From: Gemmatimonadaceae bacterium
GTDB taxonomy: Bacteria; Gemmatimonadota; Gemmatimonadetes; Gemmatimonadales; Gemmatimonadaceae
Length of the DNA: 60,353 nt
NCBI GenBank assembly: GCA_040901985.1
Contig: JBBDYC010000009.1
Span: 1 to 60,353 of the forward strand
Direction: 5' to 3'
The notes beneath the pieces were generated by a model, which did not search any database, was not told the origin of the DNA, and saw only the letters and a list, made by a program, of their open reading frames with translations. The position numbers and the translations under genes are program-made. This document shows positions 1-60,353 of this stretch, one piece after another (within the stretch, counting starts at the first letter, position 1; every line of letters starts with the position of its first letter).

Positions 1-50
1 GCACAACCTTGCCAAGGTTGGGGTCGCGGGTTCGAGTCCCGTTTCCCGCT
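1..50 (+). tRNA. tRNA-Gly(GCC), 5' end cut by window edge
   Basis: Anticodon arm CAACC-TTGCCAA-GGTTG, T arm GCGGG-TTCGAGT-CCCGT, acceptor 3' strand TTCCCGC-T; CCA not encoded. Confidence 0.93.
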
Positions 51-146
51 CTGAACGGCAGGTCTTGACGGCAGGTGAGAGGTCAAAGGTGAGAGGGGCG
101 CGCCCGGACTGTCTGGCGCGCCTTCGGCGTCCTGAGCTTGCGGTGC

Positions 147-233
147 GCCGGGGTGGCGAAAGTGGCTAGACGCGACGGACTTAAAATCCGTTGGGGAGCA
201 ATCCCCATGTGGGTTCGATTCCCACCCCCGGCA
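147..233 (+). tRNA. tRNA-Leu(TAA)
   Basis: Acceptor GCCGGGG/CCCCGGC-A, anticodon arm ACGGA-CTTAAAA-TCCGT, long variable arm GGGGAGCAATCCCC, T loop TTCGATT. Confidence 0.95.
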
Positions 234-258
234 TCACGGGCATATCTTCCACCGCGCA

Positions 259-654
259 ATGCAGCCGACGCCCTTTCCTCCGCTCACCGTCCTCTGGGTC
301 GCCCTCGGCGGCGCGATTGGCTCTGCGCTGCGCTTCGGCATCGCCGAGTGGTTCCGTCGCGTGCCGGCGTTGGCCGGCCTTCCGTGGAGCACGCTCGCGG
401 TCAACGTGACCGGATCGCTCGTGCTCGGGGTGTTCGCCGGCTGGCTCCTCAGCGGCGCCGCGCTCGCGCCCGAACACCGCGCCTTCGTGATGATCGGCAT
501 CCTCGGCGGCTACACGACCTTCTCGACCTTCGCCCTCGAGGGGCTGGAGATGTTGCTGGCCGGCCAGGTCGGGCGGGTCGTGCTCTATGCGACGGCGAGC
601 GTGCTGCTCTCGGTCGGAGCGGCGGCGGCGGGCTTTGCGCTTTCCCGTGGGTAA
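259..654 (+). CDS. crcB: Fluoride efflux channel FluC/CrcB
   Basis: 131 aa hydrophobic; GGAIGSALR, TLAVNVTGS, GILGGYTTFSTF motifs. Confidence 0.95.
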   Translation: MQPTPFPPLTVLWVALGGAIGSALRFGIAEWFRRVPALAGLPWSTLAVNVTGSLVLGVFAGWLLSGAALAPEHRAFVMIGILGGYTTFSTFALEGLEMLLAGQVGRVVLYATASVLLSVGAAAAGFALSRG

Positions 655-1750
655 GGCGCGCGCGCCCGAGGCGTTCGGCCGCTTCTTCCTCCCCGGCCCC
701 ACCGAGGTGCGCCCGGAGATCCTCCAGGCGATGGTGCGGCCGATGATCAGCCATCGCAGCGCCGAGTATGAGGCGCTCCACAGCCGCGTGAATCGCGGAC
801 TGCAGATGGTCTTCCGCACGGAGCGCCCGGTGTACCTCGTCACCGCGTCGGCAACGGCGGTGATGGAGATGGCGGTCCGCGGCGCGCCGGATGGCCCGAT
901 CCTCTCGCTCGTCAACGGCGCCTTTGCCGAGCGGTTCGCGCGGGTGGCGCAGCGGTGCGGACGCCGGACACGCGTGGTGACGGTGCCGTGGGGCGAGACC
1001 CACGCGCTCGCCCTCGTCGAGGAGCACCTCGCCAGCACGCCGTACGCGGCAATGACCGTCGTCCATTCGGAGACGAGCACCGGCGCGCGCGCCGACCTCC
1101 ACTCCCTCACCGAGCTCGCCCACCGCTACGGCGTGATGTGCCTCGCCGACAGCGTCAGCGGCGTGGCCGGGCTTCCGGTGGAGACGGACGTCTGGGGACT
1201 CGACTTCATCTTCGCCGGCTCGCAGAAGGCGCTCGCGCTCCCGCCCGGGCTCGCCTTCGCGGTCGCGAGCGAGGCGTACATCCTGCAGGCGTCTGCCGCC
1301 CCTGACCGCGGGCGCTACCTCGACCCGGTGGAGTTCGAGGAGTTCGCGCTGCGCGACCAGACGCCGACAACGCCGGCACTCCCGTTGCTCTACGCCGCCG
1401 ACGCGCAGCTGGCGGCGATCGCGGCGGAGGGAATCGAGGCGCGCTGGGCGCGCCACGCGGCGATGCGTGCGCTCACCGAGGCGTGGGTCGCCGAACGCCG
1501 CGCCGACGGGATGGCGCTCGGCGTGCTGGCGCGTGAGGGGGAGCGCTCGGCCACCGTGAGCGCGCTGACGCTGCCGGCCGACCGCCTGGCGGCGGACGTG
1601 GTGCGCGCGATGGCCGAACGCGGCTTCGTGATCGGCCGGGGATACGGGGCGATGCAGGATTCCACCATCCGCATCGGCCATATGGGGGATCACTCGCCGG
1701 CGACGCTCGGCCCCTGCCTCGACGCCCTCGCCTCCGTTCTCTCGGCGTAG
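647..1750 (+). CDS. Class V PLP aminotransferase (serine-pyruvate/alanine-glyoxylate type)
   Basis: FLPGPTEV, ISHRS, VHSETSTG, ADSVS, GSQKALALPPG, IRIGHMG; GTG start at 647 inferred. Confidence 0.88.
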   Translation: MGKARAPEAFGRFFLPGPTEVRPEILQAMVRPMISHRSAEYEALHSRVNRGLQMVFRTERPVYLVTASATAVMEMAVRGAPDGPILSLVNGAFAERFARVAQRCGRRTRVVTVPWGETHALALVEEHLASTPYAAMTVVHSETSTGARADLHSLTELAHRYGVMCLADSVSGVAGLPVETDVWGLDFIFAGSQKALALPPGLAFAVASEAYILQASAAPDRGRYLDPVEFEEFALRDQTPTTPALPLLYAADAQLAAIAAEGIEARWARHAAMRALTEAWVAERRADGMALGVLAREGERSATVSALTLPADRLAADVVRAMAERGFVIGRGYGAMQDSTIRIGHMGDHSPATLGPCLDALASVLSA

Positions 1751-1757
1751 CGCGCGG

Positions 1758-3566
1758 TCAGGGGCGCACGCCGTGGGCGTGCACCGTGTACCAGGCCGCG
1801 TAGGCCAACAGCCCGCTGAGCGCCGCATCGCCGCCGTGCGACAGCGCGAGGCCGTCGTCGTCCACGAGCTCGGCGGCGAATCCATTGTGCAGCGGCGCAC
1901 GGCGCAGCCACTCGAGGACCGCCGCCGCGTCGGGGCCGAAGAGCCGCGCCAACTGCACGACGAGGCGCGACGACGCGCCGATCCGCTTGGCCGTGCGTCG
2001 GAAGCTCGAGTCGGTCCGCTCGACCGCCTCGAAAAGCGGCAACCAGAGCGCCGAGCCCACCGGGTCGTCGTCCAGCGAGACGTTGCCCTTGAGGTCGGTG
2101 GCCGCGGCGAAGGTCGCCTTGGACTCGGCGCCGGTGGCGAAGTGCCGACGGAGCGCCGCCCGCACGGCGGCCGGATCCTGCACCTCGTTTGCCGCCTCGT
2201 CGTCGAGCGTGCGCCGCAGCGCGTCGAGCGCAAAGGCGACCACGGCATTCCCGTGCACCGTGAACGGCAGCGCCGCCGGAATCCGCTCCAGCGTGACCTC
2301 GGTGTGGTAGAGCGGGTGCTTCGCGTCCCGTCGCTCGGCGAGTTCATCGCTCGACGCATACAGGGTGTCGGCGAGAACGACCTCCTCGATGATCTGGTCG
2401 TCGCCCGTCTCGCGGATGTAGCGCTCGGTGGCGACCGCGTACGCGGCGCACCCCTCGAGCGTGAAGCCGGGCTCGAAGAGCGTGCCGTCGAGGTAGTGCA
2501 CGCCGCGCCCGGGGGCATAGCCGTGCACCTCGCAGGCCCGGAGGATCAGTTCGCGCGCCAGCGGCGGGTCGGCGAGTTGGACCGCGGGCACGGTCCAGGC
2601 GAGGGCCTCCCAGTCGCGCACCGTGACGCCCCACGCACACCACGGCGCGCGGCTCCGCACGAGGTAGAACTGCGCGTCGTCGAGCGCGCGGCCGACGCCG
2701 TAGAAGTAGGCAAAGAGCAGGTTCCGGTTGATCAGCGCGTCGAGCGATTCCATCCCGGTGGACTGTTCCAGCATCCGCAGCGCGTCGCGTGTGGCGGTGA
2801 GGAGGGGACGCCAGCCGCGCCGGCGCATCACGCCGACGGTGGCCTCTGCGCCGTCGCGCTCCGGTCCCGCCGCAATGTAGAACGCGGTCTCGGCGCGCTC
2901 CCCGGGCGGCAGCGTCAGCGTCCGGGTGATGGCATAGCCGGGCGAAGCCCCCTCGCGGACCGCGACGGCCGAGTCACCGTCGGCCGCCAGCGCGAGTGCG
3001 CAGAGTCCGGGCGCCGCCACGCCGTCGAGGAGCACCACCCCGCCGGTGGCCTGCTCCACCCGGTGCGCGTCGGCGGCGGGGCGCGGCGTCCGCACCCGCA
3101 ACTGCCGATGGCCGAGCGTACCATCGAGTCCGACCACTACCTCGTGCGCCGAGCTCCCGCGGTTCTCGAACGAGAGCGCGTAGACAGCGCCGGCGATGTC
3201 GGCGTCCCGGCCGAACGGCGCAAAGACCGTGCCCCGCACCACCAGGTCGCCGACCTGGCTGGTGAACGTCGGCAGCCAGTGGAGCGCCCGCTCCCACGCG
3301 ATGCCCCCGCGCGCCAGCTCGACCGCCACGCCATCCACGCGGATCGTCGGACGCGCCAGCGCCGCGCCGGCGCCGCCGAGGAAGTCCGCGTGGCCGGCGA
3401 ACTCGACCGCCGCCCGCGCGCCGCGATGCAACAGACTCACCGCGTGGATCGCCCCATCCGTGGGATGAATGCACGGGAGCGCGAACCAATGGTTGCCGCT
3501 CACCAGCCAGGGCACGGCGGGGAGTGGCGCTGCAGCGGGATCGAGCGGAATGGCGGGCGTCGTCAC
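1758..3566 (-). CDS. Probable (alpha/alpha)6 glycoside hydrolase, GH125-like
   Basis: Long ORF with host-like codon use; VRDWEALAW, FEPGFTLEG, YIRETGD and C-terminal GFAAELVD resemble six-hairpin glycosidases; start inferred. Confidence 0.55.
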   Translation of the reverse strand: MTTPAIPLDPAAAPLPAVPWLVSGNHWFALPCIHPTDGAIHAVSLLHRGARAAVEFAGHADFLGGAGAALARPTIRVDGVAVELARGGIAWERALHWLPTFTSQVGDLVVRGTVFAPFGRDADIAGAVYALSFENRGSSAHEVVVGLDGTLGHRQLRVRTPRPAADAHRVEQATGGVVLLDGVAAPGLCALALAADGDSAVAVREGASPGYAITRTLTLPPGERAETAFYIAAGPERDGAEATVGVMRRRGWRPLLTATRDALRMLEQSTGMESLDALINRNLLFAYFYGVGRALDDAQFYLVRSRAPWCAWGVTVRDWEALAWTVPAVQLADPPLARELILRACEVHGYAPGRGVHYLDGTLFEPGFTLEGCAAYAVATERYIRETGDDQIIEEVVLADTLYASSDELAERRDAKHPLYHTEVTLERIPAALPFTVHGNAVVAFALDALRRTLDDEAANEVQDPAAVRAALRRHFATGAESKATFAAATDLKGNVSLDDDPVGSALWLPLFEAVERTDSSFRRTAKRIGASSRLVVQLARLFGPDAAAVLEWLRRAPLHNGFAAELVDDDGLALSHGGDAALSGLLAYAAWYTVHAHGVRP

Positions 3567-3612
3567 ATTACCTTGTTCGGGGTACGCTGCTAAACTAGCC
3601 GACCGCCATCGT

Positions 3613-5271
3613 ATGCGCGCATCCACCGTCCCCCTTCTCCTTGCCTGTGCGCTCGCGTTCCCCACGGGAACCGCGGCCGCTCAGCGCGTGCTTGGCCCCG
3701 GCCCCGATGCGGTGACCCTCCCCCGCGGGATCCTGCGCACCACGCTTGGCGGCGACCATACCCTGCACCGCGAGCGGTGGAACGACGGACAGCGTGAACC
3801 CCTGGGCTCGGGCTTCAGCGTCCCGGCGCTCGGCGCGCCGCATATGGCGGCGCTCCGTGCACTCGACGAGCAGTTCGCCGCGCTCGGCGTCAGCGGACTC
3901 AACGCGTCGCTCGGCCAGACGCGGCTCGACCTCCGCCAGCGTGTGTTCGTCACCCGCTTCGGCGTCGAGTACGGCCTCACCGACCGGATCACGTTCGGCG
4001 TCGAGGTCCCGTTGGTCCGCACGCGGGCCGAGGCGCAGCTCCGCGCCCGCGGCGACAGCGGGCTCGCCTCGGCCGGCGTCAATCCGTATTTCCTCGGCGC
4101 GGGAGTCCCCGCGTCGAATCGGACGACGGTGGACGCCTACTCGCAGGCGTCGCTCTCGCTGACGCAGCGTCGCGACGATTGCATCGCCGATCCCGGCTCG
4201 GCGCCGGAGTGCCCGGAGATCCTCGCCGAGGCGGCGCAGGTGGACGCGCTGATCGCGGCGGGGGCGCAGTTCGCCACGCTCCTCGCGCAGACGTACGGCG
4301 CGCAGGGGCTCCCCGGCGGCCTCCCCTACGTGCCGCTGGTCGGCTCGCCCGGCGAGGTGGCGTTGCGGCAGCGCGCCGCCCAGTTCGGCGAAGACTTCAC
4401 GCGCTACGGCGTCACCGACATCACGCCGACGACGGGACTGCCGCTGGCGGCCCAGACGCCGCTCAGCGCCGAGCAGTTGGAGGCGATGGTGGCCACGGTG
4501 TATGGCGCGCGGCCGATGACCCGCACCGCGCGGACGAGTCTCGGCGACGTGGACGTCGGCCTGCGGGTCAAGCTGTTCGACACGTTTGCGGCTGGCGACA
4601 CGATGCGCTACGGCGCCGCACGGATCGGCTTTCGGCAGACGCTCGGCGCGACCTATCGCTTCGGCAACGGCGTACCGGACGTTCCGGACAACTTCATTGA
4701 CGTCGGCACCGGCCCGGGCCACGACGCGCTCGTGCTGCGCTCATTCACCGATGTTGTCGTGAACGATCGGCTCTGGACGTCCATCACGCTCGGCTGGGTC
4801 CGCGGGACGCCGTTCACCCGCGCGGTGCGCGTGCCCAGCTCCGCGCACGTCGAATGGCTCGAACCGTGGCGCGAACAGCTGCTGGCCGTGTCGCCGGGCC
4901 GGATGATCGAGCTCGAGGTCGCCCCGCGCTGGCAGCTCAACGAGTATCTCGCCCTCGGAGCGACCTGGCGGGCGCGGGACCGAGACGCCGACGACACGTC
5001 AATGAGCGACGTGGCCGCGCTGGATGGATACGGCCACTCGGAATTCCTCGTCACGGGGCCGCTCGACAGCCGTAGTGCGTGGACCGAGCAGCGAATCGGT
5101 TTGACGTTCGCCTATTCGAGCGTCGCCGCTGTTGCGCGCGGTCGCGCGCGCCTGCCGATGGAGATTGCCTTTACGCACGAGGAATCGGTCGCCAGCAGCG
5201 GCGGGATCCTCCCGCGGCGCTTCGAGGACCGCGTGCAGGTCCGCGTCTACACGCGCCTCTTCGGGCGCTGA
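3613..5271 (+). CDS. Secreted/outer-membrane hypothetical protein
   Basis: Signal peptide MRASTVPLLLACALAFPTGTAAAQ; amphipathic beta-strand pattern toward C-terminus. Confidence 0.7.
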   Translation: MRASTVPLLLACALAFPTGTAAAQRVLGPGPDAVTLPRGILRTTLGGDHTLHRERWNDGQREPLGSGFSVPALGAPHMAALRALDEQFAALGVSGLNASLGQTRLDLRQRVFVTRFGVEYGLTDRITFGVEVPLVRTRAEAQLRARGDSGLASAGVNPYFLGAGVPASNRTTVDAYSQASLSLTQRRDDCIADPGSAPECPEILAEAAQVDALIAAGAQFATLLAQTYGAQGLPGGLPYVPLVGSPGEVALRQRAAQFGEDFTRYGVTDITPTTGLPLAAQTPLSAEQLEAMVATVYGARPMTRTARTSLGDVDVGLRVKLFDTFAAGDTMRYGAARIGFRQTLGATYRFGNGVPDVPDNFIDVGTGPGHDALVLRSFTDVVVNDRLWTSITLGWVRGTPFTRAVRVPSSAHVEWLEPWREQLLAVSPGRMIELEVAPRWQLNEYLALGATWRARDRDADDTSMSDVAALDGYGHSEFLVTGPLDSRSAWTEQRIGLTFAYSSVAAVARGRARLPMEIAFTHEESVASSGGILPRRFEDRVQVRVYTRLFGR

Positions 5272-6992
5272 GCGCGCTTGGCCGGAGCGGCGGCGGGCGC
5301 CGCGCCCGCCGCGCCCACCGCCCCCGCCGCCCCCGCCGACAGCAGCTCGCGCGCGTGCTCACGGCTCGTCGCGCTCTCGGCGTCGCCGCCCAGCATCCGC
5401 GCGATCTCATCCACCCGCGCCTCGTCCGTCACGAGCCGCACGTCGGACGTCGTCACCCCGCCCTTGGCGCCCTTGGCGACCACGATGTGGTGGTGGGCGC
5501 GGGCGGCGATCTGCGGCAGATGCGTGATCGCGAAGACCTGGTGGTGGTCCGCCACGTCGCGCATCGCGTCGCCGACCATCAGCCCGGTGCGGCCGCCGAT
5601 CCCGGCGTCCACCTCGTCGAAGATCAGCGTCGGCACGCCGTCGAGTCGCGCGAGGATCGTCTTGAGCGCGAGCATCACGCGCGCCAGCTCGCCCCCCGAC
5701 GCGACGCGCGCGAGGGCGCGCGCCTCGTGCCCCACATTGAGCGCCACGCGAAACTCGACCTCCTCGGCGCCCGTCGGCCCGATGGCGTCGCGCGCCTTGA
5801 GGTCCACGATGAAGCGTCCGTCCGGCATCCCAAGGTCGGGCAGGCGCGCCCCGACCGTCTTGCCGAGCGCGGCGGCGGCGGCCGTGCGCTTGGCGGTCAG
5901 CGCCCCGGCGGCGCGGCCTAGCGACGCCTCCGCCTCGCGCACGCGGAGCTCAAGCGCGCGCAGGTCGAGTACGGAGGTGTCTATCAAGTCCAGCTCGGCG
6001 CGCGCCTCGGCGCCCGTGCGACGTACTGCCTCGAGACTCCCGCCGTACTTCTTCTGCAGGCGGAACAGGAGGTCGCGCCGCCGCTCCACCTCGTCGAGTC
6101 GCGCCGGGTCGTGCTCGACGCCGTCGGCGTACGCCCGCGCCTCGCGCGCGAGTTCCTCCAGCGCGTACCACGCGGCGTCGTAGAGCTCCTGCAACCGGGC
6201 CGTGGCGGGGTCAATCCGCTGCAGCGCCGCCAGGGGCTTCTGCAGGTGGCCGAGCGACGACATCCCCGACCCGTCACCCTGGTCGAGGACGCCGGCGATC
6301 TCGCCGATCAACGCCCCCAACTCCTCGGCGTGCGTGAGCCGGCGCGCCTCGTCGTCGAGCCGCTGCTCCTCGCCGTCGCGCACCGCGGCCTCGTCAATCT
6401 CCTTGGCCACGTGCCGGAGCCAGTCGGCGCGCTGTTGCGCGGCGTCGCGGCGCGCCACCAGGTCGTCGCGCGCCGCGCGCGCGGCGCTCACCGCGCGCCA
6501 CGCCTCCCCCACCGCGGCGACGGCGGACTCCGCCTCGCCAAAGGCGTCGAGGATCGCCCGCTGCGCCTCCGGCTCGAGGAGCGTCTGCGCCTCGTGCTGG
6601 CCGTGGACATTCACCAGCGCGCGCCCGATCTCGGCGAGGATGCCGGCCGTGACCGGGGCGCCGTTCACCCAGGCCCGTGCGCGACCGCCAGCCGCGCCGG
6701 GCACCTCGCGCCGGAGCACCACCGTGCCGTCCGACTCGACCCCGCGCGCGTCGAGCATCGCGAGGAGCTCGGGCCGCGCCGTGAGGTCGAACGCGCCCTC
6801 GACCGTGGCCTTGTCGGCGCCGGTGCGCACGAGGTCGCTCGACGCGCGTTCGCCGATCAACAGGCCGAGCGCGCCGACGATGATGCTCTTCCCGGCGCCC
6901 GTCTCGCCGGACAGCACATTGAACCCCGGCGCGAGCGGGAGCGTCACCGCGTCAATGATCGCGAGGTTGCGGATCCGCAGTTCGGTCAGCAC
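5247..6992 (-). CDS. recN: DNA repair protein RecN
   Basis: GETGAGKS Walker A, VHGQHE, VASGGELARVML, IFDEVDAG, ITHLPQIAA. Confidence 0.97.
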   Translation of the reverse strand: MLTELRIRNLAIIDAVTLPLAPGFNVLSGETGAGKSIIVGALGLLIGERASSDLVRTGADKATVEGAFDLTARPELLAMLDARGVESDGTVVLRREVPGAAGGRARAWVNGAPVTAGILAEIGRALVNVHGQHEAQTLLEPEAQRAILDAFGEAESAVAAVGEAWRAVSAARAARDDLVARRDAAQQRADWLRHVAKEIDEAAVRDGEEQRLDDEARRLTHAEELGALIGEIAGVLDQGDGSGMSSLGHLQKPLAALQRIDPATARLQELYDAAWYALEELAREARAYADGVEHDPARLDEVERRRDLLFRLQKKYGGSLEAVRRTGAEARAELDLIDTSVLDLRALELRVREAEASLGRAAGALTAKRTAAAAALGKTVGARLPDLGMPDGRFIVDLKARDAIGPTGAEEVEFRVALNVGHEARALARVASGGELARVMLALKTILARLDGVPTLIFDEVDAGIGGRTGLMVGDAMRDVADHHQVFAITHLPQIAARAHHHIVVAKGAKGGVTTSDVRLVTDEARVDEIARMLGGDAESATSREHARELLSAGAAGAVGAAGAAPAAAPAKRAQRPKRRV

Positions 6993-6996
6993 GCGG

Positions 6997-7863
6997 TCAG
7001 AACCCGTGCGCCGAGGGCCCGCCCCACCCGAGCTTGTGGCGCAGGCGCGAGAAGAAGGTGTGGCCGGGGAAGCGCACCAGGTGCACGGAGTGCGGGCTCC
7101 GACGCACGGTCAGCGTCTGGCCTGCGGCGAGGGTCGTCCCGACCTGGCCGTCCGACGTCACGAGCACCTCGTCGGGCGTATCCTCGGTCTCGATCCGCAC
7201 CACGGCATCGGGGGGGAGGATCGTCGGCCGGATGGCGAGCGTATGGGCGGCCACCGGCGTCACGATCAGCGAGTCGAACGTCGGCACGACGATCGGGCCG
7301 CTCGCCGAGAGCGAATAGGCGGTGGACCCGGTCGGGGTCGAGACGACGACCCCGTCGGCCGCCACGTCGGCAATCAGTTCGTCGTTCACGTACACGCGCA
7401 TCCGCAGGACGCGAGCGTAGCCGCCCTTGTGCACGACGACGTCATTCAGCGCGCGCGACTGGACGCCGAGCGCGCCGCCGGCGCCGTGGCTGGTCGCCTC
7501 GAGCACCATCCGCCGCTCGACGGTGAAGTCGCGGCGGACGAACGCGGCAAAGGCGTCGGCAAACTCGGTGTGGCCGCAGGATGTCAGGAAGCCAAGCTTG
7601 CCGAGGTTGACGCCGAGGATCGGCACCGGCGCGCCGCCGAGGTAGCGCGCGCCGCGGAGCAACGTGCCGTCGCCACCGAGCGTGATCAGCGCATCAATCT
7701 GGTCGGGGCGGCCCAGCCGCGCGCCGCCGGCCGCGTGTCGCGCCAGTTCCTCCTCGTAGGCGAGCGTGAATCCGTTGGCCGGCGCTTCGCGCGCGAGGAT
7801 CGCGAGGGTGTCGGTGAGTCCCTCGTAGTCCACGTGGCCGACGACGCCGAGGCGCATCGTCAC
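6997..7863 (-). CDS. nadK: NAD kinase
   Basis: GGDGTLL, GVNLGKLGFL, ALND, DGVVVSTPTGSTAYSLSASGP. Confidence 0.96.
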   Translation of the reverse strand: MTMRLGVVGHVDYEGLTDTLAILAREAPANGFTLAYEEELARHAAGGARLGRPDQIDALITLGGDGTLLRGARYLGGAPVPILGVNLGKLGFLTSCGHTEFADAFAAFVRRDFTVERRMVLEATSHGAGGALGVQSRALNDVVVHKGGYARVLRMRVYVNDELIADVAADGVVVSTPTGSTAYSLSASGPIVVPTFDSLIVTPVAAHTLAIRPTILPPDAVVRIETEDTPDEVLVTSDGQVGTTLAAGQTLTVRRSPHSVHLVRFPGHTFFSRLRHKLGWGGPSAHGF

Positions 7864-9752
7864 CCCGCGAGCGCCCCGCTCTCGTGCAACGCGCGCACCC
7901 GCTCAGCGATCCCCGCCGCGTCGAGGCCGCATTGCGCCAGCTGACGCGCGCGCGGCGCCGCGTAGATGATCCGATCGGGTGCGCCGTGCGCGTGGACCCG
8001 CACGCTGGGATCCATCGTCCCGACGACCGCCGCCAGATGCGCGCCGAAGCCGTTGACCACCGTGCCTTCCTCGACCACCAGCAGTTGCTGGTGCGTCGCG
8101 AGGAGCGCGGTCAGCGTCGTGGCGTCGTGCGGCTTGAGGTAGCGGCAGTTCACCACTGTCACCGGGAGTCCCTCGGCGGCCAGCGTGTCCGCGGCCTTGA
8201 GCGACTCGCCGACCATCGTCCCGACGGCGAGGATCGCCACCTCCTCGCCCTTCCGGAGCACTTCCCAACTGGCGTGCGGCACGGCCGGAATGCCCGCTGC
8301 CGGCGGCACGACATCGGGCGCCACGTCGCGCGGATAGCGCACGCAGAACGGCCCGCCGGTGTGTGCGATCCCCGAGCGCAGCAGGCCGACCAGTTCCGTC
8401 CCGTCCTTCGGCGCGGTGACCGTCATCCCGGGCACCGCCAGCATATAGGCGATGTCATAGAGGCCGGCGTGCGTCTCCCCGTCCTCGCCGACCAGCCCCG
8501 CGCGGTCGAGGCAGAAGACGACCGGGAGCCCCTGGACCGCCACGTCGTGGATGATCCCGTCGTAGGCGCGCTGGAGAAAGGTCGAGTAGATCGCGACCAC
8601 CGGTTTCACGCCTTGCGTCGCCATCCCGGCGGCGAAGGTCACGCCGTGCCCCTCGGCGATCCCGACGTCGAAGAAGCGCTCGGGGTGCTGCTTCGCGACG
8701 ACGGCCGTCCCCGTCCCGCTCGGCATCGCCGCGGTGATCGCGACGACGTTCGGGAACTCGACCATCAGCTCGGCGAGCGCGTTGCCGAAGACGGTGGTGT
8801 AGTTGGGATTGGCCGACGAGCTCGTGCGCTGCTTGCCCGTCGCCGGATCGTGGCCGGCCGGGAGCGCGTGCCACTTCTCGCCGTGGTCGCCGGCGGGAAA
8901 CCCCTTGCCCTTCGTCGTGATCACGTGCACGAGGCGCGGCCCCTTGAACTCCCGCACCGCCTTGAACGTCACCAGCATCTGATTGATGTCGTGGCCGTCA
9001 ATCGGCCCGAAGTAGCGGAAGCCGAGCTCCTCGAACAGCACGCCCGGCGTGAGGAACGCCTTCACCGACTCCTCCCAACGGCGCACCAGCGCGCCGGCAT
9101 CCTTGAGCACGCCGGTCGTCTGGTCCATCCAGTCGCCGATCGCCGAGCGGAGGCGATTGTAGATCGGATTGCGCTGCACCGACGTCAGGTACTTGTGCAT
9201 TGCGCCGACGTTGGGCGCGATGCTCATCTCGTTGTCGTTGAGGATGACGATGAAGTCGCGCTCGCTCGCGCCGGCGTTGTTGAGCGCCTCGTAGGCCAGT
9301 CCCGAGCCGAGCGAGCCGTCGCCGATGACCGCGGCGACCTTGTAGCTCTCGCCCCTGATGTCGCGGGCAGCGGCCATCCCGAGCGCCGCCGAGATCGAGG
9401 TCGCGGCGTGGCCGGCGCCAAAGGTGTCGTACTCACTCTCGCTGCGCTTGAGGAAGCCCGAGAGGCCCCCTTCCTGCCGGAGCGTGTGCATCCGGTCGCG
9501 GCGACCGGTGAGCACCTTGTGCGGGTAGCCCTGATGCCCGACATCCCACACGAGCCGGTCGTTGGGCGTGTCGAAGGCAGCGTGGAGCGCGATCGTCAGC
9601 TCGACGACGCCGAGCCCGGCGCCGATATGTCCCCCGGTCACCGAGCACGACGCGATCAGAAATGCGCGCAACTCCCCGGCGAGCTGGGTGAGCTCGGCCG
9701 GGGACATTCGCCGGAGGTCGGCGGGGCCCTGCACGCGATCGAGAAGACTCAT
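7860..9752 (-). CDS. dxs: 1-deoxy-D-xylulose-5-phosphate synthase
   Basis: GGHIGAGLGVVELT, WDVGHQGYPHK, IGDG..ALNN, DVGIAEGH, DRAGLVGEDGETH; ATG 9752. Confidence 0.97.
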   Translation of the reverse strand: MSLLDRVQGPADLRRMSPAELTQLAGELRAFLIASCSVTGGHIGAGLGVVELTIALHAAFDTPNDRLVWDVGHQGYPHKVLTGRRDRMHTLRQEGGLSGFLKRSESEYDTFGAGHAATSISAALGMAAARDIRGESYKVAAVIGDGSLGSGLAYEALNNAGASERDFIVILNDNEMSIAPNVGAMHKYLTSVQRNPIYNRLRSAIGDWMDQTTGVLKDAGALVRRWEESVKAFLTPGVLFEELGFRYFGPIDGHDINQMLVTFKAVREFKGPRLVHVITTKGKGFPAGDHGEKWHALPAGHDPATGKQRTSSSANPNYTTVFGNALAELMVEFPNVVAITAAMPSGTGTAVVAKQHPERFFDVGIAEGHGVTFAAGMATQGVKPVVAIYSTFLQRAYDGIIHDVAVQGLPVVFCLDRAGLVGEDGETHAGLYDIAYMLAVPGMTVTAPKDGTELVGLLRSGIAHTGGPFCVRYPRDVAPDVVPPAAGIPAVPHASWEVLRKGEEVAILAVGTMVGESLKAADTLAAEGLPVTVVNCRYLKPHDATTLTALLATHQQLLVVEEGTVVNGFGAHLAAVVGTMDPSVRVHAHGAPDRIIYAAPRARQLAQCGLDAAGIAERVRALHESGALAG

Positions 9753-9820
9753 TGGGGCGGAATGGGGACGAGGGGCGACAAAGGTAGGTTGTACGGCGGA
9801 CGGAGCGGGCGCCAGTGTGT

Positions 9821-10723
9821 TCAGGAGCGCCGAGTGACGATGAAACGGGCGAGCGACTCCAGGTCGGCGGTGAGGGCGCCCTGTGCCCGGAGCGCCTCGC
9901 ACGCGTCCTCGGCGAGCGCCCGGGCGCGCGCGGTGGCGCCGGCGACGCCGAGCAGCGCCGGATACGTGCTCTTCCGGACCTGGGCGTCCTTCCCGGCGGT
10001 CTTGCCGAGCTCGTCGGTGGTCGAGGTGACATCGAGCACGTCGTCGGCAATCTGGAAGGCCAGGCCGACGGCGGCGCCGTAGCGCGCGAAGGCGGCAAGG
10101 AGCGGCTCCGGCGCGCCGGCGGCGAGGCCGCCGATCCGCATTGACGCCTCGATCAGCGCACCGGTCTTGCGGCGATGGATCCGTTCGAGCTGGGCGAGGT
10201 CGAGCGTAAGCCCCTCGCCCTCGAGGTCGAGCAGTTGGCCGCCGATCATCCCCGTCGCGCCGGAGGCGCGCATCAGCGTGCGGACGATCTCCCCCTGCAC
10301 GGCGGCCGGGAGGCCGAGCTCGGCGGCGGCCTCGACCGCCGTGCGCGCGGCCAGTGGGACCATCGCCATCCCCGCCGCAGTCGCCGCCGGCACGCCAAAC
10401 ACCCGGTGCACCGTCGGCCGGCCGCGCCGGATATCGTCGTCATCCATGCACGGGAGGTCGTCGTGGACGAGCGAATAGGCGTGCACGACCTCGACCGCGG
10501 CCGCCAACAGGCTGACATCCTGCGTGCCGCCGGCCGCCCGGTACGCGGCCATCACGAGGATGGCCCGCAAGCGCTTGCCCTCGCCCTGCAGGCTGTAGCG
10601 AATGGCGTCGGCCACTGGGCTGGGCCGATCGCCGAGGAAACGCGCGGCGAGGGTCTCGAGCGCCCGCGCCACCGCGGCGCGGTCGGTCGAGAGATCGGCC
10701 GACGTGAGGTCGGCCACGCTCAC
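9821..10723 (-). CDS. ispA: Polyprenyl (farnesyl) diphosphate synthase
   Basis: GKRLR, HDDLPCMDDD, KTGALI, FQIADDVLD; follows xseB. Confidence 0.93.
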   Translation of the reverse strand: MSVADLTSADLSTDRAAVARALETLAARFLGDRPSPVADAIRYSLQGEGKRLRAILVMAAYRAAGGTQDVSLLAAAVEVVHAYSLVHDDLPCMDDDDIRRGRPTVHRVFGVPAATAAGMAMVPLAARTAVEAAAELGLPAAVQGEIVRTLMRASGATGMIGGQLLDLEGEGLTLDLAQLERIHRRKTGALIEASMRIGGLAAGAPEPLLAAFARYGAAVGLAFQIADDVLDVTSTTDELGKTAGKDAQVRKSTYPALLGVAGATARARALAEDACEALRAQGALTADLESLARFIVTRRS

Positions 10724-10923
10724 TCCTTGGCCTCGAAGACGCCGCCCGCCTGTTCGAGGAGCGTCTTCACCTTTCCCTCGGCGTCACTGAGCGCGGCCGT
10801 CGCCTCGCGGAGCCGCACGATCCCCTCCTCGAAGAGCGTGAGCGCCTGCTCGAGCGGAAGGTCGTCGCGGTCGAGGGCGGCGGCGATCTCCTCGAGGCGC
10901 GCCAGGGTCTGTTCGAATGTCAT
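10720..10923 (-). CDS. xseB: Exodeoxyribonuclease VII small subunit
   Basis: [25 protein letters not shown]. Confidence 0.93.
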   Translation of the reverse strand: MTFEQTLARLEEIAAALDRDDLPLEQALTLFEEGIVRLREATAALSDAEGKVKTLLEQAGGVFEAKE

Positions 10924-12200
10924 TTGAGCACGTCCCTCCGCAAATGCGGGGCGTCGGTGTGGACCGAGTCGGCGGTGGCCCGGACCCGGCCATCCTGCAA
11001 CAGGAGATCGAAGATCGTGCCCGGCGCAAAGGCGCCGCGCCTGCCGAGGGCGGCGCCGTCGAGCCCGCGGGCCACGGCAAAGCCGCGGCCGAGCACCGCA
11101 AGGGGCGAGAGCGCGTCAATGCGGCCGGCCCACTGCCGCAGCAGCGCGCGGCGGCGCTCGATCAACTGCGGCGCGCGCTGCACGAGCCGCGCGACGACCT
11201 GGTCGGCACGCGCGCGCCGGCGTTCGACGACCCGGCGGGCGCGCTGCGAGAGGGCCTCGGCGCGGCGCTGGAGTTCGCGCGCGCCGACCGCAATCCGGTC
11301 CTGCAGGCCGTCCGCCATCACGCCGCCGAGCTTGGCCACGAGCAGCCGCACGTCGTCGAGCACCGGCACCGCCGTCTCGGCGGCGACCGACGGCGTCGCC
11401 GCGCGCACGTCGGCCACGAGATCGGCGATCGTCACGTCGGTCTCGTGGCCGACCGCCGAGATCGTCGGCACCGGGCACGCGGCGATCGCCCGCGCCACCA
11501 GCTCGTGATTGAACGCCCAGAGGTCCTCGCGCGACCCGCCGCCGCGGCCGATGATCAGCACGTCCGGCGCCTCGGGCGCGGGGCCGGCCCACTCGGCCTC
11601 GCCGCGCACCCACCGGTCGAGGCGTGCAAGCGCGGCGCCCAGCGACTCCGGCGCGCCCTCGCCCTGCACCACTGCCGGGATCACCACGATGTGCACCCCG
11701 GGGTTCCGCCGCCGGAGCACCGACTTGATGTCCTGGAGCGCCGCGCCCTCGGTGCTCGTGATCACCGCCACCGTCCGCGGAAACCGCGGCAGCCGCCGCT
11801 TGCGCGCCGGGTCGAGCAGGCCGGCGCGCTCGAGCGCGGCCCGCGTCTCGTCAAACTGCTTCTTCCAGAGCCCCTCGCCCTCGGCCTCGATTGCCGTGAC
11901 CGTGAACTGCATCTGCCCCTTGGCCGCCCACACGCCCAGCTGGCCGAGGGCCACCACCTGCATCCCCTCCGTCGGCTTGGCCGGGATGCGAAACGTGCTG
12001 TTCTTCCAGACCGTACACTGGATCTGCGAGGTGGCGTCCTTGAGCGTGAAGTACCAGTGCCCGCTCGGATAGATCTTGAGGCCCGAGACCTCGCCCTTCA
12101 CCCACAGCTTGGGAAAGGCGCCCTCGAGCACCGCCTTCGCCTCGTTGGTGAGCTGGGCGACGGTGATGGCATCGGTGGCAACGGCGCCGGGGACCGTCAC
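10920..12200 (-). CDS. xseA: Exodeoxyribonuclease VII large subunit
   Basis: [43 protein letters not shown]. Confidence 0.96.
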
Positions 12201-13096
12201 GCCGACGCCGCGCCCTCGAGCGTCAGCCGCGCCGCACGCACCGTGTTGGCGAGGAGCATCGCGATCGTCATCCGCCCCACCCCACCCGGTACCGGCGAAA
12301 TCTTCGACGCCACGCGGCTCACCTCGTCAAAGCGCACGTCACCGACGATGCGATACCCCTTCGGCACCGACGCGTCCTCCACGCGGTTGATCCCCACGTC
12401 AATCACGACCGCGCCCGGCTTCACCATGTCGGCGGTGACCATCTCCGGCTTGCCGATCGCCGCGATGAGGATGTCCGCGCGACGGGTGTGCGAGGCCAGG
12501 TCCTGCGTCCGCGAATGGCAGATCGTCACGGTGCAGTCGGCACCCTGCCCACTTTGGATCAGCAGCGCCGCCATTGGCTTGCCGACGATGTTGCTGCGCC
12601 CGAGAATGACCGCCTGCTTCCCGCGCGTCTCCACGCCCGCCTCGGCGAGCATCACCTGCACGCCGGCGGGGGTACAGGGCGCAAAGCCATCGGCATCGCC
12701 CGTGAAGAGCTTGCCGACATTCATTGGATGGAAGCCGTCCACATCCTTGGACGGCGCGAGCCGACGGATCACCTTTTGCGCGTCAATCTGTTTCGGCAAC
12801 GGCATCTGCACGAGGATGCCGTGCACCGCCGGGTCGGCATTCAGTCGGTCAATGAGGTCGAGCAACACCGTCTCGGAGGTGTCCGCGGGAAGACGGATGG
12901 ACTCGCCATTCATCCCGGCGGCCCGGCACGCCCGTTCCTTGCTCGCCACATAGACCGCGCTCGCCGGATCGTCGCCGACGAGCACGGCGGTCAATCCCGG
13001 GGTGACGCCCCGGGCCTTGAGCTCGGCGGCCTCGCGGGCCACCCGCTCGTGCACCCGGGCCGCGATGGCCACGCCATCAATGCGTTCAGCGGGCAA
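12197..13096 (-). CDS. folD: Methylenetetrahydrofolate dehydrogenase/cyclohydrolase
   Basis: [38 protein letters not shown] start inferred. Confidence 0.96.
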
Positions 13097-14675
13097 TGTC
13101 GGAGGCCCTCTTTTCGCGGATCGCCACGACCTTGATCTGGCCCGGATACTGCAGCTCGGACTCGACCCGGCGCGCAATCTCCTCGGTGAGTGATTGCATG
13201 CGATTGTCGTCCACCGTGTCGGGGTTCACGATCACGCGCACCTCGCGGCCCGCCTGGATGGCGAAGACGCGGTCCACGCCCTTGTAGCTCGCGGCGATCG
13301 TCTCGAGCCCCTCGAGCCGCTTCACATAGGTCTCGAACGCCTCGCGCCGCGCGCCGGGGCGCGAGCCGGAGATCGCGTCGGCCGCCTGGACGAGCACCGA
13401 CACCTCGCTCTCGTGCGGCACGTCGTCGTGGTGCGCGGCAATGCAGTTCACCACCAGCGGGTGCTCGCCGTACTTGGTCGCCACCTCGACGCCGAGCTGG
13501 ACGTGCGTGCCCTCGTGGTCGTGCGTGAGCACCTTGCCGATGTCGTGGAGCAGCGCGCCGCGCTTGGCCATCGCCACGTCGAGCCCGAGTTCCGCCGCCA
13601 TGATCCCGGCGAGGAACGCGACCTCCTTTGAATGGCCGAGGATGTTCTGGCCATAGCTCGTCCGCCACTTCATCCGGCCGATCAGCTTGATGACTTCGGC
13701 GTGGAGGCCGTGGACGCCGACCTCGTAGGCCGCCTGCTCGCCCGTCTCGATGATCCCCGCCTCGACTTCCTTCTTCGACTTCTCGACGACCTCCTCGATC
13801 CGCCCCGGGTGGATGCGGCCGTCGGCGACGAGCTTCTCGAGCGCCAGCCGCGCCACCTCGCGGCGCACCGGGTCGAAGCACGACACCACGACGGTGTCCG
13901 GGGTGTCGTCAATGATGACGTCCACCCCGGTGGCGAGCTCGAACGCGCGGATGTTGCGACCCTCGCGGCCGATGATGCGGCCCTTCATATCGTCCTTCGG
14001 CAGCGCGACCGCGCTGGCGGTGATCTCCGCCGTGTGCTCGGCGGCGATCCGCTGCACCGCGAGCGCGACAATCTTCTTCGACTCGCGGTCGGCGTTGCGC
14101 TTGGCCGTCTCGCGGATCTCGCGGATCAGGTTGGCGGCGTCGGCCTGCGCCTCCTCCTCGAGGCGGCGGATCAGCTCGGCCTTGGCCTCGCTGGCCGAGA
14201 GCCCGGCCAGCTGCTCCAGCCGGCGGCGCTCCTCCGCCACCAGGCCATCGAGCTCGACCTGACGGTCCTCCAGCTGCTTCTCGCGGCGTCCGAACTCGCT
14301 GGCCCGACGGCTGAGCTCCTTGTCCTTGCCGTCCACCATCTCGAACTTCCGATCCACCTGCTGCTCGCGCTCGACCACGCGTTTCTCGTCCCGCTCGACC
14401 TCCTCGCGCCGCTTGCGGACCTCGAGCTCCCAGGCCTCGCGCACCTTCATCAACTCTTCCTTCCCGGACAGCAGCGCCTGCTTGCGGGCCGAGTCGGCGT
14501 CGCGCTCGGCTTCGCCGACGATGCGCTTGGCCAGTTGGTCGGCGGCCTCTCCGGCGGCCCGGCGCTCGGCGTTCTCGGTGGCCCGGCCGCTGCGCCGGCC
14601 AAAAACAAAAACGATCGGAAAGGCGGCCAAAAAGGCAACGCCGATCGCGATCGCGACATACCACGGGACGGTCAT
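13086..14675 (-). CDS. rny: Ribonuclease Y
   Basis: N-terminal TM, coiled coil, KH ([13 protein letters not shown]), HD (LLHDIGK), [12 protein letters not shown]. Confidence 0.97.
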
Positions 14676-14865
14676 AATGGCTCTCGTATGCTCAAGGCGG
14701 CCGACGGGCGCCGCGGACGGATTGTCAGGTACGCTCGGTCCGTCCGGTACCGGCTTCTCGCCAGCGGCTGACCATCCGATCGGGCGCCGACGAAGGGCGC
14801 GGGAGGGGACGGGCTAACTGCCGGGAGCGCTTGCACCTACGGGCCTTCGCACCAACTCACTTGGC

Positions 14866-14894
14866 AAGCTACGGGTGCGCCAGGCAAAAGGCAA
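14866..14894 (-). promoter_or_regulatory. Sigma70-like promoter for rny leader
   Basis: TTGCCT-17 nt-TAGCTT on minus strand. Confidence 0.5.
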
Positions 14895-14909
14895 CGCGCG
14901 GAGGGCGCC

Positions 14910-15197
14910 CTACCCCCGCTTGGCCGGCGGCAGCCACCGCCGGAGCTCGCTGGAGAGCCCCTTCATCCGCTCGGCCACCGCACCCATCCGCGCCCGCTCG
15001 GCGAAAAGCTCGTCGGTGATGCTCATCGCGGCGAGGATTGCCGCCTTGCCCGGGTCCGTGATCGCCGGGTTCTCGAGCACCTTCCGGATTGCCGCGTCCA
15101 CGTGCTCGGCGACCGCGCGCGTGTGCTCGGGCGGGGTCTCGGACCGGATCGTGTACTCCTCGCCGACGATCCGCACGCGCGTCGAATGCACGGTCAC
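14910..15197 (-). CDS. zapA: Cell division protein ZapA
   Basis: VRIVGEEYTIRS..AILAAMSITDELF; pheT-zapA-rny synteny. Confidence 0.88.
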   Translation of the reverse strand: MTVHSTRVRIVGEEYTIRSETPPEHTRAVAEHVDAAIRKVLENPAITDPGKAAILAAMSITDELFAERARMGAVAERMKGLSSELRRWLPPAKRG

Positions 15198-15508
15198 GTG
15201 TCTCCTCCGAGGACGTGTTGTTGCCGCAGGAACCGGACCCGGTCAATCATCGTGCGGGTGCGTTCCGAGGCCTGCGAGAGCCGCTCGCGCAGCCGCGCGT
15301 TCTCGTCCTGCAGCGCGGCCAGCCGCTCCTCGGCCGACGCATCGCCCGCCGGCGACGCGCCGAGTGCCTTCAACCGCGTCTCGGCGGCGTGGGCGCGCTT
15401 GCGGAACACCGAGAGTTCCTCGCCCAGGTTGCGGACGAGGAGCTCGAGCTCCCCAAAGGCGAGGCCGGCAGGCGTCTCAGGCGGTGCGGGGTCTGACACC
15501 GAGGTCAT
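15194..15508 (-). CDS. Small coiled-coil protein, ZapB-like
   Basis: Heptad pattern; position between pheT and zapA. Confidence 0.6.
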   Translation of the reverse strand: MTSVSDPAPPETPAGLAFGELELLVRNLGEELSVFRKRAHAAETRLKALGASPAGDASAEERLAALQDENARLRERLSQASERTRTMIDRVRFLRQQHVLGGDT

Positions 15509-17948
15509 TCTCCAGGGTCTTCAGGAGCTGGGAGCGGCGCCCCTCGATCTCCTTCTCGCGTAGAGTGCGCTCCGGATGCCGGAAGGTCAATCGCCAGGCC
15601 AGCGAGCGCATCCCCGCGGCGACGCCGGCGCCGCGGAACTCGTCGAACAGCACGCAGCGCTCGAGCGTCTCGCCGCCCGCCGCGCGCAACACCCGCTCGA
15701 CCTCGGCGGCGGGGAGCGATTCCGGGACGAGCAGCGCGAGGTCGAACTCGGCGGCCGGCGTGGTCGGGAGCGCCTGGAAACGCTCCGGATGCCGATCGGC
15801 CTCCACCTTCGGTGCCTCCGCACGGTCGGGCGCGTGCGTGCCGGGCGGCGCGACCGGCGCGTTGGGGATCACGCCGAGCGTGAGTTCCACGCCAAAGGCG
15901 GGGCTCGCCCAGACCGGCGCGTCGAGCACGATGCGCCTGACGCCACCGACGACCTTCCCGTTCGCCTCGATCTGCCAGAGCGCGCCTTCGGCGCCGCCAT
16001 ATGCCGAGCCGCCGGCGGCGCCCCCTGCCGGAACAAGCGAGATCATTGCGCCGGGCAGACCCGCCGCGGCCACCCGTGCGGCCAGCGCCTTGGCATCCCA
16101 CGCGTCGAACGCCGGCGGCTGCGGCTCCGTGAAGTGCGGCGGCCGCCGACGCCCCATCACCAGGAGTCCGGCGCGCACTTCCTCGCGCGGCAGACCACCC
16201 GCCTGCACCGCGAACACGTTTCCCACCTCGAAGAGCCGCACATCGCCCTGCATCCGGCTCAGGTTGTACTCGGCGCGCCGCGCCAGCGTGTCGAGAATGG
16301 ACGCGCGCAGGTACGGCTCGTCCTCGGCCAGCGGGTTGCGCACGCGCACCAGCGCCGCCGACCCGTCGCCGCCGGAGAACGGCAATGGCCGCACCTCGTG
16401 CAGCCCCGCCGCGACGAGTGCATCGCGCGCGCGGAGCGACGCGGTGAAGAGCGGGTGGTCCGGCACCGTCCCGGGTCGCGCGCCGTGCAACGCATCGCCG
16501 AGGCGGTCGAACCCGCGCAACCGCGCGACCTCCTCAATCAGGTCCACGTCGCGCGACACGTCGTGGCGCCACGACGGTGGCGTCACCCGGAGCGACTCGC
16601 CCTCCTCGACGACGGCAAAGCCGACCGAGCGGAGCAGCTTGACGACCTCGGCACCCGGCACCGTATCGCCCAGCAGCTGGGAGACGCGCGCCAGCCGGAG
16701 CGCCACCGCCTGGCGCGGCGGCGGCGGCGCGCCGACGGCAAGCACCGTCTCGACGTGGCCTCCGCTGACGTGCGCCAGGAGCGCCGCACAGACGGCAAGC
16801 GCCTCCAGCACCATCGCATCGTCTATCCCGCGTTCGAACCGATGGCTGGCGTCAGTCGGTAGGGCGAGCGCGCGCCGCGCCGCGCGCACGCGCTTCGGCG
16901 CGAACGTCGCCACCTCCAGCACGATCTCCGTCGTCGCCTCGGTCACCTCGCTCCCCCGGCCGCCCATCACGCCGGCAATGGCCGTGGCGCGCTCCCGGTC
17001 GGCAATCACCAGCACCTCCGGCGTCAGCGTGCGCGTCACGCCGTCGAGGGTGACGAGCGTCTCGCCGGCGCGGGCGCGCCGCACCACGATCCCCGCGCCG
17101 CCGAGCTTGGCGCGGTCAAACGCGTGCACCGGCTGACCGAATCCGTGGAGCACGTAGTTCGTCGCGTCCACCACGTTGTTGATGGACCGGCCGCCCACCG
17201 CCTCGATGCACGCCTTGAGCCACGGGGGACTCGGACAGACCGTCACGCCGGTGATCACCGCGGCGGCATAGCGCGGACACCCCTCGGCATCCTCGACGCG
17301 CACCGAGACTCCGCCTGCGCTCGCTTCGCTCGCGCCCTGGGCCGCGGGCGCCGGCACCTCGGGCAGGTCCGCCAGCTCCGAGGGCCCCTGCAGCGCCACG
17401 CCGGTCAGCGCCGAGAGCTCGCGCGCCACCCCGAGGTGCGAGAGCAGGTCGGGGCGGTTGGGCAACACGTCGAGGACGAGGCGCACATCCCCGAGCGGCA
17501 GCACCTGCAACAGCGGCGTGCCGGCCGCGGCGTCGGTCGTCAGCTCGAGGATCCCGTCGCGGTCCTCGCCCAGCCCGAGCTCAAGCGCCGAACAGAGCAT
17601 CCCGTTGGACGTGAAGCCGCGGATCTTCCGCTTCTCGATCGTCATCCCGCCCGGCATCACCGTCCCCGTGCGCGCGAAGGGGTACGCCGCGCCGACCACG
17701 ACATTCGGCGCGCCGCAGACCACCTCGAGCGGCGTACCGCTGCCGTCGTCCACCTTGTTGAACGAGAGCTTGGTGTCCGGGATCTTCTCGCTCTCCACCA
17801 CTCGGCCGACGACGAACGGCGCGAGATCGGCGCGGAGCGGTTCGCTCGCCTCGACCGTCGCGACGTGCGCGGTGAGGAGGTCGCGGATCGCCTCCGGCGT
17901 GCGGCCGTGCGGGACGAGCCGCGCCAGCCAGTCGTGCGAGAGGTTCAT
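15477..17948 (-). CDS. pheT: Phenylalanyl-tRNA synthetase beta subunit
   Basis: MNLSHDWL start at 17948, VVCGAPNV, PNRPDLLSHLG, INNVVDATNY, DLIEEVAR, anticodon-binding domain. Confidence 0.97.
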   Translation of the reverse strand: MNLSHDWLARLVPHGRTPEAIRDLLTAHVATVEASEPLRADLAPFVVGRVVESEKIPDTKLSFNKVDDGSGTPLEVVCGAPNVVVGAAYPFARTGTVMPGGMTIEKRKIRGFTSNGMLCSALELGLGEDRDGILELTTDAAAGTPLLQVLPLGDVRLVLDVLPNRPDLLSHLGVARELSALTGVALQGPSELADLPEVPAPAAQGASEASAGGVSVRVEDAEGCPRYAAAVITGVTVCPSPPWLKACIEAVGGRSINNVVDATNYVLHGFGQPVHAFDRAKLGGAGIVVRRARAGETLVTLDGVTRTLTPEVLVIADRERATAIAGVMGGRGSEVTEATTEIVLEVATFAPKRVRAARRALALPTDASHRFERGIDDAMVLEALAVCAALLAHVSGGHVETVLAVGAPPPPRQAVALRLARVSQLLGDTVPGAEVVKLLRSVGFAVVEEGESLRVTPPSWRHDVSRDVDLIEEVARLRGFDRLGDALHGARPGTVPDHPLFTASLRARDALVAAGLHEVRPLPFSGGDGSAALVRVRNPLAEDEPYLRASILDTLARRAEYNLSRMQGDVRLFEVGNVFAVQAGGLPREEVRAGLLVMGRRRPPHFTEPQPPAFDAWDAKALAARVAAAGLPGAMISLVPAGGAAGGSAYGGAEGALWQIEANGKVVGGVRRIVLDAPVWASPAFGVELTLGVIPNAPVAPPGTHAPDRAEAPKVEADRHPERFQALPTTPAAEFDLALLVPESLPAAEVERVLRAAGGETLERCVLFDEFRGAGVAAGMRSLAWRLTFRHPERTLREKEIEGRRSQLLKTLENDLGVRPRTA

Positions 17949-18979
17949 CGGCCGAACTGCTCGAGGAAGCGCACGTCGGAGTCGTAGAGGATGCGGATGT
18001 CGGGGATCCCGTACCGCGAGATCGCCGTGCGCGCCGGCCCCATCCCGAACGCCCACCCGGTGTACCGCTCGGCGTCGAGTCCCGCCGCCTCGAGCACCGA
18101 CGGGTGCACCATGCCGGCGCCGAGGATCTCGACCCACCCGGTCTGCTTGCAGACCGCGCAGCCGCTCCCGCCGCAGACGCCGCACGACACATCCATCTCC
18201 GCGCTCGGCTCGGTGAAGGGGAAGTACGACGGACGGAACCGCGTCCGCGTGGCGCTGCCGAAGTAGCGGCGCGCGAAATGGGAGAGCGTCGCCTTGAGGT
18301 CGGCGAAGGTGACCCCCTCGTCCACCACGAGCCCCTCGATCTGCGCGAACATCGGCGCGTGCGAGGGATCGAAGAAGTCGCGGCGATAGACGTTGCCCGG
18401 CGCGAGGATCCGCACCGGCGGCGGATACTGCTGCAGCGTGCGCACCTGCACCGGCGAGGTGTGCGTGCGGAGCACCTGGTCGTCGCCGAGGAAGAGCGTG
18501 TCGTGGAGGTCCATCGCCGGGTGGTCGGCCGGGAAGTTGAGCGCGCCGAAGTTGTACCAGGCGTGCTCGGCCTCCGGGCCGAGGGCCACCGCGAAGCCGA
18601 GTTCGCGGAAGATCGCGATGACTTCGTCGATGACGAGCGAGACCGGGTGGACCGTGCCCTGCCACTGGTCGCGCGCCGGCATCGTCAGGTCGAGCGCCGG
18701 GCCGCCCGTCGCGGCGGCCGAGGTGAGCGCCACACGCCGCGCCTCGAGCGCCGCCTCGAGGGCGACCTTCACCGCATTGGCGCGCTTCCCGGCGTCGCGC
18801 CGGTCCTCCTTGGCGAGCTTGCCGAGGCCGTCCATGATCTCGGTCAGCCGGCCCGACTGTCGCCCCACGAGCGCGTTGCGCGCGGCGGTCCACTCCTCGA
18901 GCGTCGTGGCGGCGGCGATGCGCTCGGGGCCGCTCGCGGTGAGCGCGTCCAGGTCGGCGAGGAAGGACTTGAGGGACAA
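17945..18979 (-). CDS. pheS: Phenylalanyl-tRNA synthetase alpha subunit
   Basis: HPAMDLHDT, LRTHTSPVQ, RFRPSYFPFTEPS, GWAFGMG; TTG start inferred. Confidence 0.96.
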   Translation of the reverse strand: MSLKSFLADLDALTASGPERIAAATTLEEWTAARNALVGRQSGRLTEIMDGLGKLAKEDRRDAGKRANAVKVALEAALEARRVALTSAAATGGPALDLTMPARDQWQGTVHPVSLVIDEVIAIFRELGFAVALGPEAEHAWYNFGALNFPADHPAMDLHDTLFLGDDQVLRTHTSPVQVRTLQQYPPPVRILAPGNVYRRDFFDPSHAPMFAQIEGLVVDEGVTFADLKATLSHFARRYFGSATRTRFRPSYFPFTEPSAEMDVSCGVCGGSGCAVCKQTGWVEILGAGMVHPSVLEAAGLDAERYTGWAFGMGPARTAISRYGIPDIRILYDSDVRFLEQFGR

Positions 18980-19108
18980 TGAACTGCAGGGATGAGGTGT
19001 GAGGTGGGCGGTGTAAGGTAACGGCAACGGCGTGTCCGGCGACAGACAAAGGCGGCGGGCCGCGGACAACTCCGCACCCCGCCGCCCTTTTACCTTCCAC
19101 CTTACACC

Positions 19109-19471
19109 TTACGCCTTCTTGAGCGCTCCCTGCGCCTTCTCGGCGAGGACGGTGAACGCCTCGGGATCCTTCACCGCCAGGTCGGCCATGATCTTGCGGT
19201 CCACCTCGATCCCGGCCGCCTGCACGCCGCTGATGAACGTGCTGTAGCTCATCCCGTTCAGCCGCGCGGCGGCGTTGATGCGGATGATCCAGAGTTTGCG
19301 GAAGTCGCGCTTCTTGGCCTTGCGGTCCCGGTACGCGTAGACCCACCCACGCTCCACGGTCTCCTTGGCCGCCTTCCACAGCTTCGACCGCCCGCCGAAG
19401 GCGCCCTTGGCCGCCTTCATCACCTGCTTCTTGCGCTTGAGGCGCACTACGTTCGACTTGACGCGTGGCAT
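19109..19471 (-). CDS. rplT: 50S ribosomal protein L20
   Basis: [29 protein letters not shown]. Confidence 0.98.
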
Positions 19472-19482
19472 GGTCGGGCTCC

Positions 19483-19680
19483 TTAGGCCTGCAGCAGGCG
19501 CTTGAGATTCCGCGCCTCGCCGTTGGTCGCGACGGTCGTCGGGCGGCGCAGGTTGCGCTTCCGCTTCGACGTCTTCTTGGTCAGGATGTGGCTCTTGTAC
19601 GCCTTCAGGCGACGCACCTTGCCCGTCCCCGTGATGGAGAAGCGCTTCTTGGCGCCCTTGTGGGTCTTCATCTTCGGCAT
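19483..19680 (-). CDS. rpmI: 50S ribosomal protein L35
   Basis: [14 protein letters not shown]. Confidence 0.98.
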
Positions 19681-19693
19681 CTGTCCGCCCTTC

Positions 19694-20215
19694 TCACTTC
19701 GGCGTGAGGATCATGGTGAGGGCCTTCCCTTCGAGCTTCGCGGCGGTCTCGATCTTCGCGATGTCCGCCAGCCCTTGAGCGACCCGTTCGACCACGGCCA
19801 CGCCGAGCTCAGGATGAGCGATCTGCCGGCCGCGGAACATCAGCGTCACCTTCACCTTGTTGCCGTCTTCGATGAACCCGCGCGCGCGGTTCGTCTTCGT
19901 GTCGAAGTCGTGCTTCTCGATGCCGGGACGGTATTTCACTTCCTTCAGCTGGATCACGTGCTGCTTCTTCTTCGCCTGCCGCGCCATCTTGGCCTGCTCG
20001 AACTTGTACTTCCCGAAGTCCATGATCCGGACCACCGGGGGCCGGGCCAACGGGGCCACCTCGACGAGGTCGAGTCCAGCTTCCACTGCGAGGTTCAGCG
20101 CGGCATCCACTTCCAGGACCCCCAACTGCGCTCCGTCGGCGCCGATCACCCGCACGGGACTGATGCGGATCTGCCGATTGATGCGGGGGCCTCGCGGCTT
20201 TGTGGTATCCTGGAT
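19694..20215 (-). CDS. infC: Translation initiation factor IF-3, non-canonical ATC start
   Basis: [45 protein letters not shown] 7 nt before ATC at 20215. Confidence 0.95.
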
Positions 20216-20239
20216 ACGACGGCTCCTGTCGAGGAAGGA

Positions 20240-20440
20240 AGAAAAAACGCGGACCCCGTTCGGAGCCCGCGTCAGACGCGACACCGCACGGGACACGCCC
20301 GCGCGGATCGGTTGCCTTGGACTCCTGCAGCACAACGCGCGGCACCAAACACCGCGCGAGGCCAGAGGGTGGGGTGAGCGCTCGCTCACCCGCTTGCTGG
20401 ATTGTCCGCTAAAGCTAGGCGCCCCGACCACTTGGGTCAA
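20240..20440 (-). promoter_or_regulatory. infC-rpmI-rplT promoter and attenuator-like leader
   Basis: TTGACC-17-TAGCTT (20440-20412); hairpin GCGGGCTCCGAACGGGGTCCGC followed by T-run just upstream of the RBS. Confidence 0.6.
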
Positions 20441-21286
20441 GGCGCGAGAGGGTGTGGATGACGCACACGCGGCCCGGAGGGCGCTTGTGCGTCAACTACA
20501 CCCTTCGGTGAACTGGCCTCAAGTCTCGGCGTGGTTGACAGTTGCGTATGAAAGCTCCGAACTGGTTGGCACCGGACGCGAGTCCGTCCGGAACTCCGTC
20601 GGCGCCTTACCGAACTTGACCCTCAGCGGAGGCGCCGAGTCAGTGAGCGAGCGTGATAGGCCTACGGCTCTAATGCGGTGAGCTACGCTCGCTCAGTGCT
20701 TGAACTGATCGAACGGCGGGCCCGCATTGGCAGACAGCGCCGCCGAGGCGAGCGGACTCGTGTCGCAGGGCCGTAGCCGCGTGATTGCCCCGACTGGCGA
20801 TGCAGTCGAAGAGGTGGAGGAGGTGGCTCGAGGTCTCCGCCGGACTCAATCTCCTCCAAAGCCGGCGAAGGCGAAGAGACGAGCTTGAGCTGCAGGGACT
20901 GCGGCGCGCCGGAGTTGAGCGCACGGACCACGTCGGGAACACGGAGTCCCGGCACGCGCGTGACGATGGCTGGGCAGTTCCAGTCGCTCGAATCCCACAT
21001 GAGGAGATTGCCCGCACGAAGACCCAGCTGCTCGTCATCGCGCGTTGCGACCAGCCGTACCCTGGATTCACTCACATGCAATCTCGGCTCGCTCCGCGTT
21101 CGACCTTCCCATGCTGAACAGCCAAAGCTTGCCAGCGGACCTCCCGCTACCCCAATCAACTAGTTGCGGATTGTACCGAAAAGCCGCATGCTGTGCCTGC
21201 TTATCCGCTTCGCGTTCCTCCTCACGGCGGTAGGCGGCGCGGATTCCTCGAACAGCGGCACAGCCCGCACTTCACGGAGCTGCTAA

Positions 21287-21928
21287 ATGAGAGCACTGCT
21301 GGCTCTTGTTGCACTGGCGACAGCCGCCTGCCTGCCTCCTTTCACGCACGATCTCGTTCCGGTGGTGAGCCTGAGTTCCGTCGAGCGGCCCGCCGCCGCG
21401 CGCGAACGCTATGGCGAGCAGGTTATTTCCACTCGCAGTGACTCAGGCGTCACGAAGTACTCATTCGAAGATCAGATGATTGAGATCCTCTTCCTGGTGA
21501 GGTACAGCGACATCCTCTTTGATCTGCGGAATAAGACCGACCATTCGCTCCGACTTCTCTGGACAGAAACCGCGATGGTAATGCCTGAGGGGTCCGTCAG
21601 CCCAGTGATGATGAACGGATGGAAGTACACCGACTGTCGGGCCGAAAAGCCACCCGCCGTCATCCCAAAAGGTGTGACGATTACCGACTTCATCACACCT
21701 TGCAGTCGCCTCTCCTTCTACTCCAGCTGGAACGAGGCTCCGCTCTTTAACGACGGAAGGCGCGCGGCATACGACACAACGGTGACGCGCGTCGAGACGG
21801 AGATGCGAAACGTACTCGTCGGCAAGAAGCTCACGGTGCTGATGCCCTTACAGATCGAGGGGGTCACGAACGAGTACACGTTCACATTTTCCGTAGACTC
21901 GATCGACGTCCGCCGTCGCGTTCCATGA
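21287..21928 (+). CDS. Lipoprotein, unknown function
   Basis: Lipoprotein signal MRALLALVALATAA-C; GGAG RBS; lower GC than host. Confidence 0.8.
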   Translation: MRALLALVALATAACLPPFTHDLVPVVSLSSVERPAAARERYGEQVISTRSDSGVTKYSFEDQMIEILFLVRYSDILFDLRNKTDHSLRLLWTETAMVMPEGSVSPVMMNGWKYTDCRAEKPPAVIPKGVTITDFITPCSRLSFYSSWNEAPLFNDGRRAAYDTTVTRVETEMRNVLVGKKLTVLMPLQIEGVTNEYTFTFSVDSIDVRRRVP

Positions 21929-22725
21929 AGATCTCCAAGCGATTCGTGACGCGCGCGCGGCCGGCGCTGAAGAAGTTCGAGCGCGTGCTCGCGGAGGCGC
22001 GCGCGCGCGACGTGAACGAGTCCGACACCACCGTCATCCTCACCGACTTCCTGGCCGAGGTGCTGGGCTACGACAAGTACGCGGAGATGACCAGCGAGTT
22101 CATGATCCGCTCCACGTTCTGCGACCTGGCCATCAAGATCGACGGCAAGCTGCATTTCCTCATCGAGGTGAAGTCCATCGGGACCGCGCTGCGCGACACC
22201 CACCTCAAGCAGGCAGTGGACTACGCGGCCAACCAGGGCTGCGACTGGGTGATCCTCACCAACGGCGTCACGTGGCAGGCGCACCGGGTGAAGTTCGAGA
22301 AGCCCGTGGACAACGAGCTCGTGTTCGAGGTGGACCTGCTCGACCCCGAGGCCACGCCCAGCCAGGTGCTGCAGCACCTGTACCTGATCAGCCGCGAGGC
22401 GCAGTCGCTGACGGCCATCGAGGAGTACCACGCCCGGCGCGAGGCCACGAGCCCCTACGTGCTGGCCCAGCTCCTGCTCGAGCCGAAGGTGCTGGGCCAT
22501 CTCCGGCGCCGGCTGCGGCTCCAGGCCAAGGGCCTGAAGGTCACCGAGGTCGAGCTCCACGCGCACCTCACTGGCGAGGTGCTGAAGCGCGAGCTCGTGG
22601 AGGGCGATCGCGCGACCGCGGCCGAGCGGCTCGTGCGCCGGCAGTCGCGGAAGGCCGCGCGCGCCAAGGCCGACGCGGCGCCGGCGGCGATTTCATCCAC
22701 CACCATCCGCCAGGACCCGACATGA
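21925..22725 (+). CDS. Stand-alone HsdR N-terminal-type PD-(D/E)xK nuclease
   Basis: NESDT, CDLAI..LIEVK, QAVDYA, WVILTNG motifs; no helicase, HsdM or HsdS nearby. Confidence 0.85.
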   Translation: MKISKRFVTRARPALKKFERVLAEARARDVNESDTTVILTDFLAEVLGYDKYAEMTSEFMIRSTFCDLAIKIDGKLHFLIEVKSIGTALRDTHLKQAVDYAANQGCDWVILTNGVTWQAHRVKFEKPVDNELVFEVDLLDPEATPSQVLQHLYLISREAQSLTAIEEYHARREATSPYVLAQLLLEPKVLGHLRRRLRLQAKGLKVTEVELHAHLTGEVLKRELVEGDRATAAERLVRRQSRKAARAKADAAPAAISSTTIRQDPT

Positions 22726-23138
22726 ACGTCTCATTCGCCCAGCTATGTGATTACGCCACCATTTCCAGGGAGGGCAAGCTCAGCGTGATGGGCATGTTCG
22801 ATCAGATCGCGAGCGCCCAGGTGCCGGTGGTGCACCCGTTGATGTACCTGGTGTTTCAGATTGAGCTGAACTCCGCCGAGCTGGGGAAGAAACTGAAGGT
22901 GCGCATCGAACTGCAGAGTGCGGACGGGGCAAAGCTCGGCGGGACGGACGCCACGTTTCGCGTCGATGGGCCCGTGCGACGGGGCACAACACCGAAAATC
23001 CCGCAGGTTGTGCCGCTGATCGGCCTCCAGTTTCCGACGCTCGGCGGGTACCAGTTCGCCATCTGGATCAATGATGATCTGAAGAAGGTCGTCGGATTCG
23101 ACTTGCTTGAGCTCACGAGTGCCGGTCCGAAGAGGTGA
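22722..23138 (+). CDS. DUF6941-like beta-sandwich protein (138 aa)
   Basis: ATG at 22722 overlaps upstream TGA; LCDYA..GKLSVMGMFD, FPTLGGYQFAIWIND pattern. Confidence 0.72.
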   Translation: MNVSFAQLCDYATISREGKLSVMGMFDQIASAQVPVVHPLMYLVFQIELNSAELGKKLKVRIELQSADGAKLGGTDATFRVDGPVRRGTTPKIPQVVPLIGLQFPTLGGYQFAIWINDDLKKVVGFDLLELTSAGPKR

Positions 23139-23395
23139 CCGCCGCCCTTGCGGAGCTGTTGGCCGAGCTGGACTATTCCCCCGCAGGCACGGATTGGCTG
23201 ACCCTCGAGCAGGTACTGTTGCGGGCCGGGTACCGGCCCGTGGAACTTGAGCCCCCGTTTCGGCGATACAATCCTCCTGGCGGTGGCGTGCCGATCTTTC
23301 TGCGGACCGACCACCAGTACGTGAACGTGGAACTCGTGAGGTACGTAGTGCAGGCAGTCCGTCTTCGTCTCCCTCCCTCGGAGCAATCTCGATGA
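23135..23395 (+). CDS. HicA-like toxin, divergent
   Basis: 86 aa; SPAGTDWLTLEQVLLRAGY..RRYNPP..DHQYVNVELVRYVV fits HicA alpha-beta3-alpha layout; GSH motif absent; precedes HicB-like ORF. Confidence 0.55.
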   Translation: MTAALAELLAELDYSPAGTDWLTLEQVLLRAGYRPVELEPPFRRYNPPGGGVPIFLRTDHQYVNVELVRYVVQAVRLRLPPSEQSR

Positions 23396-23676
23396 CAGTC
23401 ACGATGGGATCATCCATCATTCTGGTCGGCGTGCGCGAAGTGCCGGCCCCCACGCCGGACGGCAAGCGCCAGTTCGTGGCCGAGGATCCGCACGTCCCCG
23501 GCGCGATCGGCTACGGCGCCACCGCCGATGAGGCGCTGCAGATGCTGCACGTCGTGCGGAAGAGCCTCACGGCCGGCGCGCCGGACCCGGCGGAGTTCTC
23601 GCAGACCAGCCCGATGTTTGCACCCGACAGCATCAAGGCCCAGATCGGGCGGCCCTGGGACCTGCAGCTGATCTAG
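23392..23676 (+). CDS. HicB-like antitoxin without DNA-binding domain
   Basis: FVAEDPHVPGAIGYGATADEAL matches HicB N-terminal pattern. Confidence 0.7.
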   Translation: MTVTMGSSIILVGVREVPAPTPDGKRQFVAEDPHVPGAIGYGATADEALQMLHVVRKSLTAGAPDPAEFSQTSPMFAPDSIKAQIGRPWDLQLI

Positions 23677-23700
23677 CCCCGCCTGCGCGCCCGCGTGGAG

Positions 23701-23734
23701 AACGGCCCCGGCCACCCGTCGGGGCCGTTTTCTT
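23701..23734 (+). terminator. Intrinsic terminator of five-gene operon
   Basis: AACGGCCCCG/CGGGGCCGTT 10-bp stem then TTCTT. Confidence 0.75.
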
Positions 23735-23740
23735 GCCCTC

Positions 23741-23768
23741 TTGACATTTGGTTGCTAGCGACTATATT
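23741..23768 (+). promoter_or_regulatory. Sigma70-like promoter of DUF4258/DUF2283 pair
   Basis: TTGACA-16-TATATT. Confidence 0.6.
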
Positions 23769-23809
23769 ACATCGTATCGCAGGGCAGGCTCACCGTACGA
23801 CGAGAGAGG

Positions 23810-24052
23810 ATGATGACGCACAAGCAGGTGACGTACACCGACCACGCCAGCGACCAGTTGAAAGAGCGTGGCCTCACCCGGCCGGATGTCCGCCGGTTGC
23901 TGGCCATCGGGATGCGGCGGCCGGACCCAGAGCCCGGCTACGAGTCGAAGTGGATTCGTGAGGCGTACATCCGAGGGCAGGAAGCAGGCATCTGCTACGC
24001 GGAGTATCCCGACAGAATCAAAATCATCACGGTGTACTGGGTGGAGCGCTGA
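23810..24052 (+). CDS. DUF4258 (RelE-like) putative toxin
   Basis: YTDHASDQLKERGLT..IKIITVY; GAGG RBS. Confidence 0.8.
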   Translation: MMTHKQVTYTDHASDQLKERGLTRPDVRRLLAIGMRRPDPEPGYESKWIREAYIRGQEAGICYAEYPDRIKIITVYWVER

Positions 24053-24113
24053 CCGCTCCCCCAGCGCCCCACCCGCAGCAGTGCAGCACCAAAACCCCAA
24101 CGACGGATAGAGT

Positions 24114-24548
24114 ATGCAGCCCCACATGAAGTACGACCCCCAGGCGGACGCGCTCGCGATCCGCTTCACCCGCGCGAAGGATGCGCGCCCCGTGACCCGC
24201 GTCCTCGCCGGCAACATCCGCGGCGACTACGTCGGCGAGCAGCTCGTGGCGATCGAGATCCTCGCGGCGTCGCAGTTGATCGACCCGCGATCGCTCGCCA
24301 CGATCGCGCCCGCCGGCACCTGGCTCACGATCGAGGAAGCCGTGAAGGTCTCGAAGCGTCAGCCCACGACGCTGCGGAACGCGATCGCGCACAGCCGCCT
24401 GAAGGCCGAGAAGCGCGGCCGCGACTGGATGGTGCTCGAGAGCGAGCTCCTCAACTATCTCGAGTCACTGAGCCCGGCGGGACGCAAGCCGGCGAACAGA
24501 AGCGCGTCGCACCGGAACCGTTCGTCGACGGCGAAGGCGGCGAGATAG
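24114..24548 (+). CDS. DUF2283 antitoxin fused to excisionase-like HTH
   Basis: YDPQADALAIRF..LVAIEILAAS, then LTIEEA..TTLRNAI..LKAEKRGRDW. Confidence 0.8.
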   Translation: MQPHMKYDPQADALAIRFTRAKDARPVTRVLAGNIRGDYVGEQLVAIEILAASQLIDPRSLATIAPAGTWLTIEEAVKVSKRQPTTLRNAIAHSRLKAEKRGRDWMVLESELLNYLESLSPAGRKPANRSASHRNRSSTAKAAR

Positions 24549-24558
24549 CGCCAAGACC

Positions 24559-24597
24559 GAATGGAGCTGGCCCACATCACGAGAGCCAGCTCCATTC
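24559..24597. terminator. Hairpin between convergent genes, possible bidirectional terminator
   Basis: Perfect 13-bp stem GAATGGAGCTGGC/GCCAGCTCCATTC; no clear U-tract. Confidence 0.5.
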
Positions 24598-24608
24598 TCA
24601 TACTGGAC

Positions 24609-24722
24609 CTACTTCTTCTTGATCGTCTCGACGACCGTCGAGCCGGGCCGCTGCTTCGCTTCCTTGACGGGAATGAATTCTCCCGTCTTCGCGTCGCGGC
24701 CGATCTTAAAGGTTTTCGCCAT
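24609..24722 (-). CDS. 37-aa basic small protein, not in ORF track
   Basis: MAKTFKIGRDAKTGEFIPVKEAKQRPGSTVVETIKKK; AAAGGA RBS; high GC3. Confidence 0.75.
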   Translation of the reverse strand: MAKTFKIGRDAKTGEFIPVKEAKQRPGSTVVETIKKK

Positions 24723-24741
24723 AGCGAATGATCCTTTAGTT

Positions 24742-24991
24742 GAGGTGATACTGCACCTTGAGCTTCCTGGGCGATCTCCGGGCAGCTGGAACCGGAGCCC
24801 TTGCGCCGTTGGCCATACGACGCGAATATCACCTCGCTTGGGTGGACCACCTGAGTGGAGTAGAGGTGAGGACGGACGCCAATCCGCTCACCGGGAACGG
24901 CCCTCGGAGTGCTCATCACTCCGGGGGCTTTCTCGTACCTGCGGATTCACAGGCACAGACGGTATCTATGGTTCCCAAGTAGTAGTTGCAA
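24742..24991 (-). ncRNA. Structured leader RNA upstream of the 37-aa protein
   Basis: Candidate promoter TTGCAA-17-TAGATA; stems at 24935-24956, 24900-24928, 24865-24892 and 24742-24752/24825-24835; G-U pairs favour minus strand. Confidence 0.45.
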
Positions 24992-25036
24992 GCCTGTTGC
25001 CGACGATCACAGGCTGCGGCCAAGCCGGCGGCTCAC

Positions 25037-25267
25037 TCAGCGACGGGCCAGCGCACCGCCGATCACGCCAACCACCGCGCGCACGGCCGCGCCTCCCGGC
25101 CCTCCCGCCACGGCACCGAGCGCCGCGCCGCCGGCCGCATAGGTGACGTCGAACCGCACGGCGATGCGCTGAAGCGGAGCGATCACCGCAGTCGCCGCCT
25201 GGCGCTCCATCTCGGTCACGCGCTCGAGCGAATCCCCTCGCGCCATCGCGCGCCGCCTCCTCCGCAT
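25037..25267 (-). CDS. Small glycine-zipper-like hypothetical protein, possibly a fragment
   Basis: GGAALGAVAGGPGGAAV..GVIGG; start uncertain. Confidence 0.3.
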   Translation of the reverse strand: MRRRRRAMARGDSLERVTEMERQAATAVIAPLQRIAVRFDVTYAAGGAALGAVAGGPGGAAVRAVVGVIGGALARR

Positions 25268-25354
25268 CGGTGTGCGCTGGCAGCGCCCGGCCCACCACCA
25301 GCGCGAGGAACCCGATCGCCGCGGCGAGCAACGTCCGCAAGGCGCGAGCCGCCG

Positions 25355-26233
25355 CTACGGCGCTCGAACCTCGGGCCCCTTGGCCCCCGTCGCGATCCGC
25401 CCCCACGCCGTCGTCGCGTCGTGCTCGAACACCACCAGCCACTTCCCCGCCTCGGCCTCCCGCCAGAGCGCGCGCTTGGACTCCAGCGTCACCAGCGGCT
25501 CCACGTCGTAGCCCATGATCCAGGCCAGCGGCACGTGCGCCGCCGTCGGGCAGACGTCGCCGAGGAAGACCGCCGTCTCGCGCTCGCTCGTGACGACGAT
25601 GCTCTGGTGGTGCGGCGTGTGGCCCGGCGTATGCCGCATCTTTATGCCCGGCACGAGCTCCCGGTTGGACTCGACGAGCGCCAACTGGCCGTTGTCGCGC
25701 AGGAGGTCCCAGTTGCGGGGAAAGTAGCTCGCCGCCGTGCGCTCGTTGGTGTGCGTCGCGTAGTGCATCTCGCCGCGATGCACGAGGTAGCGCGCATTGG
25801 GAAAGGTCGGCACGAGTTCGCCGTCCGCGGCGCGCATCGTATTGCCGCCGGCGTGGTCGAAGTGCAGGTGCGTGTTGATGACGACCTTCACGTCCCCGGC
25901 GGTGAATCCGGCGGCCGCCAGCGCCGCGTGGAGCATCGTCGGATGCCCGGGCGCGTCGGCCTCGATGCCGTAGATGTCGAGGAACTTCTGGTCCTCCTTG
26001 TTGCCGGCCCCGCTGTCCACCAGCACCAGCCCGTCGGGATGCTCGATGAGGAGACAGCGCATCCCGAGCGGGATCCGGTTGCGCTCGTCGGCGGGGATCC
26101 GTCGCTCCCAGAGCGGTTTCGGCACGACGCCGAACATCGCCCCGCCGTCGAGCCGCTGGCCGCCGGCCTGCAGGGCGTGGATGCGCCACGCCCCGAGCTG
26201 GCGCGATTCGTGGAGAGGGGTCGGCGCGGTCAT
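25355..26233 (-). CDS. MBL-fold metallo-hydrolase (YtnP-like)
   Basis: LDGGAMFGVVPKPLW, THLHFDHAGG, TPGHTPHH, FEHD. Confidence 0.92.
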   Translation of the reverse strand: MTAPTPLHESRQLGAWRIHALQAGGQRLDGGAMFGVVPKPLWERRIPADERNRIPLGMRCLLIEHPDGLVLVDSGAGNKEDQKFLDIYGIEADAPGHPTMLHAALAAAGFTAGDVKVVINTHLHFDHAGGNTMRAADGELVPTFPNARYLVHRGEMHYATHTNERTAASYFPRNWDLLRDNGQLALVESNRELVPGIKMRHTPGHTPHHQSIVVTSERETAVFLGDVCPTAAHVPLAWIMGYDVEPLVTLESKRALWREAEAGKWLVVFEHDATTAWGRIATGAKGPEVRAP

Positions 26234-26272
26234 CGGAGGGAAGTTAAGGGAACGCCACGGCGCAGCGCGCCC

Positions 26273-26914
26273 TCAGACTCCGTCCGCCCCGTCGGTCCCG
26301 CGCGGGAGCGCGGTGCGCCGCCGGGCCCGCGAGGTACGCGCCGCCAGCAGGCCCGCGAGGTCGTCCCAGGTATGCACGCCGCGATACGACGCGTCGCGCA
26401 GCAACCCCTGCAGCACCTCGGCGGTGGCGAGGGCATCCCCGCTCGCGCGGTGCCGGTCGGCGATCTGCACCCCGTAGTGATCGGCGACGGCGTCGAGGTT
26501 CCGCCGTGGCAGGTGCGAGAGCAGTCGGCGCGCGAGCCGCACCGTGCAGAGTTGCTCGGCGATCAGGGACGCCAGCGGCGTCGGCGCAATGCGCGCGAAC
26601 TCGGCGTCGAGGAAGCCGAAGTCGAACCGCGCATTGTGGGCGACGAAGACGCGCCCCACCAGGTGCGCAGCAAACTCGCCGGCGATGTCACGAAAGGTCG
26701 GCGCGGCGCGCACCATCCGATCGTCAATCCCGGTGAGCCGCGTGATCTGCCAGGGGATCGGCCGCCCCGGGTTCACGAGCGAATGGAAGGCAAGGGTCGC
26801 CGCATTGCCATCCACGTGCACCGCCGCGACTTCGGTGACGCGGTCGTCGCGCCAGGGGCTGCCCCCCGTGGTCTCGACGTCCACGACCACGAAGGGGAGG
26901 GTGTGGAGGAGCAT
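26273..26914 (-). CDS. DEDDh 3'-5' exonuclease (DnaQ-like)
   Basis: DVETTG, VAHNARFD, HRASGDA; ATG 26914. Confidence 0.9.
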   Translation of the reverse strand: MLLHTLPFVVVDVETTGGSPWRDDRVTEVAAVHVDGNAATLAFHSLVNPGRPIPWQITRLTGIDDRMVRAAPTFRDIAGEFAAHLVGRVFVAHNARFDFGFLDAEFARIAPTPLASLIAEQLCTVRLARRLLSHLPRRNLDAVADHYGVQIADRHRASGDALATAEVLQGLLRDASYRGVHTWDDLAGLLAARTSRARRRTALPRGTDGADGV

Positions 26915-26937
26915 CGGAGGAAAGTAACCGGCCCCTA

Positions 26938-26982
26938 TTGAGCGGCGCGGGGAAGCGTGGTAGTTTGTGAAGGATTTCACAA
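26938..26982 (+). promoter_or_regulatory. rex promoter with Rex operator
   Basis: TTGAGC-17-TAGTTT; TTGTGAA-GGAT-TTCACAA (26965-26982) equals Rex consensus. Confidence 0.88.
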
Positions 26983-27001
26983 GCCCACGATCACCTCGCC
27001 C

Positions 27002-27625
27002 GTGAAGCACATCGCCGAGTCCACCGTCCGACGGCTCTCGCTCTACCTCCGCTTCCTGGAGGAGTTCGACGCGCGCGCCCAGGCCACCGTTTCGTCGGGC
27101 GAACTCGCCCGGTTGGGTGGCACCACCTCGGCCCAGGTCCGGAAGGACCTCTCCTTCTTTGGCTCCTTCGGCAAGCGCGGCCTGGGCTACGCGGTGAAGG
27201 CCCTGATCGAGTCCATCCGCGAGATTCTCGGGCTCGACCACCCCTGGCCGACCGTCATCGTCGGCGCCGGGAAGATCGGTGCCGCACTCGCGCAGCACCG
27301 CGGATTCGCCGCGCGCGGATTCACCGTCGTCGGCATCTACGATGCCGATCCGGCAAAGGTCGGCACGCCGCTCGACCGGCTCACTGTGCGCGCCGATTCC
27401 GACCTCGAGCGCGACATCGCCCGCCTCAAGCCGCGGATCGCCGTGCTCTGCGTGCCCGTCGGGGTCGCCCAGCCGATGGCCGATCGCCTCGTCAAGGCCG
27501 GCATCAAGGCGATCCTCAACTTCGCCCCCGTCCCGCTGGCGGTCCCCGGGAGCGTCACGCTACGCACGGTGGATATGGCCACCGAACTTGAGATCCTGGC
27601 CTTCACCCTGACGAACACGCCCTGA
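27002..27625 (+). CDS. rex: Redox-sensing repressor Rex
   Basis: RRLSLYLRFL, QVRKDLSFFG..GKRGLGY, IVGAGKIG, ILNFAP. Confidence 0.96.
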   Translation: MKHIAESTVRRLSLYLRFLEEFDARAQATVSSGELARLGGTTSAQVRKDLSFFGSFGKRGLGYAVKALIESIREILGLDHPWPTVIVGAGKIGAALAQHRGFAARGFTVVGIYDADPAKVGTPLDRLTVRADSDLERDIARLKPRIAVLCVPVGVAQPMADRLVKAGIKAILNFAPVPLAVPGSVTLRTVDMATELEILAFTLTNTP

Positions 27626-28415
27626 GCAGGCGCAGGAAGTCGGCGGGCGAGAGCGTCTCGGGGCGCGCCGACGGCTCAATCCCTGCCGCGGCCAGCGCCT
27701 TGTCCGCCGCCACGGCGTCCCACGCGCGGACCGTCCGCAACACGCGCCGCATCTGCTTCCGGCGTAACCCAAACGCGGCCTGAACGAGCAGCCGGAACGG
27801 CTCCTCCTCCTCCGGTGCCATCATCGGCGCCGCGCGCGGCACGACCCGCAGCACCGCCGACTCGACCTTCGGCGGCGGCGTGAACGCCTTGGCCGACACC
27901 CCAAAGAGAATGGTCGCGTCGGCCAGCGCCTGCACGTTCACCGAGAGCGCGCCGTACGCCTCGCTGCCCGGCGGCGCGACGATCCGCTCCGCCACCTCGC
28001 GCTGCACGAGGTACACCGCGCGCTCGGGCCGCGGCCGGCGCATCGCGTGGAAGAGGATTGGGGTCGTGATGTTGTACGGGACGTTGCCCGCCAGCAGGTA
28101 CGGCCCGCCCGCGAGTGCACCGAGGTCCTGCTCGAGCACGTCCCCCTCCACCACCTGGAGACGCGGCTCGTCCTTCCAGCGCTCGGCGAGCAGCGGCGCA
28201 AGGTCGCGGTCCACTTCAATGGCAATCACCCGGCCGGCGCGCTTGAGGAGTTGCTCCGTTAGCGCGCCGCGGCCCGGCCCGATCTCGATCACCGTGTCGG
28301 CCGGCGTGGCGGCCAGCGTGTCGGCGATGCGGCCGAGCAGCCCAGGGTCGGTCAGGAAGTGCTGGCCGAGCCGCTTCCGCGGCCGCGCGTGCGCGGCCGG
28401 CCGGGGCTCGCTCAC
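27603..28415 (-). CDS. rsmA: 16S rRNA adenine dimethyltransferase KsgA
   Basis: KRLGQHFL, EIGPGRGALT, NVPYNIT, FTPPPKVES; GTG 28415. Confidence 0.96.
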   Translation of the reverse strand: MSEPRPAAHARPRKRLGQHFLTDPGLLGRIADTLAATPADTVIEIGPGRGALTEQLLKRAGRVIAIEVDRDLAPLLAERWKDEPRLQVVEGDVLEQDLGALAGGPYLLAGNVPYNITTPILFHAMRRPRPERAVYLVQREVAERIVAPPGSEAYGALSVNVQALADATILFGVSAKAFTPPPKVESAVLRVVPRAAPMMAPEEEEPFRLLVQAAFGLRRKQMRRVLRTVRAWDAVAADKALAAAGIEPSARPETLSPADFLRLLRACSSG

Positions 28416-30013
28416 GAGTTCCTCAGCACCACCACCGCTTGATCGTCGTGCGCCGGCGTGCGCCCCATATGTCCCTCGACCAAGGCGAAGACCCCGTCCA
28501 CGATCCGCGACGGCACTTCCTTGCGGCGCGCCTTGAGCACCTCGAGCACGGCGGCCTCCCCGAGCGCCTTGCCGCGCGCGTTCCGGGCGTCGCTCACGCC
28601 GTCGGTGAAGAGGACGAGCAGGTCCCCCGCCGGATCCCAGGCGCGCGACTGCACGTGGAACTCGTCGGGCCCGAGGCCGAGCGGCGGATCCGTCGCGTCG
28701 AGCCGCGCCATCGCCCCGTCCTTGCCGAACACGAACGCGTGCGGATGGCCGGTATTCGTCCACCGCACCGTCCGCGCCTCGCGGTCCACCACCGCGTAGC
28801 AGAGGGACAGGTACATCTCCGTCTCGCGCAGTTCCTCCTCGAGGGTCGCGAGGAGCGCCGCCATCATCTCCGCCGGGTCGGCGGTCGTCTGCGAGTGGAT
28901 CGCCGTCGCGCTCATCACGAGCGCCATGATCAGCGCGGCGCGATACCCGTGGCTCGACACATCGCCCACCAACACGCCGGTGCGGCCGCCGCCGAGTCGG
29001 AAAAGATTATAGAAGTCGCCCCCCACGCCCTCCGCCGGCTCCACGCGCACCGCGCAGAGCGCCTCCGGCGCCACCACCCCGCCCGACGGGAGGAGCTTCA
29101 TCTGGAGGTCGTGGGCGAGCCGCATCTCCGAGGCCAGCCGCTCCTGGTCAATGCTCGCCCGCACCAGGCGGGCGTTCTGGATGGCCGTGCCGATCTGCGA
29201 CCCCACCGCGGCGACGAGCTTCTCGTCCCCCGCGCTGAACCCCTCGCCGCTACGCCGCCCGGAGAGACTCACCACGCCGAGCGGGATCCCGCCCTCGGGC
29301 GTCGTCCAGACGATCGGTACCGAAAGCATCGCGCCGCTGCGGAACGACGCCTCGAACTCGCTCTCCAGCACGCCCGCGTTCACCAGCAGCGCGTGGCGCG
29401 TACGGAACACGCGCGCCGATACGCTCACCGGGTCGTCAATCGGGATCGGCACCGGCTCGCTCGCCCCGGCGCTGCGGAGCGTCGTCACCGGCCGCAGCAG
29501 GCCGGCGCCGGCGTCGTGCACGAGGAGCGCGCCGTAATCCGCACCGACGGTGTCGGACACCTCGCGCAGGATCGTCCGCGCCGCGTCCTCCAGCGTCACC
29601 GTCCGCCCGAGGATCTCGCTGATCGAGTAGAGGAGGTTGATCTCCTCGTAACGCTCCAGCAGCTCGTCGGCAGCGTGGCTCGTCTCCCACTGGCTCTGCA
29701 GCATCTGGGAGAGCATCGGGACGAGCACGCCCATCCAGCGGCGCGGCGACGCATCGTCGTCGGCCACCGGCCCGAGGCCGAGCCAGGCGCGCGTGCGGCC
29801 CGGCACGCGCATCACCAGCTGCCGGCCGAGCGCCGTCTCGCGAACGGTCGGCTCGCTCCCCTCGATGCGCCCGAACTGCTCGGGCGGCGTGATGTCGCCG
29901 CCCGACGTCGCCGCCACCTCGAGCGGCGCGCCGGCGGCCGCCTGCGTCCAGAGCACCGCGCCGCAGCCGTAGCCGTCGGTGAAGGCGCCGAGGACCCGCG
30001 CGAGGTCGCTCAC
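28412..30013 (-). CDS. GAF + SpoIIE/PP2C phosphatase (RsbU-like)
   Basis: VGGDFYN, VGDVSSHG, LFTDGV, DDQ; central GAF domain. Confidence 0.9.
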   Translation of the reverse strand: MSDLARVLGAFTDGYGCGAVLWTQAAAGAPLEVAATSGGDITPPEQFGRIEGSEPTVRETALGRQLVMRVPGRTRAWLGLGPVADDDASPRRWMGVLVPMLSQMLQSQWETSHAADELLERYEEINLLYSISEILGRTVTLEDAARTILREVSDTVGADYGALLVHDAGAGLLRPVTTLRSAGASEPVPIPIDDPVSVSARVFRTRHALLVNAGVLESEFEASFRSGAMLSVPIVWTTPEGGIPLGVVSLSGRRSGEGFSAGDEKLVAAVGSQIGTAIQNARLVRASIDQERLASEMRLAHDLQMKLLPSGGVVAPEALCAVRVEPAEGVGGDFYNLFRLGGGRTGVLVGDVSSHGYRAALIMALVMSATAIHSQTTADPAEMMAALLATLEEELRETEMYLSLCYAVVDREARTVRWTNTGHPHAFVFGKDGAMARLDATDPPLGLGPDEFHVQSRAWDPAGDLLVLFTDGVSDARNARGKALGEAAVLEVLKARRKEVPSRIVDGVFALVEGHMGRTPAHDDQAVVVLRNS

Positions 30014-30023
30014 GCGAGGGCGC

Positions 30024-30443
30024 TCACCGGCGGATCAGCGTGAGCCGCACCACGTTCCCCGAGCCGCGGAACCGCTCCACCCGGTCCATCAGCGCCTGCA
30101 TCAGGTAGAGCCCGCGCCCGTCCTCGCGCTCGAGATTCTCGGCGGTCGTTGGATCACTCGTGCATTCCGCGAGGTCGAACCCCCCGCCCTCGTCCTCCAC
30201 CTCGAGGACCACCTGGCCGTCCACGAACTCGGCGCGGATCCGCACTTCCTTGCCGCCGCCCTCGCCATTGCCGCGGAGGATCGCGTTGCTCAGCGCCTCG
30301 GTGAGCGCCACGGGGACGTTCAGCGTCAGCTGCCGGCCGGCAAACCGGTGCTCGGCGCAGCGACGGACCACCTGCGCGACGATCCCCTCGATGTGCTGGA
30401 CGTCGCTCGGGATGCGGAGGTCGAGGACGCCGGGCGCGGCCAT
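30024..30443 (-). CDS. Anti-sigma factor kinase (RsbW-like)
   Basis: EALSNAI, DEGGGFD, GRGLYLM. Confidence 0.88.
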   Translation of the reverse strand: MAAPGVLDLRIPSDVQHIEGIVAQVVRRCAEHRFAGRQLTLNVPVALTEALSNAILRGNGEGGGKEVRIRAEFVDGQVVLEVEDEGGGFDLAECTSDPTTAENLEREDGRGLYLMQALMDRVERFRGSGNVVRLTLIRR

Positions 30444-30776
30444 TTAGAACGTCTCGAGGGCGCGCTCGCGGGTGTCGGCAATCTGGAACAGGGTGTCGAG
30501 CTTCGTCAGCTCGAAGAGCGTCTGCAGGTCGTCGTTCAGGTTGGCGAGCCGGAGGTCGCCGCCCAGCTCGCGCAGCCGCTTGGCCAGCGAGACGAGCACG
30601 CCGAGGCCGGAGCTGTCTATGTAGCCGGTCTTCCCGAAGTCCACGAGGATCTTCCGCGCCCCCGCCTCGGCCTCGTCGAGCACCCGCTGCTTGAGCTCCT
30701 GCCGGTTGCTGACGATGAGTTGTCCTTCGATCTCGATGACGACGACTTCGCGCTGGTGCGAGACAGTGAGGCTCAT
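30444..30776 (-). CDS. STAS anti-anti-sigma factor (RsbV-like)
   Basis: YIDSSGLGVL, FELTKLD. Confidence 0.92.
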   Translation of the reverse strand: MSLTVSHQREVVVIEIEGQLIVSNRQELKQRVLDEAEAGARKILVDFGKTGYIDSSGLGVLVSLAKRLRELGGDLRLANLNDDLQTLFELTKLDTLFQIADTRERALETF

Positions 30777-31303
30777 TTCTGCTTGCTCGGGCCGGGGTGC
30801 GTTCGTCCTTCAGGGAAAGATGCAGGCGGGAACTTGGCGCGCAACGCCGCCGCCACGCTCGGATGGACCAGCGCGTCAATGTCGCCGCCGAACCGCGCCA
30901 CCTCCCGCACCAGCGACGCGCTCAGGTAGCTCACCTCGAGCGAGGGCACCATGAACATCGTCTCCAGCGACGGCGCGAGGTGCCGATTCATCAACGCCAT
31001 CTGGTACTCGTACTCGAAGTCGGCCACCGCGCGCAGCCCGCGGAGGACCACCTTCACCCCCACCTCCTGCGCGAACTTGACCATCAGTCCGCGAAAGGCG
31101 CGCACCTCCACCCGCGGGTCGTTGTCGAGCGCCGCCCGGATCAGCGCCACGCGCTCCTCCTCGCTGAAGAGCGGTCGCTTCGAGACGTTGATGGCGACGC
31201 CGACGACCAGCCGGTCCACGAACTGGAGCGAGCGGCGGATGAGGTCGGTGTGCCCGTTCGTGATGGGGTCGAAACTCCCCGCGTACAGCGCAGCCTTCGG
31301 CAT
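30773..31303 (-). CDS. coaD: Phosphopantetheine adenylyltransferase
   Basis: YAGSFDPITNGH, RGLRAVADFEYE. Confidence 0.97.
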   Translation of the reverse strand: MPKAALYAGSFDPITNGHTDLIRRSLQFVDRLVVGVAINVSKRPLFSEEERVALIRAALDNDPRVEVRAFRGLMVKFAQEVGVKVVLRGLRAVADFEYEYQMALMNRHLAPSLETMFMVPSLEVSYLSASLVREVARFGGDIDALVHPSVAAALRAKFPPASFPEGRTHPGPSKQK

Positions 31304-31305
31304 CG

Positions 31306-31866
31306 TCAGGTGGGCAGGCGGTAAAAGGTCAACGTCGTGTCGCCGTAGGCGCGCCGCTCGGCGGTCGCGGTGCCGCCGGCGGCCGGTGCGGGTAGCGTGA
31401 GGGCGGTCTCGTGCTCCACGCCAAAGATCGTCGCGAACGGCGCGCGGAGCCAGCGCTCGGCCAGCGCCAGCGCCACCCCCTCCCGGTAGGGCGGGTCGGC
31501 AAAGGCCACGTCCCACGGGGCGTCGGCCCCCTCCGGCGCCCGCTCCCCGACGAAGCCGAGCGCATCGCGACGGTGCACGGCCGCCCGCGCCCCGGCGCCA
31601 AGCGTCGCCAGGTTTGCCTCCAGCGTCCGGAGCACCGTCGGCGACTGTTCCACGAAGTCACAATGCGCCGCGCCGCGGGAGAGCGCCTCGAGCCCGAGCG
31701 CGCCCGTCCCCGCACAGAGGTCCACCACCCGCGCCCCGTCGAGCGCCGGCCGGACGATGCTCAGCCACGCCTCGCGCACCCGGTCCGCGGTCGGACGCAC
31801 CGCGCCGGCCGGCACGGCAATCCGGCGGCCCCGCCACTCGCCGGCGACAATCCGCACCTCAGGCAT
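31306..31866 (-). CDS. rsmD: 16S rRNA m2G966 methyltransferase
   Basis: RIVAGEWRGR, RPTADRVRE, LEALSRGA, DPPY. Confidence 0.93.
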   Translation of the reverse strand: MPEVRIVAGEWRGRRIAVPAGAVRPTADRVREAWLSIVRPALDGARVVDLCAGTGALGLEALSRGAAHCDFVEQSPTVLRTLEANLATLGAGARAAVHRRDALGFVGERAPEGADAPWDVAFADPPYREGVALALAERWLRAPFATIFGVEHETALTLPAPAAGGTATAERRAYGDTTLTFYRLPT

Positions 31867-33613
31867 CGGTCGGCCGCACGTCGAGCAGCGTCGCCTGAAG
31901 GGTCCGCTTACCCTGGTACTCGTTCATCTCCAGCTTGTAGGCGATGTCGAACCGACGCTCGCCGGCCAGTTCGGCGGCCCGCGGCGCCAGCGACCACCCG
32001 ACGGCCTCGAGCGTCCCGCCCGCCGTCACCAGCCGGACCTTCAATCCCTCCGGCCCGACCCGCCGCGCGCCGCCGGCGAGACTCACCCCGCGCGACACGA
32101 GCACCGGGCCCGGATTCCCCACGCCGAACGGCTCGAGATGCCGCAGCGCCCGTTCGAACGCCTCGTCGGCCTCGTCAATCGGCAGCTCGAGGTCGGTCCG
32201 CAACTCCGGCACGAGGTCGTCCGGCGTCAGCCGCTCGCTGGCGATCCGGTTGAAGCGCTCGCCGAACGCCGGGATCTGCGCCACGTCAATCGTCAGCCCC
32301 GCCGCCGCACGGTGCCCGCCGTGCTTGGTCAACAGGTCGGCGCAGCCCCCGAGCGCCGCGTGCAGGTCGAACTTCGGGATGGACCGTCCCGACCCCTTCC
32401 CGACCCCATCGTTCACCGCAATCAGCATCGTCGGGCGGTTGGTCAGCTCGACGACCCGCGACGCGACGATGCCAATCACGCCGGCGTGCCACGCCGGCGA
32501 GTGGAGCACGATCCCGTACGTCGCGTCGAGGTCCAGTGCCTCCACGGCGCGGCGGGCCTCGTCGAGGATTTTCCGGTCCATCACCTGGCGTCGCTCGTTC
32601 AGTTCCTCGCACTCACGGGCGATCGCGTTGGCCGTCGCCGCGTCGTCGGCGAGCAGCAACTCCACACCGCGGAGCGCCGAGCCGAGCCGACCGAGCGCGT
32701 TGAGGCGCGGCGCCAGGGTGTATCCGAGCCGGCCCGCGGTGAGCCGCTTCTCGTCCGTGCGCGACGCGCGGATCAGCGCCCGCAGGCCGGCGCTCGGCGC
32801 CTCGCCCATCCGCCGCAACCCCTCCGTCACGAGGATCCGGTTGTCGCCGGTGAGCGGCGCGACGTCGGCCACCGTGGCGAGCGCGACGAGCGGAAGTTCC
32901 GCCAGCACGATCTTCTCGTCGCCGCCGAGCGCGCGGGTCACGGCCAGCGCGAGCTTCCAGGCGACGCCGACCGCCGCGAGGTGGCGGTCGCGCCCCTCGC
33001 GAGATTCGCACTGCGGGTTCACCACGGCAAAGGCCACCGGGAGCGCCGCGCCCGGCCGGTGATGGTCGCTGATGATCAGGTCCACGCCCATCGCCGCGAG
33101 CGCCGCCGCCGGCGCGACCGCCGTCGTACCGCAATCGCAGGTGAGCACCACCCGTGCGCCCGACGCGCGCGCCGCCTCCACCCCCGCCGCGCCAAGGTCG
33201 TAGCCGTCGCGCAGCCGGTCGGGGATGAACGGCACCACGTCGCCACCCTGCGCGCGGAGGACGCGCGTCATCAGCGCCGTGGAGCAGATGCCGTCCACGT
33301 CGTAATCGCCGTGCACGAGGATCCGTTCGCCGTGCCGGACCGCCGCCGCGAGGCGCTCCGCGGCGCGCGGCAGGTCGGCCATCGCCTCCGGCGGCTCCAG
33401 GCGGTCGAGCGCCGTGCGGAAGAAGCGCTCGGCCTCCTCGACGTCGCGCACGCCGCGCGCCGCGAGCAGCCGGAAAAAGGCGCTGGGCGCGGCCGCTCGG
33501 CTCGCGAGGTCCGCCTTGGCGCGCGACGCCGCCTCGAGCGAGCGCGCGACCTCCGGCGGGACCGCCGGCGCCGGTAGCCAGCGCGCCGGGGCGCGCGATC
33601 GGAAACCGCTCAC
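31859..33613 (-). CDS. recJ: ssDNA exonuclease RecJ
   Basis: GDYDVDG, TCDCG, SDHH, ATVADVAPL, GGHRAAAG, PFGVGNP. Confidence 0.96.
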   Translation of the reverse strand: MSGFRSRAPARWLPAPAVPPEVARSLEAASRAKADLASRAAAPSAFFRLLAARGVRDVEEAERFFRTALDRLEPPEAMADLPRAAERLAAAVRHGERILVHGDYDVDGICSTALMTRVLRAQGGDVVPFIPDRLRDGYDLGAAGVEAARASGARVVLTCDCGTTAVAPAAALAAMGVDLIISDHHRPGAALPVAFAVVNPQCESREGRDRHLAAVGVAWKLALAVTRALGGDEKIVLAELPLVALATVADVAPLTGDNRILVTEGLRRMGEAPSAGLRALIRASRTDEKRLTAGRLGYTLAPRLNALGRLGSALRGVELLLADDAATANAIARECEELNERRQVMDRKILDEARRAVEALDLDATYGIVLHSPAWHAGVIGIVASRVVELTNRPTMLIAVNDGVGKGSGRSIPKFDLHAALGGCADLLTKHGGHRAAAGLTIDVAQIPAFGERFNRIASERLTPDDLVPELRTDLELPIDEADEAFERALRHLEPFGVGNPGPVLVSRGVSLAGGARRVGPEGLKVRLVTAGGTLEAVGWSLAPRAAELAGERRFDIAYKLEMNEYQGKRTLQATLLDVRPTDA

Positions 33614-34311
33614 ACCGCGTGGTACATCAGGACGCCACAGACCTCACAGAGCTCGATCGTCGTGCCGGAGAGCATCAAGTGCCTCCGTTGCATCGGGATC
33701 GCGGTGTCGCAGGCGCCGCAGGAGAGCGAGTTGAGCGCGACCACCACGTGCACACGCTTCTTGTTGCGGATCCGGTCGTAGCGCGTTCGCAGCGCGTCGG
33801 GCACCGCCGCCGCCGACGCCTTCCGCTTTGCCATCGCCGCCGCGAGGTCGGCCTCCAGCGCCGCGCGTTCGGCCGCCACCTCGGTCCGCGCCGTCGCCTG
33901 CTCCTCCTCGCACGCCGCGAGTTCCGCCTTGGCCCCGTTCAGCACGCCGCGCAGCTCCTCCAGTCGCCGGTTGAGCGCCAGCAGGTCGCTCTCCTCCCCG
34001 GCCACGATCTTCTTGGCCTGCTCCATCTGCGATGCCGCCGCCGTCGCCTGGCGCATCGTCTTCACGGCGTCGAGCTGCGCCTGGTTGCGCTCAATCAGCC
34101 CCCGATGCTCGGCAATCTTGTCGCGGAGAAAGGCCTGCTTCTTCTCCTCGGCCTCCACGAGCGCGCCCTGCCGGCCGATCGTTGCCTCGATCCGCTGCTT
34201 GCGCGCGTCGAGTTCGGCGATGCGCGGGGCGAGCTGCGCGAGCTTGGCTTCGATCTCGTGGATCGCGAGGTCGTCGTCCTGGAGGGCAAGAAGTGCGGTG
34301 ATCTCAGACAT
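33610..34311 (-). CDS. Coiled-coil protein with C4 zinc ribbon (DUF164 type)
   Basis: LLALQDDD start, coiled coil, CGAC..CEVC. Confidence 0.85.
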   Translation of the reverse strand: MSEITALLALQDDDLAIHEIEAKLAQLAPRIAELDARKQRIEATIGRQGALVEAEEKKQAFLRDKIAEHRGLIERNQAQLDAVKTMRQATAAASQMEQAKKIVAGEESDLLALNRRLEELRGVLNGAKAELAACEEEQATARTEVAAERAALEADLAAAMAKRKASAAAVPDALRTRYDRIRNKKRVHVVVALNSLSCGACDTAIPMQRRHLMLSGTTIELCEVCGVLMYHAV

Positions 34312-34390
34312 TGGATACAAGTGGAAAGGAGAAAGGAGAAAGGGAAAAGGTGAACGGCACGGCGACCGCCGGCGCATCGTTGCCGCGCAG

Positions 34391-36292
34391 CTAGCGTCGT
34401 TTCCGCACACTCCCCCAGTGTTGGACACCGAGCGAGCGTTTTTCATCCGTCAGGTGCTTGATCCGGACGTTGATCCGGTCCTTCTCGTCCGGCTCGGCCA
34501 GCGGGAGAATGGACTGCAGCGTGCCGATCGTCGCGTCGAGCGAGCGGCCGCGCAGTTGCCGCACGGCGTCGGCGATGCTCTTGCGGGCGTCCACCACGGC
34601 GTCCTTCTCGCCGCGTAGCTCCTCGTACACGCGGACGGCAATCGGGTCGAGACCCTCCGCCATCACCTCGGGGGACGCGTCCGCGCCGTGGCGCTGGATC
34701 GCCTCGTAGATCGCCCGGAACACCTCGTCGCGCAGTACGCCGGTCGCATCATCCTCGAAGGCCTCGGCGGCGGCGCTCTCCCCGGGAAGTTCGTCGGCCT
34801 CGATCTTGCCGAGTTCCTCGAAGATCTGGTCCTGCCAGATGGGCTGCGTCAACAGCACCCGGATCAGCGTTTGCTCTGCATTCCCCTGCTCTACGCGCGA
34901 TCGGTAGGGACCGCTCATCCCCGCGGCGGCGTCGCGCCCTGCGGGAGACCCCACCGCCACCTCCGCCGCCGCGGCCGCCGGCGTCGCCGCGCGTGTGCCC
35001 GAGCGCGGCGTGCGCCGCATCGCGTGGAGCTCCTGCAGCAACACCTCGCGCGCGATCCCCGCCGCGTCGGCGGCGCGCGCGAGATACAGGTCCCGCGTGA
35101 TCGGGTCGCTCGCCGCGCGGATCGTCGGCAGCAGCCGGTCGAGCGCGCGTCGCTTGTGCTGCAGGTCGGCAAACCACCCCGCGCGCTCGAGCAGCTGCAC
35201 CTTCCGGTCGAACACGTCCATCGCCTGCCCCACCAGCTGCTCCACCGCCGCGCGCCCCTGCGTCCGCGTGAACGTGTCGGGGTCCTCGCCCTCGGGGAGC
35301 GTGACGACGCGGACTTCCAGCCCCTTTGCCAACAGGACGTCGGCGGCGCGGAAGGTCGCCTTCTGGCCCGCCGCGTCGGAGTCGTAGAGCAACACCACCT
35401 GCTTGGTGAAGCGCGTCAGCAACTCTGCCTGAGCGTCGGTCAGCGCGGTTCCCATCGGCGCCACCACGTGCTCGATCCCCGCGTCCACGAGCCGCAGGGC
35501 GTCGAAGTACCCCTCGACGACCAGCGCCCGTTCCTCGCGCCGGATGGGGTGGCGCGCGCTCGAGAGGTTGTACAGCAGGCGCCCCTTGGAGAAGATCTCC
35601 GATTCGGCCGAGTTGAGATACTTCGGTTCGCCCGGCCCGAGCAGTCGCCCGCCGAACCCCACGGTGTGCCCGCCCTGGTCCACGATCGGGAAGATCAACC
35701 GGTCGCGGAACCGCGGCCGCAACTCGTCGGCGTCCTCGCGCTGCACGAGCAGGCCCGCCGCGAGCAACCGCGCGTCGTCCAGGCCGAGGCCGTTGAGGTG
35801 CGCGCGCATCGCGCCGGGGTCGCGCGGCGCGAAGCCGATCCCGAACCGCTCGGCCGTCGGCCGGCCGACTGCGCGCTCGGCGAGATAGTCGCGCGCCGGC
35901 GCGCCGGCCGGCGTGTCCCAGAGCGTCCGCTGGAAGAACTCGGCCACTGTCGCCTGCAACTCCCAGAGCGGCTCGCGCGGGTCGGGACCCTCGCGGCGGC
36001 GGTCCACCTCCTTCACCTCCACCCCTGCCTTCTCGCCGACGTACTTCACCGCCTCGGCGAAGCTCATCCCGAGCCGCTTCTGGACGAACGTGAAGACCGA
36101 CCCCTTCTCGCCGCAGACGAAGCAGGTGTAGCCGCCGCGCGGCATCACCGAGAAGTTCGCGTTCGTCCCCTGATGGAACGGACAGGGCCCACGCCACACC
36201 GCGCCCACCTTCTTGAGCTTCACGTGCTCGCCGATGATGGCGACGATGTCGGCCTGCTGCGCGACCTGCTCGACAATCTCGTCGGGGATCAC
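34391..36292 (-). CDS. dnaG: DNA primase
   Basis: CPFH..CFVC, RFRDRLIFP, PKYLNS, VEGYFD, YDSDAAG, DPD; GTG 36292. Confidence 0.97.
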   Translation of the reverse strand: MIPDEIVEQVAQQADIVAIIGEHVKLKKVGAVWRGPCPFHQGTNANFSVMPRGGYTCFVCGEKGSVFTFVQKRLGMSFAEAVKYVGEKAGVEVKEVDRRREGPDPREPLWELQATVAEFFQRTLWDTPAGAPARDYLAERAVGRPTAERFGIGFAPRDPGAMRAHLNGLGLDDARLLAAGLLVQREDADELRPRFRDRLIFPIVDQGGHTVGFGGRLLGPGEPKYLNSAESEIFSKGRLLYNLSSARHPIRREERALVVEGYFDALRLVDAGIEHVVAPMGTALTDAQAELLTRFTKQVVLLYDSDAAGQKATFRAADVLLAKGLEVRVVTLPEGEDPDTFTRTQGRAAVEQLVGQAMDVFDRKVQLLERAGWFADLQHKRRALDRLLPTIRAASDPITRDLYLARAADAAGIAREVLLQELHAMRRTPRSGTRAATPAAAAAEVAVGSPAGRDAAAGMSGPYRSRVEQGNAEQTLIRVLLTQPIWQDQIFEELGKIEADELPGESAAAEAFEDDATGVLRDEVFRAIYEAIQRHGADASPEVMAEGLDPIAVRVYEELRGEKDAVVDARKSIADAVRQLRGRSLDATIGTLQSILPLAEPDEKDRINVRIKHLTDEKRSLGVQHWGSVRKRR

Positions 36293-38769
36293 GCGAGTTC
36301 CACCATCGTCACGCCGGCGCCCCCTTCGTTCCAGGCGCCGAGCCGGAAGCCCTTCACGCGGCGGTCGCGCCGGAGCAGCTCGCTGACGCGGTCGCGGAGC
36401 GCCCCCGTGCCCTTGCCGTGGATGATCCGCAACCCGCCAAGGTCGGCGCGCACGGCATCGTCGAGCGCGGCGACGATGGCCTCGTCCACCTCGTGCACAC
36501 GGAGGCCGCGCACGTCCACTTCCGTGCGGGCCGACACGTCCGGAAGGGCGCCGCTGACGAGCGCGAGTGGCGCCGGCGAGTCGCCGCGCCCCACCGGCGT
36601 GCCGCGCTCCGCACGCAGCTGCCGCGGCGAGACCCGGCGCAACGTCGCCACCGGCACGGTGAGCTTGAGCGAGCCGACCGCCACCACCGCGTCGTCGCCA
36701 CGGCGCTCCACGAGCCGGCCGGTCTTGCCGCCGAGGGTCGCGACCTCCACCGCGTCGCCGATCGCGAGCGGCGCGCCCAGGGCGTCGGTTGGCGAGAGCA
36801 CCCACCCCTCGCGCGACGCCGCCTCCACCGCGTCGAGCGCCTCCAGCGCGGCACGCTCATCGGCCGCCCGCTGCTCGAGGGCCCGCCGCGCCTCGGCGGC
36901 CGACCCCTCGATTGCATCCGCCCCAGCCGCCTTCAGCTCGCGGATCGTCCGCTCCACCTCCTGCCGCGCCTCGAGGAGATAGCGCCGCGCGTCGGCCCGC
37001 GCGCCCCGTTCCACCGTGCGCTCCCGCTCCTGCACAGCACGCTCCCGCTCCGCGAGCGCGTCGGCGCGCGACGCCGACGCCTCGCGCTCCGCCGCCACCT
37101 CCCGCTCGCGCTCCGCCAGCGCCGCCGCCCGCGCCTCGACGTCGGCCAGCAGCGCGCCCAGGTCGCGCTCCATCCGCGGCACCCGCTCCTCCGCCCGCGC
37201 GAGCACGGCGTCCGACATCCGCAGGCGCCGTGCGATCGCCAGTCCGTACGACCGCCCCGGAATGCCCTTCACCAGGCGGTAGGTCGGGGCGAGCGCCTCG
37301 GCGTCGAACTGCAGCGACGCGTTGACCACGCCGCGCGTCTCGCCGGCCAGTTCCTTGAGCGCGCCGAGGTGCGTGGTCGCGATCGTCGTCGTGCCGCGCG
37401 CGGTGAGCGCCTCGAGGATCGCCCCCCCGAGTGCCGCGCCTTCCATCGGGTCGGTGCCCGAGCCGAGTTCGTCAATCAGCACCAGCGCATCGCTCGACGC
37501 GCGCTCGATGATCTCGGTGAGGTGCCTGAGGTGCGCCGAGAAGGTCGAGAGCGAGGCCTCGAGACTCTGCTCGTCGCCGATGTCGGCAAAGACGTCGTCG
37601 AAGCAGGGCAGCGTGCTCTCCGGCCCCACCGGCGCCGGGATCCCGCTCTGCGCCATCAGCGCAATCAGCGCCAGCGCCTTGAGCAGCACCGTCTTGCCGC
37701 CGGTGTTGGGCCCCGAGACGAGGAGCGTCCGTTCGGCCGCCGACATCTCAAGGGCAAACGGCACCACCGCCACGCCCTGGGCAAGGAGCAACGGGTGCCG
37801 GCCCTCGCGCACGTGGAAGCCGTCGCGCGCGGCCACGAGCGTGGCGGCGGCGCAGCCGGCAGCGCGCGCGTAACGCGCGCGGCCGTAGAGCGAGTCCAGG
37901 TCGACGAGCGCGTCCCACGCGTCGGCCAGCGCCTCGCGGTCGGGGCGCAACACGTCCGTGACCTCGAGCAGGATCCGCTCGCACTCGACCATCTCCTCGG
38001 CTTCCAGCTCGCGAATGCGGTTCCCCGCCTCCACGGCCGCCGGCGGCTCGACGAACAGCGTCTGCCCCGACTGCGACGTGTCGTGGACGATCCCGCCGAG
38101 GGCGGCGCGGCCCTCGCGCCGCACGGGGATGACGTAGCGGCCGTTCCGGAGCGTCACCGACGCGTCGTCCACCCGGTGATTCGCGTCGAGCTTGGCCATC
38201 ACGCGGTCGAGGAGCTTCACGAGCTCGCCCTCGGCGCCGCGGAGTTCCTTGCGGAGCCGTCGCAGCGCCGGCGAGGCGTCGTCGCGCAACTCGCCCTCGT
38301 CGTTCACCACGCGGTCGAGCCGCTGTTCGACCTCCGGGCGCGACACCAGGCGGTCGGCGAGCGCGGCGAGCGGCGCGCGCGCCATCGCGGGGCGGGCCTC
38401 GTCGCGCAGCGCTGCCTGCGTGCGGCGTGACGAGACGAGGAGGACGATCGCGCTGCGCAGTTCCTTGCCCGTCCACGCCGCGCCGAGCACCTTGAGGCGG
38501 GCAAAGGCGTCGCCCAGCTCGGGAATCGCCTCGGAGCGCCAACCCGCCTCGGCCTCCACCAGCGTGCGCATCGCCGTCACGCGCGCGTGCTCGGCGTGGA
38601 GCGCCGCGAGCGCGTCGCTCCGCTCCGCGGGCGACCCCCAGACGGCCAACGGGCGCAGCACGCGAATGCGCGCTGCGCCCGGTGTGCTTCCGGCGTGTCC
38701 GGCGACGTGGTCGAGCAGTCGCGCGAACTCGAGGACCTCGAGGGCGTGCAAAAAACGCTGCGACGTCAC
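36289..38769 (-). CDS. mutS2: MutS2 family protein with Smr domain
   Basis: SGPNTGGKT, IGDEQSLEASLSTFS, DELGSGTDP, IIHGKGTGALR. Confidence 0.96.
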   Translation of the reverse strand: MTSQRFLHALEVLEFARLLDHVAGHAGSTPGAARIRVLRPLAVWGSPAERSDALAALHAEHARVTAMRTLVEAEAGWRSEAIPELGDAFARLKVLGAAWTGKELRSAIVLLVSSRRTQAALRDEARPAMARAPLAALADRLVSRPEVEQRLDRVVNDEGELRDDASPALRRLRKELRGAEGELVKLLDRVMAKLDANHRVDDASVTLRNGRYVIPVRREGRAALGGIVHDTSQSGQTLFVEPPAAVEAGNRIRELEAEEMVECERILLEVTDVLRPDREALADAWDALVDLDSLYGRARYARAAGCAAATLVAARDGFHVREGRHPLLLAQGVAVVPFALEMSAAERTLLVSGPNTGGKTVLLKALALIALMAQSGIPAPVGPESTLPCFDDVFADIGDEQSLEASLSTFSAHLRHLTEIIERASSDALVLIDELGSGTDPMEGAALGGAILEALTARGTTTIATTHLGALKELAGETRGVVNASLQFDAEALAPTYRLVKGIPGRSYGLAIARRLRMSDAVLARAEERVPRMERDLGALLADVEARAAALAEREREVAAEREASASRADALAERERAVQERERTVERGARADARRYLLEARQEVERTIRELKAAGADAIEGSAAEARRALEQRAADERAALEALDAVEAASREGWVLSPTDALGAPLAIGDAVEVATLGGKTGRLVERRGDDAVVAVGSLKLTVPVATLRRVSPRQLRAERGTPVGRGDSPAPLALVSGALPDVSARTEVDVRGLRVHEVDEAIVAALDDAVRADLGGLRIIHGKGTGALRDRVSELLRRDRRVKGFRLGAWNEGGAGVTMVELA

Positions 38770-39209
38770 GTCGGGGTCCCGAGCTCCTCGCGCGCGATGC
38801 GATTGATCACGCTGCCGTCGAGCCGACCCTTGAAGAGCGGCATCACCTTCCCCATCACGGCGCCGATCTGGCTGGCGCCGCCGGCGACCGCCGCGCGCAC
38901 GGCGGCGCGGACCTCATCGTCGGAGGGTGCCGCCGGGAGGTAGACCTGAAGGGCCTCTGCTTCCCGGCGCTCGACCGCCGCCAGTTCCTGGCGCCCGGCC
39001 TTCTCGTACAGTTCCACCGATTCCCGCCTCCGCTTGATCGCCTTGCGGATGACCTCGACCACGTCGTCGTCGGTCAGCGCGCGGCGGAGCTCGATCTCAC
39101 GGTTCTTGACCTCCGACAGCACGGTGCCGAGCAACAGCACTTGGTCCCTGGCCTGGGCCTTGCGAGCGACGTTCAGCTCGCCCAACAGCTGCGCGGCCAG
39201 CCCCGACAT
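38766..39209 (-). CDS. GatB/YqeY domain protein
   Basis: IKRRRESVELYEKAGR, YLP, GAVMGKV; follows rpsU. Confidence 0.9.
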   Translation of the reverse strand: MSGLAAQLLGELNVARKAQARDQVLLLGTVLSEVKNREIELRRALTDDDVVEVIRKAIKRRRESVELYEKAGRQELAAVERREAEALQVYLPAAPSDDEVRAAVRAAVAGGASQIGAVMGKVMPLFKGRLDGSVINRIAREELGTPT

Positions 39210-39397
39210 CAGTGCGTGCGGGTCCGGCGATTCTTGCGCTGCGCCGCGTTGAGCTTCCGCTTCCGCTTCTCGCTGGGCTTCTCGTAGTGCCGATGCTTGC
39301 GGAGATCCGACAGGATCCCGGCCTTCTCGCACTTCTTCTTGAAGCGCTTCAGCGCGCGCTCGAAGTTCTCATCTTCGTGGATGGTGACTTCCGACAA
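39209..39397 (-). CDS. rpsU: 30S ribosomal protein S21
   Basis: [21 protein letters not shown]. Confidence 0.97.
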
Positions 39398-39460
39398 ACT
39401 GGTCTTCCCCCCTTCGTGGCGTTTGTGCGCCGGCTGGGGACTGGGTGATGGGAGCCTTGC

Positions 39461-39489
39461 AAGTTATGGCATATCAAGCCCTTGGGCAA
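39461..39489 (-). promoter_or_regulatory. rpsU operon promoter
   Basis: TTGCCC-17-TAACTT. Confidence 0.5.
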
Positions 39490-39532
39490 CCCTCGACCCC
39501 GTCGCCAATTCACAGGGTGGGGCCGAACGCAA

Positions 39533-39566
39533 CGCGGTCCCGGGGAAGCATTCCCCCGGGACCGCG
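39533..39566 (-). terminator. Hairpin after peptidase gene
   Basis: CGCGGTCCCGGGG/CCCCGGGACCGCG 13-bp stem. Confidence 0.55.
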
Positions 39567-39584
39567 CTGGCCTGCCGATCTCCG

Positions 39585-41264
39585 TCAGTACGTGACCGTC
39601 ACGTCCGACGAGCAGGTGGTCGTGCCGGCGTTGCAGACCTTGTACGTCCGCGTGCCGCCGCCACGCCCGAGGTTGTCCGCGTAGGTGGTGCCGCTCACCG
39701 TCGCGATCTTCGCCCCGTCGCGGTAGACATCCGCCGATGACGTGGCACCGCTCCACGAGAGGTTCGCGGTGTTCACGCCCCGAACCTTGCTCATCGAGAC
39801 CGAGAGGGTGATTCCGCCGCCGCCTGACGTGCTGACGGTGACCGACTGTGAGCTGCTGCCCGTCGCCCCGTCGTCGTCCGTCACGGTCAGCGTCACCGTG
39901 TACGTGCCGCCCGCCGCGTACGTCTTGCTGATCGTCGCGCCGCTGCCGGTGGTGCCGTCGCCGAAGTTCCAGGCGTAGCCGGTGATCGAGCCGTCCGAAT
40001 CGCTCGAGCCGCTCCCGTTGAACGAGCAGGAGAGGTCGGTGCACGAGAAGGTGAACGACGAGGTCGGGGGGTTGTTGGTCCCGCCACCGCCGCCGCCGAA
40101 GTTGGCCGTGTAGAGCAACAGGTTGGGGGACCCCGACCCGGCACTCGTCACCTTGTTCGCCGTTGCGTTCGTCGTGATTGCGTTCGTCACCGTCGCCGGG
40201 CTCGCCGTCGGCGCGCCCTCGAGGTAGAGCGCCGCGGCGCCGGCCACGTGCGGCGACGCCATCGAGGTGCCGCTGATCGTGTTGGTTGCCGTGTTGCTGG
40301 TGTACCAGGCCGAGGTGATCGAGCTGCCCGGCGCAAAGAGATCGAGGCAGGTGCCGAAGTTCGAGTACGAGGCGCGCGCATCCGAGCTCGTCGTCGCGCC
40401 GACGGTGATCGCCGCGGCGGCCCGCGCCGGCGAGTAGTTGCACGCGTCGGCGTTGCTGTTCCCCGCCGCCACCACAAAGGTCACACCAGAGTTCACCGCG
40501 TTCGTCACGGCATTGTCGAGCGTCGAGCTCGGACTGCCGCCGAGCGACATATTGGCCGCGGCCGGCTTCACCGCGTTCGCCGCCACCCAGTCCACGCCGG
40601 CGATCACGCCGCTCGTCGTGCCCGAGCCCTGGCAGTTGAGCACGCGCACCGGGACGAGCGAGGTGCTCTTCGCCACGCCCCACGTGGTGCCGCCTACGGT
40701 GCCGGCGACGTGCGTGCCGTGGCCGTTGCAGTCGTCGGTCCCTCGTCCATCGTTGATTGACGTGAAGCCCGCCAGCACCCGGCCGCCGAAGTCATCGTGG
40801 CTGGCCCGGATCCCGGTGTCCACGATGTACGAGCGGACGCCGGAGCCGGTGGCGTTATAGACGTAGGTCCCGTTCAACGGCAGGTCGCGCTGGTCCACCC
40901 GGTCGAGGCCCCAGGTCGCGTTCGACTGCGTCGCGTCAATGCTCATCACGCCGTCGGCCTCGATGCTCGCCACCTGCGGATGGCGCGCGAGCCCGCTGAG
41001 CGCGTCCGCCGGCAAGTGCGCCGAGAACCCGCGGATGGCGTGCTCATACGTGAAGCCCAGTTCGCCGCCGTTCGCGGCGGTCAGTTGGCGCGCCAGGCCG
41101 GGCACGTCAGTGACGCCATCGCGGAACGTGATGATGTAGCTGGCGCGGCCTTGGGCGTCCGCGGTTGCCGACGCGACCGAGGCCACTTCCGTGGGCGACG
41201 GTGCCTCAGCGCAGGCGCTGACGACTAACGCGGCAGCGACTGCGGCTGACAGGAACTTGCGCAT
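39585..41264 (-). CDS. S8 subtilase (proteinase K/aqualysin type) with I9 propeptide and PKD domain
   Basis: IVDTGI, NGHGTHVAG, SGTSMASPHVAG, WNFGDG; lipoprotein-like signal ending VSAC. Confidence 0.93.
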   Translation of the reverse strand: MRKFLSAAVAAALVVSACAEAPSPTEVASVASATADAQGRASYIITFRDGVTDVPGLARQLTAANGGELGFTYEHAIRGFSAHLPADALSGLARHPQVASIEADGVMSIDATQSNATWGLDRVDQRDLPLNGTYVYNATGSGVRSYIVDTGIRASHDDFGGRVLAGFTSINDGRGTDDCNGHGTHVAGTVGGTTWGVAKSTSLVPVRVLNCQGSGTTSGVIAGVDWVAANAVKPAAANMSLGGSPSSTLDNAVTNAVNSGVTFVVAAGNSNADACNYSPARAAAAITVGATTSSDARASYSNFGTCLDLFAPGSSITSAWYTSNTATNTISGTSMASPHVAGAAALYLEGAPTASPATVTNAITTNATANKVTSAGSGSPNLLLYTANFGGGGGGTNNPPTSSFTFSCTDLSCSFNGSGSSDSDGSITGYAWNFGDGTTGSGATISKTYAAGGTYTVTLTVTDDDGATGSSSQSVTVSTSGGGGITLSVSMSKVRGVNTANLSWSGATSSADVYRDGAKIATVSGTTYADNLGRGGGTRTYKVCNAGTTTCSSDVTVTY

Positions 41265-41404
41265 TCGGGGGATCCTCCAGTGAGGCGAATGGGGGGCTGG
41301 GGAACTCGCGAGCGGCCACAGGGGCCAATCGTGGCGCAACGGTAGGGCGTTGCCGCTCGGACTGTCAATAGCAGGCGCGCAACGGTGACGTGGATCACCG
41401 GCGC

Positions 41405-42550
41405 TCAGACCGTGGCAATCCCCAACGCGCCCAGTTCCGCTCGCACCCCCGCCTGAAATGCCGCCACCGAGAACCGCTCGGCGCGCGCCCGGCACGCTGA
41501 CGCCGCAATCCGCCCATCACCAATCGCTGCCTCGAGTGCGCGGACGCCTTCCGCGATTGCGCGCACCGTCTGCTCCTCGAAGAAGACTCCCGTCGGGGCG
41601 CCCGCACTTTCGTCACCCGGCGCGAGGCCAACGACCGTCTCCCGCACCCCGCCCCGCCCGTATGCCACCACGGGCGTTCCGCACGCCATCGCCTCGACTG
41701 GGACGATCCCAAAGTCCTCCTCGGCGGCAAAGACGAAGCCCTGCGCGCGCCGCAGCCACCCGCGCAGCGCCTCGCGCGGCTGGTGTCCGAGGACGGTGAC
41801 GTTCGCGCCCGCCGCGGCGCGGACCTTTGGCATCTCCGGTCCGTCCCCGATCACGACCAGCCGCCGGTCCGGCAACTCGGCAAAGGCCGCGACGACCAAC
41901 GGCAGCCGCTTGTACGGCACCATCCGGGACGCGGTGACGTACAGCCCCGCCTCGCGCGCACCCGCCGGCGTGAAGTACGCGGTGTCCACCGGCGGATACA
42001 ACACGCCGCTCGACCGACCGTAGGCGCGCGCAATCCGATCGGCGATGAACCGCGAGATCGCCGCATAGCGCGTCGGGCGGCCGGCGGTCGCCAGGTCCCA
42101 GCGTCGCAGCCGCTCGAGCAGCCAGCGCGCCGCCGCCCCCCGCACCCCGCGCGAGAGCCCCGACTCGTCGAGGTACTGCTCGCGCAGGTCCCAGGCGTAC
42201 CGCATCGGCGAACAGCAGATGCAGAGGTGCACCTGCCCCGGCGCCGTCCGCACGCCCTTGGCCACCGCGTGGCTCACCGAGATCACCAGGTCGTAGCCGG
42301 TGAGGTCGAACGACTCGATGGCCCGTGGCATCAGCGGGAGGAACAACCGGTGCGCGCGCGTCGCGCCGGGAAGGCGCTGGAGAAACGAGGTGGTGACCGG
42401 CCGCTCGCCGATCAGCGCGCGCAGCGAGGGTACCGGGTCCGCGACCAGCGTGAAGAGGTCGGCCTCCGGGAAGAGGGCTCCGAGCTGCGCGGTGATCTCC
42501 TCCGAGCCGCCGTGCGTGATCAGCCACTCGTGGACGAGGGCGACCCTCAC
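41405..42550 (-). CDS. GT4 glycosyltransferase
   Basis: VALVHEWL..GGSE, SRMVPYKR, EEDFGIVPVEAMACG. Confidence 0.92.
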   Translation of the reverse strand: MRVALVHEWLITHGGSEEITAQLGALFPEADLFTLVADPVPSLRALIGERPVTTSFLQRLPGATRAHRLFLPLMPRAIESFDLTGYDLVISVSHAVAKGVRTAPGQVHLCICCSPMRYAWDLREQYLDESGLSRGVRGAAARWLLERLRRWDLATAGRPTRYAAISRFIADRIARAYGRSSGVLYPPVDTAYFTPAGAREAGLYVTASRMVPYKRLPLVVAAFAELPDRRLVVIGDGPEMPKVRAAAGANVTVLGHQPREALRGWLRRAQGFVFAAEEDFGIVPVEAMACGTPVVAYGRGGVRETVVGLAPGDESAGAPTGVFFEEQTVRAIAEGVRALEAAIGDGRIAASACRARAERFSVAAFQAGVRAELGALGIATV

Positions 42551-42891
42551 CCCGGCGGCCACTTCATCTTGCGGCCGCCCAGCAGGTGCAGATGGATATG
42601 GTCCACGGTCTGGCCGCCGTGCTTGCCGGTATTGATCACCACCCGATACCCCTTTTCGGCGAGCTCAAGCTCCTTGGCGACCTGCTTCGCCAGCATCGTC
42701 ATCGCGCCGACCACGCTGCCGTCGGGCAGCTCGTTCATTGACGTGAAGTGGCGCTTGGGGATGATCAGCACGTGCACCGGCGCCTGGGGCGCAACGTCTC
42801 GGAAGGCCAACGCGTGCTCGCTCTCGGCGACCTTGTCGGCCGGGACGGTTCCCTTCACGATCTGGCAGAACACGCATTCGTCCGTCGTCAT
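42547..42891 (-). CDS. Histidine triad nucleotide-binding protein
   Basis: CVFCQIV, PQAPVHVLIIPK, GGQTVDHIHLHLLGGR. Confidence 0.94.
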   Translation of the reverse strand: MTTDECVFCQIVKGTVPADKVAESEHALAFRDVAPQAPVHVLIIPKRHFTSMNELPDGSVVGAMTMLAKQVAKELELAEKGYRVVINTGKHGGQTVDHIHLHLLGGRKMKWPPG

Positions 42892-42914
42892 TGGCGCGGC
42901 CTCGTGGTGGAGCG

Positions 42915-43661
42915 TCAGCGGTTGGCGTCGAGCGCGGCGCGGGCGGCGGCAATCCCCGCCACCGCCGCCGTCTCGAACCGGAGGACGCTCGCTCCAAGCG
43001 ACGCCGGACGGAAGCCCCCCGCCTTGAGCGCCGCCAGTTCGCCCTCCTCGAATCCCCCTTCCGGCCCCACCGCCAGGGTGACCGTCCGGGCCCCGCCGGT
43101 CGCCCCGCCCGCACGCGCCCCGGCGAGCACGTCGAGGATCGGCGGCGCCCCGGCCGCCAGCACCAGCGCGCGGCCCTCGGCCACCGACGCGACCGCCGTC
43201 TCCAGCGTGGCGTCGGGGAACATCACGGGGAGCCAGGCGCCGCCGGACTGCGCCAGCGCGCCCACCATCCGCGCGCGCGCCTTTTGCTGGAACACCGTCC
43301 CCTCGCCGCGTGGCGTGACGTGCCGCGACCGCCGCCAGACCACCGGGCGCCAGCTCGACACCCCCAACTCGGTCGCCTTCTCCGCCAGCCAGAGCATCCG
43401 GTCGCGGTCGGCCACCGGCAACAGCAGGTGGATCGCCGTCGCCGGCTCGACGCGGTCGGCGCTCTCCACGCTCACCGTCGCGTGCCGCTTGGCGAGCTGC
43501 GTGACCACGCCCTCGCCGATCGTCCCCGCGCCGTCCAGCAACCGGACGCGCGCCCCGTGCTCGAGGCGCCGCACCCGCATATGGTGCGCCGCCTCCTCGC
43601 CCAGCGTGACCGTGGACGGCGCGCCGAACGGCTCGTCGGTCACGAAGGTCGGCAGACTCAT
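42915..43661 (-). CDS. rsmE: 16S rRNA m3U1498 methyltransferase
   Basis: HHMRVRRL, EKATELG, VGPEGGF, LRFETAA. Confidence 0.93.
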   Translation of the reverse strand: MSLPTFVTDEPFGAPSTVTLGEEAAHHMRVRRLEHGARVRLLDGAGTIGEGVVTQLAKRHATVSVESADRVEPATAIHLLLPVADRDRMLWLAEKATELGVSSWRPVVWRRSRHVTPRGEGTVFQQKARARMVGALAQSGGAWLPVMFPDATLETAVASVAEGRALVLAAGAPPILDVLAGARAGGATGGARTVTLAVGPEGGFEEGELAALKAGGFRPASLGASVLRFETAAVAGIAAARAALDANR

Positions 43662-44500
43662 CGCGCCACCGACGTCGCGCCAAGGCGCACGCGCACGCTC
43701 CACCACGCCTCCTCGGTGTCCTCCGCCTCGACCGTCCACCCGCCGTCGGCGAGCGCGGCGAGCATCCGCGGGCGTTCCTCGACGAGGATCCCGCTGAGGA
43801 TTGCCACGCCGTCCTCGGTGAGCGTCATCGCCATCACCGGCAGGAGCTCGACGAGCACCGACGAGATGATGTTCGCGAGGATGACCCGCACCGGCGCGAC
43901 GATCGGCAGGAACGCCGCCGCGTCGCCCTCCAGCACCGCCACCCGGTCGGCGACCGCGTTCCGCGCCACATTCTCCTCGGCGTTGCCAATGGCGTCGCGG
44001 TCGAGCTCGATCGCAAAGCAGCGAGCAGCGCCCAGCTTCGCCGCGGCGATGGCCAGCACCGCGCTCCCCGCGCCGAGGTCGGCGACCGCATCGCCGGCGC
44101 GGATGACGCCTTGCATCAACCGCACGACCCCACGCGTCGTCGGATGCTCCCCGGTGCCGAACGCCATCGCCGGCTCGATGACAATCGTCGTCGCCGCGTC
44201 GCGGCCCGCCGCGAGCCACGGCGGCGCGACCGTGAGCGCGCCGAGCGCGTGCGACGTGATCCCCTCGCGCCACTTGAGGGTCCAGTCCACATCGACCAGC
44301 GGACTCACGGTCGCGACGAGCGCATCGTCGCAGGTACGGAGCGCCGCGATGAATGCACCGGCGTCAACAGTGACGGGAAGATGCGTCACGAGGCGCTCCC
44401 CATCCTCGTGCACGCCCTCCACCCCCGCCGCGAACATCGCGGTGGACAGCGCGGTGCGACGGTCGGCCGATCCAGGGGTGATCTCGATGCGAAGCCACAT
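43658..44500 (-). CDS. prmA: Ribosomal protein L11 methyltransferase
   Basis: IEPAMAFGTGEHPTT, DLGAGSAVLAI, ANI, LSGIL. Confidence 0.94.
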   Translation of the reverse strand: MWLRIEITPGSADRRTALSTAMFAAGVEGVHEDGERLVTHLPVTVDAGAFIAALRTCDDALVATVSPLVDVDWTLKWREGITSHALGALTVAPPWLAAGRDAATTIVIEPAMAFGTGEHPTTRGVVRLMQGVIRAGDAVADLGAGSAVLAIAAAKLGAARCFAIELDRDAIGNAEENVARNAVADRVAVLEGDAAAFLPIVAPVRVILANIISSVLVELLPVMAMTLTEDGVAILSGILVEERPRMLAALADGGWTVEAEDTEEAWWSVRVRLGATSVAR

Positions 44501-44542
44501 ACCGCTGCGTGAGGGGAGGTTGGCGCGATGACCTGCCTTGCT

Positions 44543-45673
44543 TCACCCAAGTGCTTCCTTCATCTTCGCCCAAAACCCCTTCTCCCGCTTTTCCGGCGGC
44601 TGGACCTGGACCTCGCGCAACTGTTCGAGCAGCGCCTCCTCGTCCTTGCCCAGCTTCTGCGGCGTCCAGACCTGGACGCGCACGTGGAGGTCCCCGATGC
44701 CGCTGGCGTTCACGCGCGGCAGGCCGCGGCCGCGGAGGATGAAGACCTGCCCGCTCTGCGTGCCGGCCGGGATCCGCAGCGAGAGCGGCCCCGCCACGCC
44801 GGGCGCCTCGATGTCGGCGCCGAGCGCCGCCTGCGGGTAGGTGACGAGCACCTCGCAGTAGAGGTCCTCGCCGTCGCGGTCGAACCGCTCGTCCTCCAGC
44901 ACCTCCAAGACGACGATCACGTCGCCGCGCGGGCCGCCGCGCACGCCCGCGTTCCCGACGCCCCGCAGATGCATGTACTGCCCGCTCGAGACGCCCGCCG
45001 GCACCTTCAGGTCAATCGAATGTTCGCCGCGCTGACGGCCCTCGCCGCGGCAGTTCCGGCACGGCGACGGAATCATCACGCCCTCGCCGCGGCAGGTCGG
45101 GCACGGCACCACGCTCACGAACTGCCCGAAGAAGCTCTGCTGCGCTCGGCGCACCTCGCCCTGGCCGGCGCAGGTCGCGCACCGCTGCGGCTGCGTGCCC
45201 GGCTCGGCGCCGCTCCCGGCGCAACGCTCGCACGGGTCGAGGAGCTTCAGCTTGGCGGTCTTCGTCACGCCCGTCGCCACCTCGAGCATCGAGAGCGCGA
45301 GGTCAATCTTCACGTCGGCGCCGGAGCGCGGGCCGCTCGATTGCCTCGCCCCGCCACCGCCGCCGAACAGGTCGCCCAGCCCGAAGTCGCGCATGAAGAT
45401 GTTCAGCGCCTCGGAGAGGTCCACGTGGTGGTACGCCCCCCCGCCGCCCCCGCGCAGCCCCGCCTCGCCATACCGGTCGTACGCCGCACGCTTCTGCGTG
45501 TCGCGCAGCGCGTCGTACGCCTCGGTGATCTGCTTGAACTTCTCCTCGGCCGCCTTCGACCCCCCGTTGCGGTCGGGGTGGTACTGCATCGCCAGCTTGC
45601 GGTACGCCTGCTTGATCGCCTCGTCGGACGAATCGCGCGGCACCCCGAGGGCGGAATAGTAGTCGGCAGCCAT
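44543..45673 (-). CDS. dnaJ: Chaperone DnaJ
   Basis: HPD J-domain, four CxxCxGxG repeats. Confidence 0.98.
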   Translation of the reverse strand: MAADYYSALGVPRDSSDEAIKQAYRKLAMQYHPDRNGGSKAAEEKFKQITEAYDALRDTQKRAAYDRYGEAGLRGGGGGAYHHVDLSEALNIFMRDFGLGDLFGGGGGARQSSGPRSGADVKIDLALSMLEVATGVTKTAKLKLLDPCERCAGSGAEPGTQPQRCATCAGQGEVRRAQQSFFGQFVSVVPCPTCRGEGVMIPSPCRNCRGEGRQRGEHSIDLKVPAGVSSGQYMHLRGVGNAGVRGGPRGDVIVVLEVLEDERFDRDGEDLYCEVLVTYPQAALGADIEAPGVAGPLSLRIPAGTQSGQVFILRGRGLPRVNASGIGDLHVRVQVWTPQKLGKDEEALLEQLREVQVQPPEKREKGFWAKMKEALG

Positions 45674-45727
45674 TGCGCTTAAGGATAATCGCGTCGGACG
45701 GCGCAGCGGAGGGCCGGCTGCGCAGCG

Positions 45728-46771
45728 TCAGGCCAACAGGTCGCTCACCAGCGACGACGTGTGCGTGACCAGCGAGATCACCTTCTCGTAGGGCATCCGC
45801 GTCGGGCCAATCACGCCGATCACGCCGGTCAGCGACCCAGCCCGGTACTCAGCGGTGACGATCGTCAACCCACCGAGGAGCGCCGAGCCGTGCTCGTCGC
45901 CGATCGTGATCGAGACGCCGGGCGTCGTCGCTCGGCCGCGCAGCAGGGTCGCCAACTGCGTCCGCGTCTCGGTCAGCGCGAGCAGCTTCTTCATATTCTC
46001 GCCGCTCGCGAACTCCGGCTTCTCGGCCAGCACCGACGCCTGCCCGAGGACCACGGTCTCCTCGTCGGCGTTCACGCCGACGTCAAAGAGCTGTTCCCCT
46101 TCCTGCACAAAGATGTTCAGCAGTTCGGTCGCCCCGCCCACCGCGCGCGCGTCGCGCAGCCGCGCGCCAAGCGTCGAGCGGATGTCGGCCAGCGAGAGGC
46201 CGCCGAGTCTCTCGTTCAGCACGAACTGCACTTCGGTGATCGCCTCGTCGGCGATCTCGCCGGCGATCTCTATGAAGATTGTCCGCACCGCCCCGCCGCC
46301 CAGCGTCAGCACGAGAATCAGCCGCTCGGCGCTGAGCCGCACGAGCTCCAGCCGCTGGAGGATCGTCTGGTCGAGCCGCGGACCGAGCGCCACGCCGAGT
46401 TCCTGCGAGAGCACGCCGAGCGACTGCGCCGCGCGACGGAGGATCGTCTCGATTGCCGACCCGCGCTCCCCAATCTGCTCGGCCAGCCGCTCGCGCTCGA
46501 TGGACGGGAGCGGCTCGACCCGCATCAGCGCGTCCACGTAGACCCGGTACGCCTTGTCCGTCGGGATCCGCCCGGCCGACGTGTGCGGATGGTAGAGGAA
46601 ACCCTTTTCCTCGAGGTCCGCCATCGTGTTGCGGATCGTGGCCGGCGAGACCCCCATCCTGAACCGCCGCGAGATGGTCCGGGACCCCGCGGCCTCGGCG
46701 GTCTCCACGTACGACCGGATGACCGCCTCAAGGACCTGCCGTTCGCGTTCGTTGAGCTCGTTCGGGGCCAT
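45728..46771 (-). CDS. hrcA: Heat-inducible repressor HrcA
   Basis: SPATIRNTMADLE, PHTSAGRIPT, IGPTRMPY. Confidence 0.97.
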   Translation of the reverse strand: MAPNELNERERQVLEAVIRSYVETAEAAGSRTISRRFRMGVSPATIRNTMADLEEKGFLYHPHTSAGRIPTDKAYRVYVDALMRVEPLPSIERERLAEQIGERGSAIETILRRAAQSLGVLSQELGVALGPRLDQTILQRLELVRLSAERLILVLTLGGGAVRTIFIEIAGEIADEAITEVQFVLNERLGGLSLADIRSTLGARLRDARAVGGATELLNIFVQEGEQLFDVGVNADEETVVLGQASVLAEKPEFASGENMKKLLALTETRTQLATLLRGRATTPGVSITIGDEHGSALLGGLTIVTAEYRAGSLTGVIGVIGPTRMPYEKVISLVTHTSSLVSDLLA

Positions 46772-46781
46772 AAGTCTCTGA

Positions 46782-48002
46782 TTATGAACGACTTCGGAGC
46801 GAAGTCAAGGCGGCAGCGATGGAGTCCAGACGGAGCCAGCCACTGGGCGTCAGCACCAGTCGCGATGCGTCGGCCCTGCCTTCACTACCCGCCGGCCGCA
46901 GCTCTGCCCAGCCTGCGTCCACCCAAGGACGCACGGTCGCGAGCTCGCCACGCCCCACTTCGAGGCCATCGGTGGTCCGGAGCCCGAGGTAGACCGACTC
47001 GGCCACCCGCTCGCTCGGACCAATCACCTCCCGGCCTTCCATTGGATCTGCCCCGCCCTGCACGGCCTCCAGCCAACTCGCGTACGCCGGACGATTCCAC
47101 CGGCGCTCGATCCCATCGAAGCCGTGCGCCGACGGGCCAAGCCCCAGGTACGGAATGCCCTTCCAATAGGAGGAGTTGTGCCGGGCCCGCTTCCCGGGCC
47201 TCGCATAGTTCGACACCTCGTAATGCTCGAACCCGGCCGCGGCGAGCCGGGCGTCAGCGCGCAGGAACTCCCCCTCATACCACTCCTCTGGTGCCTCGGT
47301 CACCTCGCCCCGCGCGGTCCATTTCCCGAGCGGCGTCTGCGGCTCGACGGTGAGGCCGTACAGGGAGAGGTGGTCGGGCTCCAGGGCGATTGCGCGCTCC
47401 AAGTCGGCGTCCCAATCCCGGGCGAGCGCCTCAGGCACGGCAAAGATCAGGTCGAGCGAGAGCTCCTGGATCCCCGCCGCCCGGAGGGTCCGGAACGCCA
47501 ACTCGGCCTGGTCAGGTCCGTGCTCCCGGTGCATCCAGGTCAGCACCTTGGGGTCAAACGACTGCACCCCGACCGACGCCCGGTTCACCCCAGCGCCGGC
47601 CCAGGCCGCCGCCGCCTCGGCCGTCACGTCCTCCGGATTGACCTCGATCGTGACCTCAAGACGGTCGGGAGATGTGGATAACTCGTCGACACCCAGCCGA
47701 TGTGCAATTCCCCGGATTAGGGCCGTCAGACCATCGGCGCCAAGCTTCGACGGGGTCCCGCCACCCAAGTAGAGCGTTCTGAGCGCGCCCCCAATCGGCT
47801 GAACCCGCCGGATCTCAATCTCGGCAAGAACGGCGTCCACAAACTCCCGGACCGGGACGTCCCTCCGGACGGCGATTGCGAAGTCGCAATAGGAACAGCG
47901 CCGGCCGCAGAACGGGACGTGGACGTAGACCCCCCCGAAGCTGGCCCCGTCAGCGACCCGCCGGCCGACCCCTCGGGCAGGGGAGCGCAGGCGCTCGGTC
48001 AC
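46782..48002 (-). CDS. hemW: Radical SAM heme chaperone HemW
   Basis: YVHVPFCGRRCSYCDF, GGGTPS, YEVSNY, HNSSYW; start uncertain. Confidence 0.92.
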   Translation of the reverse strand: MTERLRSPARGVGRRVADGASFGGVYVHVPFCGRRCSYCDFAIAVRRDVPVREFVDAVLAEIEIRRVQPIGGALRTLYLGGGTPSKLGADGLTALIRGIAHRLGVDELSTSPDRLEVTIEVNPEDVTAEAAAAWAGAGVNRASVGVQSFDPKVLTWMHREHGPDQAELAFRTLRAAGIQELSLDLIFAVPEALARDWDADLERAIALEPDHLSLYGLTVEPQTPLGKWTARGEVTEAPEEWYEGEFLRADARLAAAGFEHYEVSNYARPGKRARHNSSYWKGIPYLGLGPSAHGFDGIERRWNRPAYASWLEAVQGGADPMEGREVIGPSERVAESVYLGLRTTDGLEVGRGELATVRPWVDAGWAELRPAGSEGRADASRLVLTPSGWLRLDSIAAALTSLRSRS

Positions 48003-48039
48003 CGACTTTGGCCTAGCGCGGAGCCCCGGCCGGAAAACA

Positions 48040-48200
48040 GGCCTCGTCCACGAGCTGATAATGACTTAAAGTAGTTTCTCAACATATTGTGAGACATAAT
48101 GTTATAATTATTCTGCTAGAAACTACATAAGCTGTTTTGACGATGTCCACACAACCGCCGAAAACGCCAATTCTGGAGCTTTCTGCCTAGCGATTCAGGG
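48040..48200. other. AT-rich intergenic region with nearby DnaA boxes, oriC candidate
   Basis: Most AT-rich tract seen in the window; TGTGGATAA 47673, TTCTCAACA 48076, ATGTCCACA 48143, TGTGGACAA 48449. Confidence 0.5.
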
Positions 48201-48223
48201 CTCGCCACGAGCCGTCTAAGCCC

Positions 48224-49123
48224 CTACCCTCCGGCCCTCCGGTAGCCTTCCCGGGACCGGCCGACCAGGCCGAAGAGCTCGAGCCGCAGCAGCGACTCAG
48301 CTGTCTGACTAGTTGACAGTCCGGCCTCGGCTGCGATCGCCTCAACCGACCACAGGCCCCGACCTACCGCCACGAGTACCCGCCCGTCGGGGCTATCTGG
48401 GTCGCCCCCTATTTGCTGGACCTGTGAAGTGTTTTCGGTGCCTAGGCCTGTGGACAAGCCGAAAGTCGTCAACAAGTCCTCCACATCGGTAATCACGTGC
48501 GCCCCGTCCCGGATCAGGATGTTCGACCCGGCCGCCCGGGGGTCGTCAATCTGGCCAGGGACCGCCGCCACGCTTCTGCCTAGCTCCAGCGCCTGGCTTG
48601 CCGTATTGATTGCCCCCGACTTGAACCCCGCCTCGACGACCACCGTGACCCGGGCCAGCGCCGCAATGATCCGATTTCGGCGGGGAAAGCACCCTGGGAA
48701 GGCCAGCGTCCCTGGCGGGACCTCGGACACCACCGCGCCCTGCGCCTGGATTGCTGCGTGGAGAGCGCGGTGCCCTGCCGGATACGGAACATCCACCCCG
48801 GTCCCCTGCACCGCTATGGTCCGGCCACCCGCCGCCATCGCCGCGCGATGCGCGGCGGCATCTATCCCCCTGGCCATCCCGCTCACGACCACCAGGCCGA
48901 CCCTGGCGCAGGCCGCGGCGAGCCGCGCGGCCGTCCGCTCGCCGTACGCCGACGCCTCCCGGGTGCCCACGATGGCCACGAACTGCCCCTCGCTGAGCAC
49001 TGCGGGGTCGCCCAGGCACCACAATCCCGCTGGCGGGTGCGAAAGATCGCGCAACGCGGCGGGGAGCAGGGCCAGGTCGAGCCGGATGGGCGCCGGCGCC
49101 GTCCCCGCCGCGCCGGCGGTCAT
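48224..49123 (-). CDS. dprA: DNA processing protein DprA
   Basis: VAIVGTR, VSGMARGIDAAAH, FPRRNRIIA, VVEAG..SGA. Confidence 0.95.
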   Translation of the reverse strand: MTAGAAGTAPAPIRLDLALLPAALRDLSHPPAGLWCLGDPAVLSEGQFVAIVGTREASAYGERTAARLAAACARVGLVVVSGMARGIDAAAHRAAMAAGGRTIAVQGTGVDVPYPAGHRALHAAIQAQGAVVSEVPPGTLAFPGCFPRRNRIIAALARVTVVVEAGFKSGAINTASQALELGRSVAAVPGQIDDPRAAGSNILIRDGAHVITDVEDLLTTFGLSTGLGTENTSQVQQIGGDPDSPDGRVLVAVGRGLWSVEAIAAEAGLSTSQTAESLLRLELFGLVGRSREGYRRAGG

Positions 49124-50127
49124 CCCAGCGGCAGGACCCCGGCCGCCTTCCGCATCCGCAACAGTTCGGTCCACCACGCCGCCTTGAGGTCGTCCAGCCC
49201 GAGCCGGCCGGCGGCCGAGATCGAGTACTTGCCAAAGGCGCCCGGCGCCTCGATCTCCGGCACGTAGTGCTCGCCCAGCAGGTCGAGCTTGGTGAAGACC
49301 ACGCAGTGCGGCTTGGCCGCGAGCTCGCTCGAGTAACTCGACACCTCGGCGCGCAGTTGGTCGTACTCGGCCTGCCAGTCCATCGTGTCTATCGGGATGA
49401 GGAACGCGAGGAGCCGCGTGCGCTCGATGTGGCGGAGGAACTGCAGCCCCAGGCCCTTGCCGGTGTGCGCGCCTTCGATGATGCCCGGGATGTCGGCGAC
49501 CACGAACGTCCGCGAGTCGCTCAACTGCACCACGCCCAGGTTCGGCGCGAGGGTCGTGAACGGGTAGTCGGCGATCTTCGGCCGGGCGGCGGAGATCACC
49601 GAGAGGAGGGTGGACTTCCCCGCATTCGGCTGGCCGACCAGCCCGATGTCGGCAATGAGCTTGAGCTCGAGCTCGAGCGTGCGGACCTCGCCTTCCTCGC
49701 CCGGCTGCCACTCTCGCGGCGACTGGTGCGTGGCGGTGGCGAAGAACGTGTTCCCGCGCCCGCCGCGGCCCCCCTTGGCCACGCGGATCTCCTCGCCGTG
49801 CTCGAGCACCTCGGCGATTCGCTCGCCGGTGTCGCGGTCGCGGAGAATCGTGCCCGGCGGGACGGGGAGGACGACGTCCTGCCCGGAACGGCCGGTCTTG
49901 TTGGAGCCCATCCCGTGTTCGCCGCGCTCGGCTTCCCAGTGGTCCCGGTAGGTGAAGTCGAGCAGCGTCGAGAGATTGGCGTCGCCGCGCACGAGCACGT
50001 CGCCGCCCTGCCCGCCGTCGCCGCCGTCGGGGCCACCCATCGGCGCAAACTTCTCGCGCCGGAACGACGTGCAGCCGGAGCCGCCCGTGCCGGCGGTCAC
50101 GCGGACGGTGACGAGGTCAATGAACAA
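49120..50127 (-). CDS. obgE: GTPase ObgE
   Basis: FRREKFAPMGGPDGGDGG, GQPNAGKS, YPFTT, DIPG; TTG start inferred. Confidence 0.97.
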   Translation of the reverse strand: MFIDLVTVRVTAGTGGSGCTSFRREKFAPMGGPDGGDGGQGGDVLVRGDANLSTLLDFTYRDHWEAERGEHGMGSNKTGRSGQDVVLPVPPGTILRDRDTGERIAEVLEHGEEIRVAKGGRGGRGNTFFATATHQSPREWQPGEEGEVRTLELELKLIADIGLVGQPNAGKSTLLSVISAARPKIADYPFTTLAPNLGVVQLSDSRTFVVADIPGIIEGAHTGKGLGLQFLRHIERTRLLAFLIPIDTMDWQAEYDQLRAEVSSYSSELAAKPHCVVFTKLDLLGEHYVPEIEAPGAFGKYSISAAGRLGLDDLKAAWWTELLRMRKAAGVLPLG

Positions 50128-50236
50128 CAGGTGAGAGGCGAAAGGTGAGCGGTGAAAGGCGGTGCGGCGCTGAAAGCTATACGGAACCACGACTGCGACC
50201 GGGGGGCGGCATCAATTCGTTTCCCGCTGGCGCCGG

Positions 50237-50872
50237 CTATTTGCCGAGTACCCGGGCCAGGAGGCGTTCGGCGCGTTCGAGGGCGTCCACGTCCACGATC
50301 CCTTCGAGGGCGTCGAGCGTGCCGGCGACGTCCGTCTCGGTGGCGCCGGCGTTGAGGGCGCCGTGCAGGTGGGAGTGCAGCTGCCGGTCCTGCGCCGTGG
50401 CCACGCAGGCGGCGACGATGCAGAGCTCGCGCAGCCGGAGCTCGAGGCCGGGACGCGAGAGGATCTTGCCGTACCCCTCGACGATCATCCAGTCGTCGAG
50501 CGCCGGGTGGAGCGTCACGATGTTGTGGCGGAGCCGCTCGTAGAACTTGCCGTAGACCATCGCGCAGGTCGCCTCGCCCTGGGCGCGCCAGCGCTCGAGG
50601 TCCGGCGCCGGAAGATCCTCGTGCGCCGGCGCGGCGGTGCCGCTCACACGCCGCCACTCGCGGGTGGCGTTGAGCGCGCGGGGAAAACCGGCAAAGAGGT
50701 ACGCCTGGAGGATTGCCTCCTCCACCCACGGCGTCGGCACGAGCGCCTCGACGGCCTCGGCGCAGGCCTCGCGCACCTCCGCCTCCGTGCCGGCGGCGAT
50801 TCGCGCCGAGAGCCGCACGAGCGCGGCCACCTCGGGCGCGAGGGGCGGCGTCACGCCGACGTCCCGCGCCAC
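50237..50872 (-). CDS. Carboxymuconolactone decarboxylase/AhpD-like protein
   Basis: YLFAGFPRALN, YGKILSRPGL..RELC..QLHSHLHGALNAG. Confidence 0.82.
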   Translation of the reverse strand: MARDVGVTPPLAPEVAALVRLSARIAAGTEAEVREACAEAVEALVPTPWVEEAILQAYLFAGFPRALNATREWRRVSGTAAPAHEDLPAPDLERWRAQGEATCAMVYGKFYERLRHNIVTLHPALDDWMIVEGYGKILSRPGLELRLRELCIVAACVATAQDRQLHSHLHGALNAGATETDVAGTLDALEGIVDVDALERAERLLARVLGK

Positions 50873-50885
50873 GGCACGTCGCGCG

Positions 50886-51881
50886 TCACGCCGTCAGCGC
50901 TCCCCGCACCTCGCCCACCTGCTCGCCGCGCGTGTTGCGCAGCGGCTTGGCGGCAAAGTCCGCCAGCCGCGGCGAGAGGTCTGCCGGCAGCACGCCCAAC
51001 TGCTGGAGCGCGTGCACCACCGCGATATGCTGGGCCCGCAGCGCGCCGTCCTCGACCTTGAGCGCGAGCCCGATCCCGAGCGCCGGGACGAGCACCGAGT
51101 GTACGCCCTCGGCGCCGACCTTGGCGATCACCGCGCCGTCCGTCTCCTCGAGGATCACCGTGTCAAAGCGATCCGTGCCGCCGAAGAGCATCGGGTGCGC
51201 GCGGACGGCCTTGGCGATCCGCGCCGGCGTCTCCTCACCGGCGGCGATCGCGCGGCCAAACCGCGCATAGGCGAGCGCCATCCGGTCGAGCGGCAACGCC
51301 ATCACCGCCACCCCGCAGCCGTCAATGCCGAGTGCCATATCGTCGAGCGGCACACCGGTCCAGGCCGAGACCTCGCCCAGGCAGGCGCGTTGCACCGGGT
51401 GGTCGGCCGCCTCGTAGCCACGGGTTGCGAAGCCCGCCGTCTTCGCGCGGGCGAGCATCGCCGCGTGCTTGCCGCTGCAGTTGTTGTGGAGCCGGCTCGG
51501 CGACTGGCCGGCGTCGCGCAGGAGCTTGGCGCCGCGCGGCGCGAGCGGTTCGTGGGCCCCGCAGGCGAGGTCCCCCTCCTCGAGTTCGAGCGAGGCGAGC
51601 ATCCGCGCCACCACCGCCACGTGTTCGGGCTCTCCACCGTGCGAGGCGACGGCGAGGGCGAGTTCCTCGTCGCCCCACTTGAGCTGGTCGAAGCCGCCGC
51701 CGGCGACGAGCGGCATCACCTGGAAGAACTTGGCGCAGGAGCGCCACATCGAGACGAGCGCGCTGTCGCGTGCGGCGGCGATCAGGACATCGTCCGGGCC
51801 GATGACCGCGGCGTGGACGCGATGGCGCGATTCGACGACCTCGCCCCGGGTGACCTCGACGTCGAGGTTGAGTGCCAGCAT
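50886..51881 (-). CDS. L-asparaginase II (Rhizobium etli AnsA type)
   Basis: RGEVVESRH, RSCAK, ASHGGE, HNNCSGKH, DGCG, KVGAEG. Confidence 0.9.
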   Translation of the reverse strand: MLALNLDVEVTRGEVVESRHRVHAAVIGPDDVLIAAARDSALVSMWRSCAKFFQVMPLVAGGGFDQLKWGDEELALAVASHGGEPEHVAVVARMLASLELEEGDLACGAHEPLAPRGAKLLRDAGQSPSRLHNNCSGKHAAMLARAKTAGFATRGYEAADHPVQRACLGEVSAWTGVPLDDMALGIDGCGVAVMALPLDRMALAYARFGRAIAAGEETPARIAKAVRAHPMLFGGTDRFDTVILEETDGAVIAKVGAEGVHSVLVPALGIGLALKVEDGALRAQHIAVVHALQQLGVLPADLSPRLADFAAKPLRNTRGEQVGEVRGALTA

Positions 51882-51963
51882 GCGTCGAAAGCTATGGCGC
51901 GTACCCGGCCAACGCGGAGGGGGCGCGTTCAGAGGTCGTCATCTCACTCGCTTTCGTCGCGCG

Positions 51964-52008
51964 CAATCGGCGTCCCGTTCAATCGGCGTCCCGTTCAATC
52001 GGCGTCCC
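51964..52008. repeat. 16-bp tandem repeat, about 2.8 copies
   Basis: CAATCGGCGTCCCGTT x2 + CAATCGGCGTCCC. Confidence 0.9.
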
Positions 52009-52152
52009 CCGCAACTCGCGGTTCACCCGGGCGCTTTCGGCGGCCACGCGCGGAATCACGCGCGACCAGCGGGCCGAGCGCGCGTCGCGCTCGATCCGGG
52101 CGTCGAGGAGGTCGGCGTCCTCCTCTCGCAGCATCTTCGGCGACCTAGGCAT
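51979..52152 (-). pseudogene. 57-aa antitoxin-like ORF, probable TA remnant
   Basis: MPRSPKMLREEDADLLDARIERDARSARWSRVIPRVAAESARVNRELRGTPIERDAD; TTGCGT-17-TATCAT 5 nt before ATG. Confidence 0.4.
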
Positions 52153-52186
52153 ATCCGATGATATGCCGAGGTCCCCGATGACGCAA
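52142..52186 (-). promoter_or_regulatory. Leaderless promoter overlapped by palindrome
   Basis: GACCTAGGCATATC-CGAT-GATATGCCGAGGTC (13/14 arms) spans -10 and ATG. Confidence 0.5.
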
Positions 52187-52212
52187 AGGTTCGGTAGTGG
52201 TACAGTTTGGCT

Positions 52213-52872
52213 CTAGGGCCGCGAGATTCGCGCTCGATCCCTGAAAACGTCGAACGATCCCCAACAGGACGTGGCCAAGTCGATTCCCTTTGGTGGAAAT
52301 CCGGCTTGAATGATCTTTAGTCCTCTCGCGTTCAGAAACTCGACGGCGGGCACGAGATCGCTGTCCAGCGTAGCCAGTACGGCGAGGTCATACGCCCCTT
52401 CCCACGCAAGTCGAATCATGTCGGTTGCGATGAGAGTATCGACCCCCTTCTCGACCGTCGATGTGATTGGCTTAGCGCAGTCGCCGCGATGACAGTGAGT
52501 GAGCGGACGATGGCACGCTGGGCAGTTGAGCATCCCGCGCGGTTTCCGTTCGCGGAGCTGCACGTTCACCCCCGGCTGGCGATCCAGCCAGGTGTTGACC
52601 CAGTTGCGGAACTTCGCGCCTTCAGGCGTCGAAGGGTTGTACGACGTGTAGATGATGACGCCGTCGAACGTGTGATTGCGAATGGACGCCACTTCTCAGG
52701 CCTTCGCGGCTAGCCACGGCCCCACCTTCTTCCAGTCGATCTTCACCCGAAAATCGGGTACGCCCCGCGCGAACGACTCTCGCTCGTTTAGTGACAACTG
52801 GAAATTCCAGTAGTCGACGAAAACGCGAACCCTCACGGGAGGGTTCGGGGGAGTGGTGACTGGGGCAGTCAT
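52213..52872 (-). pseudogene. NYN/PIN-fold RNase with Cys-rich insert; in-frame TGA at codon 59
   Basis: VFVDYWNF, CPAC..CHRGDC, EKGVDT, LDSDLVP all in one frame; TGA at 52698-52696. Confidence 0.8.
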
Positions 52873-52908
52873 CTTGGTCTCTGCGGCGGAGGAAGGGGTG
52901 ACGGGAGC

Positions 52909-53044
52909 AAAATACGGGGGACAGGCCCATTGAGCCTGTCCCCCGGGGTCACAATTATCAGCCGGACGGTTCTCCGCGTGCTGGGAGGGTCCAAACTGAT
53001 GGGCCGCAATGCACGGAAACTACTGTCTCTTGGACTCTTGTCAA
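52909..53044 (-). promoter_or_regulatory. NYN promoter, structured leader and terminator-like hairpin
   Basis: TTGACA-16-TAGTTT; GGGGGACAGGC/GCCTGTCCCCC 11-bp stem followed by GTATTTT. Confidence 0.6.
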
Positions 53045-53088
53045 GACAAAAGGTTTCCCGAAGCTGCAAACTAGTGCGGCCCAATACG

Positions 53089-53940
53089 TTAAACCTGACC
53101 CAACAGCCCGACGACTTCCTCCATCGTCCAAGCGTGATCGGCCACACCAGCGGCCATTGCGGGGGTCTGCTTGATGCCACCCTTGGCTTTGGTCAGCGTC
53201 TGGTGCGGACGACAGAAGTTGTAATGCATGAAGTACAGTGCTAGCGCGTGAGCGTGGTTTTCCATCTTCTTCGAGAATACGTTCGTGAGGCGGGTGAAGC
53301 GGCGCATGTTCATGAGCATCGTCTGGTTCTGGCGTTCGGCGTAACTCGTTGAAATGCGCTTCGGGTCAGGATTCCCCATGACCCATTCGGCCTGTGCGCC
53401 GATGATCTGCGGGGGGCTGTAGCGCGTCTGACCTTCCGGCGCTGGGCCGTAGATCTTCATCAACATCGCGTAGTCAACGCCGTTCCAGCCGAACGCCCCT
53501 TCGACGCCGCGCAGGTACGCGCGGTGACCGTCCGTCGTGAGCTGGACGCGGTGACGGAGGCGTGACGCAAGGTCCTCCATGAACAGCGCGGCGGCGTTCG
53601 CATCGCGCGTCCCAAGGTGCCAGCACGGGATGAGCTTCGTGTCCGCACAAATCGCCGTCCACGTCCACACGTCGCCACGTCCGCGCCCCTTTTCGTCGCG
53701 CGGGACATTCTTTTCCTTCGCCCCGACCCATGACCAAATCTCGTCGCATTCTATTGTGCGGCACGGCAGGTCATTGAGCGTCGCGCGTTGGTACTCCGCG
53801 CAGACCTCGCCAATGTCGGCCAGCAGTTTGAGGGCCGTGACCTTGCTGACCCCGATCATACGGGAGGCGGCAGAAACGGAGGCTCCGTCCACGAGGGAGC
53901 GGAGAAGGGCGGCGCGCTTTTCAGTCGAAAGTCGGTTCAT
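53089..53940 (-). CDS. IS1-family DDE transposase, single ORF
   Basis: N-terminal HTH; ECDEIWSWV, LTTDG, SYAERQN, RRFTRLT..FSKK. Confidence 0.92.
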   Translation of the reverse strand: MNRLSTEKRAALLRSLVDGASVSAASRMIGVSKVTALKLLADIGEVCAEYQRATLNDLPCRTIECDEIWSWVGAKEKNVPRDEKGRGRGDVWTWTAICADTKLIPCWHLGTRDANAAALFMEDLASRLRHRVQLTTDGHRAYLRGVEGAFGWNGVDYAMLMKIYGPAPEGQTRYSPPQIIGAQAEWVMGNPDPKRISTSYAERQNQTMLMNMRRFTRLTNVFSKKMENHAHALALYFMHYNFCRPHQTLTKAKGGIKQTPAMAAGVADHAWTMEEVVGLLGQV

Positions 53941-54341
53941 TGCTCAGTCCGGTTAGTGAAACTGAACACATATGCTTGTTTCTGCACTCGGGCGCAACCC
54001 CCTCTCAGACTCGCAACCGGGGGACCGAACGGATAGCAAAACCCCCCGGACTGGTCCGCAGCCACGAGGGGTAGACAACACCTTGGAAACCGACTACTCC
54101 TTAAAGCACGAGCCGAGCGCCCTTTTCTACGGGGTGCGCTCGGCTCGTGTGACACCCACACTGAACACGAAGTCCAGCGGGGCAAAAAACAAATGTCGTT
54201 GAGGAACTAGGAGGGGGGCGGCCCGACGGGGTTGCCCCCCTCCGCTATTTCAACCATGAAACACCAGACGCGCTACGTGTCAATACCTGTTAACCTAACT
54301 CTTGACACTTGGGAAGCAAGTGCCACTTTGCCGTCGTCCGG
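53941..54341. ncRNA. Multi-hairpin non-coding spacer in the IS, putative regulatory RNA
   Basis: Stems 54017-54049, 54068-54100, 54107-54149 (14 bp perfect), 54210-54243. Confidence 0.4.
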
Positions 54342-54557
54342 CTACTTCTTCCAACGAGCCGCTGCCGCCTTCCGGGCGATGACCCGCCGCGTGACCGCTG
54401 ACAGCTTCGCGGCCCGTGCCTCACCCCGTTTTGACTCCTTCGGATTGACGGGCGTCACCTCGGGCTCCTCCACCTGCTTAGTCGCCAGATCACCGACCAT
54501 CTTGGCGTGCTGGTTCACGTCGCGCGGACGCACTGGCTTGAGCGGTTTCTTTGGCAT
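54342..54557 (-). CDS. Small basic IS-associated protein (71 aa)
   Basis: RPRDVNQHAKMVGDLAT..GEARAAKLS..IARKAAAARW; -10-like TAGCTT 6 nt before ATG. Confidence 0.8.
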   Translation of the reverse strand: MPKKPLKPVRPRDVNQHAKMVGDLATKQVEEPEVTPVNPKESKRGEARAAKLSAVTRRVIARKAAAARWKK

Positions 54558-54639
54558 GACGCGAAGCTAAGAATCGCGGCACCCGTGCGCCACGCCCTCA
54601 TCTTAGCAAACTGTACCATTGCCAAAGGTTCGCCACGCG

Positions 54640-55179
54640 CTACCGGAAGAGCTCGTCCAGCTTGATCTCCAGCGCGGGTACATCGGGGCGCGGTTGCCAG
54701 CGGAGGGTGTCGGTGACGCGCTCGTCGTCGCCACCGGGGCGGATCGCGGTGACCTGGCGCTTCTCCGTGTCCACAATCCAGTACTCCGGGATTCCCCACC
54801 GAAGGTAGGCCGTGCGCTTGCTGACGAGGTCGCGGCGCTGCGTCGCGGGGGAGAGGACCTCGACGACAAGGGTCGGGAGCGGGAGATCCTCCCACTTCGC
54901 TGCGTCGCGCATCCCGACGCCGAGGAAGACGGCGATATCGGGTTGCAACTCGTTGTCGCCGTTTGGAACGGCCCCTGGGGCCGACGCAAAGCCTACCCCG
55001 TGGCGCCGGCAGTACGCCGAGATCAGGCCACCAAGCATCAGCGCCACCGCTTGATGCGGTATGGACGGGAGCGGCGTCACCAGCAGGTCCCCGTGGAGGA
55101 CCTCGTAGCGGTTGCCGTCGTCGGGGAGGCGCACCAGTTCGGCGCGGGTCCACGGTCGGGTCTTGGTGGCCATCTGCAT
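54640..55179 (-). CDS. Uma2-family endonuclease
   Basis: LPDDGNRYEV, QPDI, VVEVLSP, GIPEYWIVD. Confidence 0.92.
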   Translation of the reverse strand: MQMATKTRPWTRAELVRLPDDGNRYEVLHGDLLVTPLPSIPHQAVALMLGGLISAYCRRHGVGFASAPGAVPNGDNELQPDIAVFLGVGMRDAAKWEDLPLPTLVVEVLSPATQRRDLVSKRTAYLRWGIPEYWIVDTEKRQVTAIRPGGDDERVTDTLRWQPRPDVPALEIKLDELFR

Positions 55180-55279
55180 AGGCTAACGGGCCTCGGCGGG
55201 AGAAGGCAACTCGGCATCGGCCGAGGATGGGGCGCGCCGTGGCGAGGGCGTCACCGAAACGCCGCAGGGAGAGTCGGCG

Positions 55280-56605
55280 CTACCGCGCCTTCGCCAGCGC
55301 GAGGAGCCGCTCCCGCGTGTTGCGCGCCGGATCCTCCAGCACCGCGTCGAGCAGCCGCTGGAGCGTCTCCCCCATCGCGCGGCCGTCGGGGATGCCCACC
55401 GTGCGCAGGTCGTCGCCATCCACCGCGAGGTCGGCCAACGTGAGCGGGTCGGTGAAGGCGCTGCGGAGCGCCGCGCGGTAGAGGGCGATGCCGCGGCGGC
55501 GCGCCGGGGCAGCCGCGCCTTTCGCGGGCGCGCCTTCGGCCGGCGCGCCTTCGGCGGCAGCCCGCGCCCAGAGGATCCGCGCCAGCCCCGGGACCATCAG
55601 TCGGCCCACGCGCGCGATCGCCCGCCGCAGCTCCGCGCCCGCCGACGCATCGTCCGCGCCGAGCCGCGCGCCGAGCGCGTCCAGCGTGACGAGTGAACAG
55701 GCGCCCGCGCCGTCGGCCAGGGTGACCGCCGCTCGCGACTCGATGTTGGAGAACTTGAGCGCCTTCAGCGCGCGCTCGAGCGTGCGCGGCGGTGCGACGC
55801 CCGGCTCCACGAACAGCGCCGCCAGCCGCAACAGCCGTCGGTCGGGCCGCCGCGCCAGCGCCGGCCGCGCCAGATGGTCAATCGCACCGAACCGCGCCCG
55901 CGGCGCCTCCGCCAGCAGCGGAATCAGCGCCGCAAGGATCCCCGCCTCGCGGTACCGCTCGAGCGTCGCCGACGGATGCGCCACCTGGTCCATCACCTTC
56001 TCAAGCTCCTGCTTCACCCGCTCCATCGAGAGCCGGCCGAGGTGCGGCGCGCTCTCGCGGATCGCCGCCCACGTGGCGTCGTCCAGCGTGAACTCGAACC
56101 GGCCCGCAAAGCGGAGCGCGCGGAGCGCGCGCAGCCGGTCCTCGCGCATCCGCTCGCGCGCGTCGCCCACGCAGCGCACCAATCGCCGCTTGAGGTCGCC
56201 CTGCCCGTCGTGGGGATCGCGCACCTCACGCGACTCGGCGTGCACGGCGATCGCGTTGATCGTGAAGTCGCGCCGCGCGAGGTCCTCGTCGAGCGAGGCG
56301 CCGAAGCGCACCACCGCGTGGCGGCCGTCCGTCTCCACGTCGTGGCGGAACGTCGTGACCTCGTGGAGGCGGCCGTCGCGGTCGAGCACGCCGACGGTGC
56401 CGAAGGCGATTCCCACCGGGATCGTGCGCTTGAAGAGCTTCTGCACCTGCTCCGGATGCGCGCTCGTCGCGATGTCCCAGTCGAGTGTGTTGATGCCGAG
56501 CAGCGCATCGCGCACGGCTCCGCCCACGCACCAGGCCTCGTTGCCGGCGCGCTCCAGCGTGCGGCAGATCTCTCGCACGGAGTCGGGGGGGTTCAGGTTC
56601 GGCAC
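55280..56605 (-). CDS. cca: CCA-adding tRNA nucleotidyltransferase
   Basis: VGGAVRDALL, DWDIAT, EVTTFR, DLARRDFTINA, EDRLRALRALRF. Confidence 0.88.
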   Translation of the reverse strand: MPNLNPPDSVREICRTLERAGNEAWCVGGAVRDALLGINTLDWDIATSAHPEQVQKLFKRTIPVGIAFGTVGVLDRDGRLHEVTTFRHDVETDGRHAVVRFGASLDEDLARRDFTINAIAVHAESREVRDPHDGQGDLKRRLVRCVGDARERMREDRLRALRALRFAGRFEFTLDDATWAAIRESAPHLGRLSMERVKQELEKVMDQVAHPSATLERYREAGILAALIPLLAEAPRARFGAIDHLARPALARRPDRRLLRLAALFVEPGVAPPRTLERALKALKFSNIESRAAVTLADGAGACSLVTLDALGARLGADDASAGAELRRAIARVGRLMVPGLARILWARAAAEGAPAEGAPAKGAAAPARRRGIALYRAALRSAFTDPLTLADLAVDGDDLRTVGIPDGRAMGETLQRLLDAVLEDPARNTRERLLALAKAR

Positions 56606-56645
56606 AGGCGTAAACTACGGTGGGAGACGGGCGATCGGAGATCTC

Positions 56646-57596
56646 TCAGCTCGCCCCTGCCTTTGTTCGCACCCCGAGGACGAGGCCCGCCAACACCACG
56701 GCGCCGCCGATGATCACGCCGGGGCTCGGGATCTCCCCGATGGCCGGGATCAGCGCGGCGAGCACGGCGGCGCCGACGGGCTCGGCGAGCAGGGCAAGAC
56801 TCACGACGTACGCCGGGACGTACCGGACCGCCCAGTTCATTCCCGTGTGGCCGACGAGCATCGGGCCGAGGGCGATGCCGGCGAAGATCGCCCATTCGCG
56901 CGCGGGGAAGCCGCCGAGCGGCGTCCCCTGCACCGCAGCGAAGCCGAGGAGCGACATCAGGCACGCGCCATAGACGAGTCCTACGTACGGCCAGAGGGTG
57001 AGGCGCTGGCGGAGCGAGCGGCCGGCGAGATAATAAAGGCCGACCGTCAGCGCGCCGAGGACAGCCAGCGCGTTGCCGAACAGGGCCGACACGCTGGCGG
57101 CGCCTGGCAACGCGGCGTCAGGCGACGCGGCGTCAGGCCACCCGGCGTCGGCCACCCCGATGATCGCCGCGCCGACGAGCGCGATGGCGATCCCGACGAG
57201 CTGCGTGCGCGTGGGACGCTCGCCGAGCCAGAGCGCCGACCCAGCCACGACCACCACCGGATGCAGGTTCACCAGCACCACGCTTGCCGCGACGCTCGTG
57301 TACTCGAGTGAGGCGATCCAGCTCCAGAAGTGGATGGCGAGGAGGAACCCCGCGCCGAGCGCGACGCCGAGGTCGCGTCGCGAGAGCGCGCGCCACTCGC
57401 GCCAGGCGCCGGTCGTCGCGAGGATGGCGCCGACCACGACGAGCGCGAGCGCCACCCGCCAGACGGCGATCGCCAACGGCTCGGCGGCCGAGAGGCGCGC
57501 CAGCGGCCCCGAGATGGAGACACCGAGCACCGCCGCGCCCAGCACCACCGGCAACGCGGCGGGGCGCGTCACCAGGGCGTTTCGGTCGCGGGTCAT
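56646..57596 (-). CDS. DMT/EamA transporter
   Basis: About ten TM segments; HFWSWIASLEYTSVA, GHTGMNWA, EPVGA. Confidence 0.9.
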   Translation of the reverse strand: MTRDRNALVTRPAALPVVLGAAVLGVSISGPLARLSAAEPLAIAVWRVALALVVVGAILATTGAWREWRALSRRDLGVALGAGFLLAIHFWSWIASLEYTSVAASVVLVNLHPVVVVAGSALWLGERPTRTQLVGIAIALVGAAIIGVADAGWPDAASPDAALPGAASVSALFGNALAVLGALTVGLYYLAGRSLRQRLTLWPYVGLVYGACLMSLLGFAAVQGTPLGGFPAREWAIFAGIALGPMLVGHTGMNWAVRYVPAYVVSLALLAEPVGAAVLAALIPAIGEIPSPGVIIGGAVVLAGLVLGVRTKAGAS

Positions 57597-57778
57597 TCCG
57601 CCATTTTAATGCTTGAGTGGCAGCGATGACGTGCTGGTCGTCCGTGCGGCTCGACGAGACCCGACGTCCGCAATGCCGGCTCCGCGCGCACCCGGGCGAG
57701 CGCGATGTCCACAGAATTGGGTGAACATCAGAGCCGGGACAGTGGCGGCCCGCGTGGCTCGCTCTCAGATTTCCCGGT

Positions 57779-58036
57779 ATGCCCGCTCCGCTCTCCGCCG
57801 ACACCGTGCCCGCCGCCGCCGAGGTGCAGTTGGCGGCTTGGCGCGCGATGACTGCGCGCGAGAAGCTCGCGCAAGTCCAGGCACTGACGGCCGCCGTGTT
57901 GCGGCTCGAGCGGGAGGGATGGCGTCGCCGTCACCCCACACTCGGCCCGGACGAGCTCCGGGCCGCGACCGTCGGGCAACGTCTCGGCGCGGAGCTCGCC
58001 GCGCGTGTGTATCCATCGGCGCCTCGTGAGCGCTGA
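57779..58036 (+). CDS. Small helical protein, putative nucleotidyltransferase partner
   Basis: DTVPAAAEVQLAAWRAMTAREKL..RRRHP; overlaps downstream gene. Confidence 0.65.
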   Translation: MPAPLSADTVPAAAEVQLAAWRAMTAREKLAQVQALTAAVLRLEREGWRRRHPTLGPDELRAATVGQRLGAELAARVYPSAPRER

Positions 58037-58610
58037 GCCGCTGCCGGATGTGCTCGACATCGCGCTCGAGATTGCGGGTCGCCTCGAACACCTCTCCGTA
58101 CCGTATCTCATCGGCGGCTCGCTCGCGAGTTCCGTACACGGTGAGCCGCGCGCGACGATGGACGTAGATGTCGTCGCCGACCTGCGCGCGCAAACGGTCC
58201 TTGCGCTGGTCGCGATGCTGCGCCCTGACTACTACGTGGAGGAGGCGGCCGCGCGAGCGGCGGTTGATACGGGCGGTGCGTTCAACGCGGTTCACTCACG
58301 CGCAGGGATCAAGATCGACTTCTTCGTCGCCGGCGACGATGCGTTCGAGCACGAGCGGCTCCGGACGCGGATCGCCGTGGCGGTGCGCGAGGATCCGCCG
58401 CGCACGCTCTGGATGGACACCGCCGAGCACACGGTGCTGCGCAAACTGGAGTGGTTCCGGCGCGGCGGCGAGGTCTCGGACCGTCAATGGCGGGACGTTC
58501 GGGCGATCATCGCACTGCAGGGGGCGGCGCTGGATCGCAGCGAGCTGGCCCGCTGGGCGCCCGTGCTCGGCGTGTCCGACCTCTTGGAGCGGAGCCTGGA
58601 CGGTCGCTGA
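58026..58610 (+). CDS. Pol-beta-like nucleotidyltransferase, putative TA component
   Basis: YLIGGSLAS..GEPRATMDVD, KIDFF, LRKL; GTG start inferred. Confidence 0.75.
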   Translation: MSAEPLPDVLDIALEIAGRLEHLSVPYLIGGSLASSVHGEPRATMDVDVVADLRAQTVLALVAMLRPDYYVEEAAARAAVDTGGAFNAVHSRAGIKIDFFVAGDDAFEHERLRTRIAVAVREDPPRTLWMDTAEHTVLRKLEWFRRGGEVSDRQWRDVRAIIALQGAALDRSELARWAPVLGVSDLLERSLDGR

Positions 58611-58706
58611 CGTGACGCGTGTCGGCGGTGGGAGGTCGAGCCGACCCAGCGCGCTCGCCCACCCTCCCCCTCCCCCCGGACCGCTCCACCGGTTCATTTT
58701 CCGCTG

Positions 58707-59699
58707 ATGCCCAAGGCCCTCATCTCGTCGGCGAAGTTGCAGCAGCTCTTCGCCGCCATCCGCGGCAAACCCCCGCGCGTCGCCGTCATCGGCGACGCGA
58801 TGCTCGACCTCTACCTGCGCGGCGACGTGGACCGCATCTCGCCCGAGGCGCCGGTCCCGGTGGTCCGGGTCCGGGAGCGCCGCTACGCGCTTGGCGGCGC
58901 GGCCAACGTGGCGCAGAACGTCCTCGCGATCGGCGCCCGCTGCGAACTCGTGGCGGCGCTGGGCGACGACCAGCCCGGGGCGCAACTGCGGGAGCTGCTG
59001 GTCGCGCAAGGCGCCGAGCCGCGCGGCCTCATTGTCGCCGGCCGTCCGACGACGACCAAGACGCGCGTCGTCGCCCGCGGCCAGCAGGTGGTGCGCGTGG
59101 ACGACGAGGTGGATGCCGACCTCTCGGGCGACGAGGTCAAGCGCCTGCACGCGGCCGTCGCCGCCGCCATCGGCGACGCGGACGCGTTGATCCTCGAGGA
59201 CTACAACAAGGGGGTCTTGGTGCCGGCGGTGATCGAGCGCGCCATTGCCGCGGCGCTCAAGAAGAAGATCCCGGTCGTCGTGGACCCCAAGTACCGCAAT
59301 TTCTTCGCGTTTCAGGGGGCGACGATCTTCAAGCCCAACCGGCGCGAACTCGAGGCGGCCCTCGGCGCGGCGGTGGACCTCGACCACCCGGCGGCCCTCC
59401 CCGCCGTCCTCGCCCGGCTCGGCGCGGCGCATCTCCTCCTGACCCTGAGCGAGCACGGGATGGCGCTGATTGACCGCAGTGGCGCGATCCATCGCATCCC
59501 GACCACGGCGCGCGAGGTGTTCGACGTGGTCGGCGCCGGCGACACGGTGACCGCGTACCTGGCCGTGATGCTCGCCGCCGGCGCGACGCCGCTCGAGGCC
59601 GCGGTGGTCGCCAACTACGCCGCCGGCGTCGAGGTCGGCAAGGCCGGCGCGGCGACCGTGACGCCTGACGAGATCGTGGAGGCCTTTGATGCGCACTGA
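58707..59699 (+). CDS. Heptose-7-phosphate kinase (RfaE/HldE domain I)
   Basis: GDAMLD, RISPEAPVPV, GGAANVA, DYNKG, VFDVVGAGDTV. Confidence 0.92.
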   Translation: MPKALISSAKLQQLFAAIRGKPPRVAVIGDAMLDLYLRGDVDRISPEAPVPVVRVRERRYALGGAANVAQNVLAIGARCELVAALGDDQPGAQLRELLVAQGAEPRGLIVAGRPTTTKTRVVARGQQVVRVDDEVDADLSGDEVKRLHAAVAAAIGDADALILEDYNKGVLVPAVIERAIAAALKKKIPVVVDPKYRNFFAFQGATIFKPNRRELEAALGAAVDLDHPAALPAVLARLGAAHLLLTLSEHGMALIDRSGAIHRIPTTAREVFDVVGAGDTVTAYLAVMLAAGATPLEAAVVANYAAGVEVGKAGAATVTPDEIVEAFDAH

Positions 59700-60270
59700 C
59701 CGGGTGCTGCTGATGGGCGTCTGCCTCGCGCTGCTGCCGACCGCCGCCGCTGCGCAGTGGGGCGTCGCCGGCGGCGTGCGCACCGGCAGCGGCGGTGACG
59801 GATCGGATGCCAACGGCGTGCGCCGCGGGGTGGAGGGGCGCGTCTTTCACGACCGCGCGCTGGGCGCCGACCGCCTCGCCGTCCGCGCCGAGCTGGCGTA
59901 CAACCAGATGCAGTACGACCGCGACGACGCCGGCACGCGGTTCCAGATCGCCGAGAATGGCTTTGAGCTGCTGGCCGCGGTGCGCGCCGACCTGCGCGGC
60001 GCGCTCACCGGCCTCTACCTCACCGCCGGCCCGGTGGCGAGCTTCCGCGCCGCCTGTGGCACCTCGAGCATCTACGACTCCAACGGTCGCGTGGCCTGCG
60101 CGGAAGGTGACACCTACCTGACGGGCTATGCGCTCGGCGCCGGCTTCACGTGGCCGGCCGCACGGTCGGACGTGCTGTTCGAGATCCGCTATATGGGACA
60201 CGTCACGGCGGCCAATGGACGTCAGCTCGTGGCGATCGGCGTCGGCGTCCGGCAAAAGCGGAAGCCGTAG
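59686..60270 (+). CDS. Small outer-membrane beta-barrel-like protein
   Basis: Signal peptide ending AAAQ; alternating beta-strand pattern. Confidence 0.6.
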   Translation: MMRTDRVLLMGVCLALLPTAAAAQWGVAGGVRTGSGGDGSDANGVRRGVEGRVFHDRALGADRLAVRAELAYNQMQYDRDDAGTRFQIAENGFELLAAVRADLRGALTGLYLTAGPVASFRAACGTSSIYDSNGRVACAEGDTYLTGYALGAGFTWPAARSDVLFEIRYMGHVTAANGRQLVAIGVGVRQKRKP

Positions 60271-60315
60271 GGCGCGGCGGAACGCAACACGCCGCGCGGG
60301 TCAGGCGGAACGCAG

Positions 60316-60353
<38 letters not shown>

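Follow-up and report, generated by a model that had tools for sequence, protein, structure and literature searches.

An IS1-type transporter element with a putative InsA-like microprotein repressor and a candidate RNA-antitoxin NYN cassette in a Gemmatimonadaceae genome

Ends, genes and family of the element

The window analysed here, the whole stretch of 60,353 nucleotides from a Gemmatimonadaceae bacterium, contains a real, cargo-carrying mobile element of the IS1 type, which spans positions 52193 to 54623 (2,431 bp) and is present as a single copy in the genome. An earlier note made from the sequence had proposed exactly these ends, and they were borne out: the terminal inverted repeats (TIRs) are identical at 15 of 17 positions (2/17 mismatches), and the 8-bp flanks on both sides are identical, AAAGGTTC. 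The proposed order on the minus strand, a 71-aa basic gene, a spacer of about 400 nt, a single-ORF transposase and a NYN gene, was upheld as well, and by their coordinates only 3 nt separate the stop codon of NYN from the 17-nt TIR. A search for the empty site revealed no relative with both flanks, and none that was close enough. The features of the locus are listed below with their positions in the window.

52185..52192, no strand: target-site duplication, copy at the NYN end; flank identical to the other copy
52193..52209, no strand: right TIR, downstream of transposase and NYN; from the comparison of the ends and the TIR profile of the family
52213..52872, minus strand: NYN (LabA/DUF88-type) RNase gene with a four-Cys zinc-finger insert, broken by an in-frame TGA at codon 59
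52696..52698, minus strand: premature TGA, codon 59 of NYN, between the conserved D20 and D145/D151/D170/D172
52907..53012, minus strand: conserved small RNA upstream of NYN, candidate RNA antitoxin or attenuator
53017..53044, minus strand: putative sigma-70-like promoter of the RNA-NYN cassette, -35 at 53044-53039, -10 at 53022-53017
53089..53940, minus strand: single-ORF DDE transposase, 283 aa, with N-terminal three-helix HTH, RNase H fold and D66-D137-E202
53941..54341, no strand: upstream cargo slot, here non-coding and hairpin-rich, with a perfect 14-bp stem at 54107-54149
53959..53997, minus strand: predicted transposase promoter, -35 at 53997, -10 at 53974, from the family alignment
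54342..54557, minus strand: 71-aa basic microprotein, a core gene of the family, without the AVALGRxGG segment of most relatives
54607..54623, no strand: left TIR, from the comparison of the ends
54624..54631, no strand: target-site duplication, copy at the microprotein end, directly after the stop of a Uma2-family gene

The residues D66-D137-E202 of the transposase are invariant, and a beta-hairpin is inserted between the second D and the E. These two residues are separated by 65 residues, compared with 28 in one zinc-finger IS1 transposase (37 longer). N-terminal helices are located at residues 6-17, 22-29 and 33-54, and the match to HTH_23 is weak. The IS1 zinc finger is missing, as had been claimed: a CxxC pair within the first 60 aa was found in 0/170 family members. 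The insA/insB frameshift is likewise absent, with one 283-aa ORF encoding the transposase. Comparison with the family model NF033558 resulted in an E value of 7e-12 and 45.7 bits, below the cut-off of 100 bits, and comparison with an annotated IS1 transposase in 27% identity (E 8e-15). The fold is of the RNase H/integrase type. PDB sequence searches with the transposase and with the NYN protein gave no significant match. Membership in IS1595 was rejected, with 23 bits against the NF033547 cut-off of 75. A link between the microprotein and IS1595 was also rejected in our sample: the microprotein was found in 0/20 other IS1595 loci, and the one co-occurrence is an IS1595 inserted into the microprotein gene.

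Analysis of 80 transposase relatives revealed 60 complete elements with the same TIR type, nearly all with a target-site duplication of 8-9 bp. The family layout is TIR, microprotein, cargo slot, transposase, cargo slot, TIR, and in annotated relatives the 'IS1 family transposase' has neighbours named 'histone H1' or hypothetical. The cargo comprises RmrT/RmrA, HigB with a PD-Lambda-2B-like protein, HEC-09 NYN, PIN, PemK, methylases and P63C. Toxin-antitoxin or defence genes are present in many complete relatives, and about half of the scanned cargo proteins have no Pfam match. The element is thus part of a widespread IS1-type branch that has a single-ORF transposase without zinc finger and exchangeable cargo. 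A compact cargo transposon delivering toxin- or defence-type genes, as envisaged in the earlier note, is supported at the family level, but the RNase gene of this copy has a nonsense codon; the window copy is a partly decayed example of the family.

The microprotein and the palindromic site

The microprotein is strongly basic, in agreement with its first description (pI 11.1, 19 K+R), and probably leaderless, with a -10 box (54569-54564) located 6 nt before the ATG. It is present in 89/105 complete elements, and this transposase was found within 4.5 kb of 83 of the 100 evaluable microprotein loci. Searches of Pfam, NCBIfam and PDB families gave no match to a family; one weak KGG match was seen in 1/66 members. 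The only names in the Atlas are 'hypothetical' and 'Histone H1 family'. The C-terminal basic helix also occurs at the N-terminus of P63C (phrog_2384 residues 7-36), and P63C-domain proteins are encoded in 11/60 complete relatives. These proteins have about 340 aa and are located on the opposite strand, whereas the microprotein contains the same helix in a stand-alone protein of 71 aa. A search of the accessible literature turned up no account of the microprotein, of its operator or of the RNA before NYN.

In the relatives, a 20-bp palindrome, ATGCTTGA-4 nt-TCAAGCAT, is located at the start or promoter of the microprotein gene and at the transposase promoter. Among loci that were left out when the motif was defined, it was detected in 45/116 transposase promoters and 61/162 microprotein promoter/start regions, compared with less than one in shuffled sequences. 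Its offsets from the microprotein ATG are -40, -30 and 0. At MPxR starts the CCT codon is used in 25/37 cases versus 9/80 elsewhere, which fits a constraint at the DNA level. A total of 108 sites in 323 kb of elements compares with 2 in 380 kb of flanks; this low number, together with one site above threshold in the bacterium's own genome, makes a host regulator an unlikely reader of the palindrome.

Among 15 tree-independent pairs, the site in the transposase promoter tracks that of the microprotein 10:0; its tracking of microprotein presence, 5:0 among 10 pairs, is not significant alone (p 0.06). The operator also tracks the AVALG segment of the microprotein (49/30 concordant versus 4/2; 10:0 among 15 pairs), a pattern that was picked after part of the alignment had been seen, with motifs initially read by eye. 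A half-site is present in 80 of the 89 elements with the microprotein, in 5/6 in which this helix occurs only as a fusion to P63C and in 2/9 with neither, and the full palindrome in 45 of these 89 (about half). This sequence covariation with a palindromic site backs the earlier suggestion of a regulatory role, and the microprotein is probably an InsA-like repressor.

The window copy has no full palindrome, and its best score, at the transposase promoter, is -3.1; in its clade the AVALGRxGG segment is missing and only the half-site is kept. Since the full palindrome is absent here, repression in this copy is argued from the relatives. A strict promoter scan of the element listed no promoter, and promoters were therefore read from the family alignment. 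The predicted transposase promoter holds the operator half-site (53979-53972) and a TIR-like site (53968-53959). Lying next to the -10 box and similar to the inner end of the TIR, the half-site could also be a promoter or transposase site.

Because cargo lies between the left end and the transposase, the transposase would be driven by its own promoter and the microprotein would take the role of InsA. The microprotein would bind the palindrome where this overlaps its own promoter or start codon and the promoter of the transposase, and would repress both. The half-site is probably read by the C-terminal basic helix, and recognition of the full palindrome would need the AVALGRxGG segment. The clade of the window may have lost both the segment and the full palindrome, so that the half-site and the TIR-like site remain, the latter maybe bound by the transposase.

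Another explanation is that the HTH of the transposase binds the palindrome for autoregulation, with the microprotein acting as a cofactor of transposition or as a DNA-bending or anti-termination factor. This would agree with canonical IS1, where the repressor InsA is the DNA-binding part of the transposase itself, and with the G.TTGA that the half-site has in common with the inner TIR end. TIR-like sites are also commoner near transposase starts than in controls and fit the TIR of their own element better than permuted ones (7.39 versus 7.09; 0/200 permutations). However, the palindrome is missing in 9/9 elements truly without microprotein and helix, though transposase and TIRs are near-invariant, and the 10:0 tracking of the microprotein segment in independent pairs likewise argues against it. 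We consider binding by the transposase quite unlikely and prefer repression by the microprotein.

The NYN gene, its RNA and the upstream spacer

The downstream cargo gene matches only NYN in Pfam. It had been described as RNase cargo, which does not hold for this copy: the in-frame TGA at codon 59 cuts off the first catalytic Asp. Apart from this codon the gene is undamaged, with 86% identity to a full-length homolog, and C117, C120, C127 and C132 of the insert are invariant in 120/120 homologs. An assembly error is unsupported: at a depth of 22.6, an independent contig from the run that is the probable source covers this stretch with no difference, although the window may itself derive from that run and rare variants are lost in contigs. 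Since no selenocysteine machinery was found either, the NYN protein is probably dead in this copy. An active RNase by selenocysteine insertion or suppression would be in line with the Cys found at this codon in 80/120 homologs and with the intact remainder of the gene, but the residue here varies among homologs (Ala 25, Ser 6, Phe 4) and is not one of the zinc ligands. Moreover, neither selA nor tRNA-Sec was found in the genome, which is 99.97% complete, and no other homolog among the loci examined has a stop there. Readthrough was rejected as highly improbable.

The NYN gene is sporadic (5/401, 6/351 and 4/301 genomes), with copies on small plasmids and in IS elements, and at least 3 of these 15 genomes have a broken version; it was absent from the viral contigs and phages examined. 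Its only match to a defence protein is weak (HEC-09, E 3e-9, over 72 residues only).

The earlier note had placed a structured RNA in the 400-nt spacer and missed the conserved RNA, which sits before NYN. It consists of a first unit with CAU..CCC and a hairpin (53000-52957) and a second unit with a linker, a terminator-like hairpin (52945-52915) and a U-rich tail; the repeated pattern of both units is CAU..CCC plus a hairpin. The promoter in front was read by eye and from the like layout of the homologs, whereas the strict scan did not pick it up. The RNA layout is common to 16/20 NYN loci (two further pattern matches were judged spurious). Using an alignment trimmed to the proposed structure, 14/14 pairs show double-sided changes, and 96.8% are paired compared with 39-44% when the structure is slid. 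The RNA has no Rfam match, and a model of it matched in 2/141 genomes, both times at NYN genes. We propose that the downstream cargo is a self-contained cassette of promoter, two-hairpin RNA, terminator and NYN RNase, in this copy switched off by the nonsense change; by analogy, RNA and NYN are most likely a type III/AbiF-like toxin with an RNA antitoxin.

The RNA could instead be a cis leader, that is a feedback attenuator or a self-cleavage site of a housekeeping-type RNase, and NYN no toxin. The terminator-like hairpin directly before the gene points in this direction, the accessible part of the published source gives bacterial NYN.COG1432 proteins no established toxin role, and HEC-09 gave no phage protection when tested. 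Against this stands the orientation of the RNA, which is reversed before NYN at locus L429 (E 0.002) and, weakly, at L430 (E 0.54); an RNA that points away from NYN, as at L429 and probably at L430, could not act as a cis leader. The repetition of the RNA unit and the sporadic, in part broken state of NYN on small plasmids and IS elements also disagree with it. A cis leader thus appears somewhat unlikely, and the RNA antitoxin remains our preferred reading.

As for the 400-nt spacer itself, its presence and length were confirmed and it folds better than shuffles (z -5.4), but the structured RNA proposed there is not conserved. Searches of Rfam, the fetched loci, 150 genomes of the family, phages and plasmids gave only short hairpin matches and no homolog. 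Several strong hairpins, and the comparable folding of other short spacers with RNA-like cargo (L188 z -6.6, L195 z -6.0), would be compatible with a functional RNA as cargo of the element. In most relatives, however, the slot holds protein genes and the spacer is no core part, and we consider a functional RNA rather unlikely; the spacer would be non-conserved content of the cargo slot.

Overall reading and comparison with known systems

Judged from sequence comparison, it is reasonably probable that the element is an IS1-type transporter IS with an InsA-like microprotein repressor and an RNA-antitoxin NYN cassette. A wider reading is possible, but we give it somewhat less than an even chance: the branch would be a cross-phylum shuttle of 1-5 kb for toxin-antitoxin and defence cassettes under sequence-specific repressors of about 75 aa with a 20-bp operator, this so far unrecognised repressor family would be mis-annotated as 'histone H1', and the NYN cassette would be a new class of RNA antitoxin with a zinc-finger NYN and a two-unit hairpin RNA. 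If true, a common unnamed microprotein would obtain a function and a binding site, and an IS1-type element would have replaced InsA control once cargo had separated the transposase from the left end. It would also define a very small DNA-binding module that is also fused to P63C and Fic proteins, extend RNA antitoxins to the PIN-like fold and, through the NYN cassette, make the function of bacterial NYN proteins directly testable for the first time. With its fixed ends and two cargo slots the family is an easy source of candidate defence genes.

Passenger-carrying IS elements are a defined kind, the transporter IS (tIS), and zinc-finger-less IS1 elements with passengers are already described among them. 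The ISMhu11 tIS subgroup of the IS1 family was reportedly described by Siguier and co-workers in 2009. Its members have kept the HTH and lost the zinc finger, have a spacing between the second D and the E that is about 40-60 residues longer than in IS1, and carry passengers inside the TIRs, up- or downstream. The element described here shares the HTH without zinc finger and this placement of passengers; its spacing between the second D and the E, 37 residues longer than in one zinc-finger IS1 transposase, is also long. We know of no conserved microprotein, operator or defence-biased cargo described for ISMhu11-like tIS, and the accessible literature yielded none.

With canonical IS1 of E. coli (768 bp, insA/insB) the element has in common a related DDE transposase, terminal inverted repeats and the 8-9 bp duplication. 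A further likeness is proposed, namely a small DNA-binding product beside the left end that would repress the element promoter, like InsA. Canonical IS1 has a zinc finger and a -1 frameshift in about 770 bp, whereas this element has neither, and its branch has 1.3-4.6 kb, two cargo slots and a separate transposase promoter. InsA is part of the transposase; here the putative repressor is a separate, unrelated gene.

The cassette has the same arrangement as AbiF with RCd22 and the type III toxin-antitoxin systems ToxIN, CptIN and TenpIN: promoter, repeated structured RNA, terminator and RNase gene. In contrast to these, the protein has a NYN/PIN-like fold with a zinc finger and is neither ToxN nor HEPN; the toxin families ToxN/CptN/TenpN and AbiF were not matched, and NYN is its only Pfam domain. 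Unlike in type III RNAs, what is conserved between the repeats is a short single-stranded motif and the stem geometry, not the sequence. An intact toxin gene is expected in type III systems, whereas here it is broken by the TGA. HEC-09 and NYN.COG1432/LabA proteins share the NYN domain and the conserved acidic residues with this subfamily, which differs from them by its four-Cys insert and its leader RNA.

Structure and classification of the element

The element spans 2,431 bp (window 52193-54623) and is a genuine transporter IS of known kind, present as a partly decayed copy. The ends proposed in the earlier note were confirmed: the 17-nt terminal inverted repeats (TIRs) differ at two positions, with ends at 52193 and 54623, and the same 8 bases flank both sides. 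According to blastn, tblastn and a TIR scan the element is single-copy in the 2.64-Mb genome, and its GC content is 0.58-0.63 versus about 0.70 in the flanks. It lies just beyond the stop codon of a Uma2-family gene. An empty site could not be recovered, as both flanks together were absent from every relative searched. The element encodes:

minus strand, within 52193-54623: 71-aa basic ORF (microprotein)
minus strand, within 52193-54623: 283-aa ORF (transposase)
minus strand, within 52193-54623: NYN gene

About 400 nt between the 71-aa and 283-aa ORFs contain no convincing ORF.

The surroundings show several further features. A 25-bp hairpin (52131-52184, 84% complementary) adjoins the target duplication and overlaps a 57-aa ORF (52152-51979) that has no match elsewhere; this hairpin may be the terminator of the Uma2 gene or belong to the target. 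A 16-nt unit occurs three times in tandem in the stretch separating the element from the asparaginase II gene (51955-52008). The Uma2-family gene (54640-55179) has four close paralogs that form a cluster on this contig at a distance of about 45 kb (G000:C9 97407-102381, in the window's own genome), and up to 13 such genes occur per genome in the genus.

The top NCBIfam match of the transposase is the IS1 family (E 7e-12, under the cut-off), and the IS1595 model scores 23 bits with a cut-off of 75. Plasmid relatives with 50-54% identity are annotated as IS1 family transposases. The 283-aa frame is a single ORF without the IS1 zinc finger, as had been claimed: an N-terminal CxxC was found in 0 of 170 family members, and residues D66, D137 and E202 are invariant. 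In the AlphaFold model (pLDDT 86) the N-terminus consists of three helices, and the core is an RNase H fold carrying a beta-hairpin insert; by structure matching the model resembles integrases and the ISCth4 transposase. The distance from the second D to the E is 65 residues, in contrast to 28 in a zinc-finger IS1 transposase. These traits match a transporter IS subgroup which we take to be that of ISMhu11. Transporter IS as a kind of element are already known; the concept is confirmed by PMC9330008, and the canonical IS1 features by PMC12428005.

Family anatomy and cargo slots

GTDB genomes contain 376 transposase relatives, and anatomy was compared in the best 80; judging by record titles, the phyla include Gemmatimonadota, Verrucomicrobiota, Acidobacteriota, Proteobacteria and Chloroflexota, among others. 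Complete elements with the same TIR type were found at 60 of the 80 loci, nearly all with an 8-9 bp duplication; including viral-contig loci, 105 complete elements of 1.3 to 4.6 kb were available. Cargo occupies two positions, either between microprotein and transposase or downstream of the transposase. The cargo scan covered 128 ORFs (126 of the 148 called, at least 90 aa, plus two added), many of them without a match, and a share will be spurious. By our own count, cargo of the toxin-antitoxin, methylase or defence-like type (RmrT/RmrA, HigB with PD-Lambda-2B-like, HEC-09 NYN, PDC-M63, PIN, PemK) is found in 18 of the 60 elements, P63C in 11 and Clp/SDH-type proteases in six. RmrT/RmrA pairs and three-gene cassettes of HigB and PD-Lambda-2B-like occupy the upstream slot at loci L044, L051, L061, L065, L078, L080 and L084. 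Proteasome-subunit-like and ClpP/SDH protease-like cargo is seen in the downstream slot of L041, L048 and L049 and at L038, L040, L041, L043, L070 and L085.

Transposase-less derivatives with both TIRs and the microprotein also exist, five of them with a perfect duplication, and L431 carries the same NYN cassette as the window element. Such derivatives measure 0.6-1.9 kb (L234, L238, L261, L265, L269, L285, L291, L296, L431) and retain the microprotein gene or just its start, some with cargo and many in viral contigs.

The spacer of about 400 nt had been described as a structured RNA. The strong fold was borne out (z -5.4), the searches run detected no homolog, and other short spacers have structured but unrelated content; the spacer is cargo-slot content and no core RNA. 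By eye, tRNA-like sequences were seen in the upstream slot of L371 (4540-5000) and L195, that of L371 cutting the microprotein short. The 375-nt spacer of L188 combines strongly folding hairpins (z -6.6) with an ORF of 30 codons and resembles a type I toxin-antitoxin locus.

The microprotein and its candidate operator

Most complete elements, 89 of 105, contain the microprotein, and for 64 of 86 plus-strand copies the left end is at most 130 nt away. Selecting loci by the microprotein gave 144 distinct loci, 100 with enough flank, and the transposase of this family was nearby in 83. In the phylum the microprotein occurs in 40 of 401 genomes (unpublished G185 and G089 included). Searches of Pfam, NCBIfam and PDB gave zero matches, and relatives are annotated as 'histone H1' or hypothetical. 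The predicted model has an N-terminal helix and a basic helical C-terminal region, which also opens P63C and other proteins and is a small mobile, probably DNA-binding module. P63C genes starting with this helix are located at L034, L035, L037, L039, L052, L058, L062, L068, L069, L074 and L090, and outside elements it begins a Fic-like and other proteins (L160, L164, L165, L166). A link between the microprotein and IS1595 was tested and dismissed; at L322/L329 an IS1595 element has inserted into the microprotein gene of one member of the family.

In most microprotein and transposase genes a -10-like box lies 6-7 nt upstream of the ATG, and Shine-Dalgarno sequences are rare. The palindrome ATGCTTGA-N4-TCAAGCAT, first read in transposase upstream regions, also makes up the opening codons of numerous microprotein genes, where codon choice points to a constraint at the DNA level. 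With patterns taken by eye, new loci showed it at the transposase promoter in 45 of 116 cases and in the microprotein promoter/start region in 61 of 162 (shuffles <1), at offsets of -40, -30 and 0. The sites are restricted to the elements, with 108 over 323 kb versus 2 over 380 kb of flanks. Microprotein and transposase sites co-occur: 41 elements have both, 37 have neither, and 7 and 4 have one of the two.

Independent pairs were taken from a FastTree of 100 transposases after removal of five rows (one duplicate, four short). The transposase-promoter site tracks the microprotein site (10:0 among 15 pairs, p 0.002), and the operator tracks the AVALG-type segment of the microprotein (10:0 among 15 pairs). 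Among 85 microproteins, 49 and 30 were concordant for operator and segment, 4 and 2 discordant. Tracking of mere microprotein presence gave 5:0 among 10 pairs (p 0.06). The half-site occurs in 80 of 89 elements that have the microprotein, in 5 of 6 that have only the helix fused to P63C, and in 2 of 9 that lack both. On the other side, the full palindrome is missing from half of the elements, and TIR-like sites near transposase starts point to transposase autoregulation as a possible alternative. From these comparisons we infer that the microprotein acts as an InsA-like repressor. In the window's clade the AVALG-type segment and the full site are absent (site score -3.1), a half-site occurs in 9 of 10 members and an adjoining TIR-like motif in all 10, a motif found in 10 of 105 elements overall. 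Control by the microprotein may thus be weakened or altered in this clade.

The NYN gene and the RNA ahead of it

The NYN RNase cargo noted earlier is present, although not as an intact gene: an in-frame TGA at codon 59 leaves pieces of 58 and 159 aa. With X at this codon the product shares 86% identity with a full-length protein; homologs have Cys (80 of 120) or Ala (25 of 120) there. The stop separates D20, conserved in 118 of 120 homologs, from the remaining invariant Asp residues. Over this stretch the sequence is identical to that of a contig from what is probably the source run, and neither selA nor tRNA-Sec was found in the genome. The subfamily occurs sporadically, in 5 of 401, 6 of 351 and 4 of 301 genomes. 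At least three of these 15 genomes have a broken copy; a fourth TGA may be terminal. Three points speak against a defence role: the only NYN defence match, HEC-09, is weak, HEC-09 gave no protection in bioRxiv 10.1101/2024.01.29.577857, and the function of NYN.COG1432 is listed as unknown in PMC5499597.

The 216 nt ahead of the NYN gene fold well (z -4.3), and their layout is conserved. A promoter is followed by two units of a short CAU..CCC strand plus hairpin, the second hairpin being terminator-like. This pattern matched 18 of 20 NYN loci (shuffles 0-2), of which 16 were retained, L436 and L430 as called being deemed spurious. Double-sided changes occur in all 14 pairs, and 96.8% of cells pair versus 39-44% in slid controls, in an alignment trimmed to the structure. 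The RNA model matched 2 of 141 genomes, each at an NYN gene, one being the training copy and the other near-identical to a training row. It has no match among Rfam families. Reverse-oriented copies were found ahead of plasmid NYN genes, that of L430 weakly:

L429:1102-1174, reverse: NYN RNA match
L430:636-708, reverse: NYN RNA match

A weak match was also seen at L355:10181-10245.

No description of the microprotein-operator link or of the NYN leader RNA was found in the literature examined, and relative to it both appear to be new. The case for each comes from comparison across relatives. The NYN RNA has the same layout as AbiF and type III systems, which share the order promoter, repeated RNA, terminator and gene according to bioRxiv 10.1101/2025.04.15.648962.
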